Assembly (NCBI GenBank): GCA_001875255.1 | Contig: MJAN01000004.1 | Coordinates: 3,316-67,315, forward strand | Direction: 5' to 3' | Source: Candidatus Sabulitectum silens | GTDB lineage: Bacteria; Fermentibacterota; Fermentibacteria; Fermentibacterales; JCC-6 | DNA: 64,000 nt | Part shown: piece after piece, positions 1-64,000 of the stretch | Numbering within the stretch: the stretch's first letter is position 1 | Layout: every line of letters starts with the position of its first letter | Made by a program: the position numbers and the translations under genes | The notes under the pieces: generated by a model | Told to the model about the DNA's origin: nothing | The model's input: only the letters and a program-made list of their open reading frames with translations | The model's database searches: none

Positions 1-570
1 CACTCCATAGTCCCCCAGCAGGGTGATTATCTTCTTCAGGGGGAGGATCATCCCCGTGGAACTGACTATGTGATCCACAAGGGCGTATTTCACAGAGGGG
101 TTCAGGGCCCGGGCAAAGGCATCAAGTATGGAATCCTCCCCGGGCACCGGATAGGGCAGCTCCACGGTGACTACATTTGCTCCTTCAGCCTCGGCCACTT
201 TTCTGAGGGCGTTGTTCGAAGAGAAATACTCCTGGTCTGAAACCAGAACGGAGTCGCCTCTATTCAGTTTGAGATTCCTCAGTACGGTATTGATGCCGGT
301 GGTGGCGTTCTCCACCATTGCCAGGGCACCGGGTTCAGCGCCGGTGAAGGTTTCAATCCGGGAAATTGTTTGACGGAGCATGGGCTGAAGGCGTTCCAGC
401 AGGAACTCCATCGGATCCCCTTCGATGATGCTCAGAAGCTCGGACCTGCCCTTGATCACCGCAGTGGGACAGGCACCGAAGGAGCCGTGGTTCAAAAAGA
501 CAATGCTTTCCTTCAGGCTCCAGTGATCGCTGAACCGGCTTCCTCCGGGGAACCGGTCAGGGGCATACAC
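1..570 (-). CDS. Class V PLP-dependent aminotransferase, isopenicillin-N-epimerase-like (runs off window edge)
   Basis: Manual translation from GTG at 570: MYAPDRFPGGSRFSDHWSLKESIVFLNHGSFGACP...MVENATTGINTVL...DQEY. FLNHGSFGA and NATTG are typical family motifs. Not in the ORF track because it is truncated. Confidence 0.8.
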   Translation of the reverse strand, partial: MYAPDRFPGGSRFSDHWSLKESIVFLNHGSFGACPTAVIKGRSELLSIIEGDPMEFLLERLQPMLRQTISRIETFTGAEPGALAMVENATTGINTVLRNLKLNRGDSVLVSDQEYFSSNNALRKVAEAEGANVVTVELPYPVPGEDSILDAFARALNPSVKYALVDHIVSSTGMILPLKKIITLLGDYGV

Positions 571-1003
571 AGCCGAGGCAAGCCTCCCGAAGAACGTGAC
601 CCTTCATGGCGACGGTGAGGTCGGCGGCCTTTATGGCTGAACCGGAGATGTCCAGCCTTCTGTCCAGGGCGTAAAGGGTGATTTTCAGCCTGAGGTCTTC
701 CGAGTTGCCCTGGGGACCTGTCCAGCCGATCTCACCGAAATCGTTCAAGCCCTGCCGGCTGCCGTCCTCAAGAACGCTATCCCGGGGAAGCTTCCCGTAG
801 ACGGTTTTCAGTGTGTTGGGAATGTTCCACATAAGCCAGTGGACCTTGTTCCTGGATGATGTGCAGATAAGGGCCAGGGAAACAGTGCCCTCCGGCTCGC
901 CATCCCAGCCAATGGGAGGGGAAGCGTTGAGGCCGCTGCCCGAGTACCATTCCGGAAGGAACTCTCCCTCGTTGAAAGCGCTGCTGCAGACTTTAAATTC
1001 CAT
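557..1003 (-). CDS. YbhB/YbcL family (PEBP/Raf kinase inhibitor-like) protein
   Basis: SSAFNEGEFLP..Y..SG.N.SPP..W..PEGT.SLAL, VHWLMWNIP, QGLNDFG..GWTGP, LYALD. Confidence 0.9.
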   Translation of the reverse strand: MEFKVCSSAFNEGEFLPEWYSGSGLNASPPIGWDGEPEGTVSLALICTSSRNKVHWLMWNIPNTLKTVYGKLPRDSVLEDGSRQGLNDFGEIGWTGPQGNSEDLRLKITLYALDRRLDISGSAIKAADLTVAMKGHVLREACLGCVCP

Positions 1004-1030
1004 TTCCCACCTCTTTCCTATGACATACGC

Positions 1031-1060
1031 AACATATCGTGTGTGAACCCGGATTGTAAA
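1031..1060 (-). promoter_or_regulatory. Candidate sigma70 promoter for the YbhB-like gene
   Basis: Minus strand TTTACA-N18-TATGTT in an AT-richer intergenic gap. Confidence 0.4.
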
Positions 1061-1069
1061 GGGGCGGGA

Positions 1070-2002
1070 CTATAAATCCGCCGGACACCTGTCCGCGTCG
1101 CCACAGGGAGCCCAGGGCTCGATCCTGGCTATCACATCCTTTATGGAGGGATCAAGGGCGAGGATGGCCTTTTCCACTTCCCTGGCGGTCAGGAAGGCCT
1201 GTTCCACCTGGATCTGACCCTCCACCTGGAGGTGCAGATCTACGAATATCCCTCCTGCCTGAAGCCTTGCCCTGAGGTCATGCACCCCCATGACGCCCCC
1301 GGTTTCAAGGACCGTTGCCCTGATCCTGTGGATGAACTCCGGGGGGGCGGCCTTGTTCGTCATCTGAAGCAGACCTGGCCAGAGCACCTTCCAGGCTGAG
1401 AACACCACGAAAATCGAGACCACCACCCCTGCGGCGGCATCAAGGAAGGCAAGTCCCGGGGATATCCGGGCTGCCAGCACGGCAACCAGCACCGGTATTG
1501 AGCTAAGGGCATCGCTTCGATTGTGGCTGGCGTTGGCGGCCAGGGCCATTGATCCGGTGATCCTGCTTTTTTTCAGTGTCCATCTGTAAAGGGTTTCCTT
1601 GACCACTATGGAAACGGCTGCCGCAACCGCCGCGGCGGTACCCGGCACCGTATGCACCCGGGTGCTTAAAAGTGCCTTCACCCCCTCATATCCAATACCA
1701 GACCCGCCGCAGCGAGCATCACCCCTATGAAGATGGCCACACCGGTCTCTATTCCTCTGTGTCCCACGGGATGGGACTCGTCCGGGGGGGCGGCACCAGT
1801 ATCGGGAACCTATGATCACAGCTATATCAGTGGATATGTCGGAAAGACTGTGTACGGAATCGGCCACAAGGGCCCTGCTGTTGGCGGCAAAGCCGGCATA
1901 GGCCTTCAGGGCGGTCAGAAGAAGGTTCACCACCAACCCGGTCAGGGCTGCTCGCCCTGTTATCTCAGAGTACGACTGATGCTCGTCTGATGTATTCCGC
2001 AT
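1070..2002 (-). CDS. Cation diffusion facilitator (FieF-like) transporter; two compensating frameshifts around 1700-1790
   Basis: SRALVADSVHSLSD, ANASHNRSDALSS, HDLRAR..VDLHL. The expected PPDxxHPxGH segment is in another frame. Confidence 0.9.
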   Translation of the reverse strand: MRNTSDEHQSYSEITGRAALTGLVVNLLLTALKAYAGFAANSRALVADSVHSLSDISTDIAVIIGSRYWCRPPGRVPSRGTQRNRDRCGHLHRGDARCGGSGIGYEGVKALLSTRVHTVPGTAAAVAAAVSIVVKETLYRWTLKKSRITGSMALAANASHNRSDALSSIPVLVAVLAARISPGLAFLDAAAGVVVSIFVVFSAWKVLWPGLLQMTNKAAPPEFIHRIRATVLETGGVMGVHDLRARLQAGGIFVDLHLQVEGQIQVEQAFLTAREVEKAILALDPSIKDVIARIEPWAPCGDADRCPADL

Positions 2003-3199
2003 AGAACCCTACACAGTTCAGATAGTCTTCAACGGCGATGCTCTCGTTGATGGAATGGAGAGCCCTATACCCATCCCACCCAGGTGAACAGGAAGGAACC
2101 GGTAGGTGTTGTCAGCTATCCTTCCGTACCTTCTGGAGTCGGTTGCCGCGGGAAAAACACCTGTTGTTATGGAACCACCAAGAACGGCGGCCATGGATTC
2201 CCGAAGGTGTCTGAAGTCCGGAGTATCGGTGTCCGCTATGCCAGAGGGTTCGGAAACACTGGGGTTTTCCAGAAGCTCTGCGGTTACTCCACTACCGGAG
2301 AGGGCGGAGGCGATGCACCGGGAACCCTTCCACGGAAGACAGCGGTGCCGGTCTGGTGTTAACTATGGCCTGGGCTCCGCCGGGAAGAACATTCTCCTTG
2401 CAGCCCCTGAAATGATGGTGGGTGCAAGGGTGGTCCCCTGGAACATGGCACCCTTCAGGGAATCCGGGAGTGGCGGATCACCAAAGTCGAGTTCTTCAAG
2501 AAGGACAATTGCCCGGGCCAGTTCACCTATGGCCGTCCTTTTCGGCGGTACTGAAGCGTGGCACTGAACAGCTTCCGAAACCAGACGGAAGGATGCATAG
2601 CCCTTTTCGGCAATACCGATCACCGCCGTTTCCCCGCCTGTGACCCCCTGGTAGATATAACCGCCCTCGTCCAGGACACTGCTGCACCTTACACCCATGG
2701 AGGAAAGCCTCGCGGTGATCGCTCCCGCCCCGTTAAGACCGCCAACCTCCTCGTCGTGACCAAAGGCAAGCAGCACCGTTCGGGATGGCTTGAAACCACG
2801 ATGAAGCAGTTGTTCACAGGCTTCCAGCATTCCGGCGAAACCGCACTTGTAATCGATGGTTCCCCTGCCGTATACCCTTCCCCGGTCCACACGGCCGCTG
2901 AAGGGATCGAAGGTCCAGTTGCCCTGGCCCGGGGGAACCACATCCTGATGGGCGGTGAGCATGAGGGGAGGGGCCTCGGGGCTGGTCCCACGCCAGAAAA
3001 GGAGCAGGGAGGCCTCCCCGATGACCTCGGTTTCCAGAGAGGAAAACACACCTGGCCAGCTGGAGAAGGCGTACTCCCTCATCCTGTGAAAGGGTTCAAG
3101 GGAGAACTCCTCCGGTGAGGAAACCGTGGGAAAGCCTATCGTTCCGGCAAACCTCTTTACCGCTTCTCCGGGGTGGGCGAGAAGGTCATTGTGTGACAT
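1965..3199 (-). CDS. M20 family metallopeptidase (frameshift near 2400)
   Basis: LTAHQDVVP, GRGTIDYK, GHDEEVGG, DEGG, AEKG. C-terminal part continues in another frame through TDTDS..F and HSINE. Confidence 0.85.
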
Positions 3200-4135
3200 T
3201 CGCCCATTTTATGTGAAAGCCGGAGTAGCCCAGTGTATCTGTATAAACGAGAACCGACTCGGCGATATTCACCGCTTCGAGAAGTGTTGATGTTCCCGGT
3301 ACTATCATTGTAATGTGAACCGGTCTGTCCTCGGTGTTCCTTCTGTTGATGGACCGTTCAACCTGGGAAAGACTTCTGTTGAAAACCCTCTGATTGAAAG
3401 CCATTGAGGTGACGGGCTCCACCACATCGGTGCCATACTCCTCCACCTGGCATCTGAACCACTCTTCGGTGAAAAGCAGTTTCAGCTCCACCGGCTGAAC
3501 CACCGTGGAGTCAACCTCCGGGGGAGGTACAGGCTTAAGAATGGGTACTGAGGCGTAGGCGGTTTCCGTGGAATCGAGCCAGGCGAAAAGGGAATCGGCT
3601 GCGAGATACCTGAAATCGGAACTGTTTATCTTCTGCCCCATGTAGTTCACCACCGGTTGAATGGAGATGGAGCCGTGGGCCAGGAAGGATACCGTGGTTC
3701 CCTCGGGTATGAGGGACAGATCCACATTTGTTCTGGGGGAAGCGGAGGTTCCCTCGGCATTGAACACATAGACTATATCCGTTCCCAGCATTATGGGAAG
3801 CGAATCAATGGGGATCTCCACCTCTTCAAGGGCGAGATCATCCCGGTTCACCTCCGGCTCGTACACGGACCGCTCGAAGTTGCTGACTATATAGATACCC
3901 CCAGTGCCCCCACCAGGAAGATGGCAAGCCCCAGAAGACCGGTCCGCTTGCGATGGGTGGGAACCAGCCTGGGTGTTTCCACCGGAGCGTCGGAGTCTTT
4001 GTCATGGAGGGGTTTCTGAAGGGCAGACCTCTGTTCCCTCAGGGGATCGTTCTGGTTGTCAAGCAGAAAACCGCAGTTCTCGCATCTGCCCCGGGTGCGC
4101 CCAGGATTTTCATGGCCGCAGCTTCTACAACGCAT
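3186..4135 (-). CDS. Zinc-ribbon membrane-anchored hypothetical protein (frameshift near 3890)
   Basis: N-terminal CxxC..CxxC and a TM helix (3887..4135) join the periplasmic part (3186..3866). Confidence 0.6.
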
Positions 4136-5821
4136 CGGTTACCTCCTCTGCATTCTCTGGCTCTGAAACCCCGGGGGTCTCAAGGGGAATAAGGTATTCC
4201 TGAAAAAAAGTCTTCGTCCACAAAGGATGATAAACAGCTTTCAAACTGTCTACAAGCCCCTCTATCACCTGTGTTTCCCGGTGCTGCCCCGCAACAGAGA
4301 GAACACGATCCCTTATCTCCCCAGTTCCGGGATGTGCTCGGGGTCTATGGAAAGAAGACTGAACCAGAGGCCGGAGGTTTCGTTAAGGGGAACGATGGTC
4401 TCTTCACCGGGTGTGAGGGCAAAGAGTATCTCACGGACATCCTCGGGAACCATTGACCTCTGAAGGGGAACCGTTCGGTAGCTCTCCCCCTCTTCGAGAA
4501 TGGGAGGGAAGGTTTCAAAGCGGTCAGCCGCTTCCAGGATGTTCTCTCCCGACTCGAGCATTGCCTCGGCGGTGTCTATACTGCTCTGGTCAGGGAGGTA
4601 GAGAACATTGAACACCCGTGATTCGGGGACGGGGAAATCCTCTCTGATCTCAGTGTAAACCTGGTTGATCAGGACCGAGTCCACCTCGATGCGGGGTTCT
4701 ATAACAAGGTCGTAGTAGTGATCGAGGACCGTTTCCATTTCCTTCCGGCGGATCCGGGTGGCGTTAACCTCCAGGGTATCCAGCCCGAGTTTCTCGGCCT
4801 CCTGCATCTCTACGTCATAAAGGGCCAGCTGCTCGGCATAGTCCCTTGTCCACTGATAACTCGCGGTATTCCTCGGGAGGTAGCCGGGAAGGTTCATGGC
4901 ATTTCGGTACACCGAGTATGCGGTTCTGGTGCCTCCGTCCCATGTTACGGCGATGAGCTCTTCCTCCTCTTCAGAGAAGGGCTGATAGCTCCTGGCATCT
5001 TCGGTGGCCCTGGAAACCAGCATCTCGATCACCTCGGGATTAACCTCAATGCCATGGGCGGTCCTCAGGCTGTCCTCGGCGAACTTCTTCCTCTCCTCCC
5101 TGGCCCTGGCAAGAAGCATGGAGGCTATCCGTGCGGAATCCTCCTGGAAGGGTGCCGGTTCGTATGTCCATACGGAATCTATCTGCAGTATCCTGTAACC
5201 AACCGGAACGGTGAAGGGACCTATGATCTCCCCCTGGACGGGATCGGTGATATGGGGGAGGTCCATTATGTTGGCATAGTTCCTGTCGGATATCTCAATC
5301 CGGCCGGCGGTGCTTCTGGTAATGTCTTCCAGACCGAACTCAACGGCGAAAACCGAGAGGTGTTCCCCTTCCCTTACCATTGTTGCCACACTGTCCATGA
5401 GAAGACTGTCGCGGAGGGCCAGGGCGGTGTACCTCACACCTGTCCCCAGGGTTTCCCAGAACTCCCTTACTTCCTCGTAATCGGATTCCACCTTGTCGAG
5501 TTCATGGGCGACCCAGGCGTTCTGAAGGATCTCCCTGCGCCTTTCATGGAGCATCCTCTGAACCTCGGGATCGTCGTAGGCGCCGAGTTCTTCCGCGTGG
5601 GCGAGAAAGAGTTCCCGGGCCAGGATATTGTCTCGAAGAACTGTCACCGCTGTGGAATCTCCCCTGTGCTCCTCGAAAGAGCCGGCAACCTCGCTGTCAA
5701 GGACCGACCGGCCGGCAACGGAAATGACCGCCCCGGGAACTTCCGGGCGTGGGTTCGAGCCGCATCCGGCCAGGACAGATAGGGTCAGGACAATAATGAG
5801 GTATTTCAAAACAAGCTCCAT
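4125..5821 (-). CDS. SurA/PpiC-like (parvulin-related) lipoprotein chaperone; frameshifted near the C-terminus
   Basis: Lipobox LAGC, SurA-N-like segment (ILARELFLAHAEELG), degenerate rotamase segments (GEIIGPFTVPVGYRILQI). 3' end approximate. Confidence 0.65.
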
Positions 5822-5909
5822 TCCGTTATTCCAAAGGTTTTACAAGTTTACCTGAGAGCATTATTGTTATGGTCTGAAAGGGAAATGTCAACAGGAAGGA
5901 CTGGGATCG

Positions 5910-7242
5910 ATGACAGCGTTTCTTATGGCCCTGCTGCTTCAGCTTGCGCCTCCGGACCTTCCGGGTTCATGGGAACTCGGGGCCTATGCCTATGACATGG
6001 ATACAGGGGAGGTGCTGCTTGACATCAACTCAGATGTCCCCTTCCGTCCAGCAAGCACGGTGAAGGTTCTCACCACCCTGGCGGCCCTTGAATACCTGGG
6101 GCCGGAGTATGTATACCACACCTCAATTATGGCGGACACAACGGGTAGGAACCTCATTCTTCGCGGCGCCGGAGCACCACTGCTGTCGGCGGAGGACGTG
6201 GCCAGGACCGCCATGGAAACCGCGGCGCTTCTCCCTGAGAACTCCTCCTGGAACCTCTACCTGGACATCGGCGCCTTCATGGGAGAAAGCCACCTTCCAG
6301 GATGGGACCAGAGCGACTGGAACAGAACCTACTGCCCGCCTGTAGAGCCACTTTGCATCGGTGACAACGTGATCCAGATCGTGGTGTCCGCCAAAGGCTC
6401 AGGGCTCAGGGTCTTCACCTATCCCCCCTCCCTTCACTTGTGATGAACTCATCGGGGCTGACCACTGGAAACAGCACTTCCATCACCGCCACCGGGGGCG
6501 ACTGGGAAACCGGAGTCCCGGAGATAACCCTTTCGGGAACAATTGAGAGGGTACCCGGGAGATTTTGTACAAGCCCTTTGCCGGCGCTCCGCTGGAACTT
6601 GCCCTGGTCCTTCAGGCGGAGCTTGCCCGACACGGGCTTGATGTGACCTACAGAGGTTTGTACCCCGTCAACCGCCAGGATCCTCCCTGCATGGTTGCTT
6701 CGGTGATGTATTCCGATCCCCTGTGGATCATACTGGCCTCAATGAACAAATGGAGCAGGAACATGGTGGCGGAGCAGATACTCTGGACCATCGCCCTGGA
6801 GGCGGCTGGAAGCCCCGGTTCCACCAGAGCGGGCTGCGATGTTTCAGGAGCGCTGCTGGAAAGCATCTGCCCCGGGCAGACCGGATGGCAGCTGGCGGAT
6901 GGCTCCGGGCTTTCAAGGCATAACCTTCTCACGGCCAGTCAACTGGCCACTGCCTTCCATGCCGGGGCTTCATCCCTGGAATACGGCCCGGAATTCATGG
7001 CGGGGTTCCCGGTCAACGGAGTGGACGGAACACTGCGCACCAGGATGACAGGTATCCCGGAGGGTGCCTTCAGGGGAAAAACAGGCTCGCTGAACGACAC
7101 CTGCACCATTACCGGAATACTGACTGCAGCAAGTGGAAGACCGGTGGCCCTTACCCTTTTCCTTCAGATACCCAGGGGACACCTGTGGAGGGCGAGATCC
7201 TGGCAGGATGCCTTCATAGAGGACCTTTACGGAACCCTTTAG
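5910..7242 (+). CDS. dacB: D-Ala-D-Ala carboxypeptidase/endopeptidase, PBP4 (S13); frameshifts near 6425 and 6560
   Basis: PASTVK (SxxK), SRN (SxN), [12 protein letters not shown] motifs across ORFs 5910..6443, 6440..6646 and 6565..7242. Confidence 0.9.
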
Positions 7243-7801
7243 CCCTTTGCCCGTTCCATGTACTCTCCGGTCCTGGTATCTATTCTGATCCTTTCACCCT
7301 CTTTTACGAAAAGGGGCACCTGAACCACAAAGCCGGTTTCCAGTGTGGCCGGTTTCGTACCGCCGGTGGCGGTGTCACCCTTAAGCCCGGGATCGGATTT
7401 CGTGATGAGCAGCTCGACGAAATTGGGGGCTCCACCATTATCGGCTTGTCTCCAACGAAGAGCACGTCCACATCGGATCCGTCGGTGAGATAATTGACGG
7501 CATCGCCTATGAGCTCGGTGGATAGGTCGATCTGTTCGAATGAGTCGGGATCCATCACCGTGTACATGTCATCGGTGTGGTAAAGAAGCTGAAAGACCCG
7601 TCTTTCAAGGCGGATATCCTGAACCTTCTCGCCGGCGCGCCAGGTCTTCTCAAGAACTTTTCCCTGAAGAACATCCTTGAGCTTCGACCGGACGAAGGCA
7701 GCGCCCTTGCCGGGATTTACGTGCTGAAACTCAAGTATCGAATAGTACCTGCCGTCGATGTCGAGAACCATTCCTCTTCTGAAGTCGTTTGTCGAAGCCA
7801 A
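7239..7801 (-). CDS. efp: Elongation factor P (frameshift near 7425)
   Basis: [18 protein letters not shown]. The C-terminal [26 protein letters not shown] is in a shifted frame. Confidence 0.95.
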
Positions 7802-7807
7802 TGTGAA

Positions 7808-8245
7808 CTACCTCCGCAGAATTTCCCTGATTATGTCGATTGCTGAAATGTATCCCTGAATACCGGCGCCGGATATAACGGCATCGGCTCCCTGGGCGGT
7901 AAGCATACGATGCCGGTAGGGTTCCCTTCTGTGTATCGGTGAAATGTGAACCTCCACAACCGGACCATGAAACCCTCGCATGGCGTCAAGGAGGGCAACT
8001 GAAGTATGGGAAAAACCTCCGGGATTGATCACCAGTCCGCTGCTGCCGGTTGAGGCGGCGTTAACCGCACCTACCATACCCCCCAGGAGATCATACTGCT
8101 GGAAGGTAACGGCTAAGTCCCAGAGGCTGGCATGGGAACGGATCCTGCTTTCCAGTTCCTCCGGTGTTTCCCCTCCGTACACCTCAGGCTCCCGTTTGCC
8201 CAGCATGCCGAGGTTGGGTCCGTTGATCACCGCGATGGTCGTCAT
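7808..8245 (-). CDS. aroQ: Type II 3-dehydroquinate dehydratase
   Basis: INGPNLGMLGKREPEVYG, INPGGFSHTSVALLDA, VEVHIS..H.RE. Confidence 0.95.
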   Translation of the reverse strand: MTTIAVINGPNLGMLGKREPEVYGGETPEELESRIRSHASLWDLAVTFQQYDLLGGMVGAVNAASTGSSGLVINPGGFSHTSVALLDAMRGFHGPVVEVHISPIHRREPYRHRMLTAQGADAVISGAGIQGYISAIDIIREILRR

Positions 8246-8906
8246 TTGTCGTATGTGGAAAGCCCCAGTTCTTCGCATTCCTCCGGGGTAAAAAGATCAT
8301 AAAGGCTTCTGGGAGCCCTCTCCCCCCCTCGGGCCTTTCCACGGATGGGTTTTCCCCGGAAGCCGCAGGGATTTCCCCTGTGTTTTCCTTCCCCGGAGAG
8401 CCGCCTGTTTTCTGGGCGGCGAGTATGGAGGCCATCCTGCCGGTTTCCGGGTATTTCACGTCCTGTCCGGTGAGGCGGGCATCCCTGAGGCCCTCCTCTT
8501 TCTTCTTCCTGGCCTTTTCAAGAATTGCCTCTATCTCCGGGTCACCGGGATACTCAAAGAGGTACTCCTCGAACAGCTCAATGGAGCGATCCCAGTTTCC
8601 CTTCTCAAAATGGAGTTCTCCAAGGCTTTTGATCGCTATAAGGTTCAGGGGATCGATGGAGATGACCTTCTCGAACACAGCTGTTGCCTCTTCGGTGAGG
8701 TCATTGTCCAGGGCGCACCGCCCGAAGATGACATTTACCGATATGTTGTCGGGCCAGTCGGCCAGACCCTTTCGTGCGACATCCAGGGCCTCGCTGTTCC
8801 TTTCGATCCTGCGGAGTTTGCCCGCAAGCCGGACACAGATGGCGGGGGAAGGGTTTGAGAGCCAGATCTGATACAGCTCCTGAATTTCGTTTTCGCCGTT
8901 GGGCAT
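8242..8906 (-). CDS. Tetratricopeptide repeat protein
   Basis: Helical TPR-like repeats (EATAVFEKVISIDPLN; SIELFEEYLFEYPGD). The C-terminus is probably frameshifted. Confidence 0.7.
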
Positions 8907-8908
8907 TG

Positions 8909-9863
8909 TTACTCCTTGTGGAACGTATTCATTATTATCCAGCCCTCGCGGAGGTAGGGTTCCTTGGCATGGCCGGGATTATACACCTCCATATCCAGAA
9001 TATACCACTCTGTGCCCCCATCAAGAACCCTTGTTGTGAAGGACCCGCATTCAGGTACTCGGGATTCCTCCATACACCGGTGAGCTGAATGCCGTTCAGC
9101 CCTGATGAAGCAATTGGTTCAGAGGTTGTCCTGGCCCTGTCCACGGAGTCTTCCCTGGCGTCGTAAAAGAAGTTCCTGGCCATGGCCTCCCTTGCCAGCA
9201 TTGCCCTCTCCGGTGTGAGTTCACCCCCGGAGGATATGATGGCTATACTGAGGAGAAGCATTGAATTGTCGTCGGGCTGGCGCTGGTACTGGATGAAGCC
9301 GTCGGCGGGCATCCACTTCCTTGTGGCATAGGACTTCGGCACATCCATGGTGAAACCCAGGGATGAAAGGCTGTCGATCCTCTCCGGTGATGACATGGAA
9401 GTGCTAACGAAACTTCTGTAAATATAGGCCCTCATCTGGTCGTTGCAGGCTTCAAGGAGAGCGTCCTGCAGCCCGGTGGGCAGCGTGGGGTCCGCCGGGG
9501 GGACGGTTGCGGCAATGACGGTCTGGTTGTTAGCCCATATATCCCTACCCTGCAGGATTCCCGAATCCGTTTCCCGGAGCCCCCCGGGAAATTCGTCGGC
9601 GTCCCCGGGGGAAAGCAGCATGAGAATGATCCGCCTTTCCCTCAGTGTACCGGTGAACTCAGGAAGGCTTGCGTAGGAAAAGCTGAAAACATTCTCGGGG
9701 TCCACGGTTTCCACAACTATCTGGATATCTTCCAGACCTCCGCTGTCGATGAACTCGGTAATGTCTTCGCTGTAAACGATCAGAACCCCGTTAAGGGGCC
9801 TATGGAATCCTGTTTGCACGAGGAGATCAGGAGCAGTGGCAGAAGCAGGGCCAGCCGTTTCAC
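8909..9863 (-). CDS. DUF4837-like lipoprotein (frameshifts near both ends)
   Basis: GTG-KRLALLLPLLLISSC lipoprotein signal, DIWANNQTVI, G.W.N...AGP. Confidence 0.6.
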
Positions 9864-10213
9864 TTCTTCCTCCGGTGGAAGAGGGGTTTTACCAGCCTGA
9901 AAATGCCAATGGCGGCGGGCAGGTATCCCACCACTCCCCGCAGGGCATCCGGCGCCGGTCCTCCGTTGACCCTTTTTGCAAGATACCTGACCTCGGCGGC
10001 GGTCTGGCCCACCTCCTGGCCTGTTTTTTCAACCTCGTGCAGGGTATCGGACAGGGCCGGGGAAAGTTCGGCGAGATCGTTCTGTACCCTTGTCAGAGTA
10101 GCTTCCAGGGTATCAAGGGTCTTCCTGAACCTTATCATTGCGATCACCATGAGACCGATCGCCCCCCAGAAACTAATGAGCCCCACCAGCAGAATTATGG
10201 ATGTTGCGTTCAT
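9860..10213 (-). CDS. DUF948-like membrane/coiled-coil protein
   Basis: N-terminal TM helix followed by coiled coil (LDTLEATLTRVQNDL..LSDTLHEV). Confidence 0.6.
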   Translation of the reverse strand: MNATSIILLVGLISFWGAIGLMVIAMIRFRKTLDTLEATLTRVQNDLAELSPALSDTLHEVEKTGQEVGQTAAEVRYLAKRVNGGPAPDALRGVVGYLPAAIGIFRLVKPLFHRRKK

Positions 10214-10235
10214 AGCTGCAAGTTCCCTTCGTGTA

Positions 10236-12203
10236 TCATCTTCTCAGAATAACTATCTCAACCCTTCTGTTCAGAGCCTTTCCGGCTTCGTCGAGGTTGG
10301 CCGCCGCAGGCCGTCTTTCACCGAACCAGATGGGTTCTATCTCAACATCGTAACCTTCCAGCTGTGTTTCCAGGTATCGGGCCACCGCAAGGGCCCGGCC
10401 ACTGGAAAGGCCGTCGTTGTAACTGAATGTGCCGTCGCTGGAGGCGTGCCCCTCAACGGAAACGAAGACGCCTGGATTGTTCCTGAGGGTCTGTACTATT
10501 CTGTCGAGATCGGGGTACTGGTCTTCCCTTATGGACTCGCTGGCATTGTCGAAATAGATGGTGGACATGGTGAGGCCCTCGCGCTCCCTGGCCACTATCA
10601 TGAACTGGAAGAGGCTGACGGGGTCGGTTTCGTAGTAGAGGTACTCGAGGTCTTCATCGATCTGCCTGCAGTCCACATCCAGGGGTATTCCACCCCTGAC
10701 CCGTGTGAGGCCTATGGAGGAGGGATCGATGCGGTTACGGTCCATCCACACCTTGCTCACCCTGAAACTCAGGCTGGCCTCGATGATATCCACGCTGTCA
10801 ACCTGATCGTAAACCAGCTCAGGCTCCACCATAACAAGCTCGGCCCGTCTGGATGAGATTATGAGATCATCGATCCTGTCCAGGGACGATTCAAAGTAGT
10901 AATAGCCCTCGTCCTCGTCCACCAGGGCCGACGGCATCCTTTCAAGGGTGTTGTCTTCGTTCACTCGGTAGAGCCTGAGGAGCCTCAGCTCAACATTGTT
11001 CTGTTCGAACCAGTACCGAGGAACTCGAAAAGCGGCGCTGAGATCCCTTATGTCCTCTTCGTTGAAGGTGGCCCTGGATGGGAAGTAGGCGTAGAGGATC
11101 TGGCCGTCGTCCAGCTTCAGGGTGCTGTTCAGGGGGATCTGGTCGAACTGGGCGATGACCAGTGAGTCGCCCTGGACATCTCTGTTTGCCCAGAGACTGA
11201 CCTCGGTGAGGTCGGTGCCGGTTTCCCAGGTCCTTCTGTCCACCAGGGGGGGAAGGGGCACCCGGGGTTCGCTTTCCAGCCACTGGGTTCCACCGAACCT
11301 GAAGGTCAGTCCTCCCCGGTGTCTTCCCCAGGTTGACTGCAGTTCGCCCATTGGAAGGGCAAAGCCATAGTCGAAGGAGATGGGAACGGCACCATCGTGA
11401 CGGGCGGAAATACCAGCGGTGAGTTCCGATGAGGCACCCAGGGCCCTGGTACGGAAACCCGCCCTGAGACCCCAGTTGGATTGCCGTCCTATCCATTTTT
11501 CAAGGCCCAGGGCAATGTCGATGTCTTTCTTGCCGTCGATGTCCTCCATTGACCAGTCCGCCTGGATCACCGGTGTAATGAACCTGGGGTAGAAGGCGAA
11601 ACCAGGGAGATCTCCATGGGATCGGGTCTTCCTCTCCTATGCCCATGTCCGGTCTGAGGATGTTCCTGGCCACACCGGCGAAGGTTACCCTTCTGCCCAG
11701 TTCCGCCTGAAACCGGCATCCAGGGATATTCCCTTTGCCCTGAGGCCACCGGCGAAGAGAGGGTCGTAGGAGGTGAACTCGTTATCCACATAGTCGCGGA
11801 AGGCATATCCGCCGGTGAACCCGAAGGATACCGGGAAGATACCCGGCCGGAAGGCCAGTGAGATGAGCCCCTCTCCCTGGGTATACTGATCGGAGGCACT
11901 CAGGAACTCGGCCCCGAGGCCAAAGGCAGCGAACCTCGTGATCGGCTGAACATAGCCAAGCGCGGCGAAGCCGATGGAGTTAAGGTCGAGATTGGGATAG
12001 AGGCTGGTGTACTCGGTACCCAGCATTATCCTCTGTGAGCGGAGCAGCCCCGCGGGGTTCCACCAGCAGGCCCAGGCGTCGTCGGCCAGGGGCACGAAGG
12101 CACCGGCCATCCCCATTGCCCTGGCACCGGGGTTGAGCACATCGGCGCCGGTAACCCCGTGGAAGAGAAAAAGGACTGTCAGAAGGATTATCTTGCGACG
12201 CAT
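10236..12203 (-). CDS. Outer-membrane protein: PorV/PorP-like beta-barrel + 2 PGF-pre-PGF-like repeats + OmpA-like peptidoglycan-binding domain (frameshifts near 11710 and 11600)
   Basis: Signal peptide, GARAMGMAGAF..LADD...WNPAGL, barrel end WGRHRGGLTFRFGG, IYFD..S..I, VEGHAS..G...N..LS..RA.AV..YL, NRRVEI. Confidence 0.8.
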
Positions 12204-15200
12204 ACTGTACCCGTCACCTCCCCGGATTGAGCGGCTGCATGAAACAGATACACTCCGGAACGAACCGGCTGGCCGGCGTTGTCCTTCCCGTCCCAGACAG
12301 GTTCAGCGGTGGTGATGTTCCTGACCGGGATGCCCTCGATGTTGTATATGACAAGGTCTATGACGCCACCGCCTGCGGAGGGCCAGACGAAGGTTGCGGT
12401 GTCGTTGATGCCGTCGTTGTTCGGCGTGAAGGGTGTGGGGATAACGGTCATCCCCGGGGAAAAATCCCTTACCAGGCCGATATCGAACTCGGTGTAGACA
12501 TCCTCTTCAATGAAGACCGTGTCGGAAAAGACCAGATAGGGGTCCTGGTCCACCTGAAGGGGAACCGGCCCCACGGGTACCTCCGGGAAGTAATAGTATC
12601 CGGTGTTGTCGGACACCGTTGTAACCCCCAGACCGAAGATGGATACGGTCATGTCCGGCAGATCGCGCCCTGTGTAGACATCGGTAACGATTCCCCCAGG
12701 GAGCCCGTCGGGCCCTGGGCGGTGGCTGAGGCCATGTTGCTGTAGGGGCTTTCCCCGTTGGGATTGGCGTAAACGCAGGTTGCCCAGTAGTAGTACCCCA
12801 CTCCGTTCACCACGTTGCTGTCGGCCCATGAAAGGGTGTCGGTCCCAACCTCTACTATATGTTCCGGTTCAGGGCCCAGTGGGCTGATGGACCTGTAGAT
12901 CCTGTATGCGGAGAGGCCTCTGCCGTCGGTTGCCGCCTCGGGGGGCGACCATGACAGAGGTATGAAGCCGTCGTTCCCGCTCTCGGCCACCAGATTCAAA
13001 GGAGGAGCGAACTCTCCGGAAACATCGAAGGGTCCATAAACGGAAACATTGTTTGCCTCATTGTCCTCGATCACCGTTGAATCGGGGTCAATGAAGGCCA
13101 CGAGGTGCCTGCTGCCCAGGTCGAAGTAGTTGAATCGGTAGCTTCCCTTGAAGGCCTCTGTTTCACCGCTTTCAAGGCCGGGCACGTCGAAGATCAAAAT
13201 CGGCTCTTCAAGTGAATCGGGATCCTCGGTGAGGAAATAGGCAAGCTCCGTTGCCTGTGAAGGCCCTTCGCCGTCGTTGCTGACTATTACGCTGAAACCC
13301 ACGTTCTGCCCCACAGCGAAGGGAGGGGGAATGTCAGGCTGGGCAATGGAAACGGTGAGATCGGGATAGGCGAGAACGATGGTGAACTGGCTTTCAGCGT
13401 TCTCGAGCCCTCTGTTCGCCCCTCCGGAAACCACATCGACAATGTGGGTGCCGGGCTGGTCGGGGCACTGAAGTGTGAACTCCGCCGAAGCGCTGGCGTT
13501 CTTGTATACAAGGTTTCCCAGGAAGGCGGGAATGTTCACGTTGCCGGTGAAGGAATCGGGAGGGTCGAGAAGGACCCAGGCCCCAACCGCTATGTAGCCG
13601 CCGCTGTTGGAAACGGTTACGGGAATCGTGAGTTCGCCGCCGGGAGGGGCGTATATGGTGGTATCGGTGGGGAAGGTAATGGAAAGCTGCGGATCCCGGG
13701 CGAACCTGTAGGCCGCCAGGGAAAACTGCTCTTCTTCTGCGGGGTTGCCCGGGTCGGCCCATGACTGGGGGGTGACCCTTACAATCCAGGCACCCGGCTC
13801 GGGGGACTCGACCACGACCCTTTCAACCGGGCTCTCGGCGGTTACCCCCGCTGGAAGCTGGTAGCTGTACTCGGTGCTGGAGGGTGAGATGAGGACCATG
13901 TCGAGATCCACCTGGAGGTCAGGGGAAAGGGAGGGAACATCGGAATAGCCCATGGCTACTGAGATCCAGCTTGTGTAGGCGGGTACATACATCACCCATT
14001 CCTTGGAACCCTGCCCCTCGGTGATGATTGAGTTGATCCAGAGCATCCGGTCCACCTCTTCGGAAAAATAGGTTCCCGGAAGGTGATAGCCGTCGAGAAG
14101 ACCGAAACCATGGGATGCGTCGGCATAACCGGTTTCCGGGGTGCCGCTGGAGCCCTTCAGGGGAATGGCGCATGCCGCCATGAGGGCAAGGGCGTCTTCC
14201 GGATGAAAGAGGGTCGAATACTTCTCCTGACATATAGCCATGGCGGAGGAAACGAAGGCCGCCGCCATGCTTGTTCCGGCATATCTGGTGTATGAATCCT
14301 CCCCCGGCCAGCGATCTTCAGGATCATCGAGCCAGCCGCCTCCGTAAAAGGCATTGGTGGTTGCCACGCCGTTCTGCATGGTGGACTGAAAGAAATCCCC
14401 CCCGGGAGCCAGTATCTCAGGTTTCATCCTGCCGTTCTCGGTGGGACCGCGGCCGCTGTAGGAGGCAAGGGTAACATTGCTGCCGTTTTCCGGAATGAAG
14501 GTTACCGCACCGACGGTGATGGCGTTCCTGGCGGTTCCCGGTGTAGGGATCGCCCCCGGGGCTGGGTCGTTGCCGGAGCTGAAAACGGCTATGCCGCCGT
14601 CGGCCACGTACTGGTCAACCACCTGGCAGTAGGCGTTGTAGGAGGTGGTGCCGTCGAATCCCCAGGAATTGTTCACTATCATGCACTGACTGGAAACGAA
14701 CTCCGCGAAAAATCCCGCCAGCTGGGAAGGGGTCATGGAAGATGGCCGCTGGATCACATAGAGCTGGGCATCCGGGGTTCCGCCGCTTCCGTTGTGCTCG
14801 CACTGGAGGTCTATCTCTCCCCTGGAGGCAATAACGCCGCATACCGCGGTTCCGTGACCATCGGTATCCGGTGGCCCGGAGACGATGGCAGACTGGAGAT
14901 CGGGGTGTTCCGACCAGACGCCGGTGTCGAGAACCCCCACCCTAACCCCCAGACCGGTGTAGTAGGACCAGAGACCGGGGAACCCGGCCACTTCCCTGCT
15001 GTCGTCGGTCTGTGTGTCAAGGGCGTGGTTCACCCCCTCCATGCCGTTGTCGGGAAGGGCGATCAGGGCTCCGGAAAGAACCGGGGAGCCAACCCGCCAC
15101 CAGTCACCATGCAGGTGAACCCCCGAAGGGGGATCGGTTCCAGGTGCCATTAGTACAAGCCAATGCCCGGAGGGGGATCCGGCTGCCCCCGGAGGCTCTG

Positions 15201-15599
15201 TTCCAGTCCCAGGGAGAAAGCCGGCGAATGAAACCGGAACCCCTGATGAGACCGGCGTCGAGGGGGCCGATCCTCACAGCCACGAAACCGTCATCCCGGG
15301 GGAGTAGCCCGCCGGCCAGAGACCTGCACGGAAAAGGACTTCGAGATCGGCGGGGGAAAGGGGTCTGTAAACCTCGGCAAGTATCAGTGAAACGTTATCG
15401 GGGAAAGAGGTTCCACCTGTAAAGGGCCGGAGCCTGTGCCTCCGGAGATGTAGTTACTTTCCATCTGAAGAAGTGTTTCCCGGCGCTGCCGGTCAGGCAT
15501 GCTGCGAAGATCCTGGAGGGTCGTGTTGTTCGATGCTTCAACAACCGGGTAATCCGCCCCGCTTGCGAGCATTACCAGCAAAATGGCAATTACTGTCAT
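12188..15599 (-). CDS. Secreted S8 subtilase with PPC, CARDB, Fn3 and carboxypeptidase-regulatory-like domains and a type-B T9SS C-terminal domain (several frameshifts)
   Basis: Signal peptide at 15599. Catalytic triad VLDTG / DGHGT / GTSMA, KPEILAPG, PDL.V...IDP...IE.NE.NN (CARDB), PTPFTPNNDGIND...WDG...SGVY. Confidence 0.85.
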
Positions 15600-15731
15600 A
15601 CAAACTCCGTGCGAAGGTTAATATCCTCTGTAGAGATACTATCATCCCGGGCTCTTCGTCAACCGTTGAACAAAAAATAACCGGAGCAATCAATGAGTGA
15701 ATGCACCGGTATTATCAGCCTGCTAAAATGG

Positions 15732-16574
15732 TTACCGCGACAGAAAATCTTTTCTGGCCTTGAGTGTGTTCTTCAACAGAAAGGCAATGGTCAGGGGGCC
15801 GACACCGCCGGGAACCGGGGTTATGGCAGAACAGCGTTCAAAAACACCGTGGTAGTCAACATCGCCGATGAGTTCACCACTGGAATCTCTGTTAATGCCA
15901 ACGTCTATTACCACAGCGCCGGGCTTAACCCAGTTCTCCCTGACGAACTCCGGTTTACCCACTGCGGCTACCAGTATGTCGGCGGCCCGGGCTTTTTCCG
16001 GCAGGTTCTCCGTTCTGCTGTGGGCCAGTGTCACCGTGCAGTTCTCCCTGAGGAGAAGGGCCGCCATGGGTTTGCCCACGATGTTGGACCTTCCCGCGAT
16101 AAGGGCGTTCTTGCCCTGAAGGGGAATACCGTGGTGGTGCAGCAGACCGATTATTCCGCTGGGGGTGCAGGGGAAAAGGCCATCCTCTCCCCTCCAGAGT
16201 TTGCCAACGTTCACCGGATGGAAGCCGTCGACATCCTTTTCCGGAAGAACGGCGGAAGCCACCCTGGAAGGGGATATGTGCCGGGGCAGAGGGAGCTGAA
16301 CGAGAATACCATGGACTTCCCGGCTGGAGTTGAGTTCATCGATAAGCCGAAGCACCTCGGCCTCGGGGTGTCTTCGGGCAGTTCGTGGACCGGCTGCTGA
16401 TCCCGACCCTTTTGCAGGCGCGCTCCTTCGATGCCACATATACGCTGCTGGCGGGGTCGTTTCCCACCATTATCACAGCAAGCCCCGGGGGTGGGAGGGC
16501 AGTCGGGAGATGTGGTCCTTGATGTCTGCCCTTACCTTCTTCGCGTAGTCCTTCCCGGAGAGAACCAGGGTCAT
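15732..16574 (-). CDS. folD: Methylenetetrahydrofolate dehydrogenase/cyclohydrolase (5' frameshifts)
   Basis: [45 protein letters not shown]-terminus [15 protein letters not shown] at 16574. Confidence 0.95.
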
Positions 16575-16575
16575 G

Positions 16576-16889
16576 TCAGCCCTTCGTGATCTTGTCGATC
16601 TCCACGAAGGTCTGGTCCTGTCTGTGACCGGTCTTCCTTTCGTAACCCTTACGCCTCTTGCGTTTGTAAACGGTTACCTTGGGCCCCCGGCCCTGGTGGA
16701 GGATCTTCGCGGATACCTTGATGCCGTCGATGAAGGGATGGCCCACCACCACTTTGTCGTCCTTGGCTACCAGCAGGACATCGTTGAAGGTATATGCAGA
16801 TCCTGCTTCCCGGGAACACCGGGGACTAGAAGCTTCATGCCCGGCTCAACCTTGAACTGGATTCCGCCGGTCTTGATAATAGCGTACAA
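16576..16889 (-). CDS. rplU: 50S ribosomal protein L21 (frameshifted, absent from ORF track)
   Basis: TTG start after GGAGG: MYAIIKTGGIQFKVEPG...RGPKVTVYKRKRRKGYERKTGHRQDQTFVEIDKI. Confidence 0.9.
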
Positions 16890-16958
16890 AGGATACCTCC
16901 GTTTATTTCTAAATAGTACAGTTTTCCCAAGTTTCGAGCACTGGCTTAACAGCGCAAT

Positions 16959-16987
16959 TCTATACTACGTAACCCCCGTCAGGTCAA
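16959..16987 (-). promoter_or_regulatory. Candidate sigma70 promoter for rplU-folD
   Basis: Minus strand TTGACC-N17-TATAGA(AT) upstream of an AT-rich leader. Confidence 0.4.
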
Positions 16988-18531
16988 CCTTTACCAACCG
17001 GGGTATACTGGTCGGTTATCTCGGTGTGTGAATCCAGGGAGAAGACCCTGAACTCGGCCTGTCCCAGCCTGGAGTCCTCGTGTATGTGAACAGCGAGACG
17101 GTCGCTTCTGGCGGTGAGATATTCCAGTCTTTTGCCCTCATCCTCGATGAGGTATTCCGCCACGGCGGGATTCACGGATACCACCAGGTTGGTGTGTTTC
17201 CTGCCGTTGGCGGCCCTTTCCAGGAACCGCTCTATGTTGGTCAGCACGCTGAGTGGCGCCTGTATCCTGCCGGTTCCCCCGCAGTGTTCGCAGACCCCTG
17301 ACATGGACTGAACAAGGCTGGGCCTGACCCTTTTCCTTGTCATTTCAACCAGGCCCATGGGACTCACCTGGCAGGTCTTCGTTGGGGATCTGTCCCTTCC
17401 CAGTTCGCTCCTGAGGCAGTTGACCACCTTTTCCTTGTGACCGGCGTTGTCCATGTCGATGAAGTCGATCACTATTATTCCGCCGAGGTCCCTTAGACGG
17501 AGCTGTCTGGCCACCTCCCGGGCTGCCTCCATGTTGGTTTTCAGAATGGTGTCTTCCTGCTTTTTCCTGCCCACGTATCTCCGGGTGTTGACATCCACCG
17601 CCACAAGGGCCTCGGTATGGTCTATCACAAGGGAACCGCCGCTTTTCAGGGGGACCTCCCTGCTGACGAGGCCGGCTATTTCCTTCTCTATCTCGTAGTG
17701 GTCGAAGATGGGGGTCTTGCCCCTGTAGAACTTCACCTGGCTGGCAACGCCTGGATCGAAGGTTTTCAGGTACTTCTTGATCTGTCTGGCAACCACCCGG
17801 GAGTCGCAAACGATGGAGTTCACGTCGGGTGATACCAGGTCCCGGACCGTCATTGTTATGAGGTCGTGTTCCTGGTGAAGAAGGGCCGGCGCCTTTGACT
17901 TCAGGGCCAGGGCTCCTATCTCCTTCCATTTCTCCACGATCCTCTGGACATCGGTCTTGAAGCTTTCAAGGTCCTTCTCCGTTCCGGCGGTGCGGGCAAT
18001 TATTCCGAAGCCGTCGGTCCGGACCTTCTGAACTATGTCCCTTAGCCGGCTCCTCTCCTTGCGGTCGGTAATTTTACGGGAAACCCCGGAAACCGTGTCC
18101 CCGGGCATGCTGACCACATACCGCCCTGCAATGGAGATCCTTGTGGTGACCCTTGCGCCCTTTGTCCCTATGGGCTCCTTAGTTACCTGTACAAGAATGG
18201 TTCTGCCCTTCTCAAGGACCTTTTCGATGGGTCTTCTGGTTTCGTCGGCCCTGGGGGGTTTCCCCGCCACCAGCGCCTTGGCGAAGGACCTGTCGTCGGC
18301 TATCTTCTCCCGGACATCGGACACATGGAGGAAGGCGCTCCTTTCCAGGCCGATGTCCACGAAGGCCGCCTGCATTCCCGGCAGAACGGCGTTTATCTTT
18401 CCAAGGTATATGTTCCCCACGATGTGCTTGTCGTCGGCCATCTCCACGATGAGTTCCATTAACCTGCCGTCCTCCATGACGGCGATTCTTGTAACTTCGG
18501 GATGCTGGTTGACTACGAAATCAACCTTCAT
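16984..18531 (-). CDS. rng: Ribonuclease G/E family
   Basis: VGNIYLG.I..VLPGMQAAFVDIG, VQV.KEPIGTKGAR.T, DVNT, RQLRLRDLGGIIVIDFIDM, CxxCxG. Confidence 0.95.
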   Translation of the reverse strand: MKVDFVVNQHPEVTRIAVMEDGRLMELIVEMADDKHIVGNIYLGKINAVLPGMQAAFVDIGLERSAFLHVSDVREKIADDRSFAKALVAGKPPRADETRRPIEKVLEKGRTILVQVTKEPIGTKGARVTTRISIAGRYVVSMPGDTVSGVSRKITDRKERSRLRDIVQKVRTDGFGIIARTAGTEKDLESFKTDVQRIVEKWKEIGALALKSKAPALLHQEHDLITMTVRDLVSPDVNSIVCDSRVVARQIKKYLKTFDPGVASQVKFYRGKTPIFDHYEIEKEIAGLVSREVPLKSGGSLVIDHTEALVAVDVNTRRYVGRKKQEDTILKTNMEAAREVARQLRLRDLGGIIVIDFIDMDNAGHKEKVVNCLRSELGRDRSPTKTCQVSPMGLVEMTRKRVRPSLVQSMSGVCEHCGGTGRIQAPLSVLTNIERFLERAANGRKHTNLVVSVNPAVAEYLIEDEGKRLEYLTARSDRLAVHIHEDSRLGQAEFRVFSLDSHTEITDQYTPVGKG

Positions 18532-20886
18532 TCAAATTCTCCTTTTACTGCACGAAGGAGCGGGATAAGTTGCCCGCCTTCCCCTGCTTTAAATAATTCA
18601 GTTCTCACTATCGATCCCCACTCCACTCCGGCGGCTTTCATCACCCTGTCGGGTCTGGAAGCTCCCTTCCCGGGGCTGGAGACCATTATCGCCCCATTCT
18701 GTCCCTGGGAACGGAATGAAACGCCTGTGTCGTTCTTTTCGAGATAGTCCTCCAGAAGCTGGAGGCTGTCTATTCCCCTGATAATATACTCAGCCAGGGA
18801 GGCTATGGAGTCCGGTGGCTTGCTTTCCACCGGTATTCGCCGGGCCGCCAATATGCTGAATCCTTTGGGAAGGGCCTTCCTTAGGGTTTCCACCACTTTT
18901 CCAAGGTGAACAGGTTCATCCAGAAGGAAGTCGGTGTACTCGCTTTCGCTGCCCATGCCCAGGGGTATCGGCTGGGAAAAGGCCAGTTTTACCCGGCGTG
19001 AATAACCGGATGTGTAATGAAGGGGAAGGCCGCTCCGCCTGAGGGTCCGGGTCCACATACGGACCATGTCCAGGTGTGAGGTGAACACAGCGAGCCCCCT
19101 TTTAGCGTACCTTATCCTGAACCTTTCCAGGGCCCTGGGTTCGGTGTCCCGACCTTTCCCCGATGCCCCGGGAGCAACTGGGGCGGGCAGCGGGGGCACT
19201 GTTCCGGGACAGGCGCCGCAGCCGGTGCAGCCCGAGGCCCTGCAGTCCTCCAGGGTCTCTGAAAGGCCGGCCCTTCTGTACTCCCGGATCAGCCAGTCGC
19301 GGTCCACCCCGGTGTCCACGAAGTCCCATGGCAGCCGAGACCCGGGTTCAGGAGCCAGGGGAGGTGAGCCGGGTATCAGCTCACTCCATATGTCCCACCT
19401 GAAGAGATCGCTCCAGCCGTCAAAGACAGCCCCGAGAAGGAAGGCCCTTTCAAGGGCATCCCCGGTGGTTAAGTCCCCGGTGGCCAGGAAGTGCTCCACC
19501 GCGGATACCCGGGGATCGTTCCATGATACGGTGGCCCTTCTGCAGGCTTCCCTTACCAGTGATATCCGTCTCCACATTTCCCCCTGATCCGGCGGTGAGC
19601 ACCACTGGAAAGGAGTGTGGGGTTCGGAATGAATGGAGAAAGGGCGGCTGTGACCTTCCTCTTCTTTCCCATGAGCCTCGAAATGGCATCAGCCATTCGA
19701 GCAATGGCCAGAAGGTCTTCGTCGGTCTCCCCTGGAAGGCCCACCATGAAATAGAGCTTTATCCCCCTGGCGCCCATTCTGGCCGCGGCACCGGCGGCTT
19801 CCATTATTTCATCGTCGGTGAGGGGTTTGTTAATTACTCTTCTCAGTCTTTCGGTTCCCGCCTCCGGTGCCATTGTAAGGCTTCCCTTGAAAAACCGTTT
19901 CTGCTGGAGGCCTGGAGGGTATCCGGTCTGAGGGAGGGCTGGGAGACCTGAACATGCATCTTCTCCTCCAGGGGCTCCAGAAGGCGAAGGAGTTCATCAA
20001 GGCGTGAGTAGTCGCTGAAGGAGAGGGTCAGCAGGCCTGCCTTCTCCCATCCTGTGCTCTGGACCGCATCGCCAAGGAGCTTCACTACATCCTCAGGCGG
20101 TCTTTCCCGGACAGGTCTTGCAAGCTGGGAAGCCTGGCAGAACCTGCAGCCCCTGGTGCAGCCCCTGGATATCTCCACCACCGCCCTGTCGTGGGTTATC
20201 CTGGCCAGGGGAACCACCTGATCCACAGGGGCGTCCTTCAGGTCAAGAGAGGCTGCCCTCGCCCACTTCACCCTTTCACCTTCGTGGAGCCCCGGGACCA
20301 GGATACCGGGCATTCCCCGGACACCTTCCAGCTTCTCCCGAAGGGAAAGGTCCGAACAAAGAACCGATATCACATCGGCAAGGCCGGCCTCGGCCTCTCC
20401 CAGGAAAAAGACATCCACGAAGGGCATCAGCGGGACCGGGTTCGAAAGACCTCCGCCACCGGCGAGTATCACCGGACGATTCCCCTTTCTGTCTTCCCTT
20501 CGAAGGGGTAGCCCCATCAGATCTATCAGTGAAAGGACATTGGAAAAGAGGATCTCGGAACTGATGCCGAAGCCCACAACGGTGCTTTCAGAAACAGGCT
20601 CTCCGGTTTCGCAGTTCAACCAGGGCAAACCCCTTTCCCTGAGAAGGGCATACATGTCAGGGGCGGGATGAAAGGCTCGTACAACTGGAAAACCCGCCTT
20701 GAGAAGAATGTGCCGAACCGCCCTGAGACCGAAGTTCGAAGCTCCAAGCTCATACACATCGGGATAAACCAGTGTTACACCCCTGCCGGATTCTTTTGGG
20801 AGGGTGTTGTACTCGAAACCGGTGTACTGCTGGGGCCGCTCCACACTGCCCAGCAGTTCTGTGTATTCTCCCTGCCTCAGGTCCAG
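18528..20886 (-). CDS. TIGR03960-type B12-binding radical SAM protein fused to a TIGR03936/DUF2344 domain (frameshifts near 19900 and 19600)
   Basis: ERPQQYTG.E.N, YPDVYELG, EISRGCTRGCRFCQA, APEAGTERLRRVINK, YFMVGLPGET, FDGW, SHLD....W.R.LRR. Confidence 0.9.
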
Positions 20887-21385
20887 GTATGACCTCCTGG
20901 GACACCGGATTGCTCAGCAGACCGCCGGTTCGGCTGCCGCTGACAGAAAGGTCCATGGCGAGTTTCGCCGCCAGAGAGTCATCGATCTCCCGGAGATACC
21001 CGAACATCCAGAGGGTTCTGCGGTGGACCGCTTCCACCGGGAAACCCCTGCGCTTCAGTATGGAGGCCCAGTTGTTTCCCCGGTTGTCCTCTCTATCGCT
21101 GACCAGCACCCCTGTCCAGTTCATGGAGTCATCCTGCCAGGGAAGGTTCTTCCCCGGTTCGGCAAGGCTCCAGAGATGCTTGTTGGGATTGACTATGTCG
21201 GTGAAGTGGCCAACGATCTCCCGGAGGGTTTCCTCGCCGCCGGTTTCCAGGGAAAACTCCCATATATCGTATCTGGCAAGTTTGGCCGGTGGAAGCTGAA
21301 GACCCATTCCGTTAATGGCATTCAGTGCGGTTACCGCTTCGGGATCCGGGGCTTTAAGCCTTACCGCTATAGAGATAACACTCAT
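20877..21385 (-). CDS. PurS-like protein (about two PurS-like units)
   Basis: MSVISIAVRLKAPDPEAVTA..I...IVNPNKH, with a second unit ending LLSNPVSQ; directly follows purQ. Confidence 0.6.
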
Positions 21386-22192
21386 TTTGTCACCCCCAGA
21401 TGATCCGCCAGGCCCCTGAAGATAACAGCTCCGGGGCCGGGTTTCTCCCCCAGTTCCTTCACAGTGGCTTCCCTTCTGGCCTCTCCCCACCTCCCCGGGA
21501 AGCCCCGGGGGAACCTGCCAGAGGTCCATCGCCCTTTCCGGATGGGGCATCATTGCCAGAACATTACCCCCGGCGTTCGTTAGCCCGGCGGCGTTCATGT
21601 GGGAGCCGTTGGGGTTGTCCGGCCAGCCGGTGGGGGCTTCACCCTCAACCGTGGAGTAAACAAGGCCGAGATGGTCGGAAACCCTTCCGGAGTCATCTGA
21701 CCTGAACATGAACCTTCCTTCGGCGTGGGCGATGGGAACGGGAATTGGTGAATCGTCCATGGCGGAAAGCCAGGGGCAGCTGGATCCAGGGGTCTTCCTT
21801 AAAAAGACCCAACGGGAAAGGTAGCCGCTTCTGCCGGTTACGAGGTTCGAAGCAAGGGCCGCCTGGACCGCTCCCGGCTTCCACCCCGGAACCAGGCCGC
21901 TTTCGAGGAGTATCTGGGCTCCGTTGCAGATGCCCAGCACCGGTTTGCCGTAGGCTGCCTCTTCGAAAATAACGTCCATCATCCGCTCCCGGGAGGCTAT
22001 CACCCCGGCCCTGACCCTGTCCTGAAAGGAGAACCCGCCGGGAAGAACATAGGCATCGGCCCGGTTCAGCGCGAGCCTGTCAGCCTGGTTCCAGTTGTAT
22101 ATGAAGGGTTCAATGCCGGCTTTTTTGAGAGCCCCTGCGGTTTCGAACTCGCAGTTGGATCCGGGAAACCTGATTACAGCGGCAATGGCCAT
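21382..22192 (-). CDS. purQ: FGAM synthase glutaminase subunit
   Basis: FPGSNCE, LPGGFSFQD..RAG, LGICNGAQIL.E.GL.PG, PIAHAEG, NPNGS, MMPHPER. Confidence 0.95.
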
Positions 22193-24469
22193 CAGACATT
22201 CTCCTCTCTCCAGATCACGGAGTCAAGCAAACCGGACCATTCCTTCCTGATGGCTTCAAGGTCAACACTGAAGCCCTCTCCAGAGATCCGGCAGCCGGAG
22301 CAAACGGTTCCGGCCTTTGAAACGAATCCGGGAAGGGAAGACTCCTCGAAGAACTCCGGGGTCACCTCCACGAGATAACCCGGGGTTTCCGAAAAAAGGT
22401 TAACGGGGTTCGGGTCCAGGGACAGTTCGATACCGAGCCCGGGGCTGGCCAGGGCCATCTCCGCCCCGGACACCGCAAGCCCCCCGGAGCTGATATCGTG
22501 TACCGAAAGGGCTTTTCCCCCGTGTATCATTTCCAGTATCCAGTCCGCCATTTTCTTTTCCAGGTTTCCCCTGAACTCCGGTACGGTGCCTCCGGTGTGA
22601 CCGAGACAGACACGGTAGAAAAGGCTTCCGCCGAGCTCATCCTTCCTGGTGCCCACCAGAAGAATGGTGTTCCCCGTCTTACGCAGGGCGATGTCAACGG
22701 CTTTCCTGTGGTCGTGTATCTTTCCGAAAACGGCCACGATGGGCGATGGCGGGATGGCCCTGCCTCCCCTGGACTGATTGTAGAAGCTCACATTTCCGGA
22801 AACAATGGGAAGAGGGTAGTTCCCCCCGCTGAAGCCCAGGGCGCCGCAGGCCCTGGCAATGCCCTCCACGGACTGCCTGAACTGGGCAAAGGCCGCCGGG
22901 TCCTCGGGATTTCCGAAATTGAGGCAGTCCGTTGCGCAGATGGGGGTAGCTCCGGTTGCCACCACATTCCGCACCGCCTCACCCACGGCGTGGGCTCCCC
23001 CCAGGAAGGGGTCGAGTTCGCCGTACCAGGGATTGCCGTCGCCACTGACAGCCAGGCCGGCCCTGCAGCCTCAACGGGTACTGAAACGCAGGCATCGGCC
23101 TCGCCGGGTCTCAGCATGGTTCGCCCCTGAACCTCGGAATCGTAATAGGACCAGATCGATGAACGGCTGCAGCCGGCGATGGATTCAAGCAGGGCGGTTA
23201 TGTCCCTGCCCGGTTCGCAGGGCCTCTCTTCCGGTTCCGGAAGGGAAGTGTCCCGGCGGTCTTCCTTCCTGTCGTAAACTATTCCTTCGGTAATGTACTC
23301 GATGGGGGTCTCGGCGGCCTTCTCGCCCCGGCAGACCACATTGTAAACGGGCTTCGATGTGAATTTCCCAATGACAGCCGCCCTGCAATGGGGGAACAGC
23401 CTGGGAAGCTCGTACTTCACATTGTATATCTCAAGTATATCTTCGGCAACCGCTTCGGGAACCGCCAGGCCGTACCTTTCCTGGGTCTCGCTGCAGGCGA
23501 TCACCTCCGGTGGAAGATCCTTCATGGAAACCGGTACGGCGTCGAGATCAACATCTATTCCCAGTCCTCCGTGGGCGGCCAGTTCACTTGTTACGCAGGC
23601 TATTCCCCCGGCGCCGAGGTCCTTGAAACCGAACTTGATGCCCCTCTCGAAAAGCATCTGGAGCACCTCGGCATTTGCCTCGGAAAGGACCCTCTTCAGG
23701 AAGGGGTCGGCCACCTGAACGGCGCCCATTCCCTGCTCGCCGTCGAGGTCGGCGCTGGCGAAGGTGGCCCCGCCGAAGCCGGTGTCGTCGGTGGGCTTCC
23801 CTGTGAGGATAAGAACATAGGGTTCCCCGTGGGCCTCTTCGGGAACGAAGCTGTGCACCACCCTGTCGTGGGGCACCATTCCAAAGGCAACCACATTCAC
23901 CAGGCAGTTGTCGTCGTAGCCGGGATGGAATTCGGTGTCACCGCCCATGTTGGGCACACCAAGGGCGTTACCGTACTTCCAGATACCTTCCACCACACCC
24001 CGGACTATGCCCCTGGTTGACTCACCCTTCTCCCCCAGGGGTCTCCGAACCTGAGAAGGTCCATGGAGCCGGTTACCCTGGCCCCCATGCAGTAGACATC
24101 CCGTACTATTCCGCCGATCCCCGTTGCCGCCCCCTCCACGGGAAGCACCTGGGAAGGGTGGTTGTGGCTTTCGTGGGCAACCACCAGGTCCCACTCTTTT
24201 CCCCTGTGGGTGCAGAACTTCACAACCCCGGCGTCCTCTCCGGGACCGATCACCACCCCGGGAGCATCGGTGGGCAGAAGCCTGAGAACCGGCTTTGAGC
24301 TCTTGTAGGAACAGTGTTCGCTCCACATTGTGTCGAACAGGTGGAACTCAAGGGGCGTGGGCATCCTGTTCACATAGCCGGCGAGCTTCTCGGCCTCTTC
24401 AAGGGTCATGGAGAGACCCCTGGCGGAGATCGCCCCCTTCAGATCGTTGCTGTCTGGTTTTCCTGACAT
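22192..24469 (-). CDS. purL: FGAM synthase subunit PurL (frameshifts near 24030 and 23070)
   Basis: MWSEHCSYKSS, ESHNHPS, GAATGIGGIVRD, DLGAGG, SETQER, DCLNFGNPE, SGNVSFYN, HDISSGGL. Confidence 0.95.
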
Positions 24470-24478
24470 ATTGCCTTC

Positions 24479-25640
24479 CTATACCTCATAGTATCCCTCA
24501 AAATCCATCATTTCCCTCTTGTCAAGAAGGTCGAGGAGCTCCGCCGGGGTAAGCCGGGAGCCGCCCTGGACGAAGTATCCCCTTATGGAAACCGTTCCCA
24601 CCGGGGAACCGTTCTCGGTTGAAAGCCCCGGGAGTTCACCGCCGAGCTTGCCCGTTACGCTGTCCATTCCATTTTCGTCGGTTCCCGGAAGCAGTAGCAT
24701 GATGGAACCCCGTCCGGTCCTTACTCCGATGTCGATGTTCCTCAGTGATGATACCAGGTGTTTCGAAACCACGGAAAGTATCTCCCTGGACTGCATTCTG
24801 TCGTCGGCATCGGCGGATTTTACCCGGAGTTCCACAACAGCCAGTGGGCTTCCGAACCTTTCCACCCTTTCAAGTTCCTTCTCCAGGGTCTTCTCGAGGC
24901 TTGACCCGCCGGAAAACCTGTCTCTGGGTCGAGGTCGGAGGTTCTGCCGAACTTCTCCAACAGCCTGGCATTCTCAAGGGCTGAGGCACCCACCGCCGCC
25001 AGGGCCCTGAGGGTCTGTTCCCGCATGGCCTCCCTGCCCTCGAATGCCCCGGCGGTGATCACGCCGTAGAGGACTCCCTCGGACTGCATTGGAGCGGCGT
25101 ACTCCGGTTTGAAACCGGGGACATCGGTCATTATCATGTTCCTTCTTACAAGAACGCTCTCCTTTTCCATCTCTTCCCGGACGAGGAGCCTTCCGGTTTC
25201 CGCCGCGAGGCCGGTAAAGCCATCCCCGAGGCCTATGTTAAGCCCGGGCTGAAGGGTTCCATCAAGTCCGCTGGAGGCCGCGAGGCAGAGCCTCGCTCCG
25301 CTTCTGTCCGCAAGGAAAACAGCGGACTCTCCTGCCTTCAAAAGGTTTTCGCAGGCCCGGTTCACATAGCTGACCACCTCGTCGCTGTCCCTTCCGCTGA
25401 AAATCAGCTTGATGAGGTCCGGGAAGAGAAGGATCAGGTCCTGCCCCTCCTGCTGATGCTTCCTGAGCTTTTCCACCTCATAGCGAAACCCGGAAGCGGC
25501 GGCGGAAGCTTTCCCGCAGAGACCTTCAGGCCTTCCATTCTTTCATTGCATTCCCTGGCGAATGCTTTCATCCTCAGGTTCATGAAGAACCATGCCAGGG
25601 CGCCTCCAAGTATAAGTCCTGTAATAAGCCCGGCTATCAT
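24479..25640 (-). CDS. Membrane-anchored GAF + degenerate GGDEF-like protein (frameshifts near 25490 and 24910)
   Basis: TM helix, GAF (G.G..G.AAETG; ALENARL), D..TG, LRNIDIGVRTGRGSIMLLLPGTD (GGDEF motif absent). Confidence 0.7.
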
Positions 25641-25667
25641 TGCCTGCCCCCTCCCCCTGTGACCATA

Positions 25668-26961
25668 TCAGCTGAGCCCTACCCTGGCCAGCAGATATTC
25701 CTCGTTCCGCAAATGATTGTCTATGGTGCAGATATTGCGAAGTTCCCCGGCGGGGACAACCCTGTCACCTTTTCATCGGCCATGGCGGCCTCGGCGAAGG
25801 AGAGGTCATTCTCCATGGCGCTCATGGCTATGCCCTGAACCAGGCCGTAGGATTCCTCCCTGGTCAGTCCCTGATTCACAAGGGCCAGCATCACTGACTG
25901 GGAGAAGTACCTGTCCCCTGCCTCGTCGAGGTTCCCTGCCACGGCCTCCGGGAATATGCGAAGCCCCCCGGCGAGTTCCGCGGCTTTTCGGAGGCCGTAG
26001 AGTGCCACTCCGCAGGCATCGGGGAAAATGAACCGTTCCGCCGCGGAATGGCTGATGTCCCTCTCGTGCCATAGGGGAGTGTTCTCAAGACCTACCTGAA
26101 GATATCCCCGAAGAAGCCTGGCGAGGCCGCAGAGCCTTTCCCCCACGATGGGGTTCCTCTTGTGGGGCATGGCGCTGGAACCCTTCTGCCCCTTGCCGAA
26201 GCTCTCCTCGACCTCTCCCACCTCGGTTCTCTGGAGGTGTCTGCATTCGGTGGCGAACCTCTCAAAGGCGCCCCTATGGCCGCCAGGGCATAGAGGAACT
26301 GGGCGTGCCTGTCCCGGGCTACAACCTGTGTGGGCACCTCCTCGGTGCCCAGTCCAAGCCCTCGGCATACATACTCCTCCACCGACGGGTCGAGGTAGGC
26401 GAAGGTTCCCACGGCACCGGATATGGTTCCCACGGCGGAGACTTGAATGGCCTCACGGAGCCTTCTGATGCACCTGAGATATTCGGAATAGTGGCCGGCG
26501 AACTTGAGGGCCAGGGTGGTTGGCTCGGCGTTCATCCCGTGGGTACGGCCCATGCAAACCATTCCCCTGGTGCGGCGGACCAGGCCGGCCAGGGCTTCAC
26601 CGTAGCTTTCCAGGGCGGCTTCCAGCAGGGCTCCGGAATCCCTTATCTGTGTGGCCATGCAGGTGTCCAGTATGTCGCTTGAGGTCATGCCGTAGTGTAT
26701 GTGGCGGCTTTCAGGCCCCAGGGACTCGGAAACCGAGGTAAGGAAGGCTATCACATCGTGCCTGGTGACTTCCTCTATCTCCTGCACCCTGCGGATGTCG
26801 AAGGAGGCATTCTGTCTGATCCTCTCCGCGTCCTCCGCCGGGACCAGACCCGCCCGGCAACGGGCCTCAACCGCCAGTATCTCTATTTCCAGCCACCTCG
26901 AATAGCGGGATTCGGTAGTCCAGATATCCGTCATTTCGGGAATAGCGTATCTCTCTATCAT
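25668..26961 (-). CDS. purB: Adenylosuccinate lyase (frameshifts near 26270 and 25745)
   Basis: MIERYAIPEM, TRHDVIAF, HYGMTSSD, GRTHG, SGAVG, GSSAMPHKRNP, WHERDISHS. Confidence 0.95.
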
Positions 26962-26972
26962 TTCCGTCCTCC

Positions 26973-27297
26973 TCAGCGGGGCATGTCGGCGCCGGTGGTA
27001 AGGTTTGAGTAGATCCATGCGAACAGGGACTTTTCCGGGGCGTATATCCTGTACCAGCCCGGGGCCTCGCCTGTCACCATAAGTGTGTCCCCGGCGGAGG
27101 CGGAGCCCACCACGGCGTACTCGGTTCCCGGCCCCTGCCTGAGGTTCACCACGCTTCCTGTTACCACCACGGTTTCCCAGGGGCTTTCCCGGGGCGGCGC
27201 CCCGCGGGGGGGGTGTCTCCCCGGCGACCACGGTTTCGCCGCAGCCGGCGGCAAGAATGCCCGCTGTCACCACTGCTATCAACGAATATATCCTCAT
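26973..27297 (-). CDS. SH3b-domain lipoprotein (frameshift near 27210)
   Basis: Lipobox AAGC; VNLRQGPGTEYAVVG....GD.L.V.G....WY.I......WI. Confidence 0.8.
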
Positions 27298-27304
27298 ATT
27301 TCTC

Positions 27305-29020
27305 CTACAGACTGCATACGATAAATGGAACCAGGCCGGCCAGAAGAAGGCTGCCGTCGGAGAGGACCCTCACGGAAAGCTCCGATGGGAAGGGCCTTCT
27401 CTCAAGGTAAAGGTAGGCGAAGGCCAGAAGGGCCGGGGCCAGAACGAAGGTAACGGCGCACACCGGAAGACCGTTCCCCAGGATGGCTCCCACCTGCACG
27501 AAGGCGGCGGTGAAAGCAGAGGCCAGGAGTATCTTCCTGCACCTGGCCGCGCCAAGATGCAGAGGCAGGGTGTCCATTCCCAGGAGGGCGTCTCCCTGGA
27601 GGTCCACCAGGTCGATGAGAAGGCTTCTGGCGAAAAAGAGGAAGGCCAGGGAAAGGGGCCATACCATGAGCTTCAGGCCGAAGTCCAGCCCCGCCAGGGT
27701 CACCGCAGGCAGAACGCAGACCAGAACCCCCCAGGCCAGCGTGAAGAGTACCTCCCTGGAACCGGGAATGCTCCTTATGACATCCAGGAACTGGTTCTTC
27801 CGCATAAGGGGCAGGGCATAGAGAAGGCATGAAAGGATGGCCGCCAGGGTCCACACCAGCCAGACGGTACCCAGAAGGGCTCCAAGGGCCAGGGATACCC
27901 CCAGGGAGAACCAGCCGGCGCCGAGCATAAGCCCTTCGTTGTTCCTTATGAACTCCTGCCTCTTCTGGCTGGTCATGGATACCCCGCGGCATTCCAGTAC
28001 GGCGGTGAAGCTGGTGAAGCTCCAGAGAAGGAAACCCGCCGCCAGCCCGGCGGTGCCCCATCCCGCGCCACCCAGGGAAACCCCCTGGGCCAGGGCAAGG
28101 AAGAGGGCGATTATTGGTATGTGAGCCCCGCTGAAGACGAGGTTCCTGAAGATGGTCCGTATCCACACCCCTCCGTGGGACTGGCCCTGTATTTCCAGAA
28201 GCCTTTCCCGTACCTTCCTTATGCTCCACTCGGGGGTGGATGCGCCGGCGGAAAGAAGCACCCGGCGGTGGCCGGAGAGGGCCCCGGGATCCAGTTCCTC
28301 GTGGGTTTCCACGGTGAACACAGGAAGGCCACTCCTGGAGGCAATTGTGGCAAGTCTGCCGGTGTTGGCGCTGTTCCTGCCGCCTACTATCACAACGGCG
28401 TCGGCCCTGCGCATGAGTTCACGGAGTTCCCTCTGCCTTCTGGCGGTTGAGTCGCAGATGGTATTGGCAAACTCAAGCCCGGGCCACCTTCGGGAAAGCA
28501 CATCTATGAGTTCCTGGAAATCCTCTGTGTTCTGTGTGGTCTGGGAGAGAAGGAAGGGTTTCTCGAGCTCCGGCAGCTTCTCCACCTGGTCAACAGAGGA
28601 GATGACCCTGCCCGAGGAGCCCGCCACTGAAAGGATGGCCTTCACCTCGTGGTGGCCGGGATCTCCGAATATCAGGACATCGCAGCCCCGTGAAGCCCGG
28701 CTCGCCGCAATTGAGAGAGCCCTGCCCACCCTGGGGCAGGTGAGGTCCTTCAGCTTCAGGTCAAGCAGGGAAAGCCTCTTCCTTTCCCCGGCGGTAACGC
28801 CGTGGGTACGGAGGAAGAGGGTTCCACCCTTCTGGTCCCAGGGTTCATGGCAGGTGGCCACCCCCCGGTCCCTGAGGGCCTCGATGACCTGGGGATTGTG
28901 TACCAGGGGGCCGTAGACCCTGAAGGGGGCGTCCCCCTTCTTTATCTCGGTGACCACCCTGTCCACGGCCCGGCGCACTCCCCAGCAGAAGCCCGCTGTT
29001 CTGGCAACTATCACGCTCAT
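27305..29020 (-). CDS. ispH: IspH (HMBPP reductase) fused to a UbiA-like multi-TM domain
   Basis: AGFCWGVRRA, GPLVHNP, RTHG, DLTCPRV, QTT, TICDST..RQ, VGG..SANT, AGASTPEW; then about 9 TM helices with DLVDLQGD...G..TLP. Confidence 0.9.
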   Translation of the reverse strand: MSVIVARTAGFCWGVRRAVDRVVTEIKKGDAPFRVYGPLVHNPQVIEALRDRGVATCHEPWDQKGGTLFLRTHGVTAGERKRLSLLDLKLKDLTCPRVGRALSIAASRASRGCDVLIFGDPGHHEVKAILSVAGSSGRVISSVDQVEKLPELEKPFLLSQTTQNTEDFQELIDVLSRRWPGLEFANTICDSTARRQRELRELMRRADAVVIVGGRNSANTGRLATIASRSGLPVFTVETHEELDPGALSGHRRVLLSAGASTPEWSIRKVRERLLEIQGQSHGGVWIRTIFRNLVFSGAHIPIIALFLALAQGVSLGGAGWGTAGLAAGFLLWSFTSFTAVLECRGVSMTSQKRQEFIRNNEGLMLGAGWFSLGVSLALGALLGTVWLVWTLAAILSCLLYALPLMRKNQFLDVIRSIPGSREVLFTLAWGVLVCVLPAVTLAGLDFGLKLMVWPLSLAFLFFARSLLIDLVDLQGDALLGMDTLPLHLGAARCRKILLASAFTAAFVQVGAILGNGLPVCAVTFVLAPALLAFAYLYLERRPFPSELSVRVLSDGSLLLAGLVPFIVCSL

Positions 29021-29061
29021 GGGGCAAAGATACAAAGAAAAGGAATATTCCGTTAACGAAG

Positions 29062-29087
29062 GAGAGCCGGCCCGGAGGCCGGCTCTC
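29062..29087 (-). terminator. Probable intrinsic terminator of the 29111..29740 gene
   Basis: GAGAGCCGGCC-cgga-GGCCGGCTCTC, an 11-bp GC-rich stem about 25 nt after the stop; weak U-tract. Confidence 0.7.
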
Positions 29088-29110
29088 TGCAAACTGCTGT
29101 ACCGTAAGAC

Positions 29111-29740
29111 CTAGAATGCGGTCTTGAGTGAACCCCAGCTTGTGTTGTCGAATGCGCCAAGTTCGGCGTAGACGGACACGAAGTAGTTGCAGGGTCCGGC
29201 TCCGATGGCCCAGGGTTCCCAGACGATGAAGTCATCGCTGTAGAGACTGTGGGCAGCGCCGCCCCAGAGACCGCCCTGGGAGTTGTCGCCGAGGATGGCA
29301 GGCCATCCGCCTGCGCTCATCTCGGTGTTGGCGAGGCTCCAGAAGTTCTGCTCAACGACAATTCCGGGATCGTAGTCGGCGTAGACCGGAGCGAGGTGGA
29401 TTGCGGTTACCATTGTCTGGTCGAGCTGCATCATGGGGCCCATTGCGTCGCCGTTCCAGAGTTCCATGTAGAAATCAGCGCTGTCCCAGGGATAGCTGGC
29501 GTGGTGGTAGAACCACATCTCGGCCTGCAAGACCTCGCCACCCGTGGTTCCGGGGATGAAGTCCTCGGTGTTGAACCACACGCCTCTGTAGGTTCCGCCC
29601 CATGTGAGCCAGTTAAATGTACCGTCGTCGTACACGAGCCAATCTGCGTCTTTCTCAGGTACTGTTCCCATTTCAACAGCGAACTGACCTGCGTAAGCCG
29701 CCAGTGAAAGTACAGCAAGAATTGCTATCGCCTTCTTCAT
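29111..29740 (-). CDS. Secreted Trp/Asp-rich hypothetical protein with C-terminal SWGSLKTAF motif
   Basis: Sec signal MKKAIAILAVLSLAAYA, RBS AAGGAG, intact 209-aa ORF, own promoter and terminator. Confidence 0.85.
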   Translation of the reverse strand: MKKAIAILAVLSLAAYAGQFAVEMGTVPEKDADWLVYDDGTFNWLTWGGTYRGVWFNTEDFIPGTTGGEVLQAEMWFYHHASYPWDSADFYMELWNGDAMGPMMQLDQTMVTAIHLAPVYADYDPGIVVEQNFWSLANTEMSAGGWPAILGDNSQGGLWGGAAHSLYSDDFIVWEPWAIGAGPCNYFVSVYAELGAFDNTSWGSLKTAF

Positions 29741-29797
29741 GACTCTCCTTTCTTCTGTGTTTGAGTAGCACGAACCCCTTGGTTTCCCGTATCACTG

Positions 29798-29830
29798 CTG
29801 AAACATTCAGTGAGTTTCAGGCCATGTCAA
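29798..29830 (-). promoter_or_regulatory. -35 box (TTGACA) followed by inverted repeat CTGAAAC-N9-GTTTCAG (candidate operator)
   Basis: TGTCAA at 29825-29830 on the plus strand; perfect 7-bp inverted repeat at 29798-29820. Confidence 0.5.
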
Positions 29831-29847
29831 GCCCTTATGGTGGCAGG

Positions 29848-31819
29848 TCACCTTGCCTTTTCCATGAGTTTTCTCATTATGTCCCGAAGCCTGGCGGCCT
29901 CCTCGAACTCCAGCCTTTCCGCGGCCTCCATCATTTTGCCTCCAGGGAGGCAATGTTCTCCAGTGTGTATCTCTCGGTCCGGGCTTCCGCCGGTGTGGAG
30001 GCTTTCTTTCCCATGATATCCGCTATTCCCGTGGACCTTATGATCTCTTCCCGGCTCTTCGTAACCGTTCTGGGGGTTATTCCGTGGCTGCGGTTGTACT
30101 CCAGCTGTATCGCCCTGCGTCTTGCGGTTTCATCCATGGCCCAGGCCATGGAGTCCGTTACCGTGTCGGCGTAGAAGATGACCTTTCCCACATTGTTCCT
30201 GGCGGCCCTTCCCGCGGTCTGGACCAGGCTGGTCCGTGAACGGAGGAACCCCTCTTTGTCGGCGTCCATCACCGCCACGAGGGTTACCTCGGGAAGGTCA
30301 AGGCCCTCACGAAGGAGGTTAACCCCAACGAGGACATCGAACTCCGCCAGGCGCAGTTCCCTGAGTATGGAAACCCTTTCCAGGGCATCTATCTCGCTGT
30401 GGATGTACTTCGTTCTCATGTCCAGTCCGGAAAGGTATCCCGAAAGCTCCTCGGCCATCTTCTTGGTGATGGTGGTAACAAGGACCCTTCCGCCCTTTGC
30501 GGTGGCGGTCCTTGTCTGTTCCACCAGGTCGTCCACCTGGCCCAGGGCGGGTCTGACCTCTATCTCAGGGTCCACCAGGCCGGTGGGCCTTACTATCTGC
30601 TCAATGATCCTCGAGGACCTTTCCAGCTCATACTCAGCCGGGGTGGCGGACATGCAGAGCTTCATACCGGTCATGTCCTGGAACTCCTCCAGGAAAAGGG
30701 GCCTGTTGTCCAGGGCCGAAGGAAGCCTGAAGCCGTGCTGAACCAGGGTTTCCTTCCGGGACCTGTCCCCCCGGTACATTCCCCGTATCTGGGGCAGTGT
30801 CCGGTGGCTTTCGTCGATGAAGACCAGATAGTCCTCGGGAAAGTAGTCCAGGAGGCATGAGGGTCTTTCCCCCTCTTTCCGACCTTCGATATGCCTGCTG
30901 TAGTTCTCTATGCCGGAGCAGTAGCCGGTCTCCCCCATCATCTCAAGGTCGTAGGTGGTCCTGGATTCCAGCCGGTGGGCCTCCAGCATCCTGCCCTCGG
31001 CCCTGAGGCTGAGAAGCCTCCGATCCAGCTCCTCCCTTATCCTGCCCATGGCCAGGTTAAGCTTCTTCTCCCCGGTCACGAAGTGCTTCGCAGGGAAAAT
31101 GGTGGTGGCATCCATGGAATCCAGTACATGGCCGGTGAGGTGGTCCATCTGCCTTATGCTGTCAACGGTGGTCCCGAAGAACTCTATGCGGACACCGGTG
31201 CTTGAATAGGAGGGGACGAGGTCGATGATGTCCCCCCTCACACGGAAGTAACCCCTGGCAAGGGCCACATCGTTCCGCCGATACTGCATTCCCACCAGCT
31301 TCATCAGAAGGCTGTCCCTGGACAGTGTGTCCCCCAGGCTTACTCGAAGGCCGGTACCCATGAAATCCTTCGGGGAACCCAGGCCATAGAGGCAGCTCAC
31401 CGAGGCCACCACGATGACATCCTTCCTGCTGAGAAGACTTGCGGTGGCCCTGAGGCGGAGCCTGTCCAGCTCTTCGTTAAGACTGGCGTCCTTTTCTATG
31501 AACATGTCCCTGGCTGGAAGATAGGCCTCGGCTGGTAGTAGTCGTAGTAGCTCACGAAGTACTCCACTGCGTTCTTCGGGAAAAAGCCGGAAAGCTCGCC
31601 GAAAAGCTGTGCGGCGAGGGTCTTGTTGTGGCTGATCACCAGGGAGGGAAGGTTCATCTTCTCTATTACCGCCGCCATGGTGTAGGTCTTTCCCGAACCG
31701 GTGACCCCAAGAAGGGTCTGCCACTCATGGCCCCGGGAGAAACCCTCCAGAATGCCCTCTATGGCCTTCGGCTGGTCCCCCGAGGGTTTGAAGGGGGCTT
31801 GAAGGGTGAAACCGGCCAG
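29848..31819 (-). CDS. uvrB: Excinuclease ABC subunit B (frameshifts near 31530 and 29935)
   Basis: [63 protein letters not shown]-terminal UVR motif [11 protein letters not shown]. Confidence 0.95.
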
Positions 31820-31821
31820 GG

Positions 31822-33462
31822 CTACCTCAGGCTCTCAAGGGATATCTCGAATCCCGCCACGGGAACCCCTATTCCCCAGGCTTCAAGAACCGCGGGATGG
31901 AACTCGCCGATGATCCCGGAGGATGCGCCGTCTATGCGCACCACCGCGCTTCTGCCCGGTATGAACCGGGGGTCGTCGATCTCCTCCAGGGAAAGCTGAA
32001 GCTCCCTGTGGTGGCAGAGGATGCCCAGTATGGAATGAACGGTTCCCAGGTCCCCGTCCCCGGCGGTAACCGCCAGATTTACATCGGTTTCGCAGAGGCC
32101 GCCCTGATCCCTTTTGAGGACCTCTCCAACGGTGAAGACATTATGGGGGAAGGAGGCGTGGCCGCTCACCGATTCCACCTCCAGCAGCGCCGGGAGAAGG
32201 GTGTTGGAAACCACTCCGTACTCCGCGGTCATGGGATTCTCTATTCTTATCGGTTCCCCGGGGGTGCGTGTGAGCCCGGTGATCTTCTCGGCGCTGGTAA
32301 GGACAGGCCGCATGATCTCCTCGCAGCCTGCGCCCACCAGAAGGGTCTTCACCGTGGCGGCGAGGACCTCGGAGGGCGCCGCGGAACCCACGGTGTACTC
32401 CGATGGGAGAAGCGGTTCCATATTGTTCAGCCCTATGGCTATGGCAATGTCCTCGATAAGGTCCGCGGGGTGGATGCCGTCCCTTCTGTAGGGGGGCATC
32501 ACCGCCGTCACCGAATCGGAGGAAAGGGATATCTCCCCATAGTCCATCTTCGAGAGCAGTTTTTCCAGCTGAAGGTCTTCCGCCCTCTCTCCGGTGATCG
32601 AGGATATGTCCCTGAAGGATGCGGTGAGGGTGTCCCGGAAGACCACCGGTGTGACCTCGCTTGCTCCCCGGGGATACCTTATCTCCACAGGCTCTATAAC
32701 GGCGCCCCGGTCTTCCAGGTTGCAGGCCAGTATTGTGGCGGTGAGGTTGACCGTCTGGCGGTCGGTTCCCGTTACCTCGCAGAAAAGTGCACTCTGCCCC
32801 GGCTCCACCCTGCCGGTGGTGTGGCTGTTCAGCACCGGAGGAAAGGACAGCACGGAACCGGAGGCGTCCTGGAGGATTGGGTATTCCCTTTGCCCCCGGA
32901 GCAGTCCGGCGTACTTCACCCCGGCCTCGGTCTTCTCCAGCACCCGGGCCAGGCTCATTTCTTCCTCCTCTCCCAGGGGGTGAAAGACCCTTTCCGGAGA
33001 GGCTGTGGTGTAGTCCACGGGAAAACAGATGTTCTCAAGGGAATAGAAACCTATGGCCGCGGTGCGCCGCTCCTTTCCGAAGCTGGCAGCGAGTTTTTCC
33101 TGGGCGGTTATAAGGGCCTCGAGCCCCTCTTCGTCCACGGTCCAGCCGGTGGCGGTGAAGGCGGCGATAAAGGGTCTTATCTCTGAAAGTCCTTCGCTGA
33201 CATCGATGTGCCTTCCCGGGCTGCCCAGGTCGGCCAGATGGGCTTCCGCTCTTTCCCGGCGATAACACCGCAGGCCCCGGGCGATCCCCTCGGTGGTCCA
33301 GAGGTCCGGTCTGTTGGTGTCGTTGAGCTCTATCTTCACCCTGCCACCGCTCATGCCGTCGAGTTCAGCCTTCAGCGGTTCCAGGGCATCTTCCAGCCCG
33401 GTGGCGTCGGGAAGCTCGGCAAGGGCCAGGAAATCCTTCAGGGGTACTTCTATCTTAGGCAT
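31822..33462 (-). CDS. pheT: Phenylalanyl-tRNA synthetase beta subunit, short archaeal/spirochaete type
   Basis: About 546 aa; [54 protein letters not shown]; no OB-fold or FDX-ACB domain. Confidence 0.92.
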
Positions 33463-35010
33463 CTTTCCCACCTCCAAGAAGCTTTTCCGGTTTGGTGATC
33501 ATTTCCCTCAGCCTGGCCAGATCCGGTGTGAGAAGGTCGCGTATGTCCGACAATTCCAGGGCCATCAGGGCCATTCTGTCCAGCCCCAGCCCCCAGGCTA
33601 TCACCGGAACCTCTACCCCCAGGGGAAGGCACACCTCCCTGCGGAAGAGACCGGCGCCCCCCATTTCGAACCAGCCAAGGGAGGGATGCTTGATGTGTAT
33701 CTCCACAGAGGGTTCGGTGAAGGGGAAATAGGCGGGAACGAACTTGTAGTCCGTTGCCCCGGCCACCTCGGTGGCGAAGAGCTTGAGAAGGCCCAGAAGA
33801 TGTCTCAGGCTGATATGCTCGCCGAGTACTATGCCCTCCACCTGGTAGAAATCCGGAAGGTGGGTGGCGTCGACCTGGTCATAGCGGAAGCACTTTGCAA
33901 TTCCGAAGTACTTTCCGGGAATATCAGGGTTCGAGGCCAGGGTCCGGGCGGACAGGGCGGTTCCCTGGGAGCGCATTATTGCCCGGAGTGACCTGTTCCA
34001 GTCAAAGCTGTATTCCCAGCCCCTTCCCCCGGTGTCTCCGCCGTTCTCGTGGACAGCCTTGACCATTTCCCCGGTGGCCCTTTCCGGAGGGGCCACCTCT
34101 ACGCCCTCCTCCAGATAGTAGGCGTCGTGGATGTCCCGGGCGGGGTGGAACTGGGGCATGAAAAGGGCATCGTTGTTCCAGAACTCGTTCTCCGCAAGTG
34201 ACCCTTCATTTCCCGAAATCCCATTGACTGTAGCTTGTTCCGGACGGTGGAAAGGAAACACCGTAGGGGTGCAGCCTTCCAATGTGTATACGGGCCGGGG
34301 AATATCCACCTGATACCTTCGGAATGTACCCTTTTTCCACTCGCCGGAGGCAAGTATCTCCCTGGTCACCCTGCCGATGGTAACCCTGCCCCTGGAATCC
34401 TCCAGGGCCTTTCTGCCCCTTTCGGTAATGGCGATGGTGGAGCTTGTTGACTCGTTAAGGATGAACTCGGCCCTGGACTTCCCCCTTTTGGGAGCCCTGG
34501 CGGAAACCGCGTCGGCCAGCGCCGGCTCCAGCTCGTGGAAGGAAACGCTTCCCCCTTCCTGGAACACCGAATAGACTTCATTCCAAAGCCGTGAGAACAC
34601 ACCGCATTCGGGGTCGGCAATGGTTAGCCCCCCGGAACCCCTTTCAAGGACCCCTTCCCTGACCAGGCACCCATGGCGCTTCCCCAGCGGGCCCGGTCAA
34701 AGAGCTGGTCCTTCTGTATCTCAGCAAGATCGGAAGCCCCGGCCTTCACCGCCTGAAAGAGTGCCAGTTCCGGGGTGGTTCCCCTGGCAAGATTGTCGAG
34801 ACCCAGGGGCCCCGGCTCCACGGTTACGGTCCTGGTGGTTTCCAGTACCTCGGCGAGACCCCTTGAAAGAATCCACTGTACCGCCCTCCTGCAGGACCCT
34901 TCATCCATGCCGGCACCGGTAACCGCCTGGGAGTCGGTTGCCGGGGAATTCTCAGCCAGCCATTCCAGCAGGGTTTTCTCCAGGGGATGAAGGTCCCCCG
35001 TTGTATCCAT
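33455..35010 (-). CDS. pheS: Phenylalanyl-tRNA synthetase alpha subunit, long archaeal/spirochaete type (several frameshifts)
   Basis: LHPLE at the N-terminus, FWNNDALFMPQFHPARDIHD, FRYDQVDATHL.DFYQ.EG, YFPFTEPS, WGLG.DR.A. Confidence 0.92.
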
Positions 35011-35018
35011 AGACAATG

Positions 35019-37350
35019 CTACCTCTCCTGATTCCAGACCTCGGTGTCCCCGGGCATGAAGAGCCCCTGCTCCGGCCTTGGTATGCGGTACTCTCCCTTG
35101 AGGACCGTTCCGCATTCGGGACACTCGGCCATTCGTTCATTGACCACCGCGTCACAGACGGGACATATCCTGGCAAGCATGCCATCGACATATTCAACAA
35201 GTTCACCCGCCGTCACTATTCCATTTCCATCGGTATCCGCCGCCCCCTGGAAGCTTCCAGAAGCACCGGCGTAAGTATTCTCTCGCTAACGGACCTGTCC
35301 TCTCTGGCGGCGGTGACCACCAGAACATCATCACCGGGACGGAAGTCGTTCACAAGGCCTCCTGAATTACAGGCGTCGGCGAAGAGAAGCACCCCGCCGG
35401 GAAAACCCCGGAGGTGCTCAGCCAGGGCGTCGTCGGAGAGATCCTCATCGTAGAAGCACAGCACCTCATTAATGCCGTCGGCCTCTTCAGAGCCACCTGA
35501 ACCCGGAGCCTCCTGGCTTCCGTGGCCGCTATAGAAAACCACCAGGCGGTCTTCGGGACCGGCCCTTTCAGAGAGGCTCCCCACCGACCGGGTGAAAGCC
35601 TCCGAGGTGGCTTCGGCATCCACCAGAAGTATCATACGCCGGGGATCCACCCCCTGCTCGTCCCTGAGGAAACGGTACATATCAATGGCGTCCATGCTGG
35701 CCCTGAAGAGTATGTCCTCCATGGATCCATAGCCGCTGATCCCGACGATCACCGCCCAGGTTTCCGGCGCCGGGGTGCCCGGCGGGATGTCCTCGGTGGG
35801 TATCCTTTCAGCGGAAAGCCTGTATGTGCCTCTTCGTTCGGGGTGTAGGCATAGACCGTTATGCCGTAGAGTCCGGCTTCCCTGCAGTGGAGTGTAACCG
35901 ATTCATCCGCGGCGTTGTCGGAATTGCTGAGACCACCCTGGGCCTGAAGGGCATAACCGGGGCCGCTCACCAGCATGTCGAGGTCAAAGCTCCTCTGATC
36001 GCCGCGAAGCTCTATCACCAGTGTGTTCCCGGCCTCTCCGTTCAGGGAATAGTAACTGGTTCCCGGCGTGGTGTCATCCACCCGGCCACGCACCAGGCCG
36101 GCAACCGGTGTCGTCTCACTTTCGGTAACGAAGAGATCGAATGAACCGGCCATTCCCGGTGACATGAAGGATGGCGAAAGCCATACAGTGTCACCCTCTG
36201 ATACCCAGAAGCAGAAGCTTTCGTCGCCCCTCGGGGTGTTCATGACCACGGAGGGCTCACCGAAGCCGTCAAAGAGCCGGAGATCGCCGTCCCTGAGCTT
36301 GTCGAAAACCCCGGAGAATGTGTACAAACCGGACTCTTCCGGTGTGAAACCCAGCAGGTGCGATCCACCGAAGGCGGTCTCCCCGGTGTACTTCCTCCCG
36401 GGGACAAGCATGTCCCGAACACCTCCCAGGGAGAGTTGGAAGGGAAAGGACTCCGCCTCGGTGTCCAGCTGAAAGGGAAACACCTCCACCACCGTCGGCG
36501 AATCCCCCGGGGACAGCAGAACACACTCGGAGCTGAAATAGGTGGCGGCGGAGTAAATGGTTTCTCCGTGGCCGTCGGTAACATACATATCAAGGTCGCC
36601 CTCGCCGGTGAAGGTGAGTTCCAGAAGGGTTTCCCCGTTCAGTTCCGGCAGAAGGTACCGGTGAACATTCCCCGATGAGACGTCGGCGGTGAGTTTTTCC
36701 CCCAGAACAGGGAAATCCCCTGCTCTGGACATTTCAAGTGTGTAGTCGCCGCTTCCGCCTTTGTTGTACCTGGAAACCACCACCTGGATCTCTTCCCCGG
36801 TGAGGAGGTTGAAGGTGAGTTTCTCCGATGAAGTAACCCCGTAGCTGCCTGCCCAGAGTGTGTTGTCGCCGCTGTATATCTCCAGGTCGAGGTCCGCCAG
36901 CTCGTCGGTTCCGCCGAGGATGAAGTTCCACTTTCCGGAGGATCCCGGGCTGAAGGACCAGATCTCTGCCATTTCAGCGGCGGACAGGCTTGAGCTCACG
37001 CTGCCGCCGGTTATAAGAGATGGCTCCAGGTATTCAACGGTAAAGACCACATCCTCAGTGGAAGAGGCCTTGACCCAGAACCAGTAGTCGCTGTAGGCGG
37101 AGAGTACCAGGGGGGAACCGTCGGTGGAGACCGCCATGGGTTCGCCGGCGTCGTCGTAGGCGGTCATGGGTACCGCCGGACTGGAGCTTACTTGAAGGAC
37201 CGAGTACTCGGTTTCAAGTATCCTGAGCCAGCCGCAGCCATCGATGGTTGCACCGGCAACCACCGCCTCACCGCTGATGCCGGGTACGGAGGATGCGTCG
37301 GGGAGCACCGCCCCGAACATGGCAATAACCGCCATAACCAAAGTATTCAC
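35019..37350 (-). CDS. Secreted PPC-repeat + caspase-like (C14) peptidase + C-terminal zinc ribbon (frameshifts near 35830 and 35245)
   Basis: Signal peptide; repeated DLDL/DLDM motifs; a frame switch gives ...TYRLSAERIPTEDIPPGTPAPETWAVIVGISGY; FYSGHG and DACNSG; DTDGNG.VTAGEL; CxxC..CxxC. Confidence 0.8.
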
Positions 37351-38143
37351 GAAGAACCGCCCCTCGGAAAGCGTTGAAGATACTGAGCATTACTGGAAGC
37401 ACCTACGATAATATGATACAGAGGATCTGACAAAAGGCTAGAACTGCTGGGCGAAGGCACTGAAAGAAGGTTGGGAAAGCTCGGTATCCTTCCTCTCCCC
37501 GGAAACTGCAACCGCCAGGTCCCACAGGCAGAGAAGGGCATAGCCCTTCACCTTTCGCTGAAGGACACCACAACGGGCACGGAAGACTCCGCTACGGGTA
37601 CATGAAGACAGAGGGTTGCCTGCCCGGGTCGCCAGGCGTCGGGAAGCCTGTCTCCAGTGGGCCAGAGGGAAAAGACCAGTTTCAGGTGGGGGATGAGGGG
37701 TCCCGCCGTTCCAGGAGATCCAGGAATACCTCCATTTTACCGCCCAGGTGATGGATTGCCGCGCGGATCTGTGTGGGTGGTCTTACAGGATTGCCTCCCG
37801 GTTCAGGAAGGGAGGTTATGAAGTCTATGCCGTCCCTGCGCCGGTAACCGAGTTCCAAAAGTGCCGATGCCTCTCCGGCGCAGGCCCGAAGAAGCGCCGA
37901 GGCCCCGTTCCCGGGGAGAAAGGTGCTTGAAACCGATTCGTCGGTCCACAGGTTGACCTGTCTGTAGGTCTCCCTCACCCGCTCCCCCGCAGGTGTCCTG
38001 GAGATGTCAGAAACTATCTGTCGGACCCTTGGAAGCTGGGGAACCCTTACGGCGTTCCTGCCGGTGGAGGACCTGGAAACGGTGCGTCTGAAGAGCACTT
38101 CAAGATCTTCCAGTGTTTTTAGTTCAGCGGGGAATCTTACCAC
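37347..38143 (-). CDS. Hypothetical protein (probably one frameshifted gene)
   Basis: ORFs 37682..38143 and 37347..37541 fill the gap between coupled neighbours; no family recognised. Confidence 0.45.
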
Positions 38144-39027
38144 GGGTCTCTCCCTCTGGGATGGAATTTCCGTACCGCCTCGGAAAGCATCTTCCTGCTC
38201 ACGGAAGTATAAATCTCCGTGGTCCTTATGTCAGAGTGGCCTAGAAGTTCCTGGACAACCCTGAGATCAGCGCCCCCTTCAAGAAGGTGTGTGGCGAAGG
38301 AATGCCTGAGGGAATGGGGATGAACGGCGGTATCAATTCCGGCTTTCCGGGCCGAGGCGCGGACTATGTTCCAGACGGTCATCCTGGACAGAGGATTCCC
38401 GCTTCTGGTGAGGAACACGGTTCTCCCCGAGGCCCCGGAGGCCAGCAGGGGTCTGAAGCGGTCGAGATAGATACCCATCCAGTGAAGGGAAGGTTCACCC
38501 AGGGGGACCATCCTCTCCTTCGAACCCTTGCCCAGGGGCCTTACCCATGAGTCGTCGAAATTGAGCCTGTCCAAGGTCAATGAAACCAGTTCCCCCTCGC
38601 GAAGGCCGGAGCCGTAGGCGAGCTCCAGCAGGGCTCTGTTCCTCCCGGAGAGGGGATCTTCCCCATTCCATACCTCTATCAGGCGAAAAACCCTGTCCAC
38701 CGAAAGGGCATGGGGCATCCTCTTTTCTCCCCCTGGAGCCCTGAGCTTCACCGCGGGATTCTCCTCTATCAGGCCGGTTTCCAGAAGATAGCCGTAGAAT
38801 GACCTCAGAGTGGAAAGCTTCCTGGATATGGTGGCGGGGCTTCGCCCGGACCTTGAAAGGTGGAAGATCCATTCGTTGAGCATGCCGGTGTCCGCGGAGG
38901 CCAGCTCTCCCAGGAAGGCCTCAGCCTCGATCAGGTCAGATGAGTAGGCGGATATCGTGTTGGGTGAAAGGCTCCCCGCAAGGGCCGAACGGGCCAGGAA
39001 GGAATCGATCAGCTCACCGGTTTCCAT
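38137..39027 (-). CDS. xerD: Tyrosine recombinase XerD/XerC
   Basis: SPNTISAY.SDL, RKLSTLRSFY, RNRALLEL.YGSGLR..EL, GKGSKER.VP, HPHSLRHSFATHLLEGGADLR.VQELLGH.DI.TTEIYT. Confidence 0.9.
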   Translation of the reverse strand: METGELIDSFLARSALAGSLSPNTISAYSSDLIEAEAFLGELASADTGMLNEWIFHLSRSGRSPATISRKLSTLRSFYGYLLETGLIEENPAVKLRAPGGEKRMPHALSVDRVFRLIEVWNGEDPLSGRNRALLELAYGSGLREGELVSLTLDRLNFDDSWVRPLGKGSKERMVPLGEPSLHWMGIYLDRFRPLLASGASGRTVFLTRSGNPLSRMTVWNIVRASARKAGIDTAVHPHSLRHSFATHLLEGGADLRVVQELLGHSDIRTTEIYTSVSRKMLSEAVRKFHPRGRDPW

Positions 39028-40135
39028 TCATCCAGCCAAAAACGGATCTGTGTGCCGGGTTTGCCGGTGGGTTTTCACTGGCGGGTATCAGGGAAACGGG
39101 TACCCCCTTTTCTGACAGCCCCTTCAGTGTCACCAGGGCCTCGAAGCGGTCGGAGGATGCCCAAACGGCCACCGGCGCGATCTCAACCAGTTCGCCGCAT
39201 CTTTTCAAAGGAATGCCCAGGGCTTCAGACAGGACCTTTACAGCAGAAGCCTTCTGCCCCCGGGATACGGGATGGAGGAAGATGGGTACCGCCATCCCCG
39301 CAGGGGTTGCTTCCGGGGGCTGACCATGGGGGTCATGAACCGTTATCACCGGGGGGATACTTCTGCCTGGTACGGTGAACCTGACCGGATAGGGTTTTAA
39401 TGAAGGAACGGCATCTCCGGTTTCATCCGGGACAACGCCGGGCAACGGAATGTCCTTTTGCTCCGGGGGGGAAAAACATATCTCCCGGGGGACCTGGGAC
39501 ACCGGAAGGGACTCTGGAAGGGCATCACCTGCCCCGGGCGGAACATGGGGTGGGCTGCCCGGGGGTCCGTGGGAAGGAGGGGGTTCCTCAGGGGATTCAG
39601 GCCCGGGGACAACGGTTTCAACCGGTTCTTCCACAGCGGCCTCCGTGCCGGGAACATAGCCCTTCGCTGATTTTCTGTGGGGGTGTATCTCAACGATCCC
39701 CCCCTCCCTTTCCAGGGCATCCTTGATGGCTCTTGCGGTCTTGAGATCGATGGCTGATTTCAGGGCGATGGGAATGCTTGAAAGGAAATGTATGACTTCC
39801 TCGGTGGAGAGCCGGCTCATCCGCTGAAGGGCCACACGAAGCCTTCCCCGGCTTCCGGGGCGGTAACCCATCAGTACGGCGACCCAGGAATCCACTTCCC
39901 TCTGAACTGCAACCTCAACGGAACCGTCCGGGGGGAGATTGGAAACCAGCTCGTCGGCTTTTTCCCGGGACAGCCCCTCCTTCAGGATGAGTCCTTCCGG
40001 GAACCGGAGCATCCTCTTGACCGAATCGATGCTGTCACCGGTTCGGGCACACAGAAGGGCAAGCATCCTTCCGGAGGGTTCTTCACCCCGAAGTGTTATT
40101 TTGAATGACAAGTCGCTCTTTCCGGCCTCAGTCAA
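39014..40135 (-). CDS. Hypothetical protein with three ribosomal L7/L12 C-terminal-like domains and a Pro-rich linker
   Basis: For example WVAVLMGY..SRGRLRVALQRMSRLSTEEVIHFLSSIPIALKSAIDLKTARAIKDALEREGGIVEI. Confidence 0.6.
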   Translation of the reverse strand: MTEAGKSDLSFKITLRGEEPSGRMLALLCARTGDSIDSVKRMLRFPEGLILKEGLSREKADELVSNLPPDGSVEVAVQREVDSWVAVLMGYRPGSRGRLRVALQRMSRLSTEEVIHFLSSIPIALKSAIDLKTARAIKDALEREGGIVEIHPHRKSAKGYVPGTEAAVEEPVETVVPGPESPEEPPPSHGPPGSPPHVPPGAGDALPESLPVSQVPREICFSPPEQKDIPLPGVVPDETGDAVPSLKPYPVRFTVPGRSIPPVITVHDPHGQPPEATPAGMAVPIFLHPVSRGQKASAVKVLSEALGIPLKRCGELVEIAPVAVWASSDRFEALVTLKGLSEKGVPVSLIPASENPPANPAHRSVFGWMNGNR

Positions 40136-41134
40136 CCTGGCTTCTGGTGAGATAGAGCCTGTCCCCGGTCTCTATGAGGTTGGGGGTTCTGCTGCTGACT
40201 ATCATTGCGGCGCAGCTTCTGCTTTCGGTGGTGAGGACCACGAGGTCAGCGATGGGGATCTCCGCGGTGGTCACCCATTCATTGTTCACGTCCCTTACCT
40301 GGGTACCTGCGGCATAGGCTGTGAAGACATCCCCGGGCTTAAGGCCCTGCTGGTCCCCGGCGCTGAGATAGACCACATCGTAGGTGTAACCGGTGGTTCT
40401 GTCGGAGTCCCTGAAACCAAGCACCCAGAGTGAACCGCGATCCACATCGGGCTCGTTGTTCACCATGACGTCGCCGGCGGAACGGTATGGAACGACCATG
40501 TCGCCGGCTTCAACGGGAAGATAGCCGTGCTCGATCTTGGCAATGGATGTGGAGGGTGTGGTGCTTATCACCCTGCAGACACCGGCCACCCTGACTATTC
40601 TGCCCCTGTTGCCTGTTTCCGGGTCCCTAACCTCTTCCCCCCGCCTGAGTATGTGGAACACCCTGTCCACCTCGATGCCGTCGTCTGAACCGGTGTCAAT
40701 CTCAACGATGTCGCCGGGAAGAGCTCTCAGACGCCTGTAAACGCCCTCTTCCTCGGCATTGGTTTCCAGTATGTACCCCTCGGGGTCCAGTGGGGCGTAG
40801 GTGACGAAACCCGCACCCTCCTCTGGAGCCTGGAGAGCATGGGTTCGCTTGACCTTATAACGATGGCTCCGGCGGGCATTTCCGCGGTATAGGTGCTGGT
40901 GCCGGAGGTGGAATTCCCCGTATGCACGTCGGGAATGACAAGTACCATTCCGGGGAGAAGATACTCAGCGCCCCTGAGATCTGGATTGGCCTCGAGTATC
41001 TGGGTCCATTTGTGCGGATTGCCGTAGAACCAGGTGGCGATATCCCAAAGGGTATCACCGTAACCAACCTCGTAAACCCCGGCCTGTGAAGCAGCCGAGA
41101 GGAGGGCCATAGTAACCAACAGAGTATTCTTCAC
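40128..41134 (-). CDS. LysM peptidoglycan-binding periplasmic protein (frameshift near 40820)
   Basis: Signal peptide; YEVGYGDTLWDIATWFYGNPHKW..I..ANP....LLPG..L.IP; C-terminal beta domain (VVYL..G...GL.PGD). Confidence 0.85.
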
Positions 41135-41184
41135 CGGTTCACCTCCAGCTCACTTTTGAAATCACTAATATCATAACTTCATAA

Positions 41185-41214
41185 ATTCTAAACTCAGGCC
41201 GGGGTGAAAGTCAA
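41185..41214 (-). promoter_or_regulatory. Sigma70-type promoter for the LysM-xerD operon
   Basis: Minus strand TTGACT-N18-TAGAAT in an AT-rich gap. Confidence 0.6.
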
Positions 41215-41224
41215 CCTGCGCTGT

Positions 41225-41929
41225 TCACCGTGATGCGGGATAAAGAGCGGTCATTCCCCCCTGCCTGCCTCCCGAACCGGCTGTAACATGCACCGTGTAG
41301 AGCCCTCCTGTATCAATGCTGCCCCGGCGGGGAATGTTAACCGCCAGCATAAGGGGGCCGTCGGAGGGGGACTCACCCACCCAGCTGCCCCCGGCGGCAA
41401 CGGGAGAACCGGCTTCCCCGGCCTTGAAAACGAGCTGGCCCGAGGTTGCCCCGGGAACCAGCGCCACCGACGAGGAAAACCTCTCCTGTCCCTCGGGGGT
41501 TGAGGGTCCGGTTTCGGTGACCACGGTGCCCGAAGCGGTTATTGAGAGCATATCGCCGGCCTTCAGATCCATGCCGGTGTTCAGCCACTCCCCGGTGGCA
41601 CCCACCTGGTAGGATTCACTTCGGACCTCTGTTTCGCCCCAGAGGACCAGAATGACCGAATCACCCGGAAACTCCCGGGAACCGGCTCGAAACACTCCAT
41701 CGGCGTAGGTGATCATGCCGCTTGCCGTGGTGCCGTCAAAGAGCCATATCCTACCCTCTCCGGACACATCCGCAGTCCCCGAGTCGAAAACCGCCCTTCC
41801 GGAGGATATGCTCTGAAGACTGCCCTGAAGAACCCCGCCGTGGGGAAGCATGAGGACATCCCCGGTGCCCCTGAAACAGCCGGAGCCAAGGAGAAGAAAA
41901 AGGAACAGTGATGCTCTGAGCCTGGTCAT
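41225..41929 (-). CDS. Lipoprotein with a LecA/PA-IL-like galactose-binding-type C-terminal domain
   Basis: Lipobox LGSGC; V.A...WLNTG.DL..GD.L.I.ASG, G.L....G, G.L.LAVN. Confidence 0.55.
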   Translation of the reverse strand: MTRLRASLFLFLLLGSGCFRGTGDVLMLPHGGVLQGSLQSISSGRAVFDSGTADVSGEGRIWLFDGTTASGMITYADGVFRAGSREFPGDSVILVLWGETEVRSESYQVGATGEWLNTGMDLKAGDMLSITASGTVVTETGPSTPEGQERFSSSVALVPGATSGQLVFKAGEAGSPVAAGGSWVGESPSDGPLMLAVNIPRRGSIDTGGLYTVHVTAGSGGRQGGMTALYPASR

Positions 41930-44223
41930 GGTTTTCCTCCGGGTATCAGCTGTTTCATTGCGTGGTCGATGTCGGACACCGGTACGAAACACAGGGCTTC
42001 CCGCTGGGCGGAGGGTATTTCCTCGAGGTCCCTGGTGTTCTCCAGGGGAAGGACTACCTTCTCTATTCCAGCTGAAAGGGCTCCCAGTACTTTCTCCTTA
42101 ACGCCGCCAACGGGCAGAACCGCGCCCCGAAGGGTTATCTCCCCGGTTACCGCGGTTTTGTTGTCCACGGGTTTTCCGCTGAGAACGCTGAGTATTGAAG
42201 CGGCTATTGCCAGGCCGGCGGAGGGGCCGTCCTTGGGTGTTGCCCCTGCGGGCACATGCAGGTGGATATCCACCTTGGAGATGTCGCATATCTCACGGCT
42301 CCTGTTTGTCCGTATCCAGCTGAGGGCGGCCTGTGCCGATTCCTTCATTACCTCTCCCAGCTGTCCGGTGAGCATGAGTTTTCCGGTACCGGGAACCAGG
42401 ACCGTTTCGATCATGAGTATCTCGCCCCCGACAGCTGTCCAGGCGAGACCGGTGGAAACCCCAACGGTGGGCTTTTCCAGGCGTATCTCCCTTGTGAACT
42501 TCCATGATCCCAGGTAATCGGGTATCCTGGACTCGGTTATGGTAGCCAGGGCGTCCTTCCCCCCGGCCACAGTGACGGCGTGTTTCCTGCAGATGGAACC
42601 GATCTTCCTTTCCAGTTCACGGACGCCTGCCTCCCGGGTGTATCTTTTTACCAGGCACCTGAGGCCGCTCTCCATGAAACGGATGTCCCTGCCGGTAAGG
42701 CCGCTTCTCTCCACCTGCCTTTTCACCAGATACCGTTTGGCTATCTGTATCTTGTCATCTTCGGTATAGCCGGGTATCCTGATTATCTCCATGCGGTCCC
42801 TGAGGGGACCGGGAATGGTGTCCAGTGTGTTAGCCGTGGTGATGAACTTGACCGAGCTGAGGTTGAAGGGGGTGTTGAGGTAGTTGTCCCGGAAGGAAAA
42901 GTTCTGCTCGGGATCGAGGACCTCAAGCAGGGCGGATGTTGGGTCGCCCCGGAAATCCCTTCCTATCTTGTCTATCTCGTCAAGCATGAAGACCGGGTTG
43001 TTGGTGCCGGCTTCCTTCAAACCCTGTATTATTCTGCCGGGCATGGCTCCTATGTAGGTTTTCCTGTGGCCCCGTATCTCCGCCTCGTCGTGGACACCGC
43101 CGAGGCTGAGCCTGACGAATTTCCTGCCCAGGGACCTGGCTATGGACATTCCCATGCTGGTCTTGCCAACACCGGGGGGACCCACGAAACAGATGATAGG
43201 GGCCTTGCCCTCGGGGTTCAGCTTTCGAACAGCAAGGAACTCCAGTACCCTTTCCTTTACGTCCTTCAGGTCGTAGTGGTCCTGGTCGAGTATTCTGGCT
43301 GCCTCTGTGATGTCCAGGCGGTCCACGGTGCTCTCGAGCCAGGGGAGCTGCAGTATCCATTCGATGTAGTTCCTTGCCACACCTGCCTCGGGGGAACCGG
43401 GGTGAAGCTTGGCTATCCGCTTGAGTTCCTCTTCGGCGGCCTCCCGGGCGGAATCGGTGAGTTCCTTTTTCTCGAGTTTCTCGGAAAGCTCGATGAAGTC
43501 GGGGTTGGTCTGCCCTGAGCCCAGTTCCTTCTGGATCACCTTCATCTGTTCCTTGAGATAGTACTCTTTCTGGTCCTGCTCCATCTCCGTTCGTACCTGT
43601 CCCTCGATGTGCTCCCTGAGCTTCAGCCTCTGTATTTCGTAGTTCATCATGTTTCGAAGCAGCCTGAACCTGAGGATAATATTGTTCTCTTCCAGAAGCT
43701 TCTGCTTGCTGTCCACGGGGGCTTCAAGGCCGCTTGCAGCAACGAATCCCAGTCTTTCAGGATCCCGGAGGAGGGTTATCAGCTGAAGCTCGTCGGGTAC
43801 CCCCGGTGTAAGCTCCATTACCTTCCTCAGCTGCATTTCTATGGATTTTCGCCACGCCTCTATCTCGTCGGGGTCGTTGGGGAAAACCGTTGCAAGCCGC
43901 TCCACCCTTGCGGAGGGAATGCCGTGGACGTCGAGGTCCTCGATTATCCTGAAACGGTAAAGCCCCTTGAGGGTCAGTCTGACCACATCTCCGGGAAACC
44001 TGTACAGTTTCATTATTCCAGCAGCGGTACCCACCCGGTACCTTTCGCCGGAGGGGGAGAGCGCAACTATGCCTATTATCTTCTCGGAGCTTACCGCGTG
44101 ATCGATAAGGGCGATCATGTCCGGGTCGGTTACGGTTATGGGTAAAATGGTGTAGGGCATGAGTACGCCCTCGTCAAAAACATGAAGCGGAATAACTCCG
44201 GGTGTTTCCCCGTCTTTCATCAT
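41926..44223 (-). CDS. lon: ATP-dependent protease La
   Basis: GPPGVGKTS, DEAEIRGHRKTYIGAMPG, DEIDK, PKDGPSAG, GGVKEK; intact 765 aa. Confidence 0.97.
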   Translation of the reverse strand: MMKDGETPGVIPLHVFDEGVLMPYTILPITVTDPDMIALIDHAVSSEKIIGIVALSPSGERYRVGTAAGIMKLYRFPGDVVRLTLKGLYRFRIIEDLDVHGIPSARVERLATVFPNDPDEIEAWRKSIEMQLRKVMELTPGVPDELQLITLLRDPERLGFVAASGLEAPVDSKQKLLEENNIILRFRLLRNMMNYEIQRLKLREHIEGQVRTEMEQDQKEYYLKEQMKVIQKELGSGQTNPDFIELSEKLEKKELTDSAREAAEEELKRIAKLHPGSPEAGVARNYIEWILQLPWLESTVDRLDITEAARILDQDHYDLKDVKERVLEFLAVRKLNPEGKAPIICFVGPPGVGKTSMGMSIARSLGRKFVRLSLGGVHDEAEIRGHRKTYIGAMPGRIIQGLKEAGTNNPVFMLDEIDKIGRDFRGDPTSALLEVLDPEQNFSFRDNYLNTPFNLSSVKFITTANTLDTIPGPLRDRMEIIRIPGYTEDDKIQIAKRYLVKRQVERSGLTGRDIRFMESGLRCLVKRYTREAGVRELERKIGSICRKHAVTVAGGKDALATITESRIPDYLGSWKFTREIRLEKPTVGVSTGLAWTAVGGEILMIETVLVPGTGKLMLTGQLGEVMKESAQAALSWIRTNRSREICDISKVDIHLHVPAGATPKDGPSAGLAIAASILSVLSGKPVDNKTAVTGEITLRGAVLPVGGVKEKVLGALSAGIEKVVLPLENTRDLEEIPSAQREALCFVPVSDIDHAMKQLIPGGKP

Positions 44224-44573
44224 AGGTCGCTGTTTCCTTTGGACTGCACCGGTATCGAAACCCTTACAGGGACCTTTCTTTTCAGTCTGACATGGAGGAC
44301 CCCGGAACTCAGCCCGGCGGAAACCTCGGAGGTGTCCACCCGGGATGGAAGGTGTATCTCCCTTTCGAACATGCCCGTTTGAATTTCGATGCTCAGCGCG
44401 GTTGAACCCCGGGAGGGCGTTTTCTTCACGCCCCGGATCCGCAGGGTATGGGGGGTTACTTCAAGCTCGATGTCCTCGCGGTCAACACCGGGGACCTCGA
44501 TGAATACATCGAAGCCCTCCGGTGAACCGTAAATATCTGCGTGGAGTACCCAGTTGTCGGTATTCCTGTACAT
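44220..44573 (-). CDS. Hsp20/alpha-crystallin small heat-shock protein
   Basis: DIY....F....EVPGV..EDI, G.FER.I.LP..VD...V.A....GVL.V. Confidence 0.9.
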   Translation of the reverse strand: MYRNTDNWVLHADIYGSPEGFDVFIEVPGVDREDIELEVTPHTLRIRGVKKTPSRGSTALSIEIQTGMFEREIHLPSRVDTSEVSAGLSSGVLHVRLKRKVPVRVSIPVQSKGNSDL

Positions 44574-44575
44574 TT

Positions 44576-46813
44576 CTACTCTATGTCGAATCGGACCTGC
44601 ACCTGCGTGGTGATCTCAACGGGTTCCCCACCCTGTGTAGCGGGGTTGAACACCCACTGACGCACAGCCGCTTCCGCGGCGGCTCCGCAGCCCAGTCCGA
44701 GTTCGTCGTTCACTATCGTTACATCCCTTACGGAGCCATCGGTACCCACCAGGACCTCCAGTGTGACGTATCCGTGAACATCGCCCATGTCCCTGGCCAG
44801 GCCGGGGGTTTCGGGGCCCACCTGTGATATGGGGAAGGGGGGTATTACAGGCTGTTCCTCTTCGATGATCTCGGGGCCTTCCGGTTCGGCGGCCTCGGCG
44901 GTGTACCTTATGCTGGTGTCTTCCCCCTGTGTGATCTCCACGGTGATGGTCTGGTCTTCATAGTCGGGGTTAGTGAGAAGAACTGTATGGGTACCCTCTT
45001 CGAGCTCAACCGGAGCCATGGGGGTCTGGCCGTAGGAAACGCCGTCGATGGTAACGTTCGCCCATGGTTCCGGGGCTATGAGCAGCCTTCCGGTGGTAAC
45101 TATCTCCTCGGGGACCACCGTGGCGCTGTAGCCGCCCTCGCCCAGGGTGATGTTCCTTGTCCAGGTTTCATAGTTCTCCACATCGACGGTGAGGGTATAT
45201 GTTCCGTAGGGAAGGACTTCGCTGATCCGGCGAACACCGGTGCCCACCCTTTCACCGTTTATGGTGAAGTTGCCCCCTCCGGGGATGTCTCCCCCCAGGG
45301 CAAGGGTGACCTGGGATTCCGTCTGGGAAAGCAGGGCAAGGGAAAGCTGCTGTGCCCCGGCGCTTTTGTCCACGAGGATGGATTCAGGCACGGAGTTGTA
45401 GCCCTCGAGAACCGCCTGGAACACATGCATTCCCGTTGGCAGTTCGATCTGGGAATCGACCTCTTCGCCGTCGAGGAGCCAGGTTACCGCTCCCTCTTCC
45501 GGTTCAGGAACGCCATCGGGCATGTTGGGTGTAAGATTAACCTGGACCGTGGTGGTACCCAGGGTGTCCAGGGCGATGGTCATGGTGTCGGACTGGCCGC
45601 TTCCGAAGGTGGCCTGTTCTGTGTAGGTCTCGTATCCGGAGGCCCTTACTTCGATGAGCCTGGCTGCCTCGGTGCTGCCCTCGACGGCGAAGGAGCCGTC
45701 GGGAAGCTGGGAGACCGGTTCGCCATCGACGGTTACGGTGTAATTTTCGGGACCCTGGACGGAAAAGGCCACGGAATAGGGTTCAAAGACATCTTCAACA
45801 CCGGGGCCGTCGGCGGGTTCTTCACCGGGGCCGAAGGGTTTGATGAAAACGAACACCACCACCAGTGCCAGGACCAGAAGAACGGCGATGATGGGCAGAA
45901 GCATGGATTTCTTCTTCTCTTCCTTCTTCTCTTCCTTCTTTTCCGGTTTCTTTCCCGGCTTCTTCCCGGCGGTCACTGGAACCGCAGCGGCCTTCTTCTC
46001 TCCGGTGAGGTCTTCAAGCCTTGTTACCAGTTCCTTTATGGTTCCGTTGCCGGGATGGTTCTTCTGGGCCTTCCTTGCATCGGTGAGGGCCCCGGCGTAG
46101 TCGCTTCTTGATATTTTCGCCCTGATGGCGTTGATGGCGGCTTCCTCGGGAGAGGTTTTCTTCTTCCTCGGCTCCTCCCCGGGTTCCTCGGGGACCGGTT
46201 CCACCTCCAGGCTCTCGTCGAGTTCGAACTCGTCGAGGTCCTCTATTTCCTCCACCTCTTCCGGGGCAGCGGAGGGGGTGTAGGCCTCTATCTCGTCAAG
46301 GAGTTTGCCAAGGAGAGGGGCACCGGGCCATTCGTTGAAAATGGTCCTGGCATTCTTTACGGCGGTTTTCGGATCGTTGTCGCGGAGCTTCGCAAGGGCA
46401 AGGTCGTAGAGATTGTCGGTCTTTATCTGACGCCGGACGGTGAGTATCTTCTTCCTGACCACCTTGTTGTCCGGGTCGTGGCGTTTTGCCCTTTCCAGTT
46501 CCTGGAGCCCCCTTACCTCGTCGCCCTGCTGAAATGCCTCTTCGGACCTGGCTATGCATTCGGCGACAAAGTCGTCGGAGCTTACGGATTTGCCGGTCTT
46601 GTGTGTTCTGGTGTCACGGGTCTTCCTGAAGTTACGCATTGCGGAAACTTCCCTTTCGAGCTCCTGAATGCGTTTCTTAACGGATCTGTTATCGGGATCG
46701 ATGTCCAGAACCTTGTGGAATTCGGTGAGGGCCTTCTGCCTCTCGCCCCTGCCGGCAAGTTCCTCGGCTGACTTGATGAGCTTCTGAACCCTTGCATTGC
46801 TGCTTGCTGCCAT
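44576..46813 (-). CDS. TPR + TM + PEGA repeats + TonB C-terminal domain protein
   Basis: N-terminal TPRs, Lys/Glu-rich linker, TM helix (MLLPIIAVLLVLALVVVFVFI), PEGA (PWANVTIDG...GQTP), TonB_C (GYVTLEVLVGTDGSV...AVRQWVFNPA...G.PV). Confidence 0.8.
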   Translation of the reverse strand: MAASSNARVQKLIKSAEELAGRGERQKALTEFHKVLDIDPDNRSVKKRIQELEREVSAMRNFRKTRDTRTHKTGKSVSSDDFVAECIARSEEAFQQGDEVRGLQELERAKRHDPDNKVVRKKILTVRRQIKTDNLYDLALAKLRDNDPKTAVKNARTIFNEWPGAPLLGKLLDEIEAYTPSAAPEEVEEIEDLDEFELDESLEVEPVPEEPGEEPRKKKTSPEEAAINAIRAKISRSDYAGALTDARKAQKNHPGNGTIKELVTRLEDLTGEKKAAAVPVTAGKKPGKKPEKKEEKKEEKKKSMLLPIIAVLLVLALVVVFVFIKPFGPGEEPADGPGVEDVFEPYSVAFSVQGPENYTVTVDGEPVSQLPDGSFAVEGSTEAARLIEVRASGYETYTEQATFGSGQSDTMTIALDTLGTTTVQVNLTPNMPDGVPEPEEGAVTWLLDGEEVDSQIELPTGMHVFQAVLEGYNSVPESILVDKSAGAQQLSLALLSQTESQVTLALGGDIPGGGNFTINGERVGTGVRRISEVLPYGTYTLTVDVENYETWTRNITLGEGGYSATVVPEEIVTTGRLLIAPEPWANVTIDGVSYGQTPMAPVELEEGTHTVLLTNPDYEDQTITVEITQGEDTSIRYTAEAAEPEGPEIIEEEQPVIPPFPISQVGPETPGLARDMGDVHGYVTLEVLVGTDGSVRDVTIVNDELGLGCGAAAEAAVRQWVFNPATQGGEPVEITTQVQVRFDIE

Positions 46814-46879
46814 ATCCCCCCCAGTGGCCTTTCAGAACCAGAAAAAAAGATAAAAACGACTGGTCTATTGTATCTGATA

Positions 46880-46907
46880 AAAGTATTCTTATTGGGAGCG
46901 GTGTCAA
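46880..46907 (-). promoter_or_regulatory. Candidate sigma70 promoter for the TonB-like/hsp20/lon operon
   Basis: Minus strand TTGACA-N16-TACTTT in an AT-rich gap. Confidence 0.45.
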
Positions 46908-46915
46908 GCCCCTGT

Positions 46916-48951
46916 TCACACGCCGGGAAGCTCGATGCCGCCGTACCTCCACATCTGACTGCCGATTATACTGTGAACCCGGGTTAAGGGCATAGGTTCC
47001 AACTTATTAACCAATCTCACAAGATCGCCGTCGGTGCCCAGGTCCGCCACCCTGAACTCCGGAATTCCATGCTGTGCCGTTCCCAGCACCTGGCCGGGTC
47101 CCCTTGCCCTGAGGTCTTTTCCGCAACCACGAACCCGTCGTTGGTTCCTGCCAGAACACCGAGCCTTTCCAGTGAATCCCCCCGGGCATTGTCTCCGGGG
47201 ATAAGGAAACACCAGGAGTCCCGCCCCCCCTTCCAACCCGGCCCCGGAGCTGATGGAGCTGGCTGAGTCCGAAGCGCTCGGCATTCACCACCACCATTAT
47301 GGTGGCTTCGGGGACGTCTATGCCAACTTCGATCACAGTGGTGCTCACAAGGACCCCTATCTCTCCTCTGCTGAACCTGTTCGTAACGTCGACCTTTTCC
47401 GCCGGGGGCATGGTTCCGTGGAGCAGCCCGGCGCCGAACCTGGCCAGGGGGCCGGACATCGCTATCTCATAGGCTGTGGCGGCATCCCTGAGGTCGCTTT
47501 TTTCCGAAACCTCCTTAAGGGGTATACCAGGAACACCCGTTCATCCTTCTCCAGCCTCTCCAGCATGAACTGAAAGACAGTTGCCTTCTCCCCCGGGTTC
47601 ACTATCCTGGTACTCACCGTACCTCGCCCCGGGGGCATGGAATCAAGTACCGACACGTCCAGGTCGCCATAAAAGGTCATCGCCAGGGTCCTGGGAATGG
47701 GGGTTGCGGACATTACCAGGGCGTGGGGTCTGGGTTTCACCCTTCCCAGCAGCCTGTCCCTCTGGGCCACTCCGAACCGGTGCTGCTCGTCTATGACAAG
47801 AAAGCCAAGTGAATCCAGGGGCACCCAGTCCTCCAGAATGGCATGGGTCCCCACCAGCACCGTGGAAGGGTTCGAGACAAGCCTTGAACCGAGTTCCCTC
47901 CTGGCCGAAGCCGATGTGCCCCCTGTGAGCATTTCAACCTGAACGCCGAAGGGGCCGCAGAAACCGGAAAGACTGTTGAAATGCTGATTCGCCAGGACCT
48001 CGGTTGGAGCAAGGACCGCCGCGGTCATTCCCGAAAGCGCCGCGGAAACGCAGCCATAGGCCGCCACCACGGTTTTCCCTGAACCCACATCCCCCTGAAG
48101 AAGGCGCCGCATGGGCTTTCCCCCCCGGAAGTCCTCACGGAGTTCCCCGCACACCCGCTCCTGGGCATCGGTGAGGGCCCAGGGCAGCCCCTCCTCAAAA
48201 GCAGAGACCTCCAGCCCGGAAAGGACCTTTCCCTCCTGGGAGGTTCCCCTTGCCCGTACCGCCTGCAGAATGGACCGGTGAAGATAGAGTTCCTCCATTG
48301 CCACCAGCCTTCTGGCCATGGCGGCCTCATCCGGGGACTCCGGCAGGTGGGCCGCCCTGAACATCTCCCAACGGGTGGAGAAACCCTGCTCAGCCAGGAA
48401 CTCAGAAGGTAGTATATCCACCAGTGAACCCCTCACCGCGTCGAGGACCGACCGGGCAAGCCTGCGCATCACCGACTGGTTCAGCCCGGCGGTGAGTCCG
48501 TAGACCGGAAGCATCCCTGGAAGGTCCGCCGCCCCTGCACTCTCACCGCTGAAGTAAAGCTCCGGATGAACTATGTTGAGTCCCCTGAATGCCTCCACCG
48601 TACCGCATGCCACCACATTCATCCCCTCCCTGAGGCTGGAGGCGGGGAACCCTCCGCGGAAAAAGGTGAGGGTGATGCTTCCGGTGTTATCCGAAAGGAC
48701 CGCGGTAATGGCGGGACCCCTGCCCCTTTCCGTCTGGAAACGGAGACTATTCGCCCGGAAACCACCCCTTCGCTGCCCATCCTGAGCCCCGCCACCGGAG
48801 TAACCGTCCTTCTGTCGAGAAAGCGCCTGGGAAGATAGAGCAGCATGTCTCCCAGGGTATTTATGGAAAGCCTTCCCAGAAGCTCTTTCCGGGCCTTTCC
48901 AACACCCTTGATTAAATCTATATTCCGGTCCGTTTCCAGTGTTCTCTCCAA
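46916..48951 (-). CDS. recG: ATP-dependent DNA helicase RecG (several frameshifts)
   Basis: [89 protein letters not shown]. Confidence 0.95.
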
Positions 48952-49024
48952 TCAGGGGTTGACGATGGCTTCGTATATGTATAATTCACGGCGATACTGT
49001 TAAGCCACTCCACGGAGGTAAACT

Positions 49025-49543
49025 GTGATGAGCGACCTGAAGTCCGCACGGATCGATCTTGAACGCAAGGTCAGGAAAGACCCCGAGGACATTGACGCAA
49101 GGCTTTCACTGGCAAAGATCCAGATGGAAGACAAAGACCCCACCACGGCCATCCCCCTCTACACAGAGATACTGAACATCGACCCGGAGAACGCCGAGGC
49201 CTTCATGGGTCTGGGACTCGCCTGGGGAATGTCCATACTGGAGAACATCCCAGCGGCGGAACTCCACGGCGACGAGGTAGATGAAGAGGAACTCCTCAAC
49301 AATGCAATTCAGTTCCTTGAACGGTCCATAGAGCTCGACCCCGAGAACACATCATCCCTGAACGCCCTGGCAAGGCTCTATATAGTCCAGAGCCTTGAAG
49401 AAGAGGCGGTGGAGATGTTCAAGCAGTCCCTCCTCCTCGACCAGGCCCAGCATGATGTCCTCGAGGAGCTTCAGAAACTCACCGGCACCCCGGTCTGGCA
49501 GCTCCTTGAAAAGGATGTGTACATGGGGGAATTCGAGGAATAG
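49025..49543 (+). CDS. Tetratricopeptide repeat protein
   Basis: TPR units (ILNIDPENAEAFMGLG; SIELDPEN.SSLNALA); RBS GGAGG. Confidence 0.8.
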   Translation: MMSDLKSARIDLERKVRKDPEDIDARLSLAKIQMEDKDPTTAIPLYTEILNIDPENAEAFMGLGLAWGMSILENIPAAELHGDEVDEEELLNNAIQFLERSIELDPENTSSLNALARLYIVQSLEEEAVEMFKQSLLLDQAQHDVLEELQKLTGTPVWQLLEKDVYMGEFEE

Positions 49544-49623
49544 AACCGATTTGCTTTCAGTGTGTTATGTTTTTATCTTAAGAGAGGAATATTTGTAACT
49601 CCGTAAGCTCTAGCGAAAGGGCT

Positions 49624-51054
49624 TTGAAGATGAAAACCAACACAGTGATTCTGATCATTGCCATATTTGCCTTTTTGACCCCGGAAGCCTCAGCCCAGTA
49701 CCGCTGGGGGGAAGACCGCCTGATAGCCCACTTCGACAACGGCGTTGCCGTTACCGGCCCGGGCTACTCCAGTTTTCACTGCTTCTACGGAACCGACTCC
49801 GATGTTTTCGTGGGCATAGTAGAAGATTCTACCTCCAATCTCGGGGACAGGTTCATAATACGAAAGTCATTCAACAACGGGCTTTCCTGGACACGCCAGA
49901 ACACGTTCTCCGCCACTACTATCCAGATCTTTTCGCCCTCTTTCTGCATAGCACCCTCGACCGGGAACATCTTCGTTGTCTGTTCCGCTTCCCAGGGCAA
50001 TGAAACCTCTCTCCTTATCGGAAGAGAATACAGCTATGATGCCCTTTTTCTGGTTCAAAATATTGATCTTGAGTTTGAGTACCCCGGAGCCGGTCTCATA
50101 AGATCCTCCTTCGTGGTGGCCAACACAACTTCCGATGAGGTCTGGCTCTTCGTTGAGGACCAGAACGACTGGCTCTATCTAAGCAGGTCCTCAGACCTTT
50201 CCACCTGGACCCCATTCGAACCGGTGGCGGTGAATGTGAGCAGACCCTCCGGCGAGGTCTGCGCCGAAGGGAATGTGGCGGTGACCTGGTCACAGTCCAT
50301 CACCGGGGACATAATGTGCGCCGTGGGCAGCATCGACGGCAGTTTCCAGCCGGCGGTCACCGTTACCACCAACGCCTCCACCATGGCCACGCCCATCCCG
50401 GCCTGGGAGCACCTGGGAGAGTATAATCTGGGTGTGATCTGGCACAGCGACACCGGCAAGTCATACCTCAATCTCTCATCCGACGGCGGAGAGACCTGGG
50501 GTGAAGACCTCTTCGTGGTAAACGGCTACTATCCCTACATCGACCACTTCGCCGGCACCAGAAGGATGGGTGCCTGCGCTGTGAACGAGGCCGGGGATGT
50601 CCTGGTGGCCAACGCCTCGAACCTTTCCGCCCTTCCAATGGCACCCTTCACCGTGCGTTCCGGACACCAGGCAACCATCGACGAACCGGCAAAGGTTGCC
50701 TTCGGCCAGTCATCCTACCAGCTTGCCCTCTTCTACCTCACCCCCACCACCGAGGACTTCTGGTTCAACAGTTCGGTCCTTACCGGCATAGAGGAGGGGG
50801 AGGGCCATTCGGTATCTCCCTCGGTCACCGCCGGCCCCAACCCGTCCGCCGGGTCGTTCTCCGTGAGTGCAGCGGGGTTCTTCGGAAATGCGGTTTACGG
50901 TGTCTATTCCCTTGACGGCCGCCTGATCACCAGCTCCACTTCCGATACCGGGGGGGTCACCATCAACGGCTCACAGCTCCCCGCAGGGGTTTACACCATC
51001 GTGGTTACCGATGAAACCGGGAACACGGCAAGCTGCAGGATGGTCAGGTTCTAG
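49624..51054 (+). CDS. Secreted BNR/Asp-box beta-propeller-like protein with a type-A T9SS C-terminal domain
   Basis: Signal peptide; SFNNGLSW, SSDLSTW, SSDGGETW Asp-boxes; PNPS....YSLDGRLI....LPAGVY.I.V. Confidence 0.75.
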   Translation: MKMKTNTVILIIAIFAFLTPEASAQYRWGEDRLIAHFDNGVAVTGPGYSSFHCFYGTDSDVFVGIVEDSTSNLGDRFIIRKSFNNGLSWTRQNTFSATTIQIFSPSFCIAPSTGNIFVVCSASQGNETSLLIGREYSYDALFLVQNIDLEFEYPGAGLIRSSFVVANTTSDEVWLFVEDQNDWLYLSRSSDLSTWTPFEPVAVNVSRPSGEVCAEGNVAVTWSQSITGDIMCAVGSIDGSFQPAVTVTTNASTMATPIPAWEHLGEYNLGVIWHSDTGKSYLNLSSDGGETWGEDLFVVNGYYPYIDHFAGTRRMGACAVNEAGDVLVANASNLSALPMAPFTVRSGHQATIDEPAKVAFGQSSYQLALFYLTPTTEDFWFNSSVLTGIEEGEGHSVSPSVTAGPNPSAGSFSVSAAGFFGNAVYGVYSLDGRLITSSTSDTGGVTINGSQLPAGVYTIVVTDETGNTASCRMVRF

Positions 51055-51865
51055 AATCTATTTCCGAAGTTAGATAACTGGCCACCGGGCAAAGACCCGG
51101 CATGTTCTCTACGGCGTAGCCTGTAAGGAAGTCTATCTCCGTTGGCCGGTGGTTTTCCAGGTCCTGGAGCATGCTGCACCTGTTAGGGGAGTTCTCCAGA
51201 AGCCAGTGAAGCATTCCTTTTCCCAGTGAAAGGGATTCCTCCGTGGGCATCAGCGGAGCCAGCTCCTGTTCAAGCTCTTCTATGAAATGCCCCATGGGTG
51301 AATCCTCAAGCCTGTTGTTGGGAAGGCCGGTAAGGGCGCCTATGGGGTTGATTATGCTGTTGGCGTACCACTTGGCCCACCGATGGGGAGCGATGTCCTC
51401 TACTCCTATCACACCTGGCAGTGTGTCTTTGAAGAGGTTCCAGGCCATGCCCCCGGTGCGGCAGAAGACCCTTCCCGGTGACACCTCCACCGAATGGTGA
51501 CCGGTTTTCCTGAAGCCGGTGGTGAGTGGGGCATACTCCACTGGAAAGGGGAATGGACCCCACTGGGAGGAAAGCCCCATTCCGTTGGAGAGGCAGATGA
51601 CAGGTGAAGGGATATGAACCGATGCCTCCCTTATATCGTAGGCCTTAAGGGCGGCAATGGTAATATCCACCGGAGGGATATGATCGATGGCCGTGTGAAG
51701 TATCTCTACCGGGTCTTTCCGCCAGTGAGGAACACTGAAACTTCCCATTGTTTCAGTTGTACCAGGGGGTCCGGCAAGGATCACCCGGGACACTTCAGAA
51801 GAAAGGGCGACGGCCACCGCTATTCCCACGGCGCCGTCGCCTGCAACTGCTATGGAATCAGCCAG
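51044..51865 (-). CDS. panE: Ketopantoate reductase family protein
   Basis: IAVAGDGAVG, ALKAYD, LSNGMG, W.KW.AN..INP..ALTG..N, SMLQD....R.TEID...G; start codon uncertain. Confidence 0.8.
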   Translation of the reverse strand: MADSIAVAGDGAVGIAVAVALSSEVSRVILAGPPGTTETMGSFSVPHWRKDPVEILHTAIDHIPPVDITIAALKAYDIREASVHIPSPVICLSNGMGLSSQWGPFPFPVEYAPLTTGFRKTGHHSVEVSPGRVFCRTGGMAWNLFKDTLPGVIGVEDIAPHRWAKWYANSIINPIGALTGLPNNRLEDSPMGHFIEELEQELAPLMPTEESLSLGKGMLHWLLENSPNRCSMLQDLENHRPTEIDFLTGYAVENMPGLCPVASYLTSEIDSRT

Positions 51866-51869
51866 AGAA

Positions 51870-52184
51870 CTACTCGGCCTCGGGTTCCTTTTTGCCTTTG
51901 CCACGGGTCTTTCCGCTGACGGCATCCACTACTTCCTCGACCTTGTGCTTGCCGTCGGAGTAGATCTTTTCGGCCTTGTTCCTGCCTTCGTGGTATACCC
52001 TTTCGGCTTCGGTCATACCCTTCTCGTAGTAATCCTCGCCCTTATGATAGGCGTCTTCCGCGGTTTCCCTGATCTTCTTCCTGGTGTCTTCGCCCTTCGC
52101 CGGGGCGTAAAGAATTGCGGCCACTCCTCCGGCCAGAAGACCTGCCATGAAGGCCCAGAATTCTCCTCTTCCTCTTTCGCTCAT
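51870..52184 (-). CDS. YtxH domain protein
   Basis: F.AGLL.GG..AILYAP.KG.DTR.KI. Confidence 0.85.
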   Translation of the reverse strand: MSERGRGEFWAFMAGLLAGGVAAILYAPAKGEDTRKKIRETAEDAYHKGEDYYEKGMTEAERVYHEGRNKAEKIYSDGKHKVEEVVDAVSGKTRGKGKKEPEAE

Positions 52185-52204
52185 TCTTTCTCCCTTCCGC
52201 GCCG

Positions 52205-55200
52205 CTATCTTCCACAGCAACGCTTGTATTTTTTGCCGCTGCCGCAGGGGCAGGGGTCGTTACGGCCGACCTTTTCCTCGGTGCGGACAACGGTCTGCTG
52301 CTTCCCCTCGGCGTTCCTGCCTGCCCCTGTCCTGTTGTCCCGGGCAGGGGGCATCGTTACGCCGGGGTGCACCGCCTGTCCGGCGGGACCCTGCTGCCTC
52401 TGTATTTTAGAGGCTGGCCATAATGATAGTATCTGCCTTACGGCCTGTTTGTCAATACCATCCAGTAGGTCCTCAAAGAGATTGAAGGCCTCCTTCTTGT
52501 ATTCAACCAGGGGATCCCGCTGGGCATAGGCCCTCAGGCCGATGCCGGACTTCAGGTGGTCCAGGGCGTATAGATGGTCACGCCACTTGCTGTCGATGGA
52601 GCTGAGGACCGACCACTTCTCGAGGTCGGTGAGCATCCGTTCACCAAGCTTCTCCCTCTTCTTGGAATAGTATTCCATGACCATGTCCACGATCCGGGAA
52701 CGGACCGCTTCGGGATCCCTTGAGAAATCCTCAATTCCCTGGAGCCTGAACATCATTCCAGAGAGGTCCCTGAGTATCACCTCGGCGGCGTCGGGGTTCC
52801 ATTCATGGGGTTCGGTGCCGTCGGGGAAGGCTTCCCTCACGGAGTGATCCGCCACGGCTTTGATCATCTCCTCCACCTCATCGGAAAGCCCCTCGCCGGT
52901 CAGGGCCTGGAGCCTTCTGCCGTATATGACCTCCCGCTGGCGGTTGGCCACGTCGTCGTATTCCAGAAGGTGCTTCCTGATCCCGAAGTGATACTGCTCC
53001 ACCCTTTTCTGGGCCTGCTCAATGGATTTCGTCAGCAGGGGATGCTCAATTGGTGCCCCCTCTTTCTCCTGGCTCTTCTTCAGGAAATCAATGATCTTCT
53101 CGCTGGCGAAGAGCCTGAAGAGGTCGTCTTCCAGGGAGAGATAGAAACGGCTTCCGCCTGGGTCCCCCTGCCTTCCGCTGCGGCCCCTGAGCTGCCGGTC
53201 TATCCGCCTGGATTCATGCCGCTCGGTGCCTATGACGAAGAGACCGCCGTCGATCTTTTCCCCCTCGGGGGTGGTGAGCTGCTTCACCTCCGGGGCCAGC
53301 TTGATGTCGGTGCCCCTTCCCGCCATGTTGGTGGCTATGGTAACGGCGCCCTTTCCACCGGCCCTGGCTATTATCTCCGCCTCCTGCTGGTGGTGTTTCG
53401 CGTTCAGCACACTATGAACTATCTTCCTGCGCTTGAGAAGCTTGGAAAGCAGCTCGGAAACCTCCACGGAAACGGTGCCCACCAGAATGGGCTGACCCAT
53501 GGAATGCCTGTAGGCTATCTCGTCTATTATGGCCGCGTACTTTTCCCTCTTGGAGGCGTAAACCCTGTCGTTGTGATCAACCCTGGCCACCGGTCTGTTG
53601 GTGGGAGCCACCGCCACGCTTATCTCGTAGATGCTTCCGAATTCCTCTTCCTCGGTTTCCGCGGTACCGGTCATGCCGGCGAGTTTTTCGTACATTCTGA
53701 AGTAGTTCTGGATGGTTATGGTTGCCAGCGTCTGGGTCTCACTTCTTATTTCAACGTTCTCCTTGGCCTCCAGGCCTCATGGAGGCCGTCGGAGAACCTT
53801 CTGCCGGGCATTGGTCTTCCGGTGAACTGGTCTACTATCACCACCCTGCCCTGGTCCAGCACATACTCCACATCCTTCTCGTAGAGCTGGTAGGCCTTCA
53901 GAAGCTGGTCGATGTTGTGAAGGGCCTCGGCCCTGCTGGTCTGGTTCTCGTATATCTGCTTTCGAAGTTCGAACTTCTCCGCCTCGGGAAGTTCCTTAGC
54001 CTCGAGTTCCGCCATCTCGTCGCCTATGTCACGAAGCAGGAAGAAGTCGGGATCCTCCGGGGAAAGCATTTTTCGGCCCATGTCCGATACGGAAACGGAT
54101 TTTCCCTCTCGTCGATGGCGAAATAGAGCCCTCGTCAAGTTCATGGATGTTCTTCTCCCGGAGCCTCTCCCCCTCGACCCTTTTCACCGCCGCGGCTATG
54201 TCCGGGTCCCGCAGGGCCTTTGTGAGCCTTCGATGCTTCGGGGCGCCCGCCTGGCCTTCAGGTACATCGTTGCGGCACCGTGGGTGTCGCCCTTTTCCCA
54301 CAGCTCGTTGGCGTCGGCCACTATGGTGTTCAGCAGTTCCGACTGCTTCCGCACGAGCCTGGCCACGGTGGACCGGTATTCCAGGTACTGGTTCCTGTTC
54401 CTGGCAACCGGGCCGCTGATTATGAGGGGGGTCCTTGCCTCGTCGATGAGAACGCTGTCGACCTCGTCCACGATTGCGTAGTGGTAACCCCGCTGGACCC
54501 TCTGCTCAAGCCTTACCGCCATGTTGTCCCGGAGGTAGTCGAAACCGAATTCGCTGTTGGTGCCGTAGGTTATGTCGCAGTTGTACTGCTCACGCCTCTG
54601 GTCCGGGGTCATTCCTCCCTGTATGCAGCCAACGGTGAGGCCCAGATACTGGTAGATGGGACCCATCCAGAGGGAGTCCCGGAGGGCAAGGTAGTCGTTC
54701 ACGGTGACAAGATGGGTGCCCCTGCCAACGGGAATACCCTCAAGGGGCTGAAAGACCCAGCCGTCGTAGTCCTCCCCGAACTCCGCCGAGGCAAGTTCCA
54801 CCCATTCAGGATTGAGGCGCAGGGCGTTGAGATACATGGGAAGCACGGCCACAAGGGTTTTCCCCTCACCGGTGGCCATTTCTGTTATCATGCCCCGGTG
54901 GAGGGTGATGGCGCCCTTCAGCTGAACATCGTAGGGGACCATGTTCCACACCTCGGACCTGCCGGTAACGTTCCATTCCCTGCCCAGGTTCCTCCGGCAG
55001 GCCTCCTTCACCACGGCGAAGGCCTCAACCATGATGTCGTCCACGGTTTCCCCCCGGAGCAGCCTTATCCTGAAGTTCTGAGTTCTGCTCTTCAGTTCCT
55101 CTTCAGAGAGTGACTCAAGTAGGGAGAACTCTTCGTTTATCTCCTGGACGAAGGGCTCCAGGCTCTTCATAAGTTTTGCCTGGCTGTCGCCGAGTATCAT

Positions 55201-55227
55201 TTTAACGAATTTACCAAACTTGCCCAT
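52205..55227 (-). CDS. secA: Preprotein translocase SecA (frameshifts near 54245, 54125 and 53775)
   Basis: [93 protein letters not shown]. Confidence 0.97.
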
Positions 55228-55532
55228 CAGGGAAAATCCTCCATGCATATTTCTGCGGCGGCATAACCGCCCAGGAGGGCCCCGGCCATGTCAGCCAGGA
55301 GATCGGAGGCCTGAAAACCCCCTCCCCTCCACTGGTCGTACAGTTCCTTCAAAAACCCCAGGCCTGCGGTGACTCCGGCGGATTCCAGGGGCCTGGATGT
55401 GGCCGCGGTGCCCAGGGAGGCAGCCGAGGCGGAGAAAGCAAAATGGTTCCACCCGTCGGATTGCATCACAGCGCCGCACCCGGAGAGGAACATAACGAAT
55501 AAAACCGGCGCAACGCACAGGGAAAACCTCAA
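55227..55532 (-). CDS. YfiM-like small membrane lipoprotein
   Basis: Lipobox LSGC; D..NHF..SA, G..KE.YD....GF...DL.AD.AG. Confidence 0.7.
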
Positions 55533-56440
55533 AACGGCTCTCCGAATCCGCTTGAGACCGAAGTGAACTCATTCATAAGGTCAAGGAGTGAATCGGCCCT
55601 CAGGGCCCAGGAGCTGTCTTCGTTCCATACCGAGGAGGCCTCGATGAGATAGGGAATAGCAAGGGACATTCTGTTCTCCCTGACAAGATCACGACCCCTG
55701 AAGTAAAGCATCCAGCCGAGATCCGCCCCGGTTGAGGGTGTCATTCGCAGGGAGTAGGCATTCCTGGAGGCATCCAGGGCAAGATCGTGGTTCTCCAGGG
55801 CAAGGTATACGGATGCGGCGGTCTGCCAGTAATGGAAGTCTTCCTCCCCCATCGCTGAGAGTTCCTGGAAATGAAGCAGGGCCTCTTCGGTCATCCCCTC
55901 CTCCAGGAGCCTGTCCACCAGTATGCTTCTGTAGAACCCCTCACCGGGCGTCAGTTCAACCGCCCGGGAAATGTAGGGAAGGCCCTTTTCCGGAAAAGTA
56001 TGGAAAGCCAGCACCCGGCATCGGCAGCAACAGCCGAATCACTGTTTTCATAGCTTTCAAGGAGCCACATAACAGACGGTCCCCGGGGTTGGCCCAGCTC
56101 CAGTTCCGCCCTGGCGAGCCGGTATCTGCAAACACCGCCCCCGGCCACCAGCGGCGAGTAGCCGATAACCTCGGAGGGCCTTGAGGCCAGTGCCTTCAGA
56201 AGCTCGGCCAGACAGTTCTCGTTGCCGGGGTCGAGTTCCAGGGCGGCAATGGCATAGGATTCCGCTAAATCGGGCATATGTAGCTGGTTGAAACACCAGG
56301 CCGCCCGGTAGAGGGGAAACCAGTCGAGGGGCCTGGACCGGGAACGCCGGACATAATGATCAAGGGCGGCGGTTACATCGCCGCTGTCAAGGGGCGACCC
56401 GCCGGTGGAAAGGAACAGTAGCAGAAGCAGAAGAGCCGTC
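55529..56440 (-). CDS. TPR-containing exported protein (frameshifted)
   Basis: TPR-like fragments 55529..56014 and 55951..56277 plus a hydrophobic signal-like stretch near 56410-56440; start unclear. Confidence 0.55.
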
Positions 56441-56838
56441 TAGAGGCCTCCCAGGTTAAGGTTCTCCTCGGGGAGGACCCCCCTGTAAACGATGGAGAAC
56501 ACCGTTCTGTCCGATGGCCTCCAGTCGAGCTGGAAACCGCCCAGAACATTGCCGAAATCGTTTCCGTCGCTGGAGAAGGTCATCAGACGGGAGTAACCCA
56601 TCTCAACCGTGGCGTCGAGCTTCGGGTGCAGGGCGAAGCGCATGCTTCCCAGGTATGTTCCACGGCCGTAGGAGCCGTACCTGCCCGAGGAATAGGAGAA
56701 GCTGGCCCGGCTGCTGAACTCCGGCTGAAAACCGGACCCGCCCCCCGGGAACCCCACGAGGTTGAAGCCCGAGGGGTCAAGACCGAAGGCCATGGCACCG
56801 GCTGACACAACGAGCAGAAGCATAATAACAGTTCTCAT
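56440..56838 (-). CDS. Secreted beta-rich hypothetical protein
   Basis: Signal peptide MRTVIMLLLVVSAGAMA; RBS GGAGG; alternating beta-strand pattern ending in LDWRPS. Confidence 0.7.
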   Translation of the reverse strand: MRTVIMLLLVVSAGAMAFGLDPSGFNLVGFPGGGSGFQPEFSSRASFSYSSGRYGSYGRGTYLGSMRFALHPKLDATVEMGYSRLMTFSSDGNDFGNVLGGFQLDWRPSDRTVFSIVYRGVLPEENLNLGGL

Positions 56839-56891
56839 AATGGAACCTCCATGTTAGACAGGTATATTACCTATACTGTGTTCCAGGGTCA

Positions 56892-57176
56892 ATGTTCCAG
56901 CAGAAAACAATGAAGGGCGTTTATGACAGAACTGCAGTACGCAGAGGGCGTGGTTTCAGAAGGGAGCCCGCCGGGGGAATACTTTTCAATGTAGACACCG
57001 GCGACCTCCAGGTGGCCGAGGGTGTTGCCTTCGGCATCTGCGACATGATAGACCACGGAGCCGAAAGGGATGACATTCTGACGGAGCTCAAGAAAAATTA
57101 CCCCGATCAGGACAATATAGAGCAGGACCTTGACCATTTCCTGGATGAACTCCGAAGCCGGGGAGCCCTGGCTTGA
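56892..57176 (+). CDS. PqqD-family RiPP recognition element (ScmD-like)
   Basis: FRRE..GGILFN.DTG......GVA..I...ID......I...L...Y.......DL..FL.EL...G. Confidence 0.85.
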   Translation: MFQQKTMKGVYDRTAVRRGRGFRREPAGGILFNVDTGDLQVAEGVAFGICDMIDHGAERDDILTELKKNYPDQDNIEQDLDHFLDELRSRGALA

Positions 57177-58224
57177 GTGAAGCACCCTACTGGGTCTCCC
57201 CCAGGGAGGCGAACCTGCTCATCACAGGTGGCTGCAACCTGAATTGCCGACACTGCTCTGTGCTAAGCTTCGGTGCCCTGAAGAAAGACCTTTCCCTGAA
57301 GAAATGGGCTGGCATTCTTGACGATCTGGCAGGGAACAAGCTGCTAAAACTCACCATCACTGGGGGCGAGCCCATGGCCAGACCGGACTTCCTCGAGTTC
57401 ATGGAAGAGGTTGCCCGAAGACCATTCAGGTACTCGGTGAACACCAACGGAACACTTGTCACCGGAGCGGTGATCAAAAGCCTCAGGAAGCACTCCGGAA
57501 GGCTGGACGACATAATGGTGAGCCTCGACGGCCCCGACAGGGGAACGATGGACAGCCAGCGGGGGAAAGGGGTATTCGACAGAATGGTCCTTGGAGTGAC
57601 GAAGATAAGGGAAGCCGGTCTTCCCTTCGGTTTTTACTGCACGGTGACCACGCTGAACATAGACAGGCTGGAGGAGACAGCCGAGCTGGCAACCACCCTT
57701 GGTGCAAACTGGATTAAGTTCAACCACTTTCTTCTGGCCGGCCCGGGGCTTGGCCTGGAGATTGTTCCCGGAGCAACAGAGATCACTGGTGCAGGGAAGA
57801 GATTAAAAAAATGTCAGAGTCAGATCCCGGCTTCATACAGGGCTCCATGGTGGAAACCGCCAGTTTCATAGAAACCATAAGGAAAAGGGGCGTTTCAACC
57901 GGGAACAACTCCGCTTTCCATTGCGGAGGGGGTTCACATAAGATAACGGTTTTCCCCGACGGAACCGTTACTCCATGCGACCACCTGCCGGATTACTCAC
58001 TGGGTAACATCCTGGAAAGGCCCCTCATCGATATCCTTCATGGTGAAGAGATGAAAAGGTTCACCGCTTTCGTGAACCAGCCCAAATCCAGCTACCGGGA
58101 ATGCAGGGACTGCGATCTCGCGGGGTTCTGCACCGGCGGCTGCCCGGTGGAGGCCCTTCTTTGGGGCAACAGGCTGAACCCCCACAGGATATCCTGCCTG
58201 AAACCCTGGATGGAAAACCCATGA
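57173..58224 (+). CDS. Radical SAM/SPASM maturase 1 (ScmE-like); frameshift at the A7 run 57805-57811
   Basis: ITGGCNLNCRHC, TGGEP..RPDF, NTNGTL, VSLDG, D..RG.G.F; SPASM C-GG...PDG.V.PC...C..C.....C.GGCP. Confidence 0.88.
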
Positions 58225-59253
58225 CAGAAAAGCCACCCCTGAAGGTCCTCTACATCAACCCCGCCGGGGCTGCAACCTCCACTGCAGCCACTGCTGGGTT
58301 AACGAGGGAACATTCGCCGGAAAACTCCTCACCGTTGATCAGTGGACCGAGCTGCTCAGGCAGGCGGTATTGCTGGGCTGCTCCTACCTGAAGCTCACCG
58401 GCGGAGAGCCCTTGCTCTACCATGGCTTCGTGGAGCTTTACGAAGGGGCTTCGGCAATAATTCCCGATGTTTCCGTGGAAACCAACGGAACACTTGAACC
58501 GGATGGTCTCTGGAGGGCATTTGCCGCGAATCCGCCCCACAATGTATCCATAAGCCTGGACAGCGCCAGCGAGGCAGTACACGATGAGTTCAGAGGCGTG
58601 CCAGGCTCATACAGAAAAACCCTGGCCTCGGGAAAAAGCTCGTGGCCGCCGGGATCCCCGCACAGGTAATCATGTCCATCTCTTCAACCAATCGTGGTCA
58701 GATCATTGGCATGATAGATCTCCTGGAGAAGATCGGCCTGAGGAACCTGAAACTTAACCTCATCACTCCCTCTGGCAGAGGAAAGGTTCTGAGCTTCCTG
58801 AAGGATAATGGTATCAAGGAGATAATGGATTTCCTCGAATGGGCCTTCAATGAGACACCGCCCTGGGTTCTGCCCACGGCTCCCCATGCCCTGACTCCTG
58901 TGAACAGGCTGGTTCAGCAGAGCAGCTGCCCGGTCCTTAACCTCATGGGAGTTCTTCCCGACGGCACCTATTCACTGTGCGGTGTGGCCTTCTCCCGGGG
59001 TGAAATGGCCTGGGGGAAATTCCCTGAAATGACCGTGGGCGAAGCCTGGGAAAACTCCCCTGTGTACAGAAGCATAAGGACCCGGATACCTGACAAGCTG
59101 GAGGGGGTGTGCGGCGATTGCATACACAGGGCGGGGTGCAGGGGAAGCTGCGTTGCCAACAACCTTGTTGCCGGCGGTTCTGTCAGCAGCCCCAACCCCC
59201 TGTGCCAGCTTGCCCTTGACAACGGCCTCTTCCCGAAGACCAGGCTCAGATGA
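58221..59253 (+). CDS. Radical SAM/SPASM maturase 2 (ScmF-like); frameshifts near 58267 and 58635
   Basis: Reconstructed PLKVLYINPAGGCNLHCSHCW, KLTGGEPLL, VSVETNG, SLD, HD.FRG, C....GVL.DG.YSLCG, LEGVCG.C.....C.GSCVA.N...C......FP..RL. Confidence 0.88.
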
Positions 59254-59780
59254 GTTCCCCGGAACGGAGCCTTCTGAGGGCTCTTTGCAGGGCAGTGATC
59301 CCTTCCGGAGCGGTACTGCACTCGTCCTGCGTGGAAAAGAACTCACAGGCATCATTGTTCCTGGGCAGGAGCGGCGGCGGAAAATCCACCATTGCCCACC
59401 TGGTTGCCGACGGCGGGGAGATATTCCTTCTGGAGGACGACGAAACCGTTGTTGCCCGGGGAACCGACGGCACGGTTCGGTGCCTCCCCACCCACAGGAT
59501 AAGGAGGCTCACCGGGGTGGAGCGTATTCCACCCGGTGTTCTCAAGAACCTCTTCTTCGTTGAGAAGGGAAGTGACACCCTGGTTCTTCCCGTTCCCTCA
59601 AAGTACGCCTTTTACAGGGCTGTCAGGATCGGTTCCTTCCTCGGAGCTCAGCTCCTCGATCCGAATGAGAATCATGCCCTTCTCAAGGGTATCCAGTCGA
59701 TCCTCGGCGGGTTTCCCTGCTTTATCGTCAGGTATTCGCCCCCTGTGAACCCCCATGATGTCATTGGAGATATGCTTTGA
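59250..59780 (+). CDS. HPr-kinase-like P-loop protein (ScmC-like)
   Basis: VLHSSCVE......LF.GRSGGGKST...LEDD, L..LFF.EK. Confidence 0.75.
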   Translation: MSSPERSLLRALCRAVIPSGAVLHSSCVEKNSQASLFLGRSGGGKSTIAHLVADGGEIFLLEDDETVVARGTDGTVRCLPTHRIRRLTGVERIPPGVLKNLFFVEKGSDTLVLPVPSKYAFYRAVRIGSFLGAQLLDPNENHALLKGIQSILGGFPCFIVRYSPPVNPHDVIGDML

Positions 59781-60180
59781 GCAGAAAGGGCGAACTTGGC
59801 TGGGTGAGGGGCATTTCCATGTGGCCCAACCTCCTTCCCGGCGACATTCTCAGGGCGGAACCCGTCCCCGCCGGGGACATTCGCCCGGGGATGGTGGTGG
59901 TGTTCCCTGGAAACCGGGCCGGCGGAGGGCCCTTCGTTCACAGGGTTCTCAGTGTGCGAATACTGGGGACAGGGCCTTCATAGCAACCGGCGGTGACCAA
60001 TCCGGAAGGGACGACTTCGTATCAGTATGCGAAAGCCGTCTGGAACTGAAAAGGATCACAGGTGTTCTCATTGCGGGACGGTACAGGAAGGTGGGAAACC
60101 TGAAAGTACCTCAAATGTTGCAAGGCAGGGTCAGGCTTATAAAAATCCACATCAGGATTGCCCGGAAACTTCTTTGGTAG
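59777..60180 (+). CDS. S24/S26 signal-peptidase-like protein (frameshift near 59967)
   Basis: VRGISMWPNLLPGD..., GMVVVF, FVHRV, T.GD...DD. Confidence 0.75.
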
Positions 60181-60207
60181 TATTGTTAAGGGATGAAGGG
60201 AGCGCAT

Positions 60208-60451
60208 ATGGTCTTTTTCCAGATAGATATTCAAAACCCCGCTTCTCTCCATAATAGAAGCCGGATCAACAGGCTGGGGTGCGACCTGCGATGTTGGCAA
60301 TTCTCCCCTCGGAGGAGGTTCCACGTGCAGCACCGGCAATAGAGCGGGATCCTCCGTTCAACCCGGGAAAACAGGCATTTTCAATAGCGGTTCCGAAGAC
60401 CCTGCAAGCAGCAGGCTTATAAACCCCGGGGATGTAAGCCGGGGTCTCTAG
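60208..60451 (+). CDS. Putative RiPP precursor peptide (ScmA-like) with CxxGN repeats; needs two single-base corrections
   Basis: RBS AAGGGAG then ATG at 60208. YSKP is in one frame, and the open frame 60227-60451 reads LLSIIEAGSTGWGATCDVGNSPLGGGSTCSTGNRAGSS... Confidence 0.65.
60423..60445. terminator. Hairpin between convergent genes (possible bidirectional terminator)
   Basis: ACCCCGG-N9-CCGGGGT. Confidence 0.4.
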
Positions 60452-61380
60452 GAATCCTTAGCGGCTCCGGGCTTTCCCAGGGCCGCAAGGGCGATAACAC
60501 CCAGAAGAACGCTGAACCACAGCGTGGCGAAACGCATCAGCAGTGTTGTTACCGTTGCCGCCGCCCCGGGCAGGTAATCCCCCAGTATTCCATCTATGGT
60601 CAGTTCAGTGAGGCCCAGGCCTCCGGGTATCATGGATACCGCCCCGGCCACGCTTCCCGCAGCGTGGGAAAGCAGGGAAATACCCGGGGGAAGACCGTAT
60701 CCCATTGAGGCGGCAACGGCGCTTAGCACCATGGCCTCTATTCCCCATGAGAGCATTCCCAGGGGAATGGACACCGCCATGCTTTTTCCGTTCAGAAGGA
60801 TTACCGCAGCCTCCCTGAAACCCTCGAAGGAATCGTTCCTCCGGGCCATGAAGGGGATCTTTTTCACCAGCTTCTCAAAGAGGCTCCAGGCCCTCCTGTC
60901 AAGCAGTATGAACATTGCAACGGCAACGAACACAACCCCGGCGGCGGAGGCGGGGATGCCCAGGGAGCTGCCTGTGAGAAGGGACCCCAGAAGTGCCAGA
61001 AGGACCATGCTGATAAGGTCCGTGAGTCTTTCGGCAACCACCACCGGGCTGGTCCTTTCCACCGGGATGTTCCGTCGTTTCTTCAATATGCCGCACTTGA
61101 GCAGCTCCCCCATCTTTCCAGGGGAAACCGTCATGGAGAACCCGGCTATGAAAACCAGCAGGCTCTCTCCGAAGGGTACCTTCGCGGTTATCCTGTGAAG
61201 GAAGTAGTGCCATTTCAGGAACCTGAGGAAGTAGTTCGCCAGGGGGAGAACGAGGAACAGGGGTATCCAGCCGGGATGGATTGAGCCGGCGGCCCCCATC
61301 ACCCGGCTGAGGTCGGAATGGAGGACAAGCAGTGTATAAAGGGCTATGGCCGCGATGAGGGCCCAGAGGGCTTTCTTCAT
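60448..61380 (-). CDS. Lysylphosphatidylglycerol synthase TM / UPF0104 flippase-like membrane protein
   Basis: NY.LRF.KW, SPGK.GE, ERL.D, PGGLG.TE, R.ATLW; real start MKKALW at 61380. Confidence 0.85.
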   Translation of the reverse strand: MKKALWALIAAIALYTLLVLHSDLSRVMGAAGSIHPGWIPLFLVLPLANYFLRFLKWHYFLHRITAKVPFGESLLVFIAGFSMTVSPGKMGELLKCGILKKRRNIPVERTSPVVVAERLTDLISMVLLALLGSLLTGSSLGIPASAAGVVFVAVAMFILLDRRAWSLFEKLVKKIPFMARRNDSFEGFREAAVILLNGKSMAVSIPLGMLSWGIEAMVLSAVAASMGYGLPPGISLLSHAAGSVAGAVSMIPGGLGLTELTIDGILGDYLPGAAATVTTLLMRFATLWFSVLLGVIALAALGKPGAAKDS

Positions 61381-62180
61381 TACTCGCCCGGGTCCGGCCC
61401 TTCCCCCGAAAGTACCAGAAGCTCCTCCTGAAGCTTCTTCGTTCCGGGCTGGGAGTCCAGTATCTTCAGGGCCTTTGCCGCAAGCCTTTTTGCCTCCCGG
61501 GGATCGTTCAGCTTCATGGAGCATCTTGCGGCCAGGCCAAAGGCCTGTGCCCTGCCCATTTTCGTTATGGGGCTGTCGGGAAGGAGTTCCGCAGAGGTTA
61601 TGGCGTGCATCCTGGCCCTGGAGTAGTCATCCTTCTTCATGTGAAGCATGGCCATGTTGAGATACACTCCGCTCTTTCCGGCGCCGTCCCTTTGCTCCAG
61701 GGCTTCTTCAAGGAGTTTCTCCGCCTCGTCCAGCCTCTCGTCAGCGTTTATCAGAAGTCCCGCCAGGTTCACCTTCATGGTCCCGGCCAGCTTCTCGTCG
61801 GTTTCTATGGCCCGGCGGTAGAACTTTTCCGCGTCGGCGTGGTCGCCCCTCTGCTGGGCTATGTAGGCCATCTGGGCCATGGCGGTCCCGCTGCCGTCGC
61901 CGGCACCCATTGCCTCCACCACCACCTTTTCCGCCCTGTCGGCGTCACCGCTCCTTATGAAATAGAAAACCAGGGCATTGGTAAGGGGGCAGGAGACCCT
62001 TTTTCTGTCTCTGTTGGCCTCGAGGTAGGCTATCATCTCGTCAACCTTCCCCGCCGCCGCCATTTCGGAGGCCTTCTTCAGCTGCTTCTGCTTCCATACG
62101 GGCGACTTTATCAGCCGGTATCCCAGAAAGACCGCCGCCGCGAGGAAAACCCCGGCTATGAGGAAAAGAAAGTTCTCCAT
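61380..62180 (-). CDS. Membrane-anchored TPR protein
   Basis: N-terminal TM ([20 protein letters not shown]) then TPR repeats; RBS GGAGG. Confidence 0.75.
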
Positions 62181-62181
62181 G

Positions 62182-64000
62182 TCAGATCCCTCCTCCACCG
62201 AAGTTCCTGTCGAATCGGAAAACTCTCCCAGTGTGGTGTCCGCGGAAAAACCGGTGCTGTCGGTGTGCAGCATGCAGGTTTCCGTGGGCGCCGTCCCCTT
62301 CCAGAAGTATTCTTCCCTGGAAAGCTCCGCGCATGCGCGTTGGCAAGCTGCCCTGTGATCCCGCAGATAATAGCCTGTTCCAGCTCGTCGGGCTCAGGAC
62401 CTGGGAATGTGGGAGCGGTGGACCGGTCGGCATCGGCGAATACCCTGCGCATGAAGCTGTTCCAGATGGGGAGCCCTATGCTGCTTCCCGACTGCCCACG
62501 GCCGTTCTTCAGCCGCATCCTGATTATGTGGTTGTCGTAGCCAACCCAGACCGATGCCACGAGGTCCGGGGTGAACCCAACGAACCAGGCGTCGGCGTAG
62601 TCGCTTGTGGTGCCTGTTTTGCCCCCGGCCTCCCTGCCGGCGTAGGGGCCTCCCCAGTACCATCCGCGCCGGCACCGGTACCAGACCTCAGTACCGACTG
62701 GAGCATGCTGTTCATCAGAAAGGCTCCGGTAACGCTGAGGACCCTCCTGCCCGGGTCCGGCCGTTCGTTGCTCTCCAGAAGATTTCCCATGCGGTCCTCA
62801 ACCCTGAGAATGGCCGTTGTGTTCATGGCGAGCCGCCTGTGGCGAATGGAATGTATGCCCTTGCCATCTCCAGGGGGTTGGCGTAGCAGCTGCCCAGGGG
62901 CAGGGAGTTCACTATGGGAAGCCTTGAGGTAATGCCCATGGAAACCGCCCTGGCGGCTCCGGTCTCTATTCCAACGGCATCCCCCAGTCTTACCGCGCTC
63001 ACATTGTATGACCGTGCCAGGGCTTCACGGAGGGTAACCATGCCATGGAACTGAAGGTCGTAGTTCCTGGGGCGCCAGGTGCCCGGGTTAAGGTCTACCA
63101 CCACCGGCTGATCCAGAATGACACTTCCCGGGGACCAGCCCTGTTCTATGGCCTCGGCGTAGTAGAAGGGCTTGAATGAACTGCCGGGCTGCCTTCTGGC
63201 CTGGGTTGCCCTGTTGAACTCGCTGTCCTGGAAATCCCTTCCCCCGACCATCGCCCGTATGTAGCCTGTGGTGGGATCCACGGCCACCAGGCTCCCTGAA
63301 TGTAGTCCGGAGCCCCTGAGGTGGTGTCCTTCACCGCCTGCCAGTGTTCCCATGAGCTGTTGTAACGAAGCCGGTCGGTGCTTTCGCTCCAGGTACCGGT
63401 TTCAGGGTCCCAGACCGGTTCCTTGGAGGTTAGAACGCTGTCTATGGCCATTCTGGCGTGCTCCTGCATTTCCGGGTCCAGTGTGGTGTGCACCACGAGA
63501 CCCTGCTCGTACACCGCTGACCAGCCATATCGGCCCACGAGATATTGCCTTACATACTCGGTGAAATAATCCCAGTCCTGCTCCAGTTCATAACGGTGGA
63601 CCTCCACCGCCAGGGGCAGCGAGGAAGCCTCCTGCCTCTGTTCCGGTGAAATGACGCCGTGATCGGCCATCATGGATAGGGCTATGTTGCGCTGGGCCAG
63701 GCACCTGTCAGGATTCCTGAGGGGATTGAAACCGCTGGGGTTCTTTACCATTCTAACCAGTACCGCCGACTGGGCAAGGGTGAGTTCCGCGGCGGAAATG
63801 CCCCCGAAGTATGTGCGGGCGGCGGCTTCTATTCCATGGGCTCCGGACCCGTAGTAGATCTGGTTCAGGTACATCTCCAGTATCTCATCCTTGCTGAACT
63901 GCCGCTCGATCTCCATGGCGATGAAGGCCTCCTGGAGCTTCCTCTGGAAGGTCTGGTCCTGAACCAGGAAAAGCCCCCGGGAAAGCTGCTGGGTAATGGT
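62182..64000 (-). CDS. Class A penicillin-binding protein 1A (5' end beyond window; several frameshifts)
   Basis: [24 protein letters not shown]...[34 protein letters not shown]. Confidence 0.92.

Follow-up and report, generated by a model that had tools for sequence, protein, structure and literature searches.

The window analyzed here, a 64,000-nt stretch of contig MJAN01000004.1 from Candidatus Sabulitectum silens, an uncultured Fermentibacteria bacterium, carries an intact operon dedicated to ribosomal peptide maturation. Judged by its sequence relationships, this operon is a divergent, compact Fermentibacterota subfamily of SynChlorMet (SCM), the cassette defined in NCBIfam/TIGRFAM by models TIGR04248 to TIGR04252 (ScmD, ScmC, ScmE, ScmF, and ScmA). 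We call it a divergent subfamily, not a member by the NCBIfam cut-offs, because every compact protein scores far below its curated value. Leaving the chemistry aside, it is very probable that this is an SCM-type RiPP cassette with the small peptide as its substrate. The features of the region, in window positions, are as follows.

Upstream of the cassette, minus strand: SecA, a TPR protein, and a 132-aa gene (from window ORFs and domains)
56923-57176, plus strand: PqqD-family RRE protein (ScmD-like), about 84 aa (PF05402, 32.3 bits); base missing after 56953
57173-58224, plus strand: ScmE-like radical SAM/SPASM enzyme (TIGR04250, PF04055, PF13186); base missing in an A7 run after 57804
58221-59253, plus strand: ScmF-like radical SAM/SPASM enzyme (TIGR04251, PF04055, PF13186); bases missing after 58265 and 58627
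59250-59780, plus strand: short ScmC-like P-loop protein with an HPrK/PEPCK-like fold, 176 aa, ORF intact (TIGR04249, TIGR04352)
59777-60180, plus strand: anchor-less S26B (Sec11-type) peptidase, about 134 aa (TIGR02228); base missing in a G4 run after 59964
60208-60451, plus strand: ScmA-like precursor, about 81 codons (from frame pieces and HMM); bases missing after 60213 and 60240
60424-60446, no strand: inverted repeat, CCCCGG...CCGGGG, at the precursor gene's 3' end (read directly)
Downstream of the cassette, minus strand: LPG_synthase_TM protein, a TPR protein, and PBP1A (from window ORFs and domains)

The ORF listing of the window places six co-directional plus-strand genes (56923-60451) between minus-strand genes on both sides, and stop/start overlaps of 4 nt at 57173, 58221, 59250, and 59777 couple the first five. 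A preliminary description of the same DNA had proposed this layout, together with a parts list (PqqD/RRE, two radical SAM/SPASM enzymes, an HPrK-like P-loop protein, an S26-like peptidase, and a precursor) with which the domain calls agree. The gene order is PqqD (D)-ScmE-ScmF-ScmC-peptidase, with the ScmA-like precursor last as described, its ATG at 60208 following the peptidase end at 60180. The PqqD start had been put at 56892; the true start is the ATG at 56923, which is in frame with the N termini of PqqD homologues, and the listed start is an artifact of the T missing after 56953. No exporter, regulator, or immunity gene was found at the window locus. The ABC exporter and NTP_transf_5 nucleotidyltransferase pair is likewise absent there, as had been observed; both genes flank the compact cassette in related loci L021, L040, and L045. 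GC content is not anomalous. The inverted repeat lies at the junction of the precursor with the stop codon of LPG_synthase_TM, a convergent minus-strand gene (60448-61524), and the terminator scan did not call it because a T-run does not follow.

Seven frame breaks cut the window cassette, after 56953, 57804, 58265, 58627, 59964, 60213, and 60240. We examined them in Logan contigs of four public runs, all from one study, and for every break at least one run's contig had one extra base restoring the frame. All four runs had the extra base after 58265 and after 59964 (a G at the latter), three of the four had it after 60213, and two (X1 and X2) had an extra T after 56953; after 58627 and 60240 it was present in X2 only. 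At 57804, X2 carried one additional base and X1 two, the latter of which would not restore the frame. The cassette genes are intact, and the breaks are assembly errors, each a single missing base, and not pseudogenization, because run contigs restore the frame and because the SecA and PBP1A ORFs of the same window are split too. The precursor was overlooked in the ORF listing because two breaks split the peptide gene, in keeping with the earlier expectation that frameshifts hide cassette genes. Homopolymer errors in this assembly thus conceal a whole operon, peptide gene included.

The two radical SAM enzymes had been said to resemble ScmE and ScmF closely. When the Scm HMMs were run, as had been suggested, ScmE and ScmF were indeed the top-ranked NCBIfam families, TIGR04251 with about twice the score of the next family, though all proteins fell below the cut-offs. 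The ScmE-like window fragments scored 104.7 and 46.9 bits against TIGR04250, and the ScmF-like fragments scored 46.3 and 138.7 bits against TIGR04251. The intact proteins of a congener (locus L021) reached 166.6 bits for ScmE and 238.4 bits for ScmF against a cut-off of 400 each, so that "closely" was too strong; the canonical locus L106 gave 625.6 and 610 bits. By tblastn, the ScmE-like enzyme was 60% and 41% identical to that of the congener in two frames, and the ScmF-like enzyme was 56 to 58% identical. Pfam matches exceeded the gathering score for both PF04055 (82.6 and 41.9 bits) and PF13186 (53.0 and 25.4 bits). The CX3CX2C motif and seven SPASM cysteines were conserved in 9 to 10 of 10 aligned sequences and were invariant (10/10) in the ScmF-like enzymes. 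A FastTree phylogeny of 172 sequences, in which the ScmE and ScmF labels were assigned with HMMs built from compact proteins, split ScmE from ScmF with support of 1.0; the compact ScmE and ScmF clades held 15/15 members each (support, 0.999 and 0.988). On this tree, one enzyme is the orthologue of ScmE and the other that of ScmF. The nearest solved relatives are peptide-modifying SPASM enzymes (5wgg, PqqE, and SkfB): CteB (5wgg, 2e-14) matched the ScmE-like enzyme better than any other solved structure, and the ScmF profile had PqqE as its top solved relative (8.3e-31).

The PqqD-like protein passed the Pfam cut-off of 23.4 bits for PF05402 and was 69% identical to its congener counterpart (tblastn). 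It had no match to TIGR04248 (ScmD) at an E value of ≤0.01, and the L021 PqqD scored 16.5 bits against a cut-off of 100. In the predicted complex of PqqD with precursor residues 1 to 45, the ipSAE was 0.37 (best control, 0.00), a weak value, since at ≤0.60 the mark was reached by only 7/80 solved complexes and both mismatched pairs in a benchmark where 58/80 solved complexes and 2/110 mismatched pairs reached it overall. The runs of this model shared at least 73% of contacts, with partner pLDDT of at least 50.

The window P-loop protein scored 26.3 bits against TIGR04249 and 20.5 bits against TIGR04352, and the L021 ScmC scored 22.3 bits against TIGR04249 (cut-off, 125); the TIGR04249 match is limited to profile positions 113 to 191 of 292. 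A Walker A motif, S-G-x-G-K-[ST]-T, and a D-D pair were conserved in the ScmC alignment, the P-loop invariantly. An AF2 model of the congener protein (pLDDT, 92.2) had HprK/P 1kkl as its top Foldseek match (E value, 4.7e-5; TM, 0.43), and the top matches were HprK/P and PEPCK at TM values of only 0.43 to 0.57. Compact ScmC proteins were 166 to 178 aa long in 15 of 16 aligned sequences, the exception being one ORF call of 196 aa.

Against TIGR02228, the model for archaeal-type signal peptidase I (cut-off, 51.85), the N-terminal fragment of the window peptidase scored 24.9 bits and the L021 peptidase 36.1 bits; the long canonical peptidase of L106 scored above the cut-off (55.4 bits). The window fragment matched no Pfam family, PF10502 included, and a Foldseek search with the peptidase returned no matches at an E value of ≤0.001, its best match being weak. 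The motifs G-x-S-M-x-P, H-R, and G-D were invariant in 17/17 aligned peptidases, the profile matched SEC11C (E value, 1.3e-14) and SEC11A (6.8e-14), and no N-terminal hydrophobic anchor was visible in the alignment. A dedicated peptidase had been proposed as particular to this variant. It is not special to the compact cassette, because S26-like genes are present in 42/73 distant SCM-like loci; in the canonical loci L106 and L066, too, an S26-like gene adjoins ScmC.

The small gene is a genuine precursor gene, cognate to the cassette. Its leader carries the motif F-P-x-x-Y-x-K-P-x-L exactly 20 residues before the first cysteine, after which come a G-W-x-A-x-C-x-x-G junction, another C-x-x-G, and a conserved tail whose last residues are G-L. 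The invariant tryptophan lies four residues ahead of the first cysteine, and the G-W-x-A site two residues ahead of it. A Shine-Dalgarno-like site, GAAGGGAG, lies upstream of the precursor ATG. The alignment of 16 precursors has 10 invariant columns, and the HMM matched in its own genome with an E value of 2.5e-23. Comparing the 16 compact precursors with 50 ScmA-like peptides of canonical SCM loci, hhalign gave a probability of 96.3% (E value, 1.7e-9; 49 columns). A scan of five compact precursors against TIGR04252 (ScmA; cut-off, 35 bits) found no family at an E value of ≤1 for any of the five, and the canonical L106 precursor itself scored just 20.1 bits. Glycine stands at +3 after the cysteine in 36/42 cases in the compact peptides and in 232/259 in distant ones. 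There are 2 to 3 cysteines per compact peptide and 3 to 10 per aligned distant peptide, with 14 in one more (L087); the tail after the last cysteine is 19 to 38 residues long in the compact form and lacks a counterpart in canonical ScmA, where the median is 7. Gene callers seldom report such a peptide gene: among 5.8 billion proteins, we found only 24 precursor relatives, none informatively named.

The Cys/Gly/Ser-rich peptide of the preliminary description is real, its homologues following the peptidase in related loci. Homologues with a Shine-Dalgarno site lie directly after the peptidase in L023 (two copies), L024, L025, L027, L029, L031, and L034, and a peptide gene occupies this position in the distant Fermentibacterota L029, L031, L034, and L043 to L045. 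Across 41 related genomes, the precursor and the short ScmC gene were both found in 21, short ScmC only in 2, the precursor only in 1, and neither in 17, a count that overstates the support because related genomes are not independent. The exceptions were G008 (90% complete), with a precursor without a cassette, and G009 and G025, with a cassette without a precursor. In six genomes (G014, G005, G003, G001, G006, and G021), both were present yet on different contigs.

The order PqqD-ScmE-ScmF-ScmC-S26 was kept in 10/14 related-genome loci (L021 to L034), an eleventh (L026) lying at a contig end where only ScmF-ScmC-S26 is visible, and in 7/7 loci from L040 to L046. Within the genus, the cassette has been kept by vertical descent beside housekeeping genes. 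The compact form has so far been seen in Fermentibacterota-type records only. The SCM family as such is widespread among anaerobes, and the titles of its records include Desulfobacterota, Chloroflexota, Planctomycetota, Omnitrophota, methanogens, and others. In the literature searched, no paper named SCM cassettes, their model numbers, or their product.

Several other readings of the locus were weighed against this evidence. Seven breaks within 3.5 kb would suit a decaying pseudogene cluster, a reading with a negligible chance of being right, given that single inserted bases in independent run contigs mend each break, that 5/7 break sites fall at homopolymer runs of 3 to 7 bases, that SecA and PBP1A are broken as well, and that orthologues are open in 15/18 congeners. 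We give scarcely any credence to the idea that the two radical SAM proteins are heme- or cofactor-pathway enzymes (AhbC/AhbD, NirJ) in a cassette not directed at a peptide. They do match AhbD and NirJ2 (97.7 to 120.2 bits) and NirJ (88.6 to 93.8 bits); these models, however, score about half the ScmE/ScmF values or less, far under their own cut-offs of 500 or more, and the same ratio was found for PqqE and MftC, against the earlier worry that the enzymes might cluster with cofactor proteins. Both proteins also lie inside the ScmE and ScmF clades and are translationally coupled to an operon with an RRE, a peptidase, and a precursor. It is very unlikely that the small ORF is a conserved neighbor of the LPG_synthase_TM locus while the enzymes act on another substrate. 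In G014, G007, and G018, the peptide gene does adjoin an LPG_synthase_TM homologue, with the enzymes elsewhere or 1.6 to 4.7 kb off on the other strand, and the PqqD-precursor prediction passed weakly. Against this, the peptide tracks the cassette in presence and absence across the 41 genomes, it directly follows the peptidase in the six distant loci named above, and its leader and C-x-x-G modules have homologues in peptides of canonical SCM loci from other phyla, for which no LPG_synthase_TM neighbor is listed. The preliminary description would have been weakened had homologous loci lacked a conserved peptide; homologues accompany the cassettes.

A further reading takes the peptide as the scaffold from which a redox cofactor is built inside the cell, in the way that PqqA yields PQQ and MftA mycofactocin, and not as a secreted product. 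The pairing of PqqD with PqqE-like radical SAM/SPASM enzymes, the rank of PqqE among solved relatives of the ScmF profile, MftC-type models among the matches, the lack of an exporter at the window locus, and vertical conservation at unremarkable GC content would all fit. We nevertheless consider this improbable: an ABC exporter directly adjoins the compact cassette in L021, L040, and L045; the core varies by species (2 to 3 cysteines), whereas cofactor precursors have a fixed Glu/Tyr or Val-Tyr; the linked genes include no partner dehydrogenase; and the precursor is tandemly duplicated in G011 in copies that differ in sequence.

For the maturation of a ribosomal peptide, we propose that the PqqD-like protein would bind the N-terminal F-P-x-x-Y-x-K-P-x-L leader and that both radical SAM/SPASM enzymes would work on the C-x-x-G modules, of which there are two or three. 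Thioether cross-links on these modules are our leading guess, held with somewhat less than even confidence; other radical chemistry, involving the invariant tryptophan as well, may apply instead. The HPrK-like P-loop protein could tentatively be assigned an ATP-dependent reaction, for instance phosphorylating Ser/Thr residues of the peptide. The Ser/His S26 peptidase, presumably cytoplasmic, would release the leader by cutting in the vicinity of the invariant G-W-x-A or directly at it. Since the window locus lacks the ABC/NTP_transf_5 pair seen beside the cassette in relatives, export and any nucleotidylation would have to come from genes acting in trans. It is conceivable, if rather doubtful, that the invariably paired ScmE/ScmF and the HPrK-like protein install a modification pattern new to any RiPP class on C-x-x-G modules, extended in the compact form to the invariant tryptophan and the tail; examples may be a cross-link through Trp or a tail bearing a phosphoryl or nucleotidyl group. 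If so, the 2- to 3-module Fermentibacterota peptide would be a minimal substrate for solving the chemistry of the orphan SCM family. The compact form is a practical entry point to how two cooperating radical SAM/SPASM enzymes and an HPrK-like protein act on a peptide because its enzymes are small, its target modules few (2 to 3), and their spacing fixed.

The closest known system is the SCM cassette itself, which shares the PqqD-like protein, two paralogous radical SAM/SPASM enzymes, an HPrK-related P-loop protein, and a Cys-repeat precursor (already catalogued as ScmA, TIGR04252) with a Y-x-x-P leader and C-x-x-G modules. The compact form differs in its D-E-F-C-peptidase-A order and in a precursor with 2 to 3 cysteines, an invariant G-W-x-A, a fixed 20-residue leader spacing, and a 19- to 38-residue tail. 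Its ScmC proteins (166 to 178 aa in 15/16) are short beside the 292-position profile and the 311 to 312 codons, stop to stop, of L066 and L106; its peptidases span 127 to 142 aa versus 215 to 221 codons in canonical loci, stop-to-stop lengths that may include upstream noncoding sequence. Sec11/SipW-type (S26B) signal peptidases share the S-M-x-P serine, H-R histidine, and G-D box, but the cassette form is much shorter, lacks a visible anchor, and has its gene in a RiPP-type operon. The NiSOD maturation protease model TIGR02754 is a weak match of the cassette peptidase.

The HPrK-like kinases of lasso peptide clusters (paeninodin type) and the NCBIfam "HprK-related kinase A/B" families also place a P-loop HPrK-like protein beside a PqqD-type RRE, and TIGR04352 is a weak match (25.2 bits); the likeness extends to the NTP_transf_5 and ABC exporter genes near the cassette in relatives. 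Lasso kinases phosphorylate a C-terminal serine. In contrast to lasso clusters, the cassette has no lasso cyclase or B2 protease, and its P-loop protein is only an approximately 170-aa core of catalytic-domain size. SCIFF/ranthipeptide and sactipeptide maturases (CteB, PapB, SkfB, and AlbA) are likewise radical SAM/SPASM enzymes acting on Cys-bearing leader peptides, and models for PapB, StsB, and AlbA were among the matches of the cassette enzymes. Their similarity is low, with scores far below cut-offs. They rely on a single maturase to which the RRE is fused, and neither an HPrK-like protein nor an S26 peptidase belongs to such systems. PapB-type substrates carry a C-x3-D/N acceptor motif, from which the C-x-x-G context of the cassette differs. 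CrpC and CrpA of Methanococcus voltae differ in belonging to TIGR04463, with a single enzyme that has its own RRE, a large protein as substrate in which C-X-X-Q/D is repeated, and a three-gene cluster without a kinase-like or peptidase gene (PMC13692751). According to the same paper, CrpC is a SPASM radical SAM enzyme that puts ranthionine thioethers on a substrate with a leader-like N-terminal region and recurring Cys motifs, a recent precedent for the thioether chemistry guessed for the cassette (PMC13692751).

At this locus, a plus-strand run of reading frames is flanked on both sides by minus-strand housekeeping genes: SecA, a small lipoprotein-like gene, a TPR protein, and a 132-aa gene upstream, and an LPG_synthase_TM membrane protein, a TPR protein, and PBP1A downstream. 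Domain matches assign the frames to PqqD (PF05402), to Radical_SAM with SPASM in two cases, to a P-loop protein that scores best against the ScmC and HprK-related kinase A families, and to archaeal-type signal peptidase I. The first five genes are joined by four-base stop/start overlaps, and the precursor follows after a 28-base spacer that contains the Shine-Dalgarno-like GAAGGGAG site:

56923, plus strand: ATG of the PqqD-type RRE gene
57173, plus strand: overlap of the PqqD and ScmE-like rSAM/SPASM genes
58221, plus strand: overlap of the ScmE-like and ScmF-like rSAM/SPASM genes
59250, plus strand: overlap of the ScmF-like and ScmC-like P-loop genes
59777, plus strand: overlap of the ScmC-like and S26 peptidase genes
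60208, plus strand: ATG of the ScmA-like precursor gene, which ends at 60451

The domain matches, the overlaps, and the spacer with its ATG therefore bear out the six-gene plus-strand cassette with five overlapping genes proposed in the preliminary description. Its start at 56892 was an ORF-start artifact: once a T is added after 56953, the PqqD gene begins at ATG 56923 and its N terminus reads like those of homologues. Because the GC content of the locus (0.52 to 0.61) is the same as that of its flanks, horizontal acquisition is unsupported. Scans of the locus found 3 promoter-like sites (1.6 ± 1.1 expected) and 3 terminator-like sites (5.6 ± 2.6 expected), neither beyond chance. A CCCCGG/CCGGGG inverted repeat (60424-60451) encodes the final nine codons of the precursor, whose stop codon overlaps that of the convergent membrane-protein gene.

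Each enzyme continues in another frame (tblastn with intact homologues as queries), and the precursor is spread over three frames, which the insertions at 60213 and 60240 reconnect. We compared Logan contigs of four public sequencing runs over positions 56800-60500; the runs belong to one bioreactor metagenome study, and the window DNA may itself derive from one of these runs. Relative to the window, these contigs carry insertions at seven sites, all of one base apart from the +AA of run X1 at 57804:

Insertions in Logan contigs relative to the window
After 56953: +T (X1, X2)
After 57804: +A (X2); +AA (X1)
After 58265: +G (four of four runs)
After 58627: +T (X2 only)
After 59964: +G (four of four runs)
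After 60213: +T (X1, X2, X3)
After 60240: +G (one X2 contig, depth 28 of 103.9)

Support from the runs is not unanimous at 57804, 58627, and 60240. A deletion at 58470 in a shallow X3 contig is one further difference from the window and probably a mistake in that contig. When the frames are counted through, every single-base insertion gives back the reading frame of the homologues, and runs of 3 to 7 identical bases occur at five of the seven break sites. The frame breaks of the cassette are assembly errors. SecA (53746-55248, minus strand) and a PBP1A-type transglycosylase/transpeptidase (62823-64000, minus strand) are likewise split into several ORFs, so frame-breaking base-count errors occur throughout the contig, beyond the cassette.

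The MAG that contains the window is 2.9 Mb and 71% complete. Of 18 genomes from this genus, 15 had open homologues of its ScmF fragment, with 50 to 62% identity; a locus search with this fragment alone as the query returned no relative, and an alignment-based search found relatives. The order PqqD-ScmE-ScmF-ScmC-S26 was kept in 10 of 14 loci fetched from related genomes, and in an eleventh (L026) the contig ends inside the cassette, leaving ScmF-ScmC-S26 alone visible. The same order was kept in all seven of the closest public loci (L040 to L046), which come from records of Candidatus Aegiribacteria, Candidatus Sabulitectum, and Fermentibacteraceae. The PqqD-domain ORF of L022 (7645-8892, minus strand; genome G018) is open for 415 codons upstream.

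A conserved peptide accompanies these loci: an open peptide gene of 62 to 86 residues with a Shine-Dalgarno site lies directly 3' of the peptidase in L023 (two tandem copies), L024, L025, L027, L029, L031, and L034. Among 16 aligned peptides, ten positions are invariant (F4, Y8, P11, L13, G23, W24, A26, C28, G31, and C41). The leader motif F-P-x-x-Y-x-K-P-x-L is followed by the junction motif G-W-x-A-x-C-x-x-G, with a fixed 20-residue distance from the leader Tyr to the first Cys, a second C-x-x-G further on, and a tail of 19 to 38 residues with a conserved R-L-x-N-P-x-D...G-L end. A word-indexed search of 5.8 billion proteins returned 24 relatives at E ≤ 0.001; any names given to these were uninformative ("hypothetical protein", three of them in Candidatus Aegiribacteria records), and none had a Pfam domain. 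The tandem copies of L023 (7352-7609 and 7805-8065; genome G011) are 86% identical, each with its own Shine-Dalgarno site, and genome G031 also has two precursor-profile matches.

In each of five genomes tested, the peptide profile found one match, which lay 1.6 and 4.7 kb from the enzymes on the other strand in G007 and G018 and on a different contig from the enzyme genes in G014. Across 41 related genomes, several of them incomplete and not independent of one another, the peptide and short ScmC profiles both matched in 21 and neither matched in 17; ScmC alone was found in 2 (G009 and G025) and the peptide alone in 1 (G008). This pattern persists where the genes are unlinked. Further, the peptide gene is convergent with an LPG_synthase_TM homologue in the window, L023, L035, L037, and L038, which we read as candidate retained synteny.

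As described previously, the window locus has neither an ABC transporter nor a nucleotidyltransferase. In five other Fermentibacterota loci, an ABC exporter (minus strand) and then NTP_transf_5 (PF14907; plus strand) lie directly behind the cassette:

Exporter/NTP_transf_5 pairs
L021 7641-10487: behind a compact (short, Fermentibacterota-type) cassette
L040 4568-7406: behind a compact cassette
L045 7350-10176: behind a compact cassette
L030 8447-11290: behind a canonical-like cassette
L058 7884-10727: behind a canonical-like cassette

An NTP_transf_5 homologue (58% identity) elsewhere in the window's genome, on contig C2, is not informative because it lies near a contig end with no ABC or SynChlorMet (SCM) neighbor beside it. 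Near the end of the same contig, a 91-codon ORF (L120 8185-8460) with a signal-peptide-like N terminus and a very Cys/Glu-rich body adjoins an ArsR-like regulator-sized ORF; it may encode a metal-binding peptide. In G014, upstream of the relocated cassette, a 497-aa ORF (L021 114-1607) with a weak rSAM-type match (32 bits, our ScmE HMM) lies beside a 181-aa ORF with a G-H-C-G-S-S-C motif (1864-2409), and the two may form a second peptide-modification neighborhood.

Both rSAM enzymes keep CX3CX2C and seven SPASM cysteines. Among solved structures, those nearest to both are peptide-modifying SPASM enzymes (for the ScmE-like protein, 5wgg, PqqE, and SkfB; for the ScmF profile, PqqE, SkfB, and others). 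The ScmC-like model (pLDDT 92.2) best matched HprK/P (1kkl; E, 4.7e-5; TM, 0.43) and PEP carboxykinase, and its homologues retain the Walker A loop and a D-D pair; searched as a profile against the PDB, the ScmC-like alignment gave P-loop-level matches only (best E, 0.008). All 17 aligned peptidase sequences keep G-x-S-M-x-P, H-R, and G-D; the alignment shows no hydrophobic segment at the N terminus, and the profile matches SEC11C/SEC11A (E about 1e-14). Foldseek placed signal peptidases and LexA on top, yet with no matches at E ≤ 0.001, so the peptidase assignment relies on the sequence profile. For PqqD with precursor residues 1 to 45, the predicted complex (ipSAE 0.37; best control, 0.00) gives weak support. 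Of 80 solved complexes, 58 reached this mark, as did 2 of 110 mismatches; only 7 of the 80 and both mismatches did so at 0.60 or under. Contact agreement between runs was at least 73% and partner pLDDT at least 50. RRE-leader complexes have been solved for other families, so this pass may reflect likeness.

NCBIfam holds five SCM models: ScmA (precursor), ScmC, ScmD, ScmE, and ScmF. The canonical-type L106 passes three of them (ScmE, 625.6 bits; ScmF, 610; ScmC, 286.9), with a small ORF that matches ScmA below threshold. In an intact congener of the window cassette, the same families rank first, far below their cutoffs (ScmE, 166.6/400; ScmF, 238.4/400; ScmC, 22.3/125; ScmD, 16.5/100), and its precursors had no NCBIfam match at E ≤ 1. 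A tree of 172 ScmE/ScmF-type sequences split E from F with support of 1.0, and the compact proteins formed one clade per side (15 of 15 each; 0.999 and 0.988). On the ScmE side, the compact clade is nested next to nine distant sequences (0.892); placement of the compact ScmF clade had support of only 0.111. Moreover, 50 ScmA-like small ORFs from distant loci share a Y-E-K/P-P leader and repeated C-x-x-G, and their profile matches the compact precursor profile (probability, 96.3%; E, 1.7e-9). Gly stands at +3 from Cys in 232 of 259 distant and 36 of 42 compact cases.

These results bear on what the locus is. We reject a decaying pseudogene cluster, since the Logan contigs carry frame-restoring insertions at the seven sites. 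The two rSAMs might instead be heme-type enzymes; this is also rejected, as ScmE and ScmF rank first by NCBIfam score and the tree places the compact proteins on the E and F sides. Co-occurrence of the small ORF with ScmC, together with its homology to peptides encoded within the SCM loci of other phyla, disfavors the view that it has nothing to do with the enzymes. A peptide-derived cofactor as the product, rather than a peptide, is possible but disfavored, since relatives carry an exporter, the core varies, and precursor copies occur in tandem.

The cassette is an operon, intact and conserved, that combines a cognate leader-bearing peptide with enzymes that look catalytically competent. In the pathway we propose, the RRE would bind the precursor leader and the ScmE-like and ScmF-like enzymes would modify the C-x-x-G modules. 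Thioether formation is our leading guess for this modification, on the analogy of SPASM maturases that act on Cys-rich substrates, among them CrpC/CrpA, a ranthionine system recently reported (PMC13692751). The P-loop protein would carry out an ATP-dependent step, and the Ser/His peptidase would cut the leader off near G-W-x-A; 31 of the 50 distant peptides have G or A at position -2.

To our knowledge, the SCM family is chemically unstudied: searches of main texts found no paper using the SynChlorMet name or the five TIGR model numbers, and further main-text searches found no characterization of SCM systems. The main text of PMC10288494 contains no kinase, TIGR042, Syntroph, or signal peptidase; its supplements might list these families. 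The preliminary description took the peptidase and the precursor-last placement to be special to this variant. Among 73 distant loci, many on truncated contigs, HMMs built here found S26-like genes in 42, ScmC in 49, PqqD in 41, and ScmE in 64, with ScmA-like ORFs in 46; in L106 an S26-matching 221-codon frame (stop to stop) adjoins ScmC. Therefore, the peptidase and terminal precursor are SCM family traits and not inventions of this variant. What differs is size and composition: compact ScmC is half-length (166 to 178 aa in 15 of 16 aligned, with one ORF call of 196 aa, versus a 292-position SCM profile), the compact peptidase is short and anchor-less (127 to 142 aa versus canonical stop-to-stop frames of 215 to 221 codons), and the compact precursor, compared with canonical SCM precursors, has few modules, an invariant Trp, and a long tail.

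Follow-up and report, generated by a model that had tools for sequence, protein, structure and literature searches.

A candidate precursor peptide gene, hidden by missing bases, in a divergent SynChlorMet-type cassette of uncultured Fermentibacterota

The SynChlorMet (Scm) cassette is known only as a set of database models. Five NCBIfam families, TIGR04248–TIGR04252, describe ScmD, ScmC, ScmE, ScmF and the ScmA precursor, respectively, and a literature search made without supplementary files found no paper on the cassette. The cut-offs of the models are 35 bits for ScmA, 400 bits for ScmE (TIGR04250), 400 bits for ScmF (TIGR04251), 125 bits for ScmC (TIGR04249) and 100 bits for ScmD (TIGR04248). 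For comparison, canonical loci were taken around close relatives of a protein that NCBI names ScmF. One of them, L041, scored 557 bits with ScmE and 511 bits with ScmF, both above the cut-offs, and canonical-type loci carry small ORFs with a Y-x-x-P leader followed by three or four C-x-x-G units (Table 1). Downstream of the canonical ScmF in L043 (9183-11508) there are three tandem ScmA-type peptides, one of which matches the ScmA model with 23.5 bits; their leader stretch L-E-G-V-(S/A)-G-G resembles double-glycine leader cleavage sites. In a Verrucomicrobia MAG (L040, 1305-2888), a 527-aa fusion protein consists of an N-terminal S26-like domain and a C-terminal ScmC domain with 189 bits, above the cut-off, and this fusion therefore ties the peptidase to the cassette. 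Lasso peptides offer a second comparison: their leaders with the motif Y-x-x-P-x-L are recognized by PqqD-like RRE domains.

We analyzed a stretch of 64,000 nucleotides from Candidatus Sabulitectum silens, referred to in the following as the window, in which a plus-strand operon is followed by a gap and a convergent gene for a flippase-like membrane protein. A preliminary description, made from the sequence alone, had proposed that the gap holds a hidden precursor peptide gene. Our analysis leads to a similar view: with a probability of roughly 85%, 60208-60451 is the ribosomal precursor gene of a divergent SynChlorMet-type cassette from an uncultured member of the Fermentibacterota, hidden by bases dropped after 60213 and 60240. 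The features of the locus are listed in Table 1.

Table 1. Features in and around the putative precursor locus, bases added in the read contigs, and peptides at canonical-type loci. Positions are those of the window unless another locus is named.
Feature	Position	Strand	Remarks
secA	52205-55248	-	Split into three ORFs in the window
PqqD-family gene (RRE, ScmD-like)	56892..57176	+	Pfam PqqD 32.3 bits, E 1.2e-7; N-terminal part out of frame as assembled
ScmE-like radical SAM/SPASM gene	57173..58224	+	Radical_SAM and SPASM; best NCBIfam match ScmE
ScmF-like radical SAM/SPASM gene	58101..59253	+	Best NCBIfam match ScmF; three ORFs as assembled
Mini HPr-kinase-like P-loop protein gene (ScmC-like, 176 aa)	59250..59780	+	Weak matches to ScmC (26.3 bits) and HprK_rel_A
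Anchor-less S26B (Sec11/SipW-type) signal-peptidase-like gene	59777..60180	+	Frame broken at 59964
Promoter-like element TTGCCC, 17 nt, TATTGT	60158..60186	+	Matched by a conserved element in relatives
Ribosome-binding site GAAGGGAG	60195-60202	+	5 nt 5' of ATG 60208; direct sequence reading
Candidate precursor peptide gene	60208..60451	+	Three phases as assembled: 60208-60216, 60216-60239, 60242-60451
Flippase-like membrane protein gene (LPG_synthase_TM)	60448..61524	-	Pfam 147.9 bits; stop overlaps the precursor's stop
Added base in read contigs	behind 56953		+T in X1, X2, X4
Added bases in read contigs	behind 57804 (A7 run)		+A in X2; +AA in X1, X4
Added base in read contigs	behind 58265		+G in X1, X2, X3
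Added base in read contigs	behind 58627		+T in X2 only
Added base in read contigs	behind 59964		+G in 4/4 runs
Added base in read contigs	behind 60213 (T run 60214-60218)		+T in X1, X2, X3 (3/3 covering runs)
Added base in read contigs	behind 60240		+G in X2 only (1/3 covering runs)
Canonical-type Scm peptide	L041 6280-6441		
Canonical-type Scm peptide	L039 6312-6527		
Canonical-type Scm peptides	L043		Three tandem copies

The region 60193-60451 extends from just behind the stop codon of the operon (60178-60180) to the stop codon of the flippase-like gene. All coordinates given in the preliminary description were correct when we read the sequence directly. The ribosome-binding site that it named and the ATG at 60208 are both there, and relatives have GGAGG or AAGGAG at the matching place. 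As assembled, the ATG frame yields a peptide of 44 aa from 60208, as had been said, or of 49 aa from an ATG at 60193, and both are devoid of the claimed features. The piece F-P-D-R-Y-S-K-P is read in phase 0 at 60216-60239, followed by a stop. Phase 2, referred to in the following as the Cys frame, has no stop between 60227 and the TAG at 60449-60451. It includes T-C-D-V-G-N at 60284-60301 and T-C-S-T-G-N at 60323-60340, the two TCxxGN units that had been placed in one open frame. No ATG, GTG or TTG occurs in the Cys frame (60227-60451), which was weakly favored by a codon-usage score trained on the long ORFs of the same genome. With the missing bases restored, the peptide gene has 81 codons from the ATG at 60208, or 86 from the one at 60193, and stops with the TAG ending at 60451.

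Other readings of the region were rejected. A minus-strand ORF at 60022-60339 (105 aa) and a plus-strand ORF at 60027-60254 had no family matches and negative coding scores. A single extra base that would take the reading from the ATG frame straight into the Cys frame (from phase 1 to phase 2) was discarded because it would ruin the F-P-x-x-Y-x-K-P motif, which is present in 8/8 relatives, and because the read contigs show two additions. Upstream of the peptide gene, seven of eight relatives have the element TTGTCA, 17 nt, TAT(T/C)(A/T)T, at a distance equal to that of the element in the window, and the precursor gene has a promoter-like element of its own. A promoter and terminator scanner called neither this element nor any terminator for the peptide gene; a GC-rich stretch capable of forming a hairpin is found at 60424-60444.

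The preliminary description had suggested a tblastn search of related genomes with the core, and this search did retrieve similar peptides at homologous loci. With the Cys frame as query, the syntenic small ORFs of relatives were matched at six loci (seven copies), with E-values from 3e-18 to 3e-5, in G010 (E 3e-18), G017, G011 (two tandem copies), G002, G012 and G015; G013 gave a weak match (E 0.31), which the family profile described below confirmed. The matched ORFs lie between the peptidase-like and the flippase-like genes, and the F-P-D-R-Y-S-K-P piece matches directly upstream of the Cys-frame match and in the same frame. Thus, intact genes of 75-86 codons are present at the syntenic place in seven genomes of the same genus, as two tandem copies in one of them. 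Their start codons are mostly ATG, with one TTG and one ambiguous start. Five genomes that lacked the gene in the stretch that was fetched each had exactly one copy elsewhere. At the DNA level, the operon was detected in 25 of 41 related genomes, with no match over the peptide gene; as the protein search was positive, conservation is at the protein level.

An alignment of eight peptides had fourteen invariant positions, F3, P4, Y7, K9, P10, L12, A18, G22, W23, A25, C27, G30, C40 and G43, and the window copy keeps every one of these residues that it can show. At the place where most relatives carry a third Cys, the window copy has Gln. When the whole 2.9-Mb genome was searched with a profile of the family, the sole match was at 60242-60448 (E 5.6e-13). 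This match spans profile positions 13-71, starting at position 13 because the frameshift cuts the leader off. The eight-peptide profile was also run against 1.84 billion representative sequences, yielding 53 proteins at E ≤ 1e-3, 39 of which are 61-88 aa long with a similar layout. Of these, 37 were aligned, leaving out P0030 and P0052, whose cores are without the Cys pattern. Y, P, C, G and C were invariant in this larger alignment, and F, P, L, W, G and a C-terminal G were nearly so. The other 14 matches were long (391-1674 aa), with 5-9 Gly/Ser-rich stretches each (P0018, P0028, P0031-P0034, P0037 and P0045-P0051); they could be repeat proteins rich in Gly, Ser and Cys, or else noise from low-complexity sequence.

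Common to the family are the leader F-P-x-x-Y-x-x-P-x-L, the G-W junction, a pair of invariant C-x-x-G units and a C-terminal tail that is conserved. The Y-x-x-P-x-L leader, the paired C-x-x-G units and the Cys-poor C-terminal extension foreseen for the window copy agree with the intact homologues and with the read contigs. For the precursor itself, alignment with its relatives points to a leader of the form M-x-F-F-P-x-x-Y-x-K-P-x-L, followed by a G-W junction, a core rich in Gly, Ser and Thr that holds the two C-x-x-G units, and a conserved tail ending in G-L. None of the eight peptides matched a Pfam or NCBIfam model at E ≤ 1, and 16 family proteins from a word-indexed search had no Pfam domain and were all named 'hypothetical protein'. 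No Pfam or NCBIfam model covers the Fermentibacterota peptide family, and this branch is unannotated. A search of genome contigs with an alignment of four peptides returned nothing. The ESM Atlas model of a relative's peptide was disordered (pLDDT 0.37), and its look-alikes in the Atlas, with a best feature score of 0.81 and TM-scores of at most 0.42, were all below useful bars.

Four runs (X1-X4) of public reads from the same population gave contigs that were placed on 56800-60600. All four are bioreactor metagenomes of a single study and possibly the source of the window itself; they are therefore not independent of it. No base substitutions were seen in these contigs over 56800-60600, and one-base additions relative to the window occurred at seven places (Table 1). 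Five of the seven are runs of at least three identical bases, while the additions at 58627 and 60240 double a single base. When all seven X2 additions were applied, ten fragmentary plus-strand ORFs became six clean ORFs of 84, 350, 384, 176, 134 and 86 aa, the last of which is the peptide gene.

The preliminary description had called for inspection of reads around 60214-60240, predicting one extra base in the T5 run and another in the A4/C4 run that follows. Two additions were indeed found. The first was where it had been expected, in every run that covers the place. The second was seen in one of three runs and was a G directly after the C4 run rather than a base within A4/C4; consequently, the residue that follows K-P is R and not P. 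One relative has K-P-R-L-L at the equivalent place. In X2, the deepest run, the contig with the added G had a depth of 28, compared with 9.6, 7 and 2 for those without it, and the G was absent from X1 (depth 13) and X3 (depth 3.7). Several short alternative contigs from X2 cover 60190-60270, around the start of the peptide gene. The runs disagree at 57804 and at 60190-60270, because of either indel errors of the sequencing platform or real differences between alleles. Part of the population may carry a broken allele of the cluster, since in X1 the T at 58627 is missing and AA is added at 57804, and the G at 60240 is found in one of three runs.

Frame changes in the window extend beyond this locus. 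Compared with two relatives, secA leaves and re-enters its frame at about 54125-54250 and shifts again near 53750-53776, giving at least three frame changes, and it is uninterrupted in two genomes of the same genus, where it encodes 1027 and 1032 aa. As secA is broken in the window and open in the relatives, the loss of bases is a property of the assembly. A penicillin-binding protein gene (transglycosylase and transpeptidase) at 62823-64000 on the minus strand appears as overlapping ORFs in different frames, probably from the same type of error. The window also encodes, at 49624-51054 (+), a protein with a Por_Secre_tail C-terminal sorting domain (type IX secretion).

The frameshifts of the peptide gene are most likely assembly errors. 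Of the alternatives, the one that survives best, although we consider it improbable, is that this strain carries a true pseudogene, with biological frameshifts, at least at 60240, in a decaying cluster. The runs that lack the G at 60240, the missing T and the out-of-frame AA in X1, the small alternative X2 contigs around the gene start and the replacement of the third Cys by Gln would all fit such decay. However, the essential secA gene is also broken several times, the penicillin-binding protein gene is split, and all seven differences are single-base losses at short runs. Moreover, intact variants dominate the deepest run, and the rest of the peptide retains every invariant residue of the family.

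The operon upstream of the peptide gene was characterized in the same way. In the intact relative L019, the gene order is PqqD, a radical SAM/SPASM enzyme of 349 aa, a second radical SAM/SPASM enzyme of 345 aa, an HPr-kinase-like protein of 196 aa, an S26-like protein of 128 aa and the precursor of 86 aa. The PqqD-family gene shares the operon with the peptide gene, in an order that is the same in intact relatives, as expected of a RiPP precursor whose leader depends on an RRE, and 14 relatives of the PqqD protein align with a mean column identity of 73%. In the window, loss of an A from the A7 run after 57804 breaks the ScmE-like gene into two ORFs, which become one ORF of 350 aa after the additions. 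Similarly, the ScmF-like gene becomes a single ORF after addition of G behind 58265 and T behind 58627; its true start is probably near 58221.

In the HPr-kinase-like protein, the Walker-A motif G-G-G-K-S-T can be read, and the intact relative matches Hpr_kinase_C (E 1.8e-7). The intact relative of the S26-like protein matches the archaeal-type signal peptidase I model TIGR02228 with E 3e-12 and 46.7 bits, compared with a cut-off of 51.85. S10, H50 and D69 are invariant among 18 sequences, and the same motifs are found in the two pieces of the gene in the window. These motifs, a Ser box, a His where bacterial enzymes have Lys, and an Asp, are those of S26B peptidases, and no N-terminal membrane anchor was found in the S26-like sequences that were read. 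The nearest structures to an AlphaFold model of the S26-like protein (pLDDT 78) were LexA, SEC11A/C and SpsB, all weakly (best E 0.007), and the best TM-score in Foldseek was 0.57, to SEC11A, at E 0.09. Sequence searches of the PDB gave weak matches only, with a best E-value of 0.0031 for the S26-like protein and 0.012 for the HPr-kinase-like protein.

The related loci belong to Candidatus Fermentibacteraceae, Aegiribacteria, Sabulitectum and candidate division Hyd24-12. Among 70 Fermentibacterota genomes, the precursor was present in 38, from 8 of 14 genera, at 43 places with stop-free open frames; the surveyed genomes are related and not independent, so that these and the following counts describe the phylum and do not amount to a statistical test. 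The S26-like gene was found in 41 of the 70 genomes and an ScmF-like gene (E ≤ 1e-40) in 48. Precursor and S26-like gene occurred together in 36 genomes, the peptide without the S26-like gene in two, and the S26-like gene without the peptide in five. The precursor lies directly downstream of the S26-like gene on the same strand in 28 of the 36 genomes that have both; in the remaining eight, the two are further apart on the same contig (two genomes) or on different contigs (six). Two tandem copies of the peptide gene were present in five genomes of the survey.

The flippase-like gene adjoins the precursor convergently in relatives, including all five genomes in which the enzyme operon is elsewhere. 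We describe it as no more than a conserved neighbor of the system. In some genomes of the same genus, at L052 (G014:C85, 921-2683) and also at L053-L056, an outer-membrane-like gene, which precedes the operon in the window, adjoins the peptide gene, and the five-gene operon is elsewhere or inverted. The precursor is also apart from the enzyme operon in G007 and G018. The enzyme operon thus moves as a block, whereas the peptide gene keeps its flippase-like and TPR neighbors. A more distant arrangement was found at L038 (7004-8279), on a metagenome contig with 71% GC, where genes for an HPr-kinase-like protein (29% identity, E 2e-14) and an S26-like protein (34% identity, E 1e-15) come after a relative of the peptide that is 73 aa long and richer in Cys. 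A DUF1559 protein is encoded next to them. No PqqD or radical-SAM gene was found within 7 kb on either side of L038, and there was no flippase-like ORF among those scanned.

These arrangements bear on a second alternative, that the peptide is a conserved small protein but not the substrate of the operon, acting, for example, as a partner of the flippase-like membrane protein. Its constant place beside the flippase-like and TPR genes in 5/5 genomes with the operon elsewhere or inverted, the eight genomes in which it does not adjoin the S26-like gene, and the two genomes without an S26-like match could be read in this way. Nevertheless, we consider it very improbable: the S26-like gene is present in 36 of the 38 genomes that carry the peptide, most often immediately upstream, and at L038 the peptide gene has stayed with the HPr-kinase-like and S26-like genes, while the ORFs scanned there included no flippase-like one. 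Furthermore, the layout of leader and Cys repeats parallels that of the peptides found at canonical Scm enzymes, and the disorder of the Atlas model is as expected for a precursor. That there is no gene at all, the region being an intergenic spacer or terminator between convergent genes with an open frame by chance, has practically no chance of being correct, for although a start codon is missing from the assembled Cys frame, the 60424-60444 stretch could form a hairpin and the scanner calls nothing, the syntenic tblastn matches, the single profile match in the genome and the 43 stop-free places in 38 genomes all speak against it.

If the peptide is the substrate of the operon, as we think it is, a mechanism may be proposed by analogy with radical SAM/SPASM peptide maturases, PqqD-type RRE domains, the HPr-kinase-like peptide kinases of lasso clusters and S26 peptidases. 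The leader would be held by the PqqD protein, the mini HPr-kinase-like protein or both. The two radical SAM/SPASM enzymes would then cross-link the Cys residues of the two C-x-x-G units, most likely as thioethers, and the HPr-kinase-like P-loop protein might use ATP on the peptide, by phosphorylation, or act as a scaffold. Finally, the leader would be cut off in the cytoplasm by the anchor-less Ser-His-Asp S26B-like peptidase, plausibly behind the stretch (I/V)-x-(E/D)-A, which is conserved. The role of the PqqD protein as leader binder is uncertain, because L038 keeps a peptide with the motif and has no PqqD gene within 7 kb; this locus argues that the PqqD protein is not indispensable. A complex prediction for the PqqD protein with the precursor gave a score of 0.27 against a mark of 0.32 and carries no weight either way.

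L038 also suggests a more far-reaching idea, which we offer tentatively and think rather unlikely, namely that the system represents a separate RiPP class. Its core would be the mini HPr-kinase-like protein and the anchor-less Sec11/SipW-type peptidase, acting as a cytoplasmic module for leader recognition and cleavage, and the radical-SAM pair would be an add-on for cross-linking the C-x-x-G units. The HPr-kinase-like and S26-like proteins are chosen as the core because both stay with the peptide at L038, where PqqD and radical-SAM genes are missing.

Whatever its chemistry, the precursor gene provides material for a first biochemical study of a SynChlorMet-type cassette, since its probable substrate peptides are now pinned down: about 40 sequence clusters, from 38 of 70 Fermentibacterota genomes, with invariant residues and intact loci that can be cloned. 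The locus also shows how short precursor genes are lost from gene calls in indel-rich assemblies, and that relatives or read-level data can recover them.

How, then, does the locus compare with known systems? The resemblance to lasso clusters lies in the leader, where Y, P and L have the same spacing and are invariant or nearly so, and in the PqqD-family gene at the head of the operon. In contrast, no lasso cyclase or B2 protease was found in the operon (56892-60451), where the Pfam matches were PqqD, Radical_SAM/SPASM and a weak S26 only. Sactipeptide and ranthipeptide systems, in which radical SAM/SPASM enzymes such as PapB and AlbA form thioethers on Cys-containing cores, likewise have SPASM radical SAM enzymes beside a Gly-rich core that contains Cys. 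However, the ScmE-like enzyme of a relative scored far below the cut-offs of the corresponding models, with 96.9 bits for PapB (cut-off 340) and 85.2 bits for AlbA (cut-off 850), and here there are two enzymes for only two invariant Cys. Those systems are not known to include either an HPr-kinase-like protein or an S26B-like peptidase.

The closest likeness is to Scm: a PqqD-family protein, two radical SAM/SPASM enzymes with ScmE and ScmF as their best matches, a relative of ScmC and a peptide with Y-x-x-P and C-x-x-G motifs. The scores are all below the curated cut-offs. In an intact relative (L019), the ScmE-like protein reached 160.5 of 400 bits, with ScmE still its best match, and the ScmF-like protein of an intact relative 234.9 of 400 bits, with ScmF still its best match. 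The ScmC model gave 28 bits in a relative, and the score for the window was also well below 125, with profile positions 112-186 of 292 matched. Among the matches of the PqqD protein (E ≤ 0.001 in the relative, E ≤ 0.01 in the window) there were only generic PqqD models and no ScmD. The preliminary description had likened the repeats to those of ScmA. This held for the design, as Y-x-x-P and C-x-x-G peptides do occur beside the canonical enzymes, but the ScmA model (TIGR04252) matched none of the eight relatives' peptides at E ≤ 1. When the window's own genome was scanned with it, there were five noise matches elsewhere (best E 0.067) and none at the locus, and 10 of 14 control genomes gave matches as well. 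A profile-profile comparison of the family with five canonical-type peptides aligned 20 columns of the leader only, with a probability of 84% and an E-value of 7.7e-6.

There are also differences in make-up between the canonical cassette and the one described here. The HPr-kinase-like protein has 176-196 aa, whereas the ScmC model has 292 positions, and the peptidase has a gene of its own. At 75-88 aa, the peptide is longer, and its invariant G-W junction and conserved tail at the C-terminal end are both lacking in the five canonical peptides. The curated models thus capture none of this branch of Scm. Judged by its sequences, the system appears to be a divergent Scm cassette that falls outside every curated membership test, yet is Scm-like in its make-up.

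Follow-up and report, generated by a model that had tools for sequence, protein, structure and literature searches.

The window analyzed here, a contiguous stretch of 64,000 nucleotides from Candidatus Sabulitectum silens, holds a gene for a precursor peptide of about 81 residues (60208..60451 on the + strand, stop codon included), which is spread over three reading frames in the present assembly. It is preceded on the same strand by a closely packed cassette that opens with a PqqD-like discrete RRE (56923..57176; 32.3 bits with Pfam PqqD, whose cut-off is 23.4), the N-terminus of which (ATG at 56923) is encoded in a different frame as far as a T3 run, so that a further frameshift probably exists near 56953. 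Next come two radical SAM/SPASM enzymes, one ScmE-like (57173..58224, frameshift near 57804) and one ScmF-like (58202..59253, frameshifts near 58265 and 58627), a ScmC/HprK-related P-loop protein of 176 aa (59250..59780; TIGR04249 26.3 bits where the cut-off is 125, TIGR04352 20.5 bits) and a protein resembling signal peptidase I of the archaeal type (59777..60180, frameshift near 59964). The last of these scores 24.9 bits against TIGR02228, and its orthologue in the related genome G015 scores 41.8 bits against the same model, with a cut-off of 51.85. From the downstream side the gene of a flippase-like membrane protein converges on the peptide gene (60448..61524 on the - strand; 81.5 bits with TIGR00374, whose cut-off is 43.2), and that of a TPR protein also converges. 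The peptide stop TAG and the flippase-like gene stop share the palindrome CTAG (60448-60451), and since the two stops overlap there, no spacer or terminator lies between the two genes; in relatives, the gap between the same two genes is mostly -4 to 73 nt. At the other end, the cassette is flanked by a conserved protein of 132 aa, hydrophobic at its N-terminus (56440-56838, - strand), that has no Pfam or NCBIfam match and whose homologue is placed after the peptidase gene in three related genomes (G005, G003, and G013).

A Shine-Dalgarno-like AAGGGAG (60196..60202, + strand) can be read directly in front of the peptide gene, and the ATG at 60208 begins 5 nt downstream of it; relatives carry GGAG or AAAGGA at the equivalent place. 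From this ATG the coding sequence starts in frame 1, passes into frame 0 for LFPDRYSKP (60213-60239), and continues in frame 2 from 60242 to the stop. The first frame break falls in a T5 run that is one T short (60214..60218) and the second at 60240..60241, where one G is missing behind the C4 part of an A4/C4 run (60233-60240 by direct reading). Frame 2 is open over 60227-60448, with its stop at 60449-60451, but it contains no ATG, GTG, or TTG, and for this reason the stretch is missing from the ORF lists. A preliminary description of this DNA had proposed a hidden precursor absent from the ORF track, which would become readable after two single-base repairs and whose uncorrected ATG frame would yield only 44 aa. 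Direct reading bears out the absence from the track, the length of 44 aa, and the coordinates given for the ribosome binding site, the ATG, the T5 and A4/C4 runs, and two TCxxGN units (60284-60301 and 60323-60340, both in one open frame), while the need for two repairs is backed by the homologous loci and read contigs discussed below. A second in-frame ATG is found at 60193; we consider it a less likely start than 60208, as the peptides of relatives begin 1-3 residues ahead of the F-P dipeptide.

Intact counterparts of the gene were found in related genomes, where the preliminary description had suggested looking for a similar peptide; they lie directly after the peptidase gene. Two genomes of the same genus each hold a small gene at this place that encodes, in a single frame, the peptide reconstructed beforehand from the window, and when one such peptide served as query against 60 genomes of the family, 40 of them gave matches at E <= 0.1, the source genome included. 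From 30 genomes we extracted 34 clean homologous genes, 31 of which start with ATG, two with TTG, and one with CTG, many of them behind a GGAG-type site. The homologue of G015 (locus L017, 3446-3703) has no ATG, GTG, or TTG ahead of F-P and offers a CTG 6 nt after AAAGGAG; its start is either this CTG or reflects an assembly error. The peptides of the relatives were aligned together with the frame-2 piece of the window, which aligns over its full length (alignment A1), and the consensus reads M-x-x-F-P-E-x-Y-x-K-P-x-L ... A-x-x-x-G-W-x-A-x-C-x-x-G-x-x-P ... C-x-x-G ... R-L-x-N-P-x-x-V-x-x-G-L. Seven columns (F, L, G, W, A, and two Cys) show no variation, five of them within the first 27 residues, and Y, K, and P are present in at least 90% of the rows. 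After the first Cys, the length varies and the number of Cys ranges from 2 to 5, giving the family the build of a conserved leader followed by a variable core. The leader carries YxxPxL, the block GWxAxC and 2-5 CxxG units follow, and a tail ending in GL closes the peptide.

In the window, the leader motif Y-x-K-P-x-L occupies 60228..60244 on the + strand and crosses the second frame break. The preliminary description had recognized it as a YxxPxL leader, and the alignment agrees, L being invariant and both Y and P occurring in 90% or more of the rows. The G-W-x-A-x-C block with its invariant G, W, A, and C (60272..60289) holds the putative end of the leader together with the first Cys of the core, and the two CxxG units, CDVG and CSTG (60287..60334), make up a core rich in Cys and Gly. 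CxxG units are general in the family: among 33 relatives a Gly stands at position +3 of 76 of 89 Cys, and Gly makes up 21.5% of the residues in this region. The tandem TCxxGN cores that had been proposed therefore hold as to CxxG, while the flanking T and N are peculiar to the window. The extension without Cys at the C-terminus, once thought to be a possible follower, is genuine and conserved: its tail of 13 residues (60410..60448) is identical to that of the relative G010 at 13 of 13 positions, although 9 of the 13 codons differ, all at the third position and all synonymously. Judged by this codon comparison, the tail is under purifying selection. The structural model of the peptide is disordered (pLDDT 0.39), and a signal peptide is absent.

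We built a profile from the peptides of 33 relatives, leaving out the window row, and compared it with every stop-to-stop frame of 10 aa or more that the window contains, 2279 in number. Far beyond chance, the frame-2 piece matched with 50.8 bits and E = 2.1e-14 over profile positions 12-80; the second-best of all frames was the frame-0 piece, whose LFPDRYSKPR falls on profile positions 3-12 with E = 0.6, and every other frame had E > 1. The gene thus exists and is conserved. General databases know the family poorly. No Pfam or NCBIfam model matches the frame-2 piece of the window at E <= 10 and none reaches its cut-off for other members, matches in the ESM Atlas stay below 0.9 and lead to unnamed clusters, and a word-indexed protein search with A1 returned 13 proteins whose sole name is "hypothetical protein." Used singly as queries in the same type of search, the peptides P0002 and P0053 retrieved nothing but themselves. 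A profile search of 1.84 billion representative proteins gave 52 matches at E <= 0.001, 28 of them at E <= 1e-10. Comparison at the DNA level was uninformative for the peptide because the DNA is too diverged among the 40 relatives searched, where only a conserved motif of the peptidase was recovered.

Two side observations concern the make-up of the family. Four loci (L045 of G011, L041 of G054, L028 of G072, and L036 of G074) hold two tandem peptide genes with unlike cores and like leaders and tails. Long repeat proteins, among them P0030 (1674 aa), P0045, P0050 (442 aa), and four more, contain 4-7 matches each to the peptide profile; the repeats of P0030 and P0050 each contain G-W-x-L-x-x-A-x-C-x-x-G-x-x-P ... 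C, which may be due to chance, convergence, or shared origin.

The source genome assembly amounts to 2.9 Mb in 95 contigs and is 71% complete. Four of the five cassette genes of the window are split between frames, seven frame breaks lie inside 3.6 kb, and outside the cassette SecA runs in two frames and a penicillin-binding protein is in four pieces (53746-55248 and 62156-64000, both on the - strand). As these four cassette genes, SecA, and the penicillin-binding protein are all split in this way, the assembly is full of single-base errors; it seems to under-call runs of identical bases, with breaks spaced roughly 500-700 bases apart in the parts examined. The breaks could be compared with reads through independently built contigs of four public metagenome runs (X1-X4), which belong to one bioreactor-metagenome study, possibly including the source of the window itself, and are therefore not independent. 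Over 57100-60700 the contigs differ from the window almost solely by inserted bases, the one single-base deletion being at 58470 in X3 alone. In the ScmE-like gene the insertion at 57804 is A (X2) or AA (X1), in the ScmF-like gene G is inserted at 58265 in all four runs and T at 58627 in X2 only, and in the peptidase-like gene G is inserted at 59964 in all four runs. In the peptide gene T is inserted at 60213 (X1, X2, and X3, with X4 lacking coverage) and G at 60240 (X2 only). All six sites coincide with frame breaks predicted from the proteins of relatives, and four of the six insertions sit in runs of at least four identical bases.

Run X2 has the greatest depth, and a script that introduced its six insertions into the window yielded whole ORFs of 350 aa for the ScmE-like enzyme, 384 aa for the ScmF-like enzyme, 134 aa for the peptidase, and 81 aa for the peptide; the repaired peptide matched the profile of the relatives with 74.8 bits and E = 6.9e-22 over positions 1-80. 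The first insertion in the peptide gene, which turns the T5 run into T6 as the preliminary description had foreseen, joins F-P-D-R-Y-S-K-P to the frame of ATG 60208 and is present in the contigs of three runs. The second repair was foreseen in part. An extra base near the C4 run is indeed required, and the DNA alignment with G010, G001, and G002 shows a one-base gap at 60240-60241, but the fifth C that was to give K-P-P was discarded, for the read contigs give a G. With this G inserted behind 60240, K-P is followed by Arg instead of Pro, the Arg codon standing between K-P and L-L, and the resulting K-P-R-L occurs in G011 too. The inspection of reads at 60214-60240 that had been advised, made here on assembled contigs, showed the extra T in three runs and the extra G in X2 alone, where the unitig with the G has a depth of 28 against 9.57, 7, and 2 for unitigs without it; the contigs of X1 (depth 13.1) and X4 (depth 2.7) lack the G, and X3 does not span the site. 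The second insertion is less well supported than the first, and a true null allele at 60240 in part of the population is conceivable.

Carried further, these data would fit a gene that belongs to a real family and is nevertheless a true pseudogene in this strain, the break at 60240 being present in the cells and leaving a stub of 15 residues. The X1 and X4 contigs without the extra G speak for such decay, as do the minority unitigs of X2, which may represent a second allele. We consider it improbable. Base runs are read unreliably in these data, as seen at 57804, where X1 has AA and X2 has A and the single A alone restores the ScmE-like frame; the breaks in SecA and the penicillin-binding protein speak for errors rather than decay; all six insertions of X2 restore frames; and the tail, which lies downstream of the break, has only synonymous changes relative to G010. 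The gene is, in our reading, broken by assembly errors, and we put at roughly 0.85 the probability that 60208-60451 is a genuine RiPP precursor gene of about 81 residues hidden by two bases dropped from the assembly. Errors of this kind in base runs of assemblies cause short precursor genes to be lost from gene calls.

According to the NCBI taxonomy, Ca. Sabulitectum belongs to the phylum Candidatus Fermentibacterota, represented by 70 genomes in the collection searched, and matches of the ScmC-like protein include Candidatus Sabulitectum, Fermentibacteraceae, and Aegiribacteria. The peptide profile matches 38 of the 70 genomes at E <= 0.001 and the PqqD-like protein 46 at E <= 1e-5; 36 genomes have both, two the peptide alone, 10 the PqqD-like protein alone, and 22 neither, counts to which we applied no significance test because related genomes are not independent. 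One of those with the peptide and no PqqD detected is G008, a genome 90% complete. In 22 relatives the PqqD-like gene is found some 2-3.3 kb upstream of the peptide on the same contig and strand; it is divergent at a distance of 1.6-4.7 kb in four and on a different contig in nine. A peptidase gene on the same strand is found within 700 nt upstream of 25 of the 34 peptides, and two of the other nine have too little flanking sequence. The gene is thereby linked to the cassette, and the combination of a small gene and conserved linkage to maturases that is generic to RiPP precursors is seen in 25 of 34 peptides and 36 of 38 genomes. Inverted cassettes, with PqqD divergent at 1.6-4.7 kb, are seen in members of the genus at L031/L069 (G005), L034/L072 (G007), L027/L077 (G006), and L025/L068 (G018); in G014 (L038, L019), the cassette is on a separate contig and adjoins an ABC transporter.

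The downstream neighbor invites another explanation, in which the peptide is a small protein working in concert with the two convergent genes, flippase-like and TPR, for instance at the cell envelope, and is no substrate of the radical SAM enzymes. A convergent flippase-like gene lies within 700 nt of 28 of the 34 peptides, slightly more often than the upstream peptidase (both neighbors are present for 21 of the 34), and in seven relatives of the same genus the peptide still adjoins the flippase-like gene and the cassette is inverted or located elsewhere. We hold this to be very improbable, given that the peptides have the build of RiPP precursors, with a YxxPxL leader, a variable core rich in Cys and Gly, tandem copies in four genomes, no signal peptide, and a disordered model, and that a PqqD-like gene is present in 36 of the 38 genomes that bear the peptide. 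Furthermore, three genomes (G043, G046, and G058) have both cassette and peptide, and their downstream flank of about 1.4 kb contains no flippase-like gene, the peptide of G043 being followed by an ABC transporter, and similar peptides lie inside the cassette at loci of other phyla. None of the RNA runs contains the stretch of the window, and the search found no RNA or protein evidence for the peptide. That there is no gene at all, and that its features arose by chance in a 267-nt spacer between convergent genes or belong to an RNA element, is refuted, despite the frame that lacks a start codon as assembled, by the match to a profile built without the window and by the purely synonymous divergence of the tail; within 59900-60700, moreover, neither an Rfam match (E <= 1) nor a terminator-like site was found.

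Returning to the peptide as a genuine precursor, one of its closest relations among described systems is with SynChlorMet, which is covered by the models TIGR04248 (ScmD), TIGR04249 (ScmC), TIGR04250 (ScmE), TIGR04251 (ScmF), and TIGR04252 (ScmA), with cut-offs of 100, 125, 400, 400, and 35 bits, respectively. Within NCBIfam, the two window enzymes match ScmE and ScmF best, in the same order along the DNA, a PqqD-like protein and a ScmC/HprK-like P-loop protein are common to both cassettes, and like ScmA the window peptide is small with Cys/Gly repeats of the CxxG type. The likeness has clear bounds, as even the intact proteins of G015 miss the enzyme cut-offs (183 bits for the ScmE-like and 235.9 bits for the ScmF-like protein) and this genome shows no ScmC match at E <= 1e-5 and no ScmD match. 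The resemblance to ScmA claimed in the preliminary description proves weak and below threshold. Four of the 34 members match TIGR04252 at E <= 10, the best with E = 7.2e-4, none of the 60 genomes reaches the cut-off, and a few members align from the first position of the model; since the model also matches 9 of 14 control genomes at E <= 1, these matches are near noise level. The family further differs from ScmA in its conserved C-terminal tail, and the cassette differs from SynChlorMet in its gene order, the precursor being last, after the signal-peptidase-like gene. The precursor family is thus an unnamed one, belonging to a SynChlorMet-like cassette with an additional RRE, signal-peptidase, and HprK-like module. 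Literature searches found no paper on the SynChlorMet cassette and none joining HPr kinase, PqqD, radical SAM, and a precursor peptide, and those on ScmE, ScmF, and the models TIGR04249-04252 and on Fermentibacter and radical SAM gave nothing relevant as judged by title.

The additional module recalls the LPP clusters of Bacillota, where a discrete RRE was experimentally shown to bind a YxxP leader and present it to an archaeal-type signal peptidase, and a HprK-like kinase phosphorylates Ser3 of the core (PMC13381572). The peptidase, the RRE, and the P-loop protein of the LPP gene set are all present in the window cassette, while the LPP NTP transferase and MsbA-like exporter have no counterpart within 56892-60451, and the P-loop protein here is short (170-196 aa), unlike the HprK-like kinase of LPP. 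Both leaders contain Y-x-x-P-x-[L/V], and the aromatic residue described at position -3 of the LPP cut finds a parallel in the invariant W three residues ahead of the invariant A of the present family; the LPP leader runs on as VLxHQxIxFET, which our family lacks (PMC13381572). Of the full LPP consensus YxxPxVLxHQxIxFETxxS, alignment A1 thus shares Y-x-x-P-x-L alone. Radical SAM has 0 occurrences in the LPP paper (PMC13381572).

A profile of 29 PqqD-like proteins had a single solved match, the lasso RRE TbiB1 (PDB 5V1U/5V1V, E = 2.3e-4), and the cassette is unlike lasso systems in having no cyclase and no B2 protease, modification by radical SAM enzymes and cleavage by a serine peptidase being predicted instead. 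For both radical SAM enzymes the best solved match is SkfB (6EFN; 58.8 and 57.6 bits), followed by PqqE and by 5WGG, a radical SAM protein that we take to be CteB. The matches to SkfB and 5WGG are weak and cover mostly the radical SAM core, so that the likeness to sactipeptides and ranthipeptides consists of these and a Cys-rich substrate, and the chemistry could be of the PqqE type or another instead of thioether formation.

From these comparisons a pathway may be proposed. The leader F-P-x-x-Y-x-K-P-x-L would be bound by the PqqD-like RRE through Y-x-x-P-x-L, by analogy with the recognition motif [Y/W]xxPx[L/V/I/F/A] given for lasso RREs in the LPP paper (PMC13381572). The RRE would then hand the core rich in Cys and Gly, with its CxxG units after GWxAxC, to the ScmE-like and ScmF-like radical SAM/SPASM enzymes, and these two would most likely cross-link Cys, probably into thioethers, a step to which we attach low confidence. 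The HprK-related P-loop protein may phosphorylate the peptide, as its LPP counterpart does. Removal of the leader would fall to the archaeal-type signal-peptidase-like protein, in dependence on the RRE as in the LPP of Bacillota, and one might guess that the cut falls after GWxA, so that W would occupy position -3 and A position -1, to be compared with F and T in LPP (PMC13381572). We tentatively suggest, as a reading somewhat short of an even chance, a new class of RiPPs, present in Candidatus Fermentibacterota and certain other anaerobes, in which two machineries until now described separately would be fused, an LPP-type module and a SynChlorMet-type enzyme pair acting on CxxG units, and a cross-linked product keeping the tail that ends in GL would perhaps be handed to the flippase-like neighbor.

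LPPs are described as restricted to Bacillota (PMC13381572, Nat Commun 2026). The present cassette suggests that leader removal by an archaeal-type signal peptidase guided by an RRE takes place in a further phylum as well and is joined there to radical SAM enzymes. The family also provides a candidate substrate for SynChlorMet-type cassettes, for which curated enzyme models exist and our literature searches found no published chemistry, and with 34 intact examples and the invariant W, A, and two Cys, the chemistry of the cassette becomes directly testable.

Beyond the phylum, two distant loci were found through an alignment of the ScmC-like protein, L142 from Thermodesulfobacteriota and L127 from Candidatus Desulfatibia. 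Both encode peptides with W-P-x-x-Y-E-x-P-R-V followed by CxxG units between the ScmC-like and peptidase-like genes, and hhalign relates them to A1 with probabilities of 72% (L142) and 56% (L127). L142 contains just one ScmF-like enzyme (303 bits), and the convergent ORF that follows its last gene encodes an MsbA-like ABC exporter. The gene order in L142 (2994-10304) and L127 (628-7962) is PqqD/ScmD-like, ScmF-like, a long ScmC-like protein, the CxxG peptide, signal-peptidase-like, and a protein of 385-389 aa that has no NCBIfam match in L142. Going by their gene content, both look like a one-enzyme cousin of the window cassette. A large convergent ORF ends both loci.

Follow-up and report, generated by a model that had tools for sequence, protein, structure and literature searches.

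The SynChlorMet (SCM) cassette is apparently known from database models alone. NCBIfam holds models for a PqqD-related protein (TIGR04248), for ScmC (TIGR04249), ScmE (TIGR04250) and ScmF (TIGR04251), and for the peptide ScmA (TIGR04252), the last of these spanning 49 positions with a curated cut-off of 35 bits. No paper on the cassette was found in the literature; the supplements of RiPP genome-mining papers, which the search did not cover, may list it. Of the radical SAM/SPASM enzymes discussed below, SkfB is thioether-forming, and PqqE and SuiB form C–C bonds. The motif YxxPxL is a conserved element of lasso-peptide leaders, in which it occupies positions −17 to −12, and the lasso system described in the same source also includes a kinase (PMC10368454).

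The stretch of DNA considered here (the window) comprises 64,000 nucleotides of Candidatus Sabulitectum silens (positions 3,316 to 67,315 of the forward strand of contig MJAN01000004.1, GenBank assembly GCA_001875255.1), from a genome assembly of 2.92 Mb in 95 contigs that is 71% complete (G000; the window lies on contig C4). It contains a locus with the same parts as an SCM cassette: a PqqD-like protein, two radical SAM/SPASM enzymes (E followed by F), an ScmC-like P-loop protein and a small Cys-containing peptide. An earlier note on this DNA had proposed the peptide as a precursor missing from the list of open reading frames. We hold with good confidence that positions 60208-60451 are a genuine gene for an ScmA-related RiPP precursor of about 81 residues, hidden in the assembly because two single letters, one T and one G, are missing from short runs.

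Reading frames and family of the peptide

As it stands, the assembly divides the peptide gene (Table 1) into an ATG frame (60208-60218), a middle frame that runs to 60240 and a frame, from 60241 onwards, that contains the cysteines (the Cys frame). The AAGGGAG ribosome-binding site, the ATG at 60208, the T5 run (60214-60218) and the frame bearing the TCxxGN units were all read as the earlier note had described them, and AAAACCCC was read directly at 60233-60240. Neither ATG nor GTG nor TTG occurs in the Cys frame, which stays open between 60227 and its stop codon, TAG (60449-60451); it is for want of a start codon that the listing of open reading frames is empty at this place. Both T-C-x-x-G-N units (60284-60340) lie in this frame; their Cys, encoded by 60287-60289 and 60326-60328, stand 13 residues apart. 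Left uncorrected, the ATG frame (open reading frame 60193/60208..60342) encodes 44-49 amino acids and, just as had been said of its 44-residue product, lacks the features of the peptide family. The peptide gene starts 27 nucleotides past the peptidase gene, and shares its strand with the genes for the PqqD-like protein and both radical SAM enzymes. A promoter and terminator scan of positions 59700-60800 found no terminator and one weak promoter-like site, located within the peptidase gene. An inverted repeat in the last codons of the peptide gene (60423-60446) was considered as a terminator and rejected, its folding being no better than that of shuffled sequence (z −1.6). The alternative open reading frames at 60022-60339 on the minus strand and at 60027-60254, 60208-60342 and 60279-60422 on the plus strand were discarded for having no family matches; two of them, 60027-60254 and 60208-60342, also gave no matches when searched against the sister loci.

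These sister loci, 14 in number, come from same-genus genomes in which the neighbouring radical SAM gene has an unbroken orthologue (50-62% identity). A tblastn search of the relatives with the Cys frame, a check suggested in the earlier note, revealed similar peptides at homologous loci: syntenic matches were obtained in 5/14 sister loci (five matches, two in L023; E 1e-10 to 9e-15) and a non-syntenic one in a sixth locus, L026 (E 2e-4). Neither of the remaining frames gave a match in the 14 loci. The homologues are intact open reading frames of 63-86 amino acids that start with M-x-F-F-P-x-x-Y-x-K-P-x-L, matching the N-terminus previously reconstructed by frame correction, and their ribosome-binding sites, of the GGAGG or AAAGGA type, lie at the same distance from the start. 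A profile built from six homologues matches the Cys frame over profile positions 8-85 (E 6.9e-20), its positions 3-13 align with the middle frame (L-F-P-D-R-Y-S-K-P-R-F), and the ATG frame contributes M-V-F-F. Aligned in this way, the N-terminus of the family is thus spread over three frames.

The family peptide was found by profile search in 38/70 genomes of the phylum and in 15/18 of those of the genus (the order-level and phylum-level searches gave the identical 70 genomes), and the window copy is the single match in its own genome. Among 1.84 billion representative proteins, the profile matches 46 clusters at E values up to 1e-3 and 25 at E values up to 1e-10, nearly all of 61-88 amino acids. 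One family member is named 'hypothetical protein' at NCBI, and Pfam and NCBIfam models gave no match to the close homologues. The pattern FP..Y..P.L...GW.A.C..G...C..G is invariant in 33 aligned peptides, including, in the leader region, the residues F, P, Y, P, L, G, W and A (33/33). The YxxPxL sequence that the earlier note had taken for a leader motif is present in all 33, and it is the motif given for lasso leaders in PMC10368454. The number of Cys residues in 68 distinct peptides is two in 33, three in 30, four in four and six in one, with a spacing of mostly 12-13 residues. Gly is found at +3 of both Cys in 66/68 peptides; the residue at +6 is Pro or Ala for the first Cys in 65/68 and Ala, Pro or Val for the second in 57/68. 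In the family, the motif behind the TCxxGN units described previously is C-x-x-G followed by P or A at +6, the T and the N showing no conservation. A third Cys lost from the window copy through a further frameshift was considered and rejected, there being no Cys in the other frames at this point and two being the number found in 33 of the 68 peptides. The core is variable and rich in Gly, Ser, Thr and Pro, with 22% Gly and 14% Ser. Most members have a tail of the type R-L-x-N-P-x-D-V-x-x-G-L, and the second-last residue is Gly in at least 90% of the 33 aligned peptides; this conservation indicates that the C-terminal tail is under constraint.

The two frame breaks were assessed from assembled contigs aligned to the window, not from raw reads. 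The runs compared were two bioreactor metagenomes (X1 and X2), a freshwater sediment from another study containing a relative at 90-95% identity (X3) and an RNA library (X5) from the same study as X1 and X2. This one study is possibly the source of the window, and its RNA runs are listed as ION_TORRENT. Stretches of X3 and X5 without contig cover were left out of the evidence. The reading frame had been restored in the earlier note by adding one base to the T5 run and another to the run of A and C letters that follows. The first of these additions is borne out by an extra T behind 60213 in 4/4 runs, making a T6 run (13.1/13.1 in X1, 28.8/63.2 in X2, 3/3 in X3 and 3.72/3.72 in X5). The second break is also seen, in one X2 contig variant of 59 letters (depth 28), but the letter added there is a G behind 60240 rather than an A or a C, one base from the position proposed in the earlier note, such that CCCC-G becomes CCCC-GG. 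This G is missing from a window-like X2 contig of 58 letters (depth 9.57), from X1 (0/13.1) and from X5 (0/3.72), and the X3 contig stops at 60240. Together, the T and the G restore one open frame through the peptide gene; with the T and without the G, the frame stops after 15 codons. As the second missing letter is a G behind 60240, the codon at the joint is for Arg rather than Pro, and the resulting K-P-R-L-L is also present in one sister peptide. The second break is the weak point of the reconstruction, its basis being one contig variant and the family alignment. Of the 4.8 kb compared, the contig from the RNA library spans 60201-60363 alone, which hints at an abundant precursor transcript, although it may be DNA carry-over.

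At least seven other single-letter differences from the window, six extra letters and one omission, were found in the same 4.8 kb, with insertions at 56953, 57804, 58265, 58627 and 59964 and the omission at 61368. These indels coincide exactly with the splits in the PqqD-like, ScmE-like, ScmF-like and peptidase genes, and the orthologous enzymes are unbroken in the sister genomes. Six of the seven insertions (56953, 57804, 58265, 59964, 60213 and 60240, the two in the peptide gene included) extend a run of the same letter. The Ion Torrent platform under-calls such runs. Both breaks are most likely to be assembly errors of the kind typical of homopolymer under-calling. Homopolymer under-calls in metagenome-assembled genomes can mask small genes and split all the enzymes of an operon, and a cassette that looks decayed can be intact.

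Neighbouring genes and their linkage to the peptide

The cassette consists of five genes, all on the plus strand and upstream of the peptide gene, which comes last. The features of the locus are listed in Table 1.

Table 1. Features of the peptide gene and its neighbours, with positions in the window.
Feature	Positions	Strand	Evidence
PqqD-like RRE	56892..57176	+	PF05402, E 1.2e-7
ScmE-like radical SAM/SPASM	57173..58224	+	TIGR04250 best match for both pieces
ScmF-like radical SAM/SPASM	58221..59253	+	TIGR04251 best match
ScmC-like P-loop protein	59250..59780	+	TIGR04249, E 4e-6; TIGR04352 (HprK-related kinase A), E 2e-4
Sec11/SipW-type (S26) peptidase-like	59777..60180	+	TIGR02228, E 1.5e-5
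Ribosome-binding site AAGGGAG	60195..60201	+	Read directly; 6 nt 5' of ATG at 60208
Precursor peptide gene, ~81 codons + TAG	60208..60451	+	Profile match, tblastn, extra letters in contigs
Break 1, T5 run one T longer in contigs	60214..60218	+	Extra T behind 60213
Leader region F-P-x-x-Y-x-K-P-x-L ... G-W-x-A	60217..60283	+	Ends before first Cys
Break 2, extra G after CCCC	60240..60241	+	One X2 contig variant
Core, two C-x-x-G units	60287..60340	+	Read directly
Conserved C-terminal tail R-L-I-N-P-G-D-V-S-R-G-L	60413..60448	+	Identical to tail of G010 homologue
Convergent flippase-like membrane protein (LPG_synthase_TM)	60448..61524	-	PF03706, E 5.8e-43

The N-terminus of the PqqD-like protein is disturbed by a T missing at 56953, which is present as an extra letter in X1, X2 and X3. 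Its orthologues share a core of 84 amino acids with a mean column identity of 83%, and the protein gave no match to TIGR04248, the PqqD-related SCM model. The ScmE-like gene is split at an A7 run near 57804, where the contigs carry an extra A or AA, and the ScmF-like gene near 58265 and 58627, where they carry an extra G and an extra T, respectively. The split pieces score 105 and 47 bits against the ScmE model and 46 and 139 bits against the ScmF model, and the intact orthologues from sister genome G010 score 154 and 247 bits, the cut-off being 400 bits for each. By profile comparison over the full length, ScmE and ScmF are the nearest families for the two putative maturases, yet these would not qualify as equivalogs. 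The 13 ScmF orthologues without exception keep the CxxxCxxC motif and seven SPASM cysteines, including C-x2-C-x5-C-x3-C. Among solved proteins, SkfB is the best match to both radical SAM enzymes, ahead of PqqE, SuiB, CteB, BlsE and anSME; the second-tier model matches of the two enzymes are to WgkB, PqqE, MftC, SbtM, AhbD and NirJ.

The ScmC-like protein has a Walker A motif (G-x-S-G-G-G-K-S-T) and matches HprK by profile (E 0.015); its predicted structure (pLDDT 90.7) was matched by Foldseek to PEPCK and HprK/P folds (E 4e-6 to 1e-5). The peptidase gene is split near 59964, where X1, X2 and X3 have an extra G. A profile of 17 orthologues of the peptidase matches SEC11C/A (E 1e-11), and the two align at the S-M-x-P, V-H-R and G-D motifs.

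Linkage was judged from 30 loci taken around peptide matches, two of which were too short to assess. The peptide gene directly follows the ScmF, ScmC and peptidase genes in 21/30 loci and is adjoined by the convergent flippase-like gene in 23/30. At seven of the 30, there is the flippase-like gene only, with no cassette within 1.5 kb; five of these seven hold near-identical peptides, and may therefore descend from one rearrangement. The peptide is present in 31/32 genomes with an ScmF orthologue scoring at least 300 bits, versus 7 of the other 38, a comparison in which the 300-bit threshold was set after the tables had been seen and related genomes are not independent. In another genome, G007, about 1.6 kb separate the peptide gene from that for PqqD. 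A differently built cassette of Fermentibacteria (L101) also has a flippase-like gene and a gene for a 132-amino acid protein nearby.

Possible maturation and competing explanations

The composition of the operon suggests how the peptide might be processed. The PqqD-like RRE would bind the YxxPxL leader and present the core to both radical SAM/SPASM enzymes. One C-x-x-G site would most likely fall to each of the ScmE-like and ScmF-like enzymes. Phosphorylation of the peptide, or some other activation with ATP, may be the task of the HprK-fold P-loop protein, and the Sec11/SipW-type peptidase would remove the leader, the tail or both. Predicted complexes of the PqqD-like protein and the peptide reached scores of 0.27 and 0.26, the mark being 0.32; this counts neither for nor against binding.

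Two readings would deny that the window holds a functional peptide gene. The chance that the Cys frame is a mere accident, an open frame in the spacer between convergent genes, is negligible; the missing start codon of the current assembly and the lack of any promoter-like or terminator-like site that stands out would suit it, but it is at odds with the strength of the profile match (E 6.9e-20), with matches in 38/70 genomes and with the conserved synteny. A gene truly broken in the organism, through recent pseudogenization or in a mixture of strains with a frameshifted allele, is improbable. The lack of the extra G in X1 (0/13.1) and X5 (0/3.72) points in this direction, as does the branching of the X2 contigs into several variants exactly at 60190-60270. 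However, in X2 the G is carried by the deeper of the two variants (28 versus 9.57), and the frame downstream from the breaks retains all the invariant residues of the family and a tail identical to that of the sister genome. Moreover, there are at least six other insertions in neighbouring genes of the assembly, five of them at short runs, and the sequencing platform listed for the study's RNA runs is one that under-calls runs of one letter. A real gene hidden by assembly errors is thus the reading retained here.

Other readings accept the gene and differ as to its role. It would be more improbable still than a broken gene that the peptide is a real small protein that is not a substrate of the cassette, its partner being the flippase-like protein, as for an envelope or lipid-linked factor. 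The flippase-like gene is certainly a frequent companion, adjoining the peptide gene in 23/30 loci, including the seven with no cassette within 1.5 kb, and the L101 cassette also has a flippase-like gene and the 132-residue neighbour close by. Nevertheless, the leader and the CxxG units are common to peptides linked to ScmE and ScmF in other phyla, where the flippase-like gene was found in 1/62 loci, and the peptide accompanies a close ScmF orthologue in 31/32 genomes. Five of the seven detached loci have near-identical peptides, perhaps from one rearrangement, and the G007 peptide gene still lies within about 1.6 kb of that for PqqD. For a substrate of the cassette, the chemistry of the enzymes has itself to be weighed. 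Cys thioether cross-links are our best guess, with a probability a little short of even. Another radical chemistry, giving Trp/Tyr C–C or C–O cross-links, Cys heterocycles or a peptide-derived cofactor or metal binder, is unlikely, though by a smaller margin than the readings above. It would fit the second-tier matches (WgkB, PqqE, MftC, SbtM, AhbD and NirJ), the presence of the C–C bond formers PqqE and SuiB among the solved relatives, the invariance of the Trp and Tyr of the peptide, and a conservation across the phylum that is more like that of a cofactor system than that of a sporadic antibiotic. On the other hand, the Tyr is within YxxPxL and the Trp comes ahead of the first Cys, in the stretch shared with the leader, C-x-x-G is the only repeated and invariant feature of the core, and thioether-forming SkfB heads the solved relatives of both enzymes. 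A broader conjecture, which we consider doubtful, is that the peptide is a cofactor, metal binder or envelope factor kept vertically throughout the lineage, rather than a sporadic antibiotic-type RiPP, made by an uncharacterized radical SAM pair that targets C-x-x-G sites and is complemented by ATP-dependent tailoring from the HprK-fold protein; it would perhaps be tied to the flippase-like protein.

Relation to ScmA and other peptide systems

The peptide has the attributes of a RiPP precursor: its small gene shares an operon with an RRE and a maturase, its leader is conserved and its core varies. With lasso peptides it has the YxxPxL leader motif in common (PMC10368454), and the stand-alone PqqD-like RRE and HprK-fold P-loop protein of its operon recall the B1 (PqqD-type) RRE of lasso systems and the HprK-type kinases of phosphorylated lasso peptides. 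Unlike lasso systems, the maturases here are radical SAM/SPASM enzymes and the C-terminus is Gly-Leu rather than Ser; neither a lasso cyclase (asparagine-synthetase-like) nor a B2 leader protease turned up in 14 open reading frames (55.5-62.3 kb) searched with Pfam or in 12 searched with NCBIfam. Sactipeptide and ranthipeptide systems (SkfA/SkfB, SCIFF/CteB, freyrasin/PapB) also have Cys residues in a repeated short motif and a seven-Cys SPASM domain, but their maturase models score low here (PapB 74.5 bits versus a cut-off of 340, AlbA 65 versus 850), and the locus differs from them in having two maturases for two Cys sites. The PQQ (PqqA/D/E) and mycofactocin (MftA/B/C) systems share with it a small precursor, a PqqD-type chaperone, a SPASM enzyme and vertical retention in a lineage. 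In contrast to those precursors, the core is variable and Gly/Ser-rich, with no C-terminal Val-Tyr and no Glu...Tyr pair, and the second-tier matches to MftC and PqqE are below the cut-off (98.5 versus 265 bits and 89 versus 381 bits).

The closest relationship is to ScmA. The ScmA model gave no match to the frames of the window, even at E 10, to the six-frame translation of its genome or to six close homologues, and it matches weakly 4/43 representatives of the family, with a best score of about 19.9 bits against the cut-off of 35; it is the only NCBIfam model touched by several family members. Curated ScmA membership thus does not apply, the peptide being below 35 bits and the enzymes below 400 bits. 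The peptide does belong to a wider ScmA-like grouping, drawn up by us and not curated, which is characterized by a Y-x-K/P-P-x-L leader, C-x-x-G repeats and a position beside an ScmE/ScmF-type pair. Close relatives of the ScmF-like enzyme occur in Candidatus Sabulitectum, Fermentibacteraceae, Fermentibacteria and Aegiribacteria, and ScmF proteins at 33-37% identity in Syntrophales, Desulfomonilaceae, Omnitrophota, Verrucomicrobiota, Chloroflexota and others. Of five scanned ScmF proteins at this level of identity, four score 508-605 bits, above the cut-off of 400, and the fifth, from Fermentibacteria, scores 349 bits. A small open reading frame matching the family profile (E <0.01) was found at 20/62 distant ScmF loci, and the peptides there have K-Y-E-K/P-P-x-L followed by many C-x-x-G-x-x-A units. 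The likeness to ScmA-type CxxG repeats put forward in the earlier note is upheld by these peptides, since those beside bona fide ScmF genes (508-605 bits) share the repeats and cross-match the family profile. Even so, 3/18 peptides beside true ScmF touch the ScmA model, at 20.8-29.5 bits; the model is therefore narrow, too narrow indeed for peptides at bona fide ScmF loci, which it misses. On these sequence comparisons, we read the peptide as a divergent, ScmA-like RiPP precursor of an SCM-like cassette.

The locus offers the enzyme pair a clear and short family of likely substrates. With two or three target sites, it would be far easier to study by mass spectrometry than a ten-repeat ScmA, and the family supplies many natural variants. 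The likeness to SCM peptides lies in the Y-x-K/P-P-x-L leader and in C-x-x-G-x-x-A/P units about 10-13 residues apart. This family differs from ScmA in having two to three Cys units, whereas ScmA has up to about ten, and in adding an F-P start, an invariant G-W and the conserved R-L-x-N-P-x-D-V-x-x-G-L tail. Unlike the arrangement in SCM cassettes, the precursor gene comes last here, behind a Sec11-type peptidase, and the system has been kept across a whole phylum.

Single-letter differences and split genes

Between positions 56800 and 61600 of the window, single-letter differences set the assembly apart from public contigs of the bioreactor-metagenome runs that are its likely source, at 56953, 57804, 58265, 58627, 59964, 60213, 60240 and 61368. 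At seven of the eight sites the contigs carry an inserted letter, which in most cases extends a short run. The genes for the PqqD-like protein, the ScmE-like and ScmF-like radical SAM/SPASM proteins and the peptidase are broken up by these differences. Two further genes in the window, encoding a SecA-like and a penicillin-binding-protein-like product, also appear split (see the table below); judging from their translations, these splits are probably due to indel errors of the same type as those in the cassette.

Positions in the window of split genes and of genes neighbouring the cassette or the peptide gene
Feature	Position	Strand	Remarks
SecA-like gene	53746-55248	-	consecutive ORF pieces in differing frames
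Penicillin-binding-protein-like gene	62156-64000	-	consecutive ORF pieces in differing frames
132-aa protein	56440-56838	-	no family match; N-terminus resembles a signal peptide
Flippase-like membrane protein gene (LPG_synthase_TM)	60448-61524	-

The peptide core in a relative

Two contigs from run X3 (freshwater sediment, from another study) represent a relative with 90-95% identity. The first agrees with the window as far as 60240, and the second from 60412, the start of the conserved tail of the peptide; on the latter contig, the 217 letters upstream of this match could not be fitted to the window at 90% likeness. A divergent core would be expected to leave such a gap in the match, which spans 60241-60411.

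Neighbouring genes and further copies

In 23 of the 30 loci compared, the flippase-like gene and the peptide gene are convergent neighbours, and the two still adjoin in seven loci in which there is no cassette within 1.5 kb; this adjacency could reflect a functional linkage or mere synteny. The gene for the 132-aa protein is kept beside the cassette in 10 of 14 sister loci (65-74% identity), with a variable placement: upstream and divergent in some, downstream in others. Some relatives (loci L035, L055, L059, L061 and L063) have two tandem precursor genes with unlike cores.

Further ScmF-like radical SAM/SPASM matches were found elsewhere in the genome, on contigs C1 (222530-223120), C12 (1594-4322) and C21 (15587-16523), with E-values of 3e-20 to 1e-10, and may belong to other peptide-maturase systems. 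The peptide profile also matched six stretches of a 1674-aa protein, P0031 (E-value 3.7e-10), possibly a Cys/Gly repeat protein of low complexity.

The curated ScmA model

Peptides adjoining bona fide ScmF genes in Syntrophales, Omnitrophota, Verrucomicrobiota and other groups (loci L091-L153) contain up to about 10 C-x-x-G repeats. Of 18 such peptides compared, none reached the 35-bit cut-off of TIGR04252, the NCBIfam model for ScmA, the SynChlorMet precursor; this curated model under-detects its own family.
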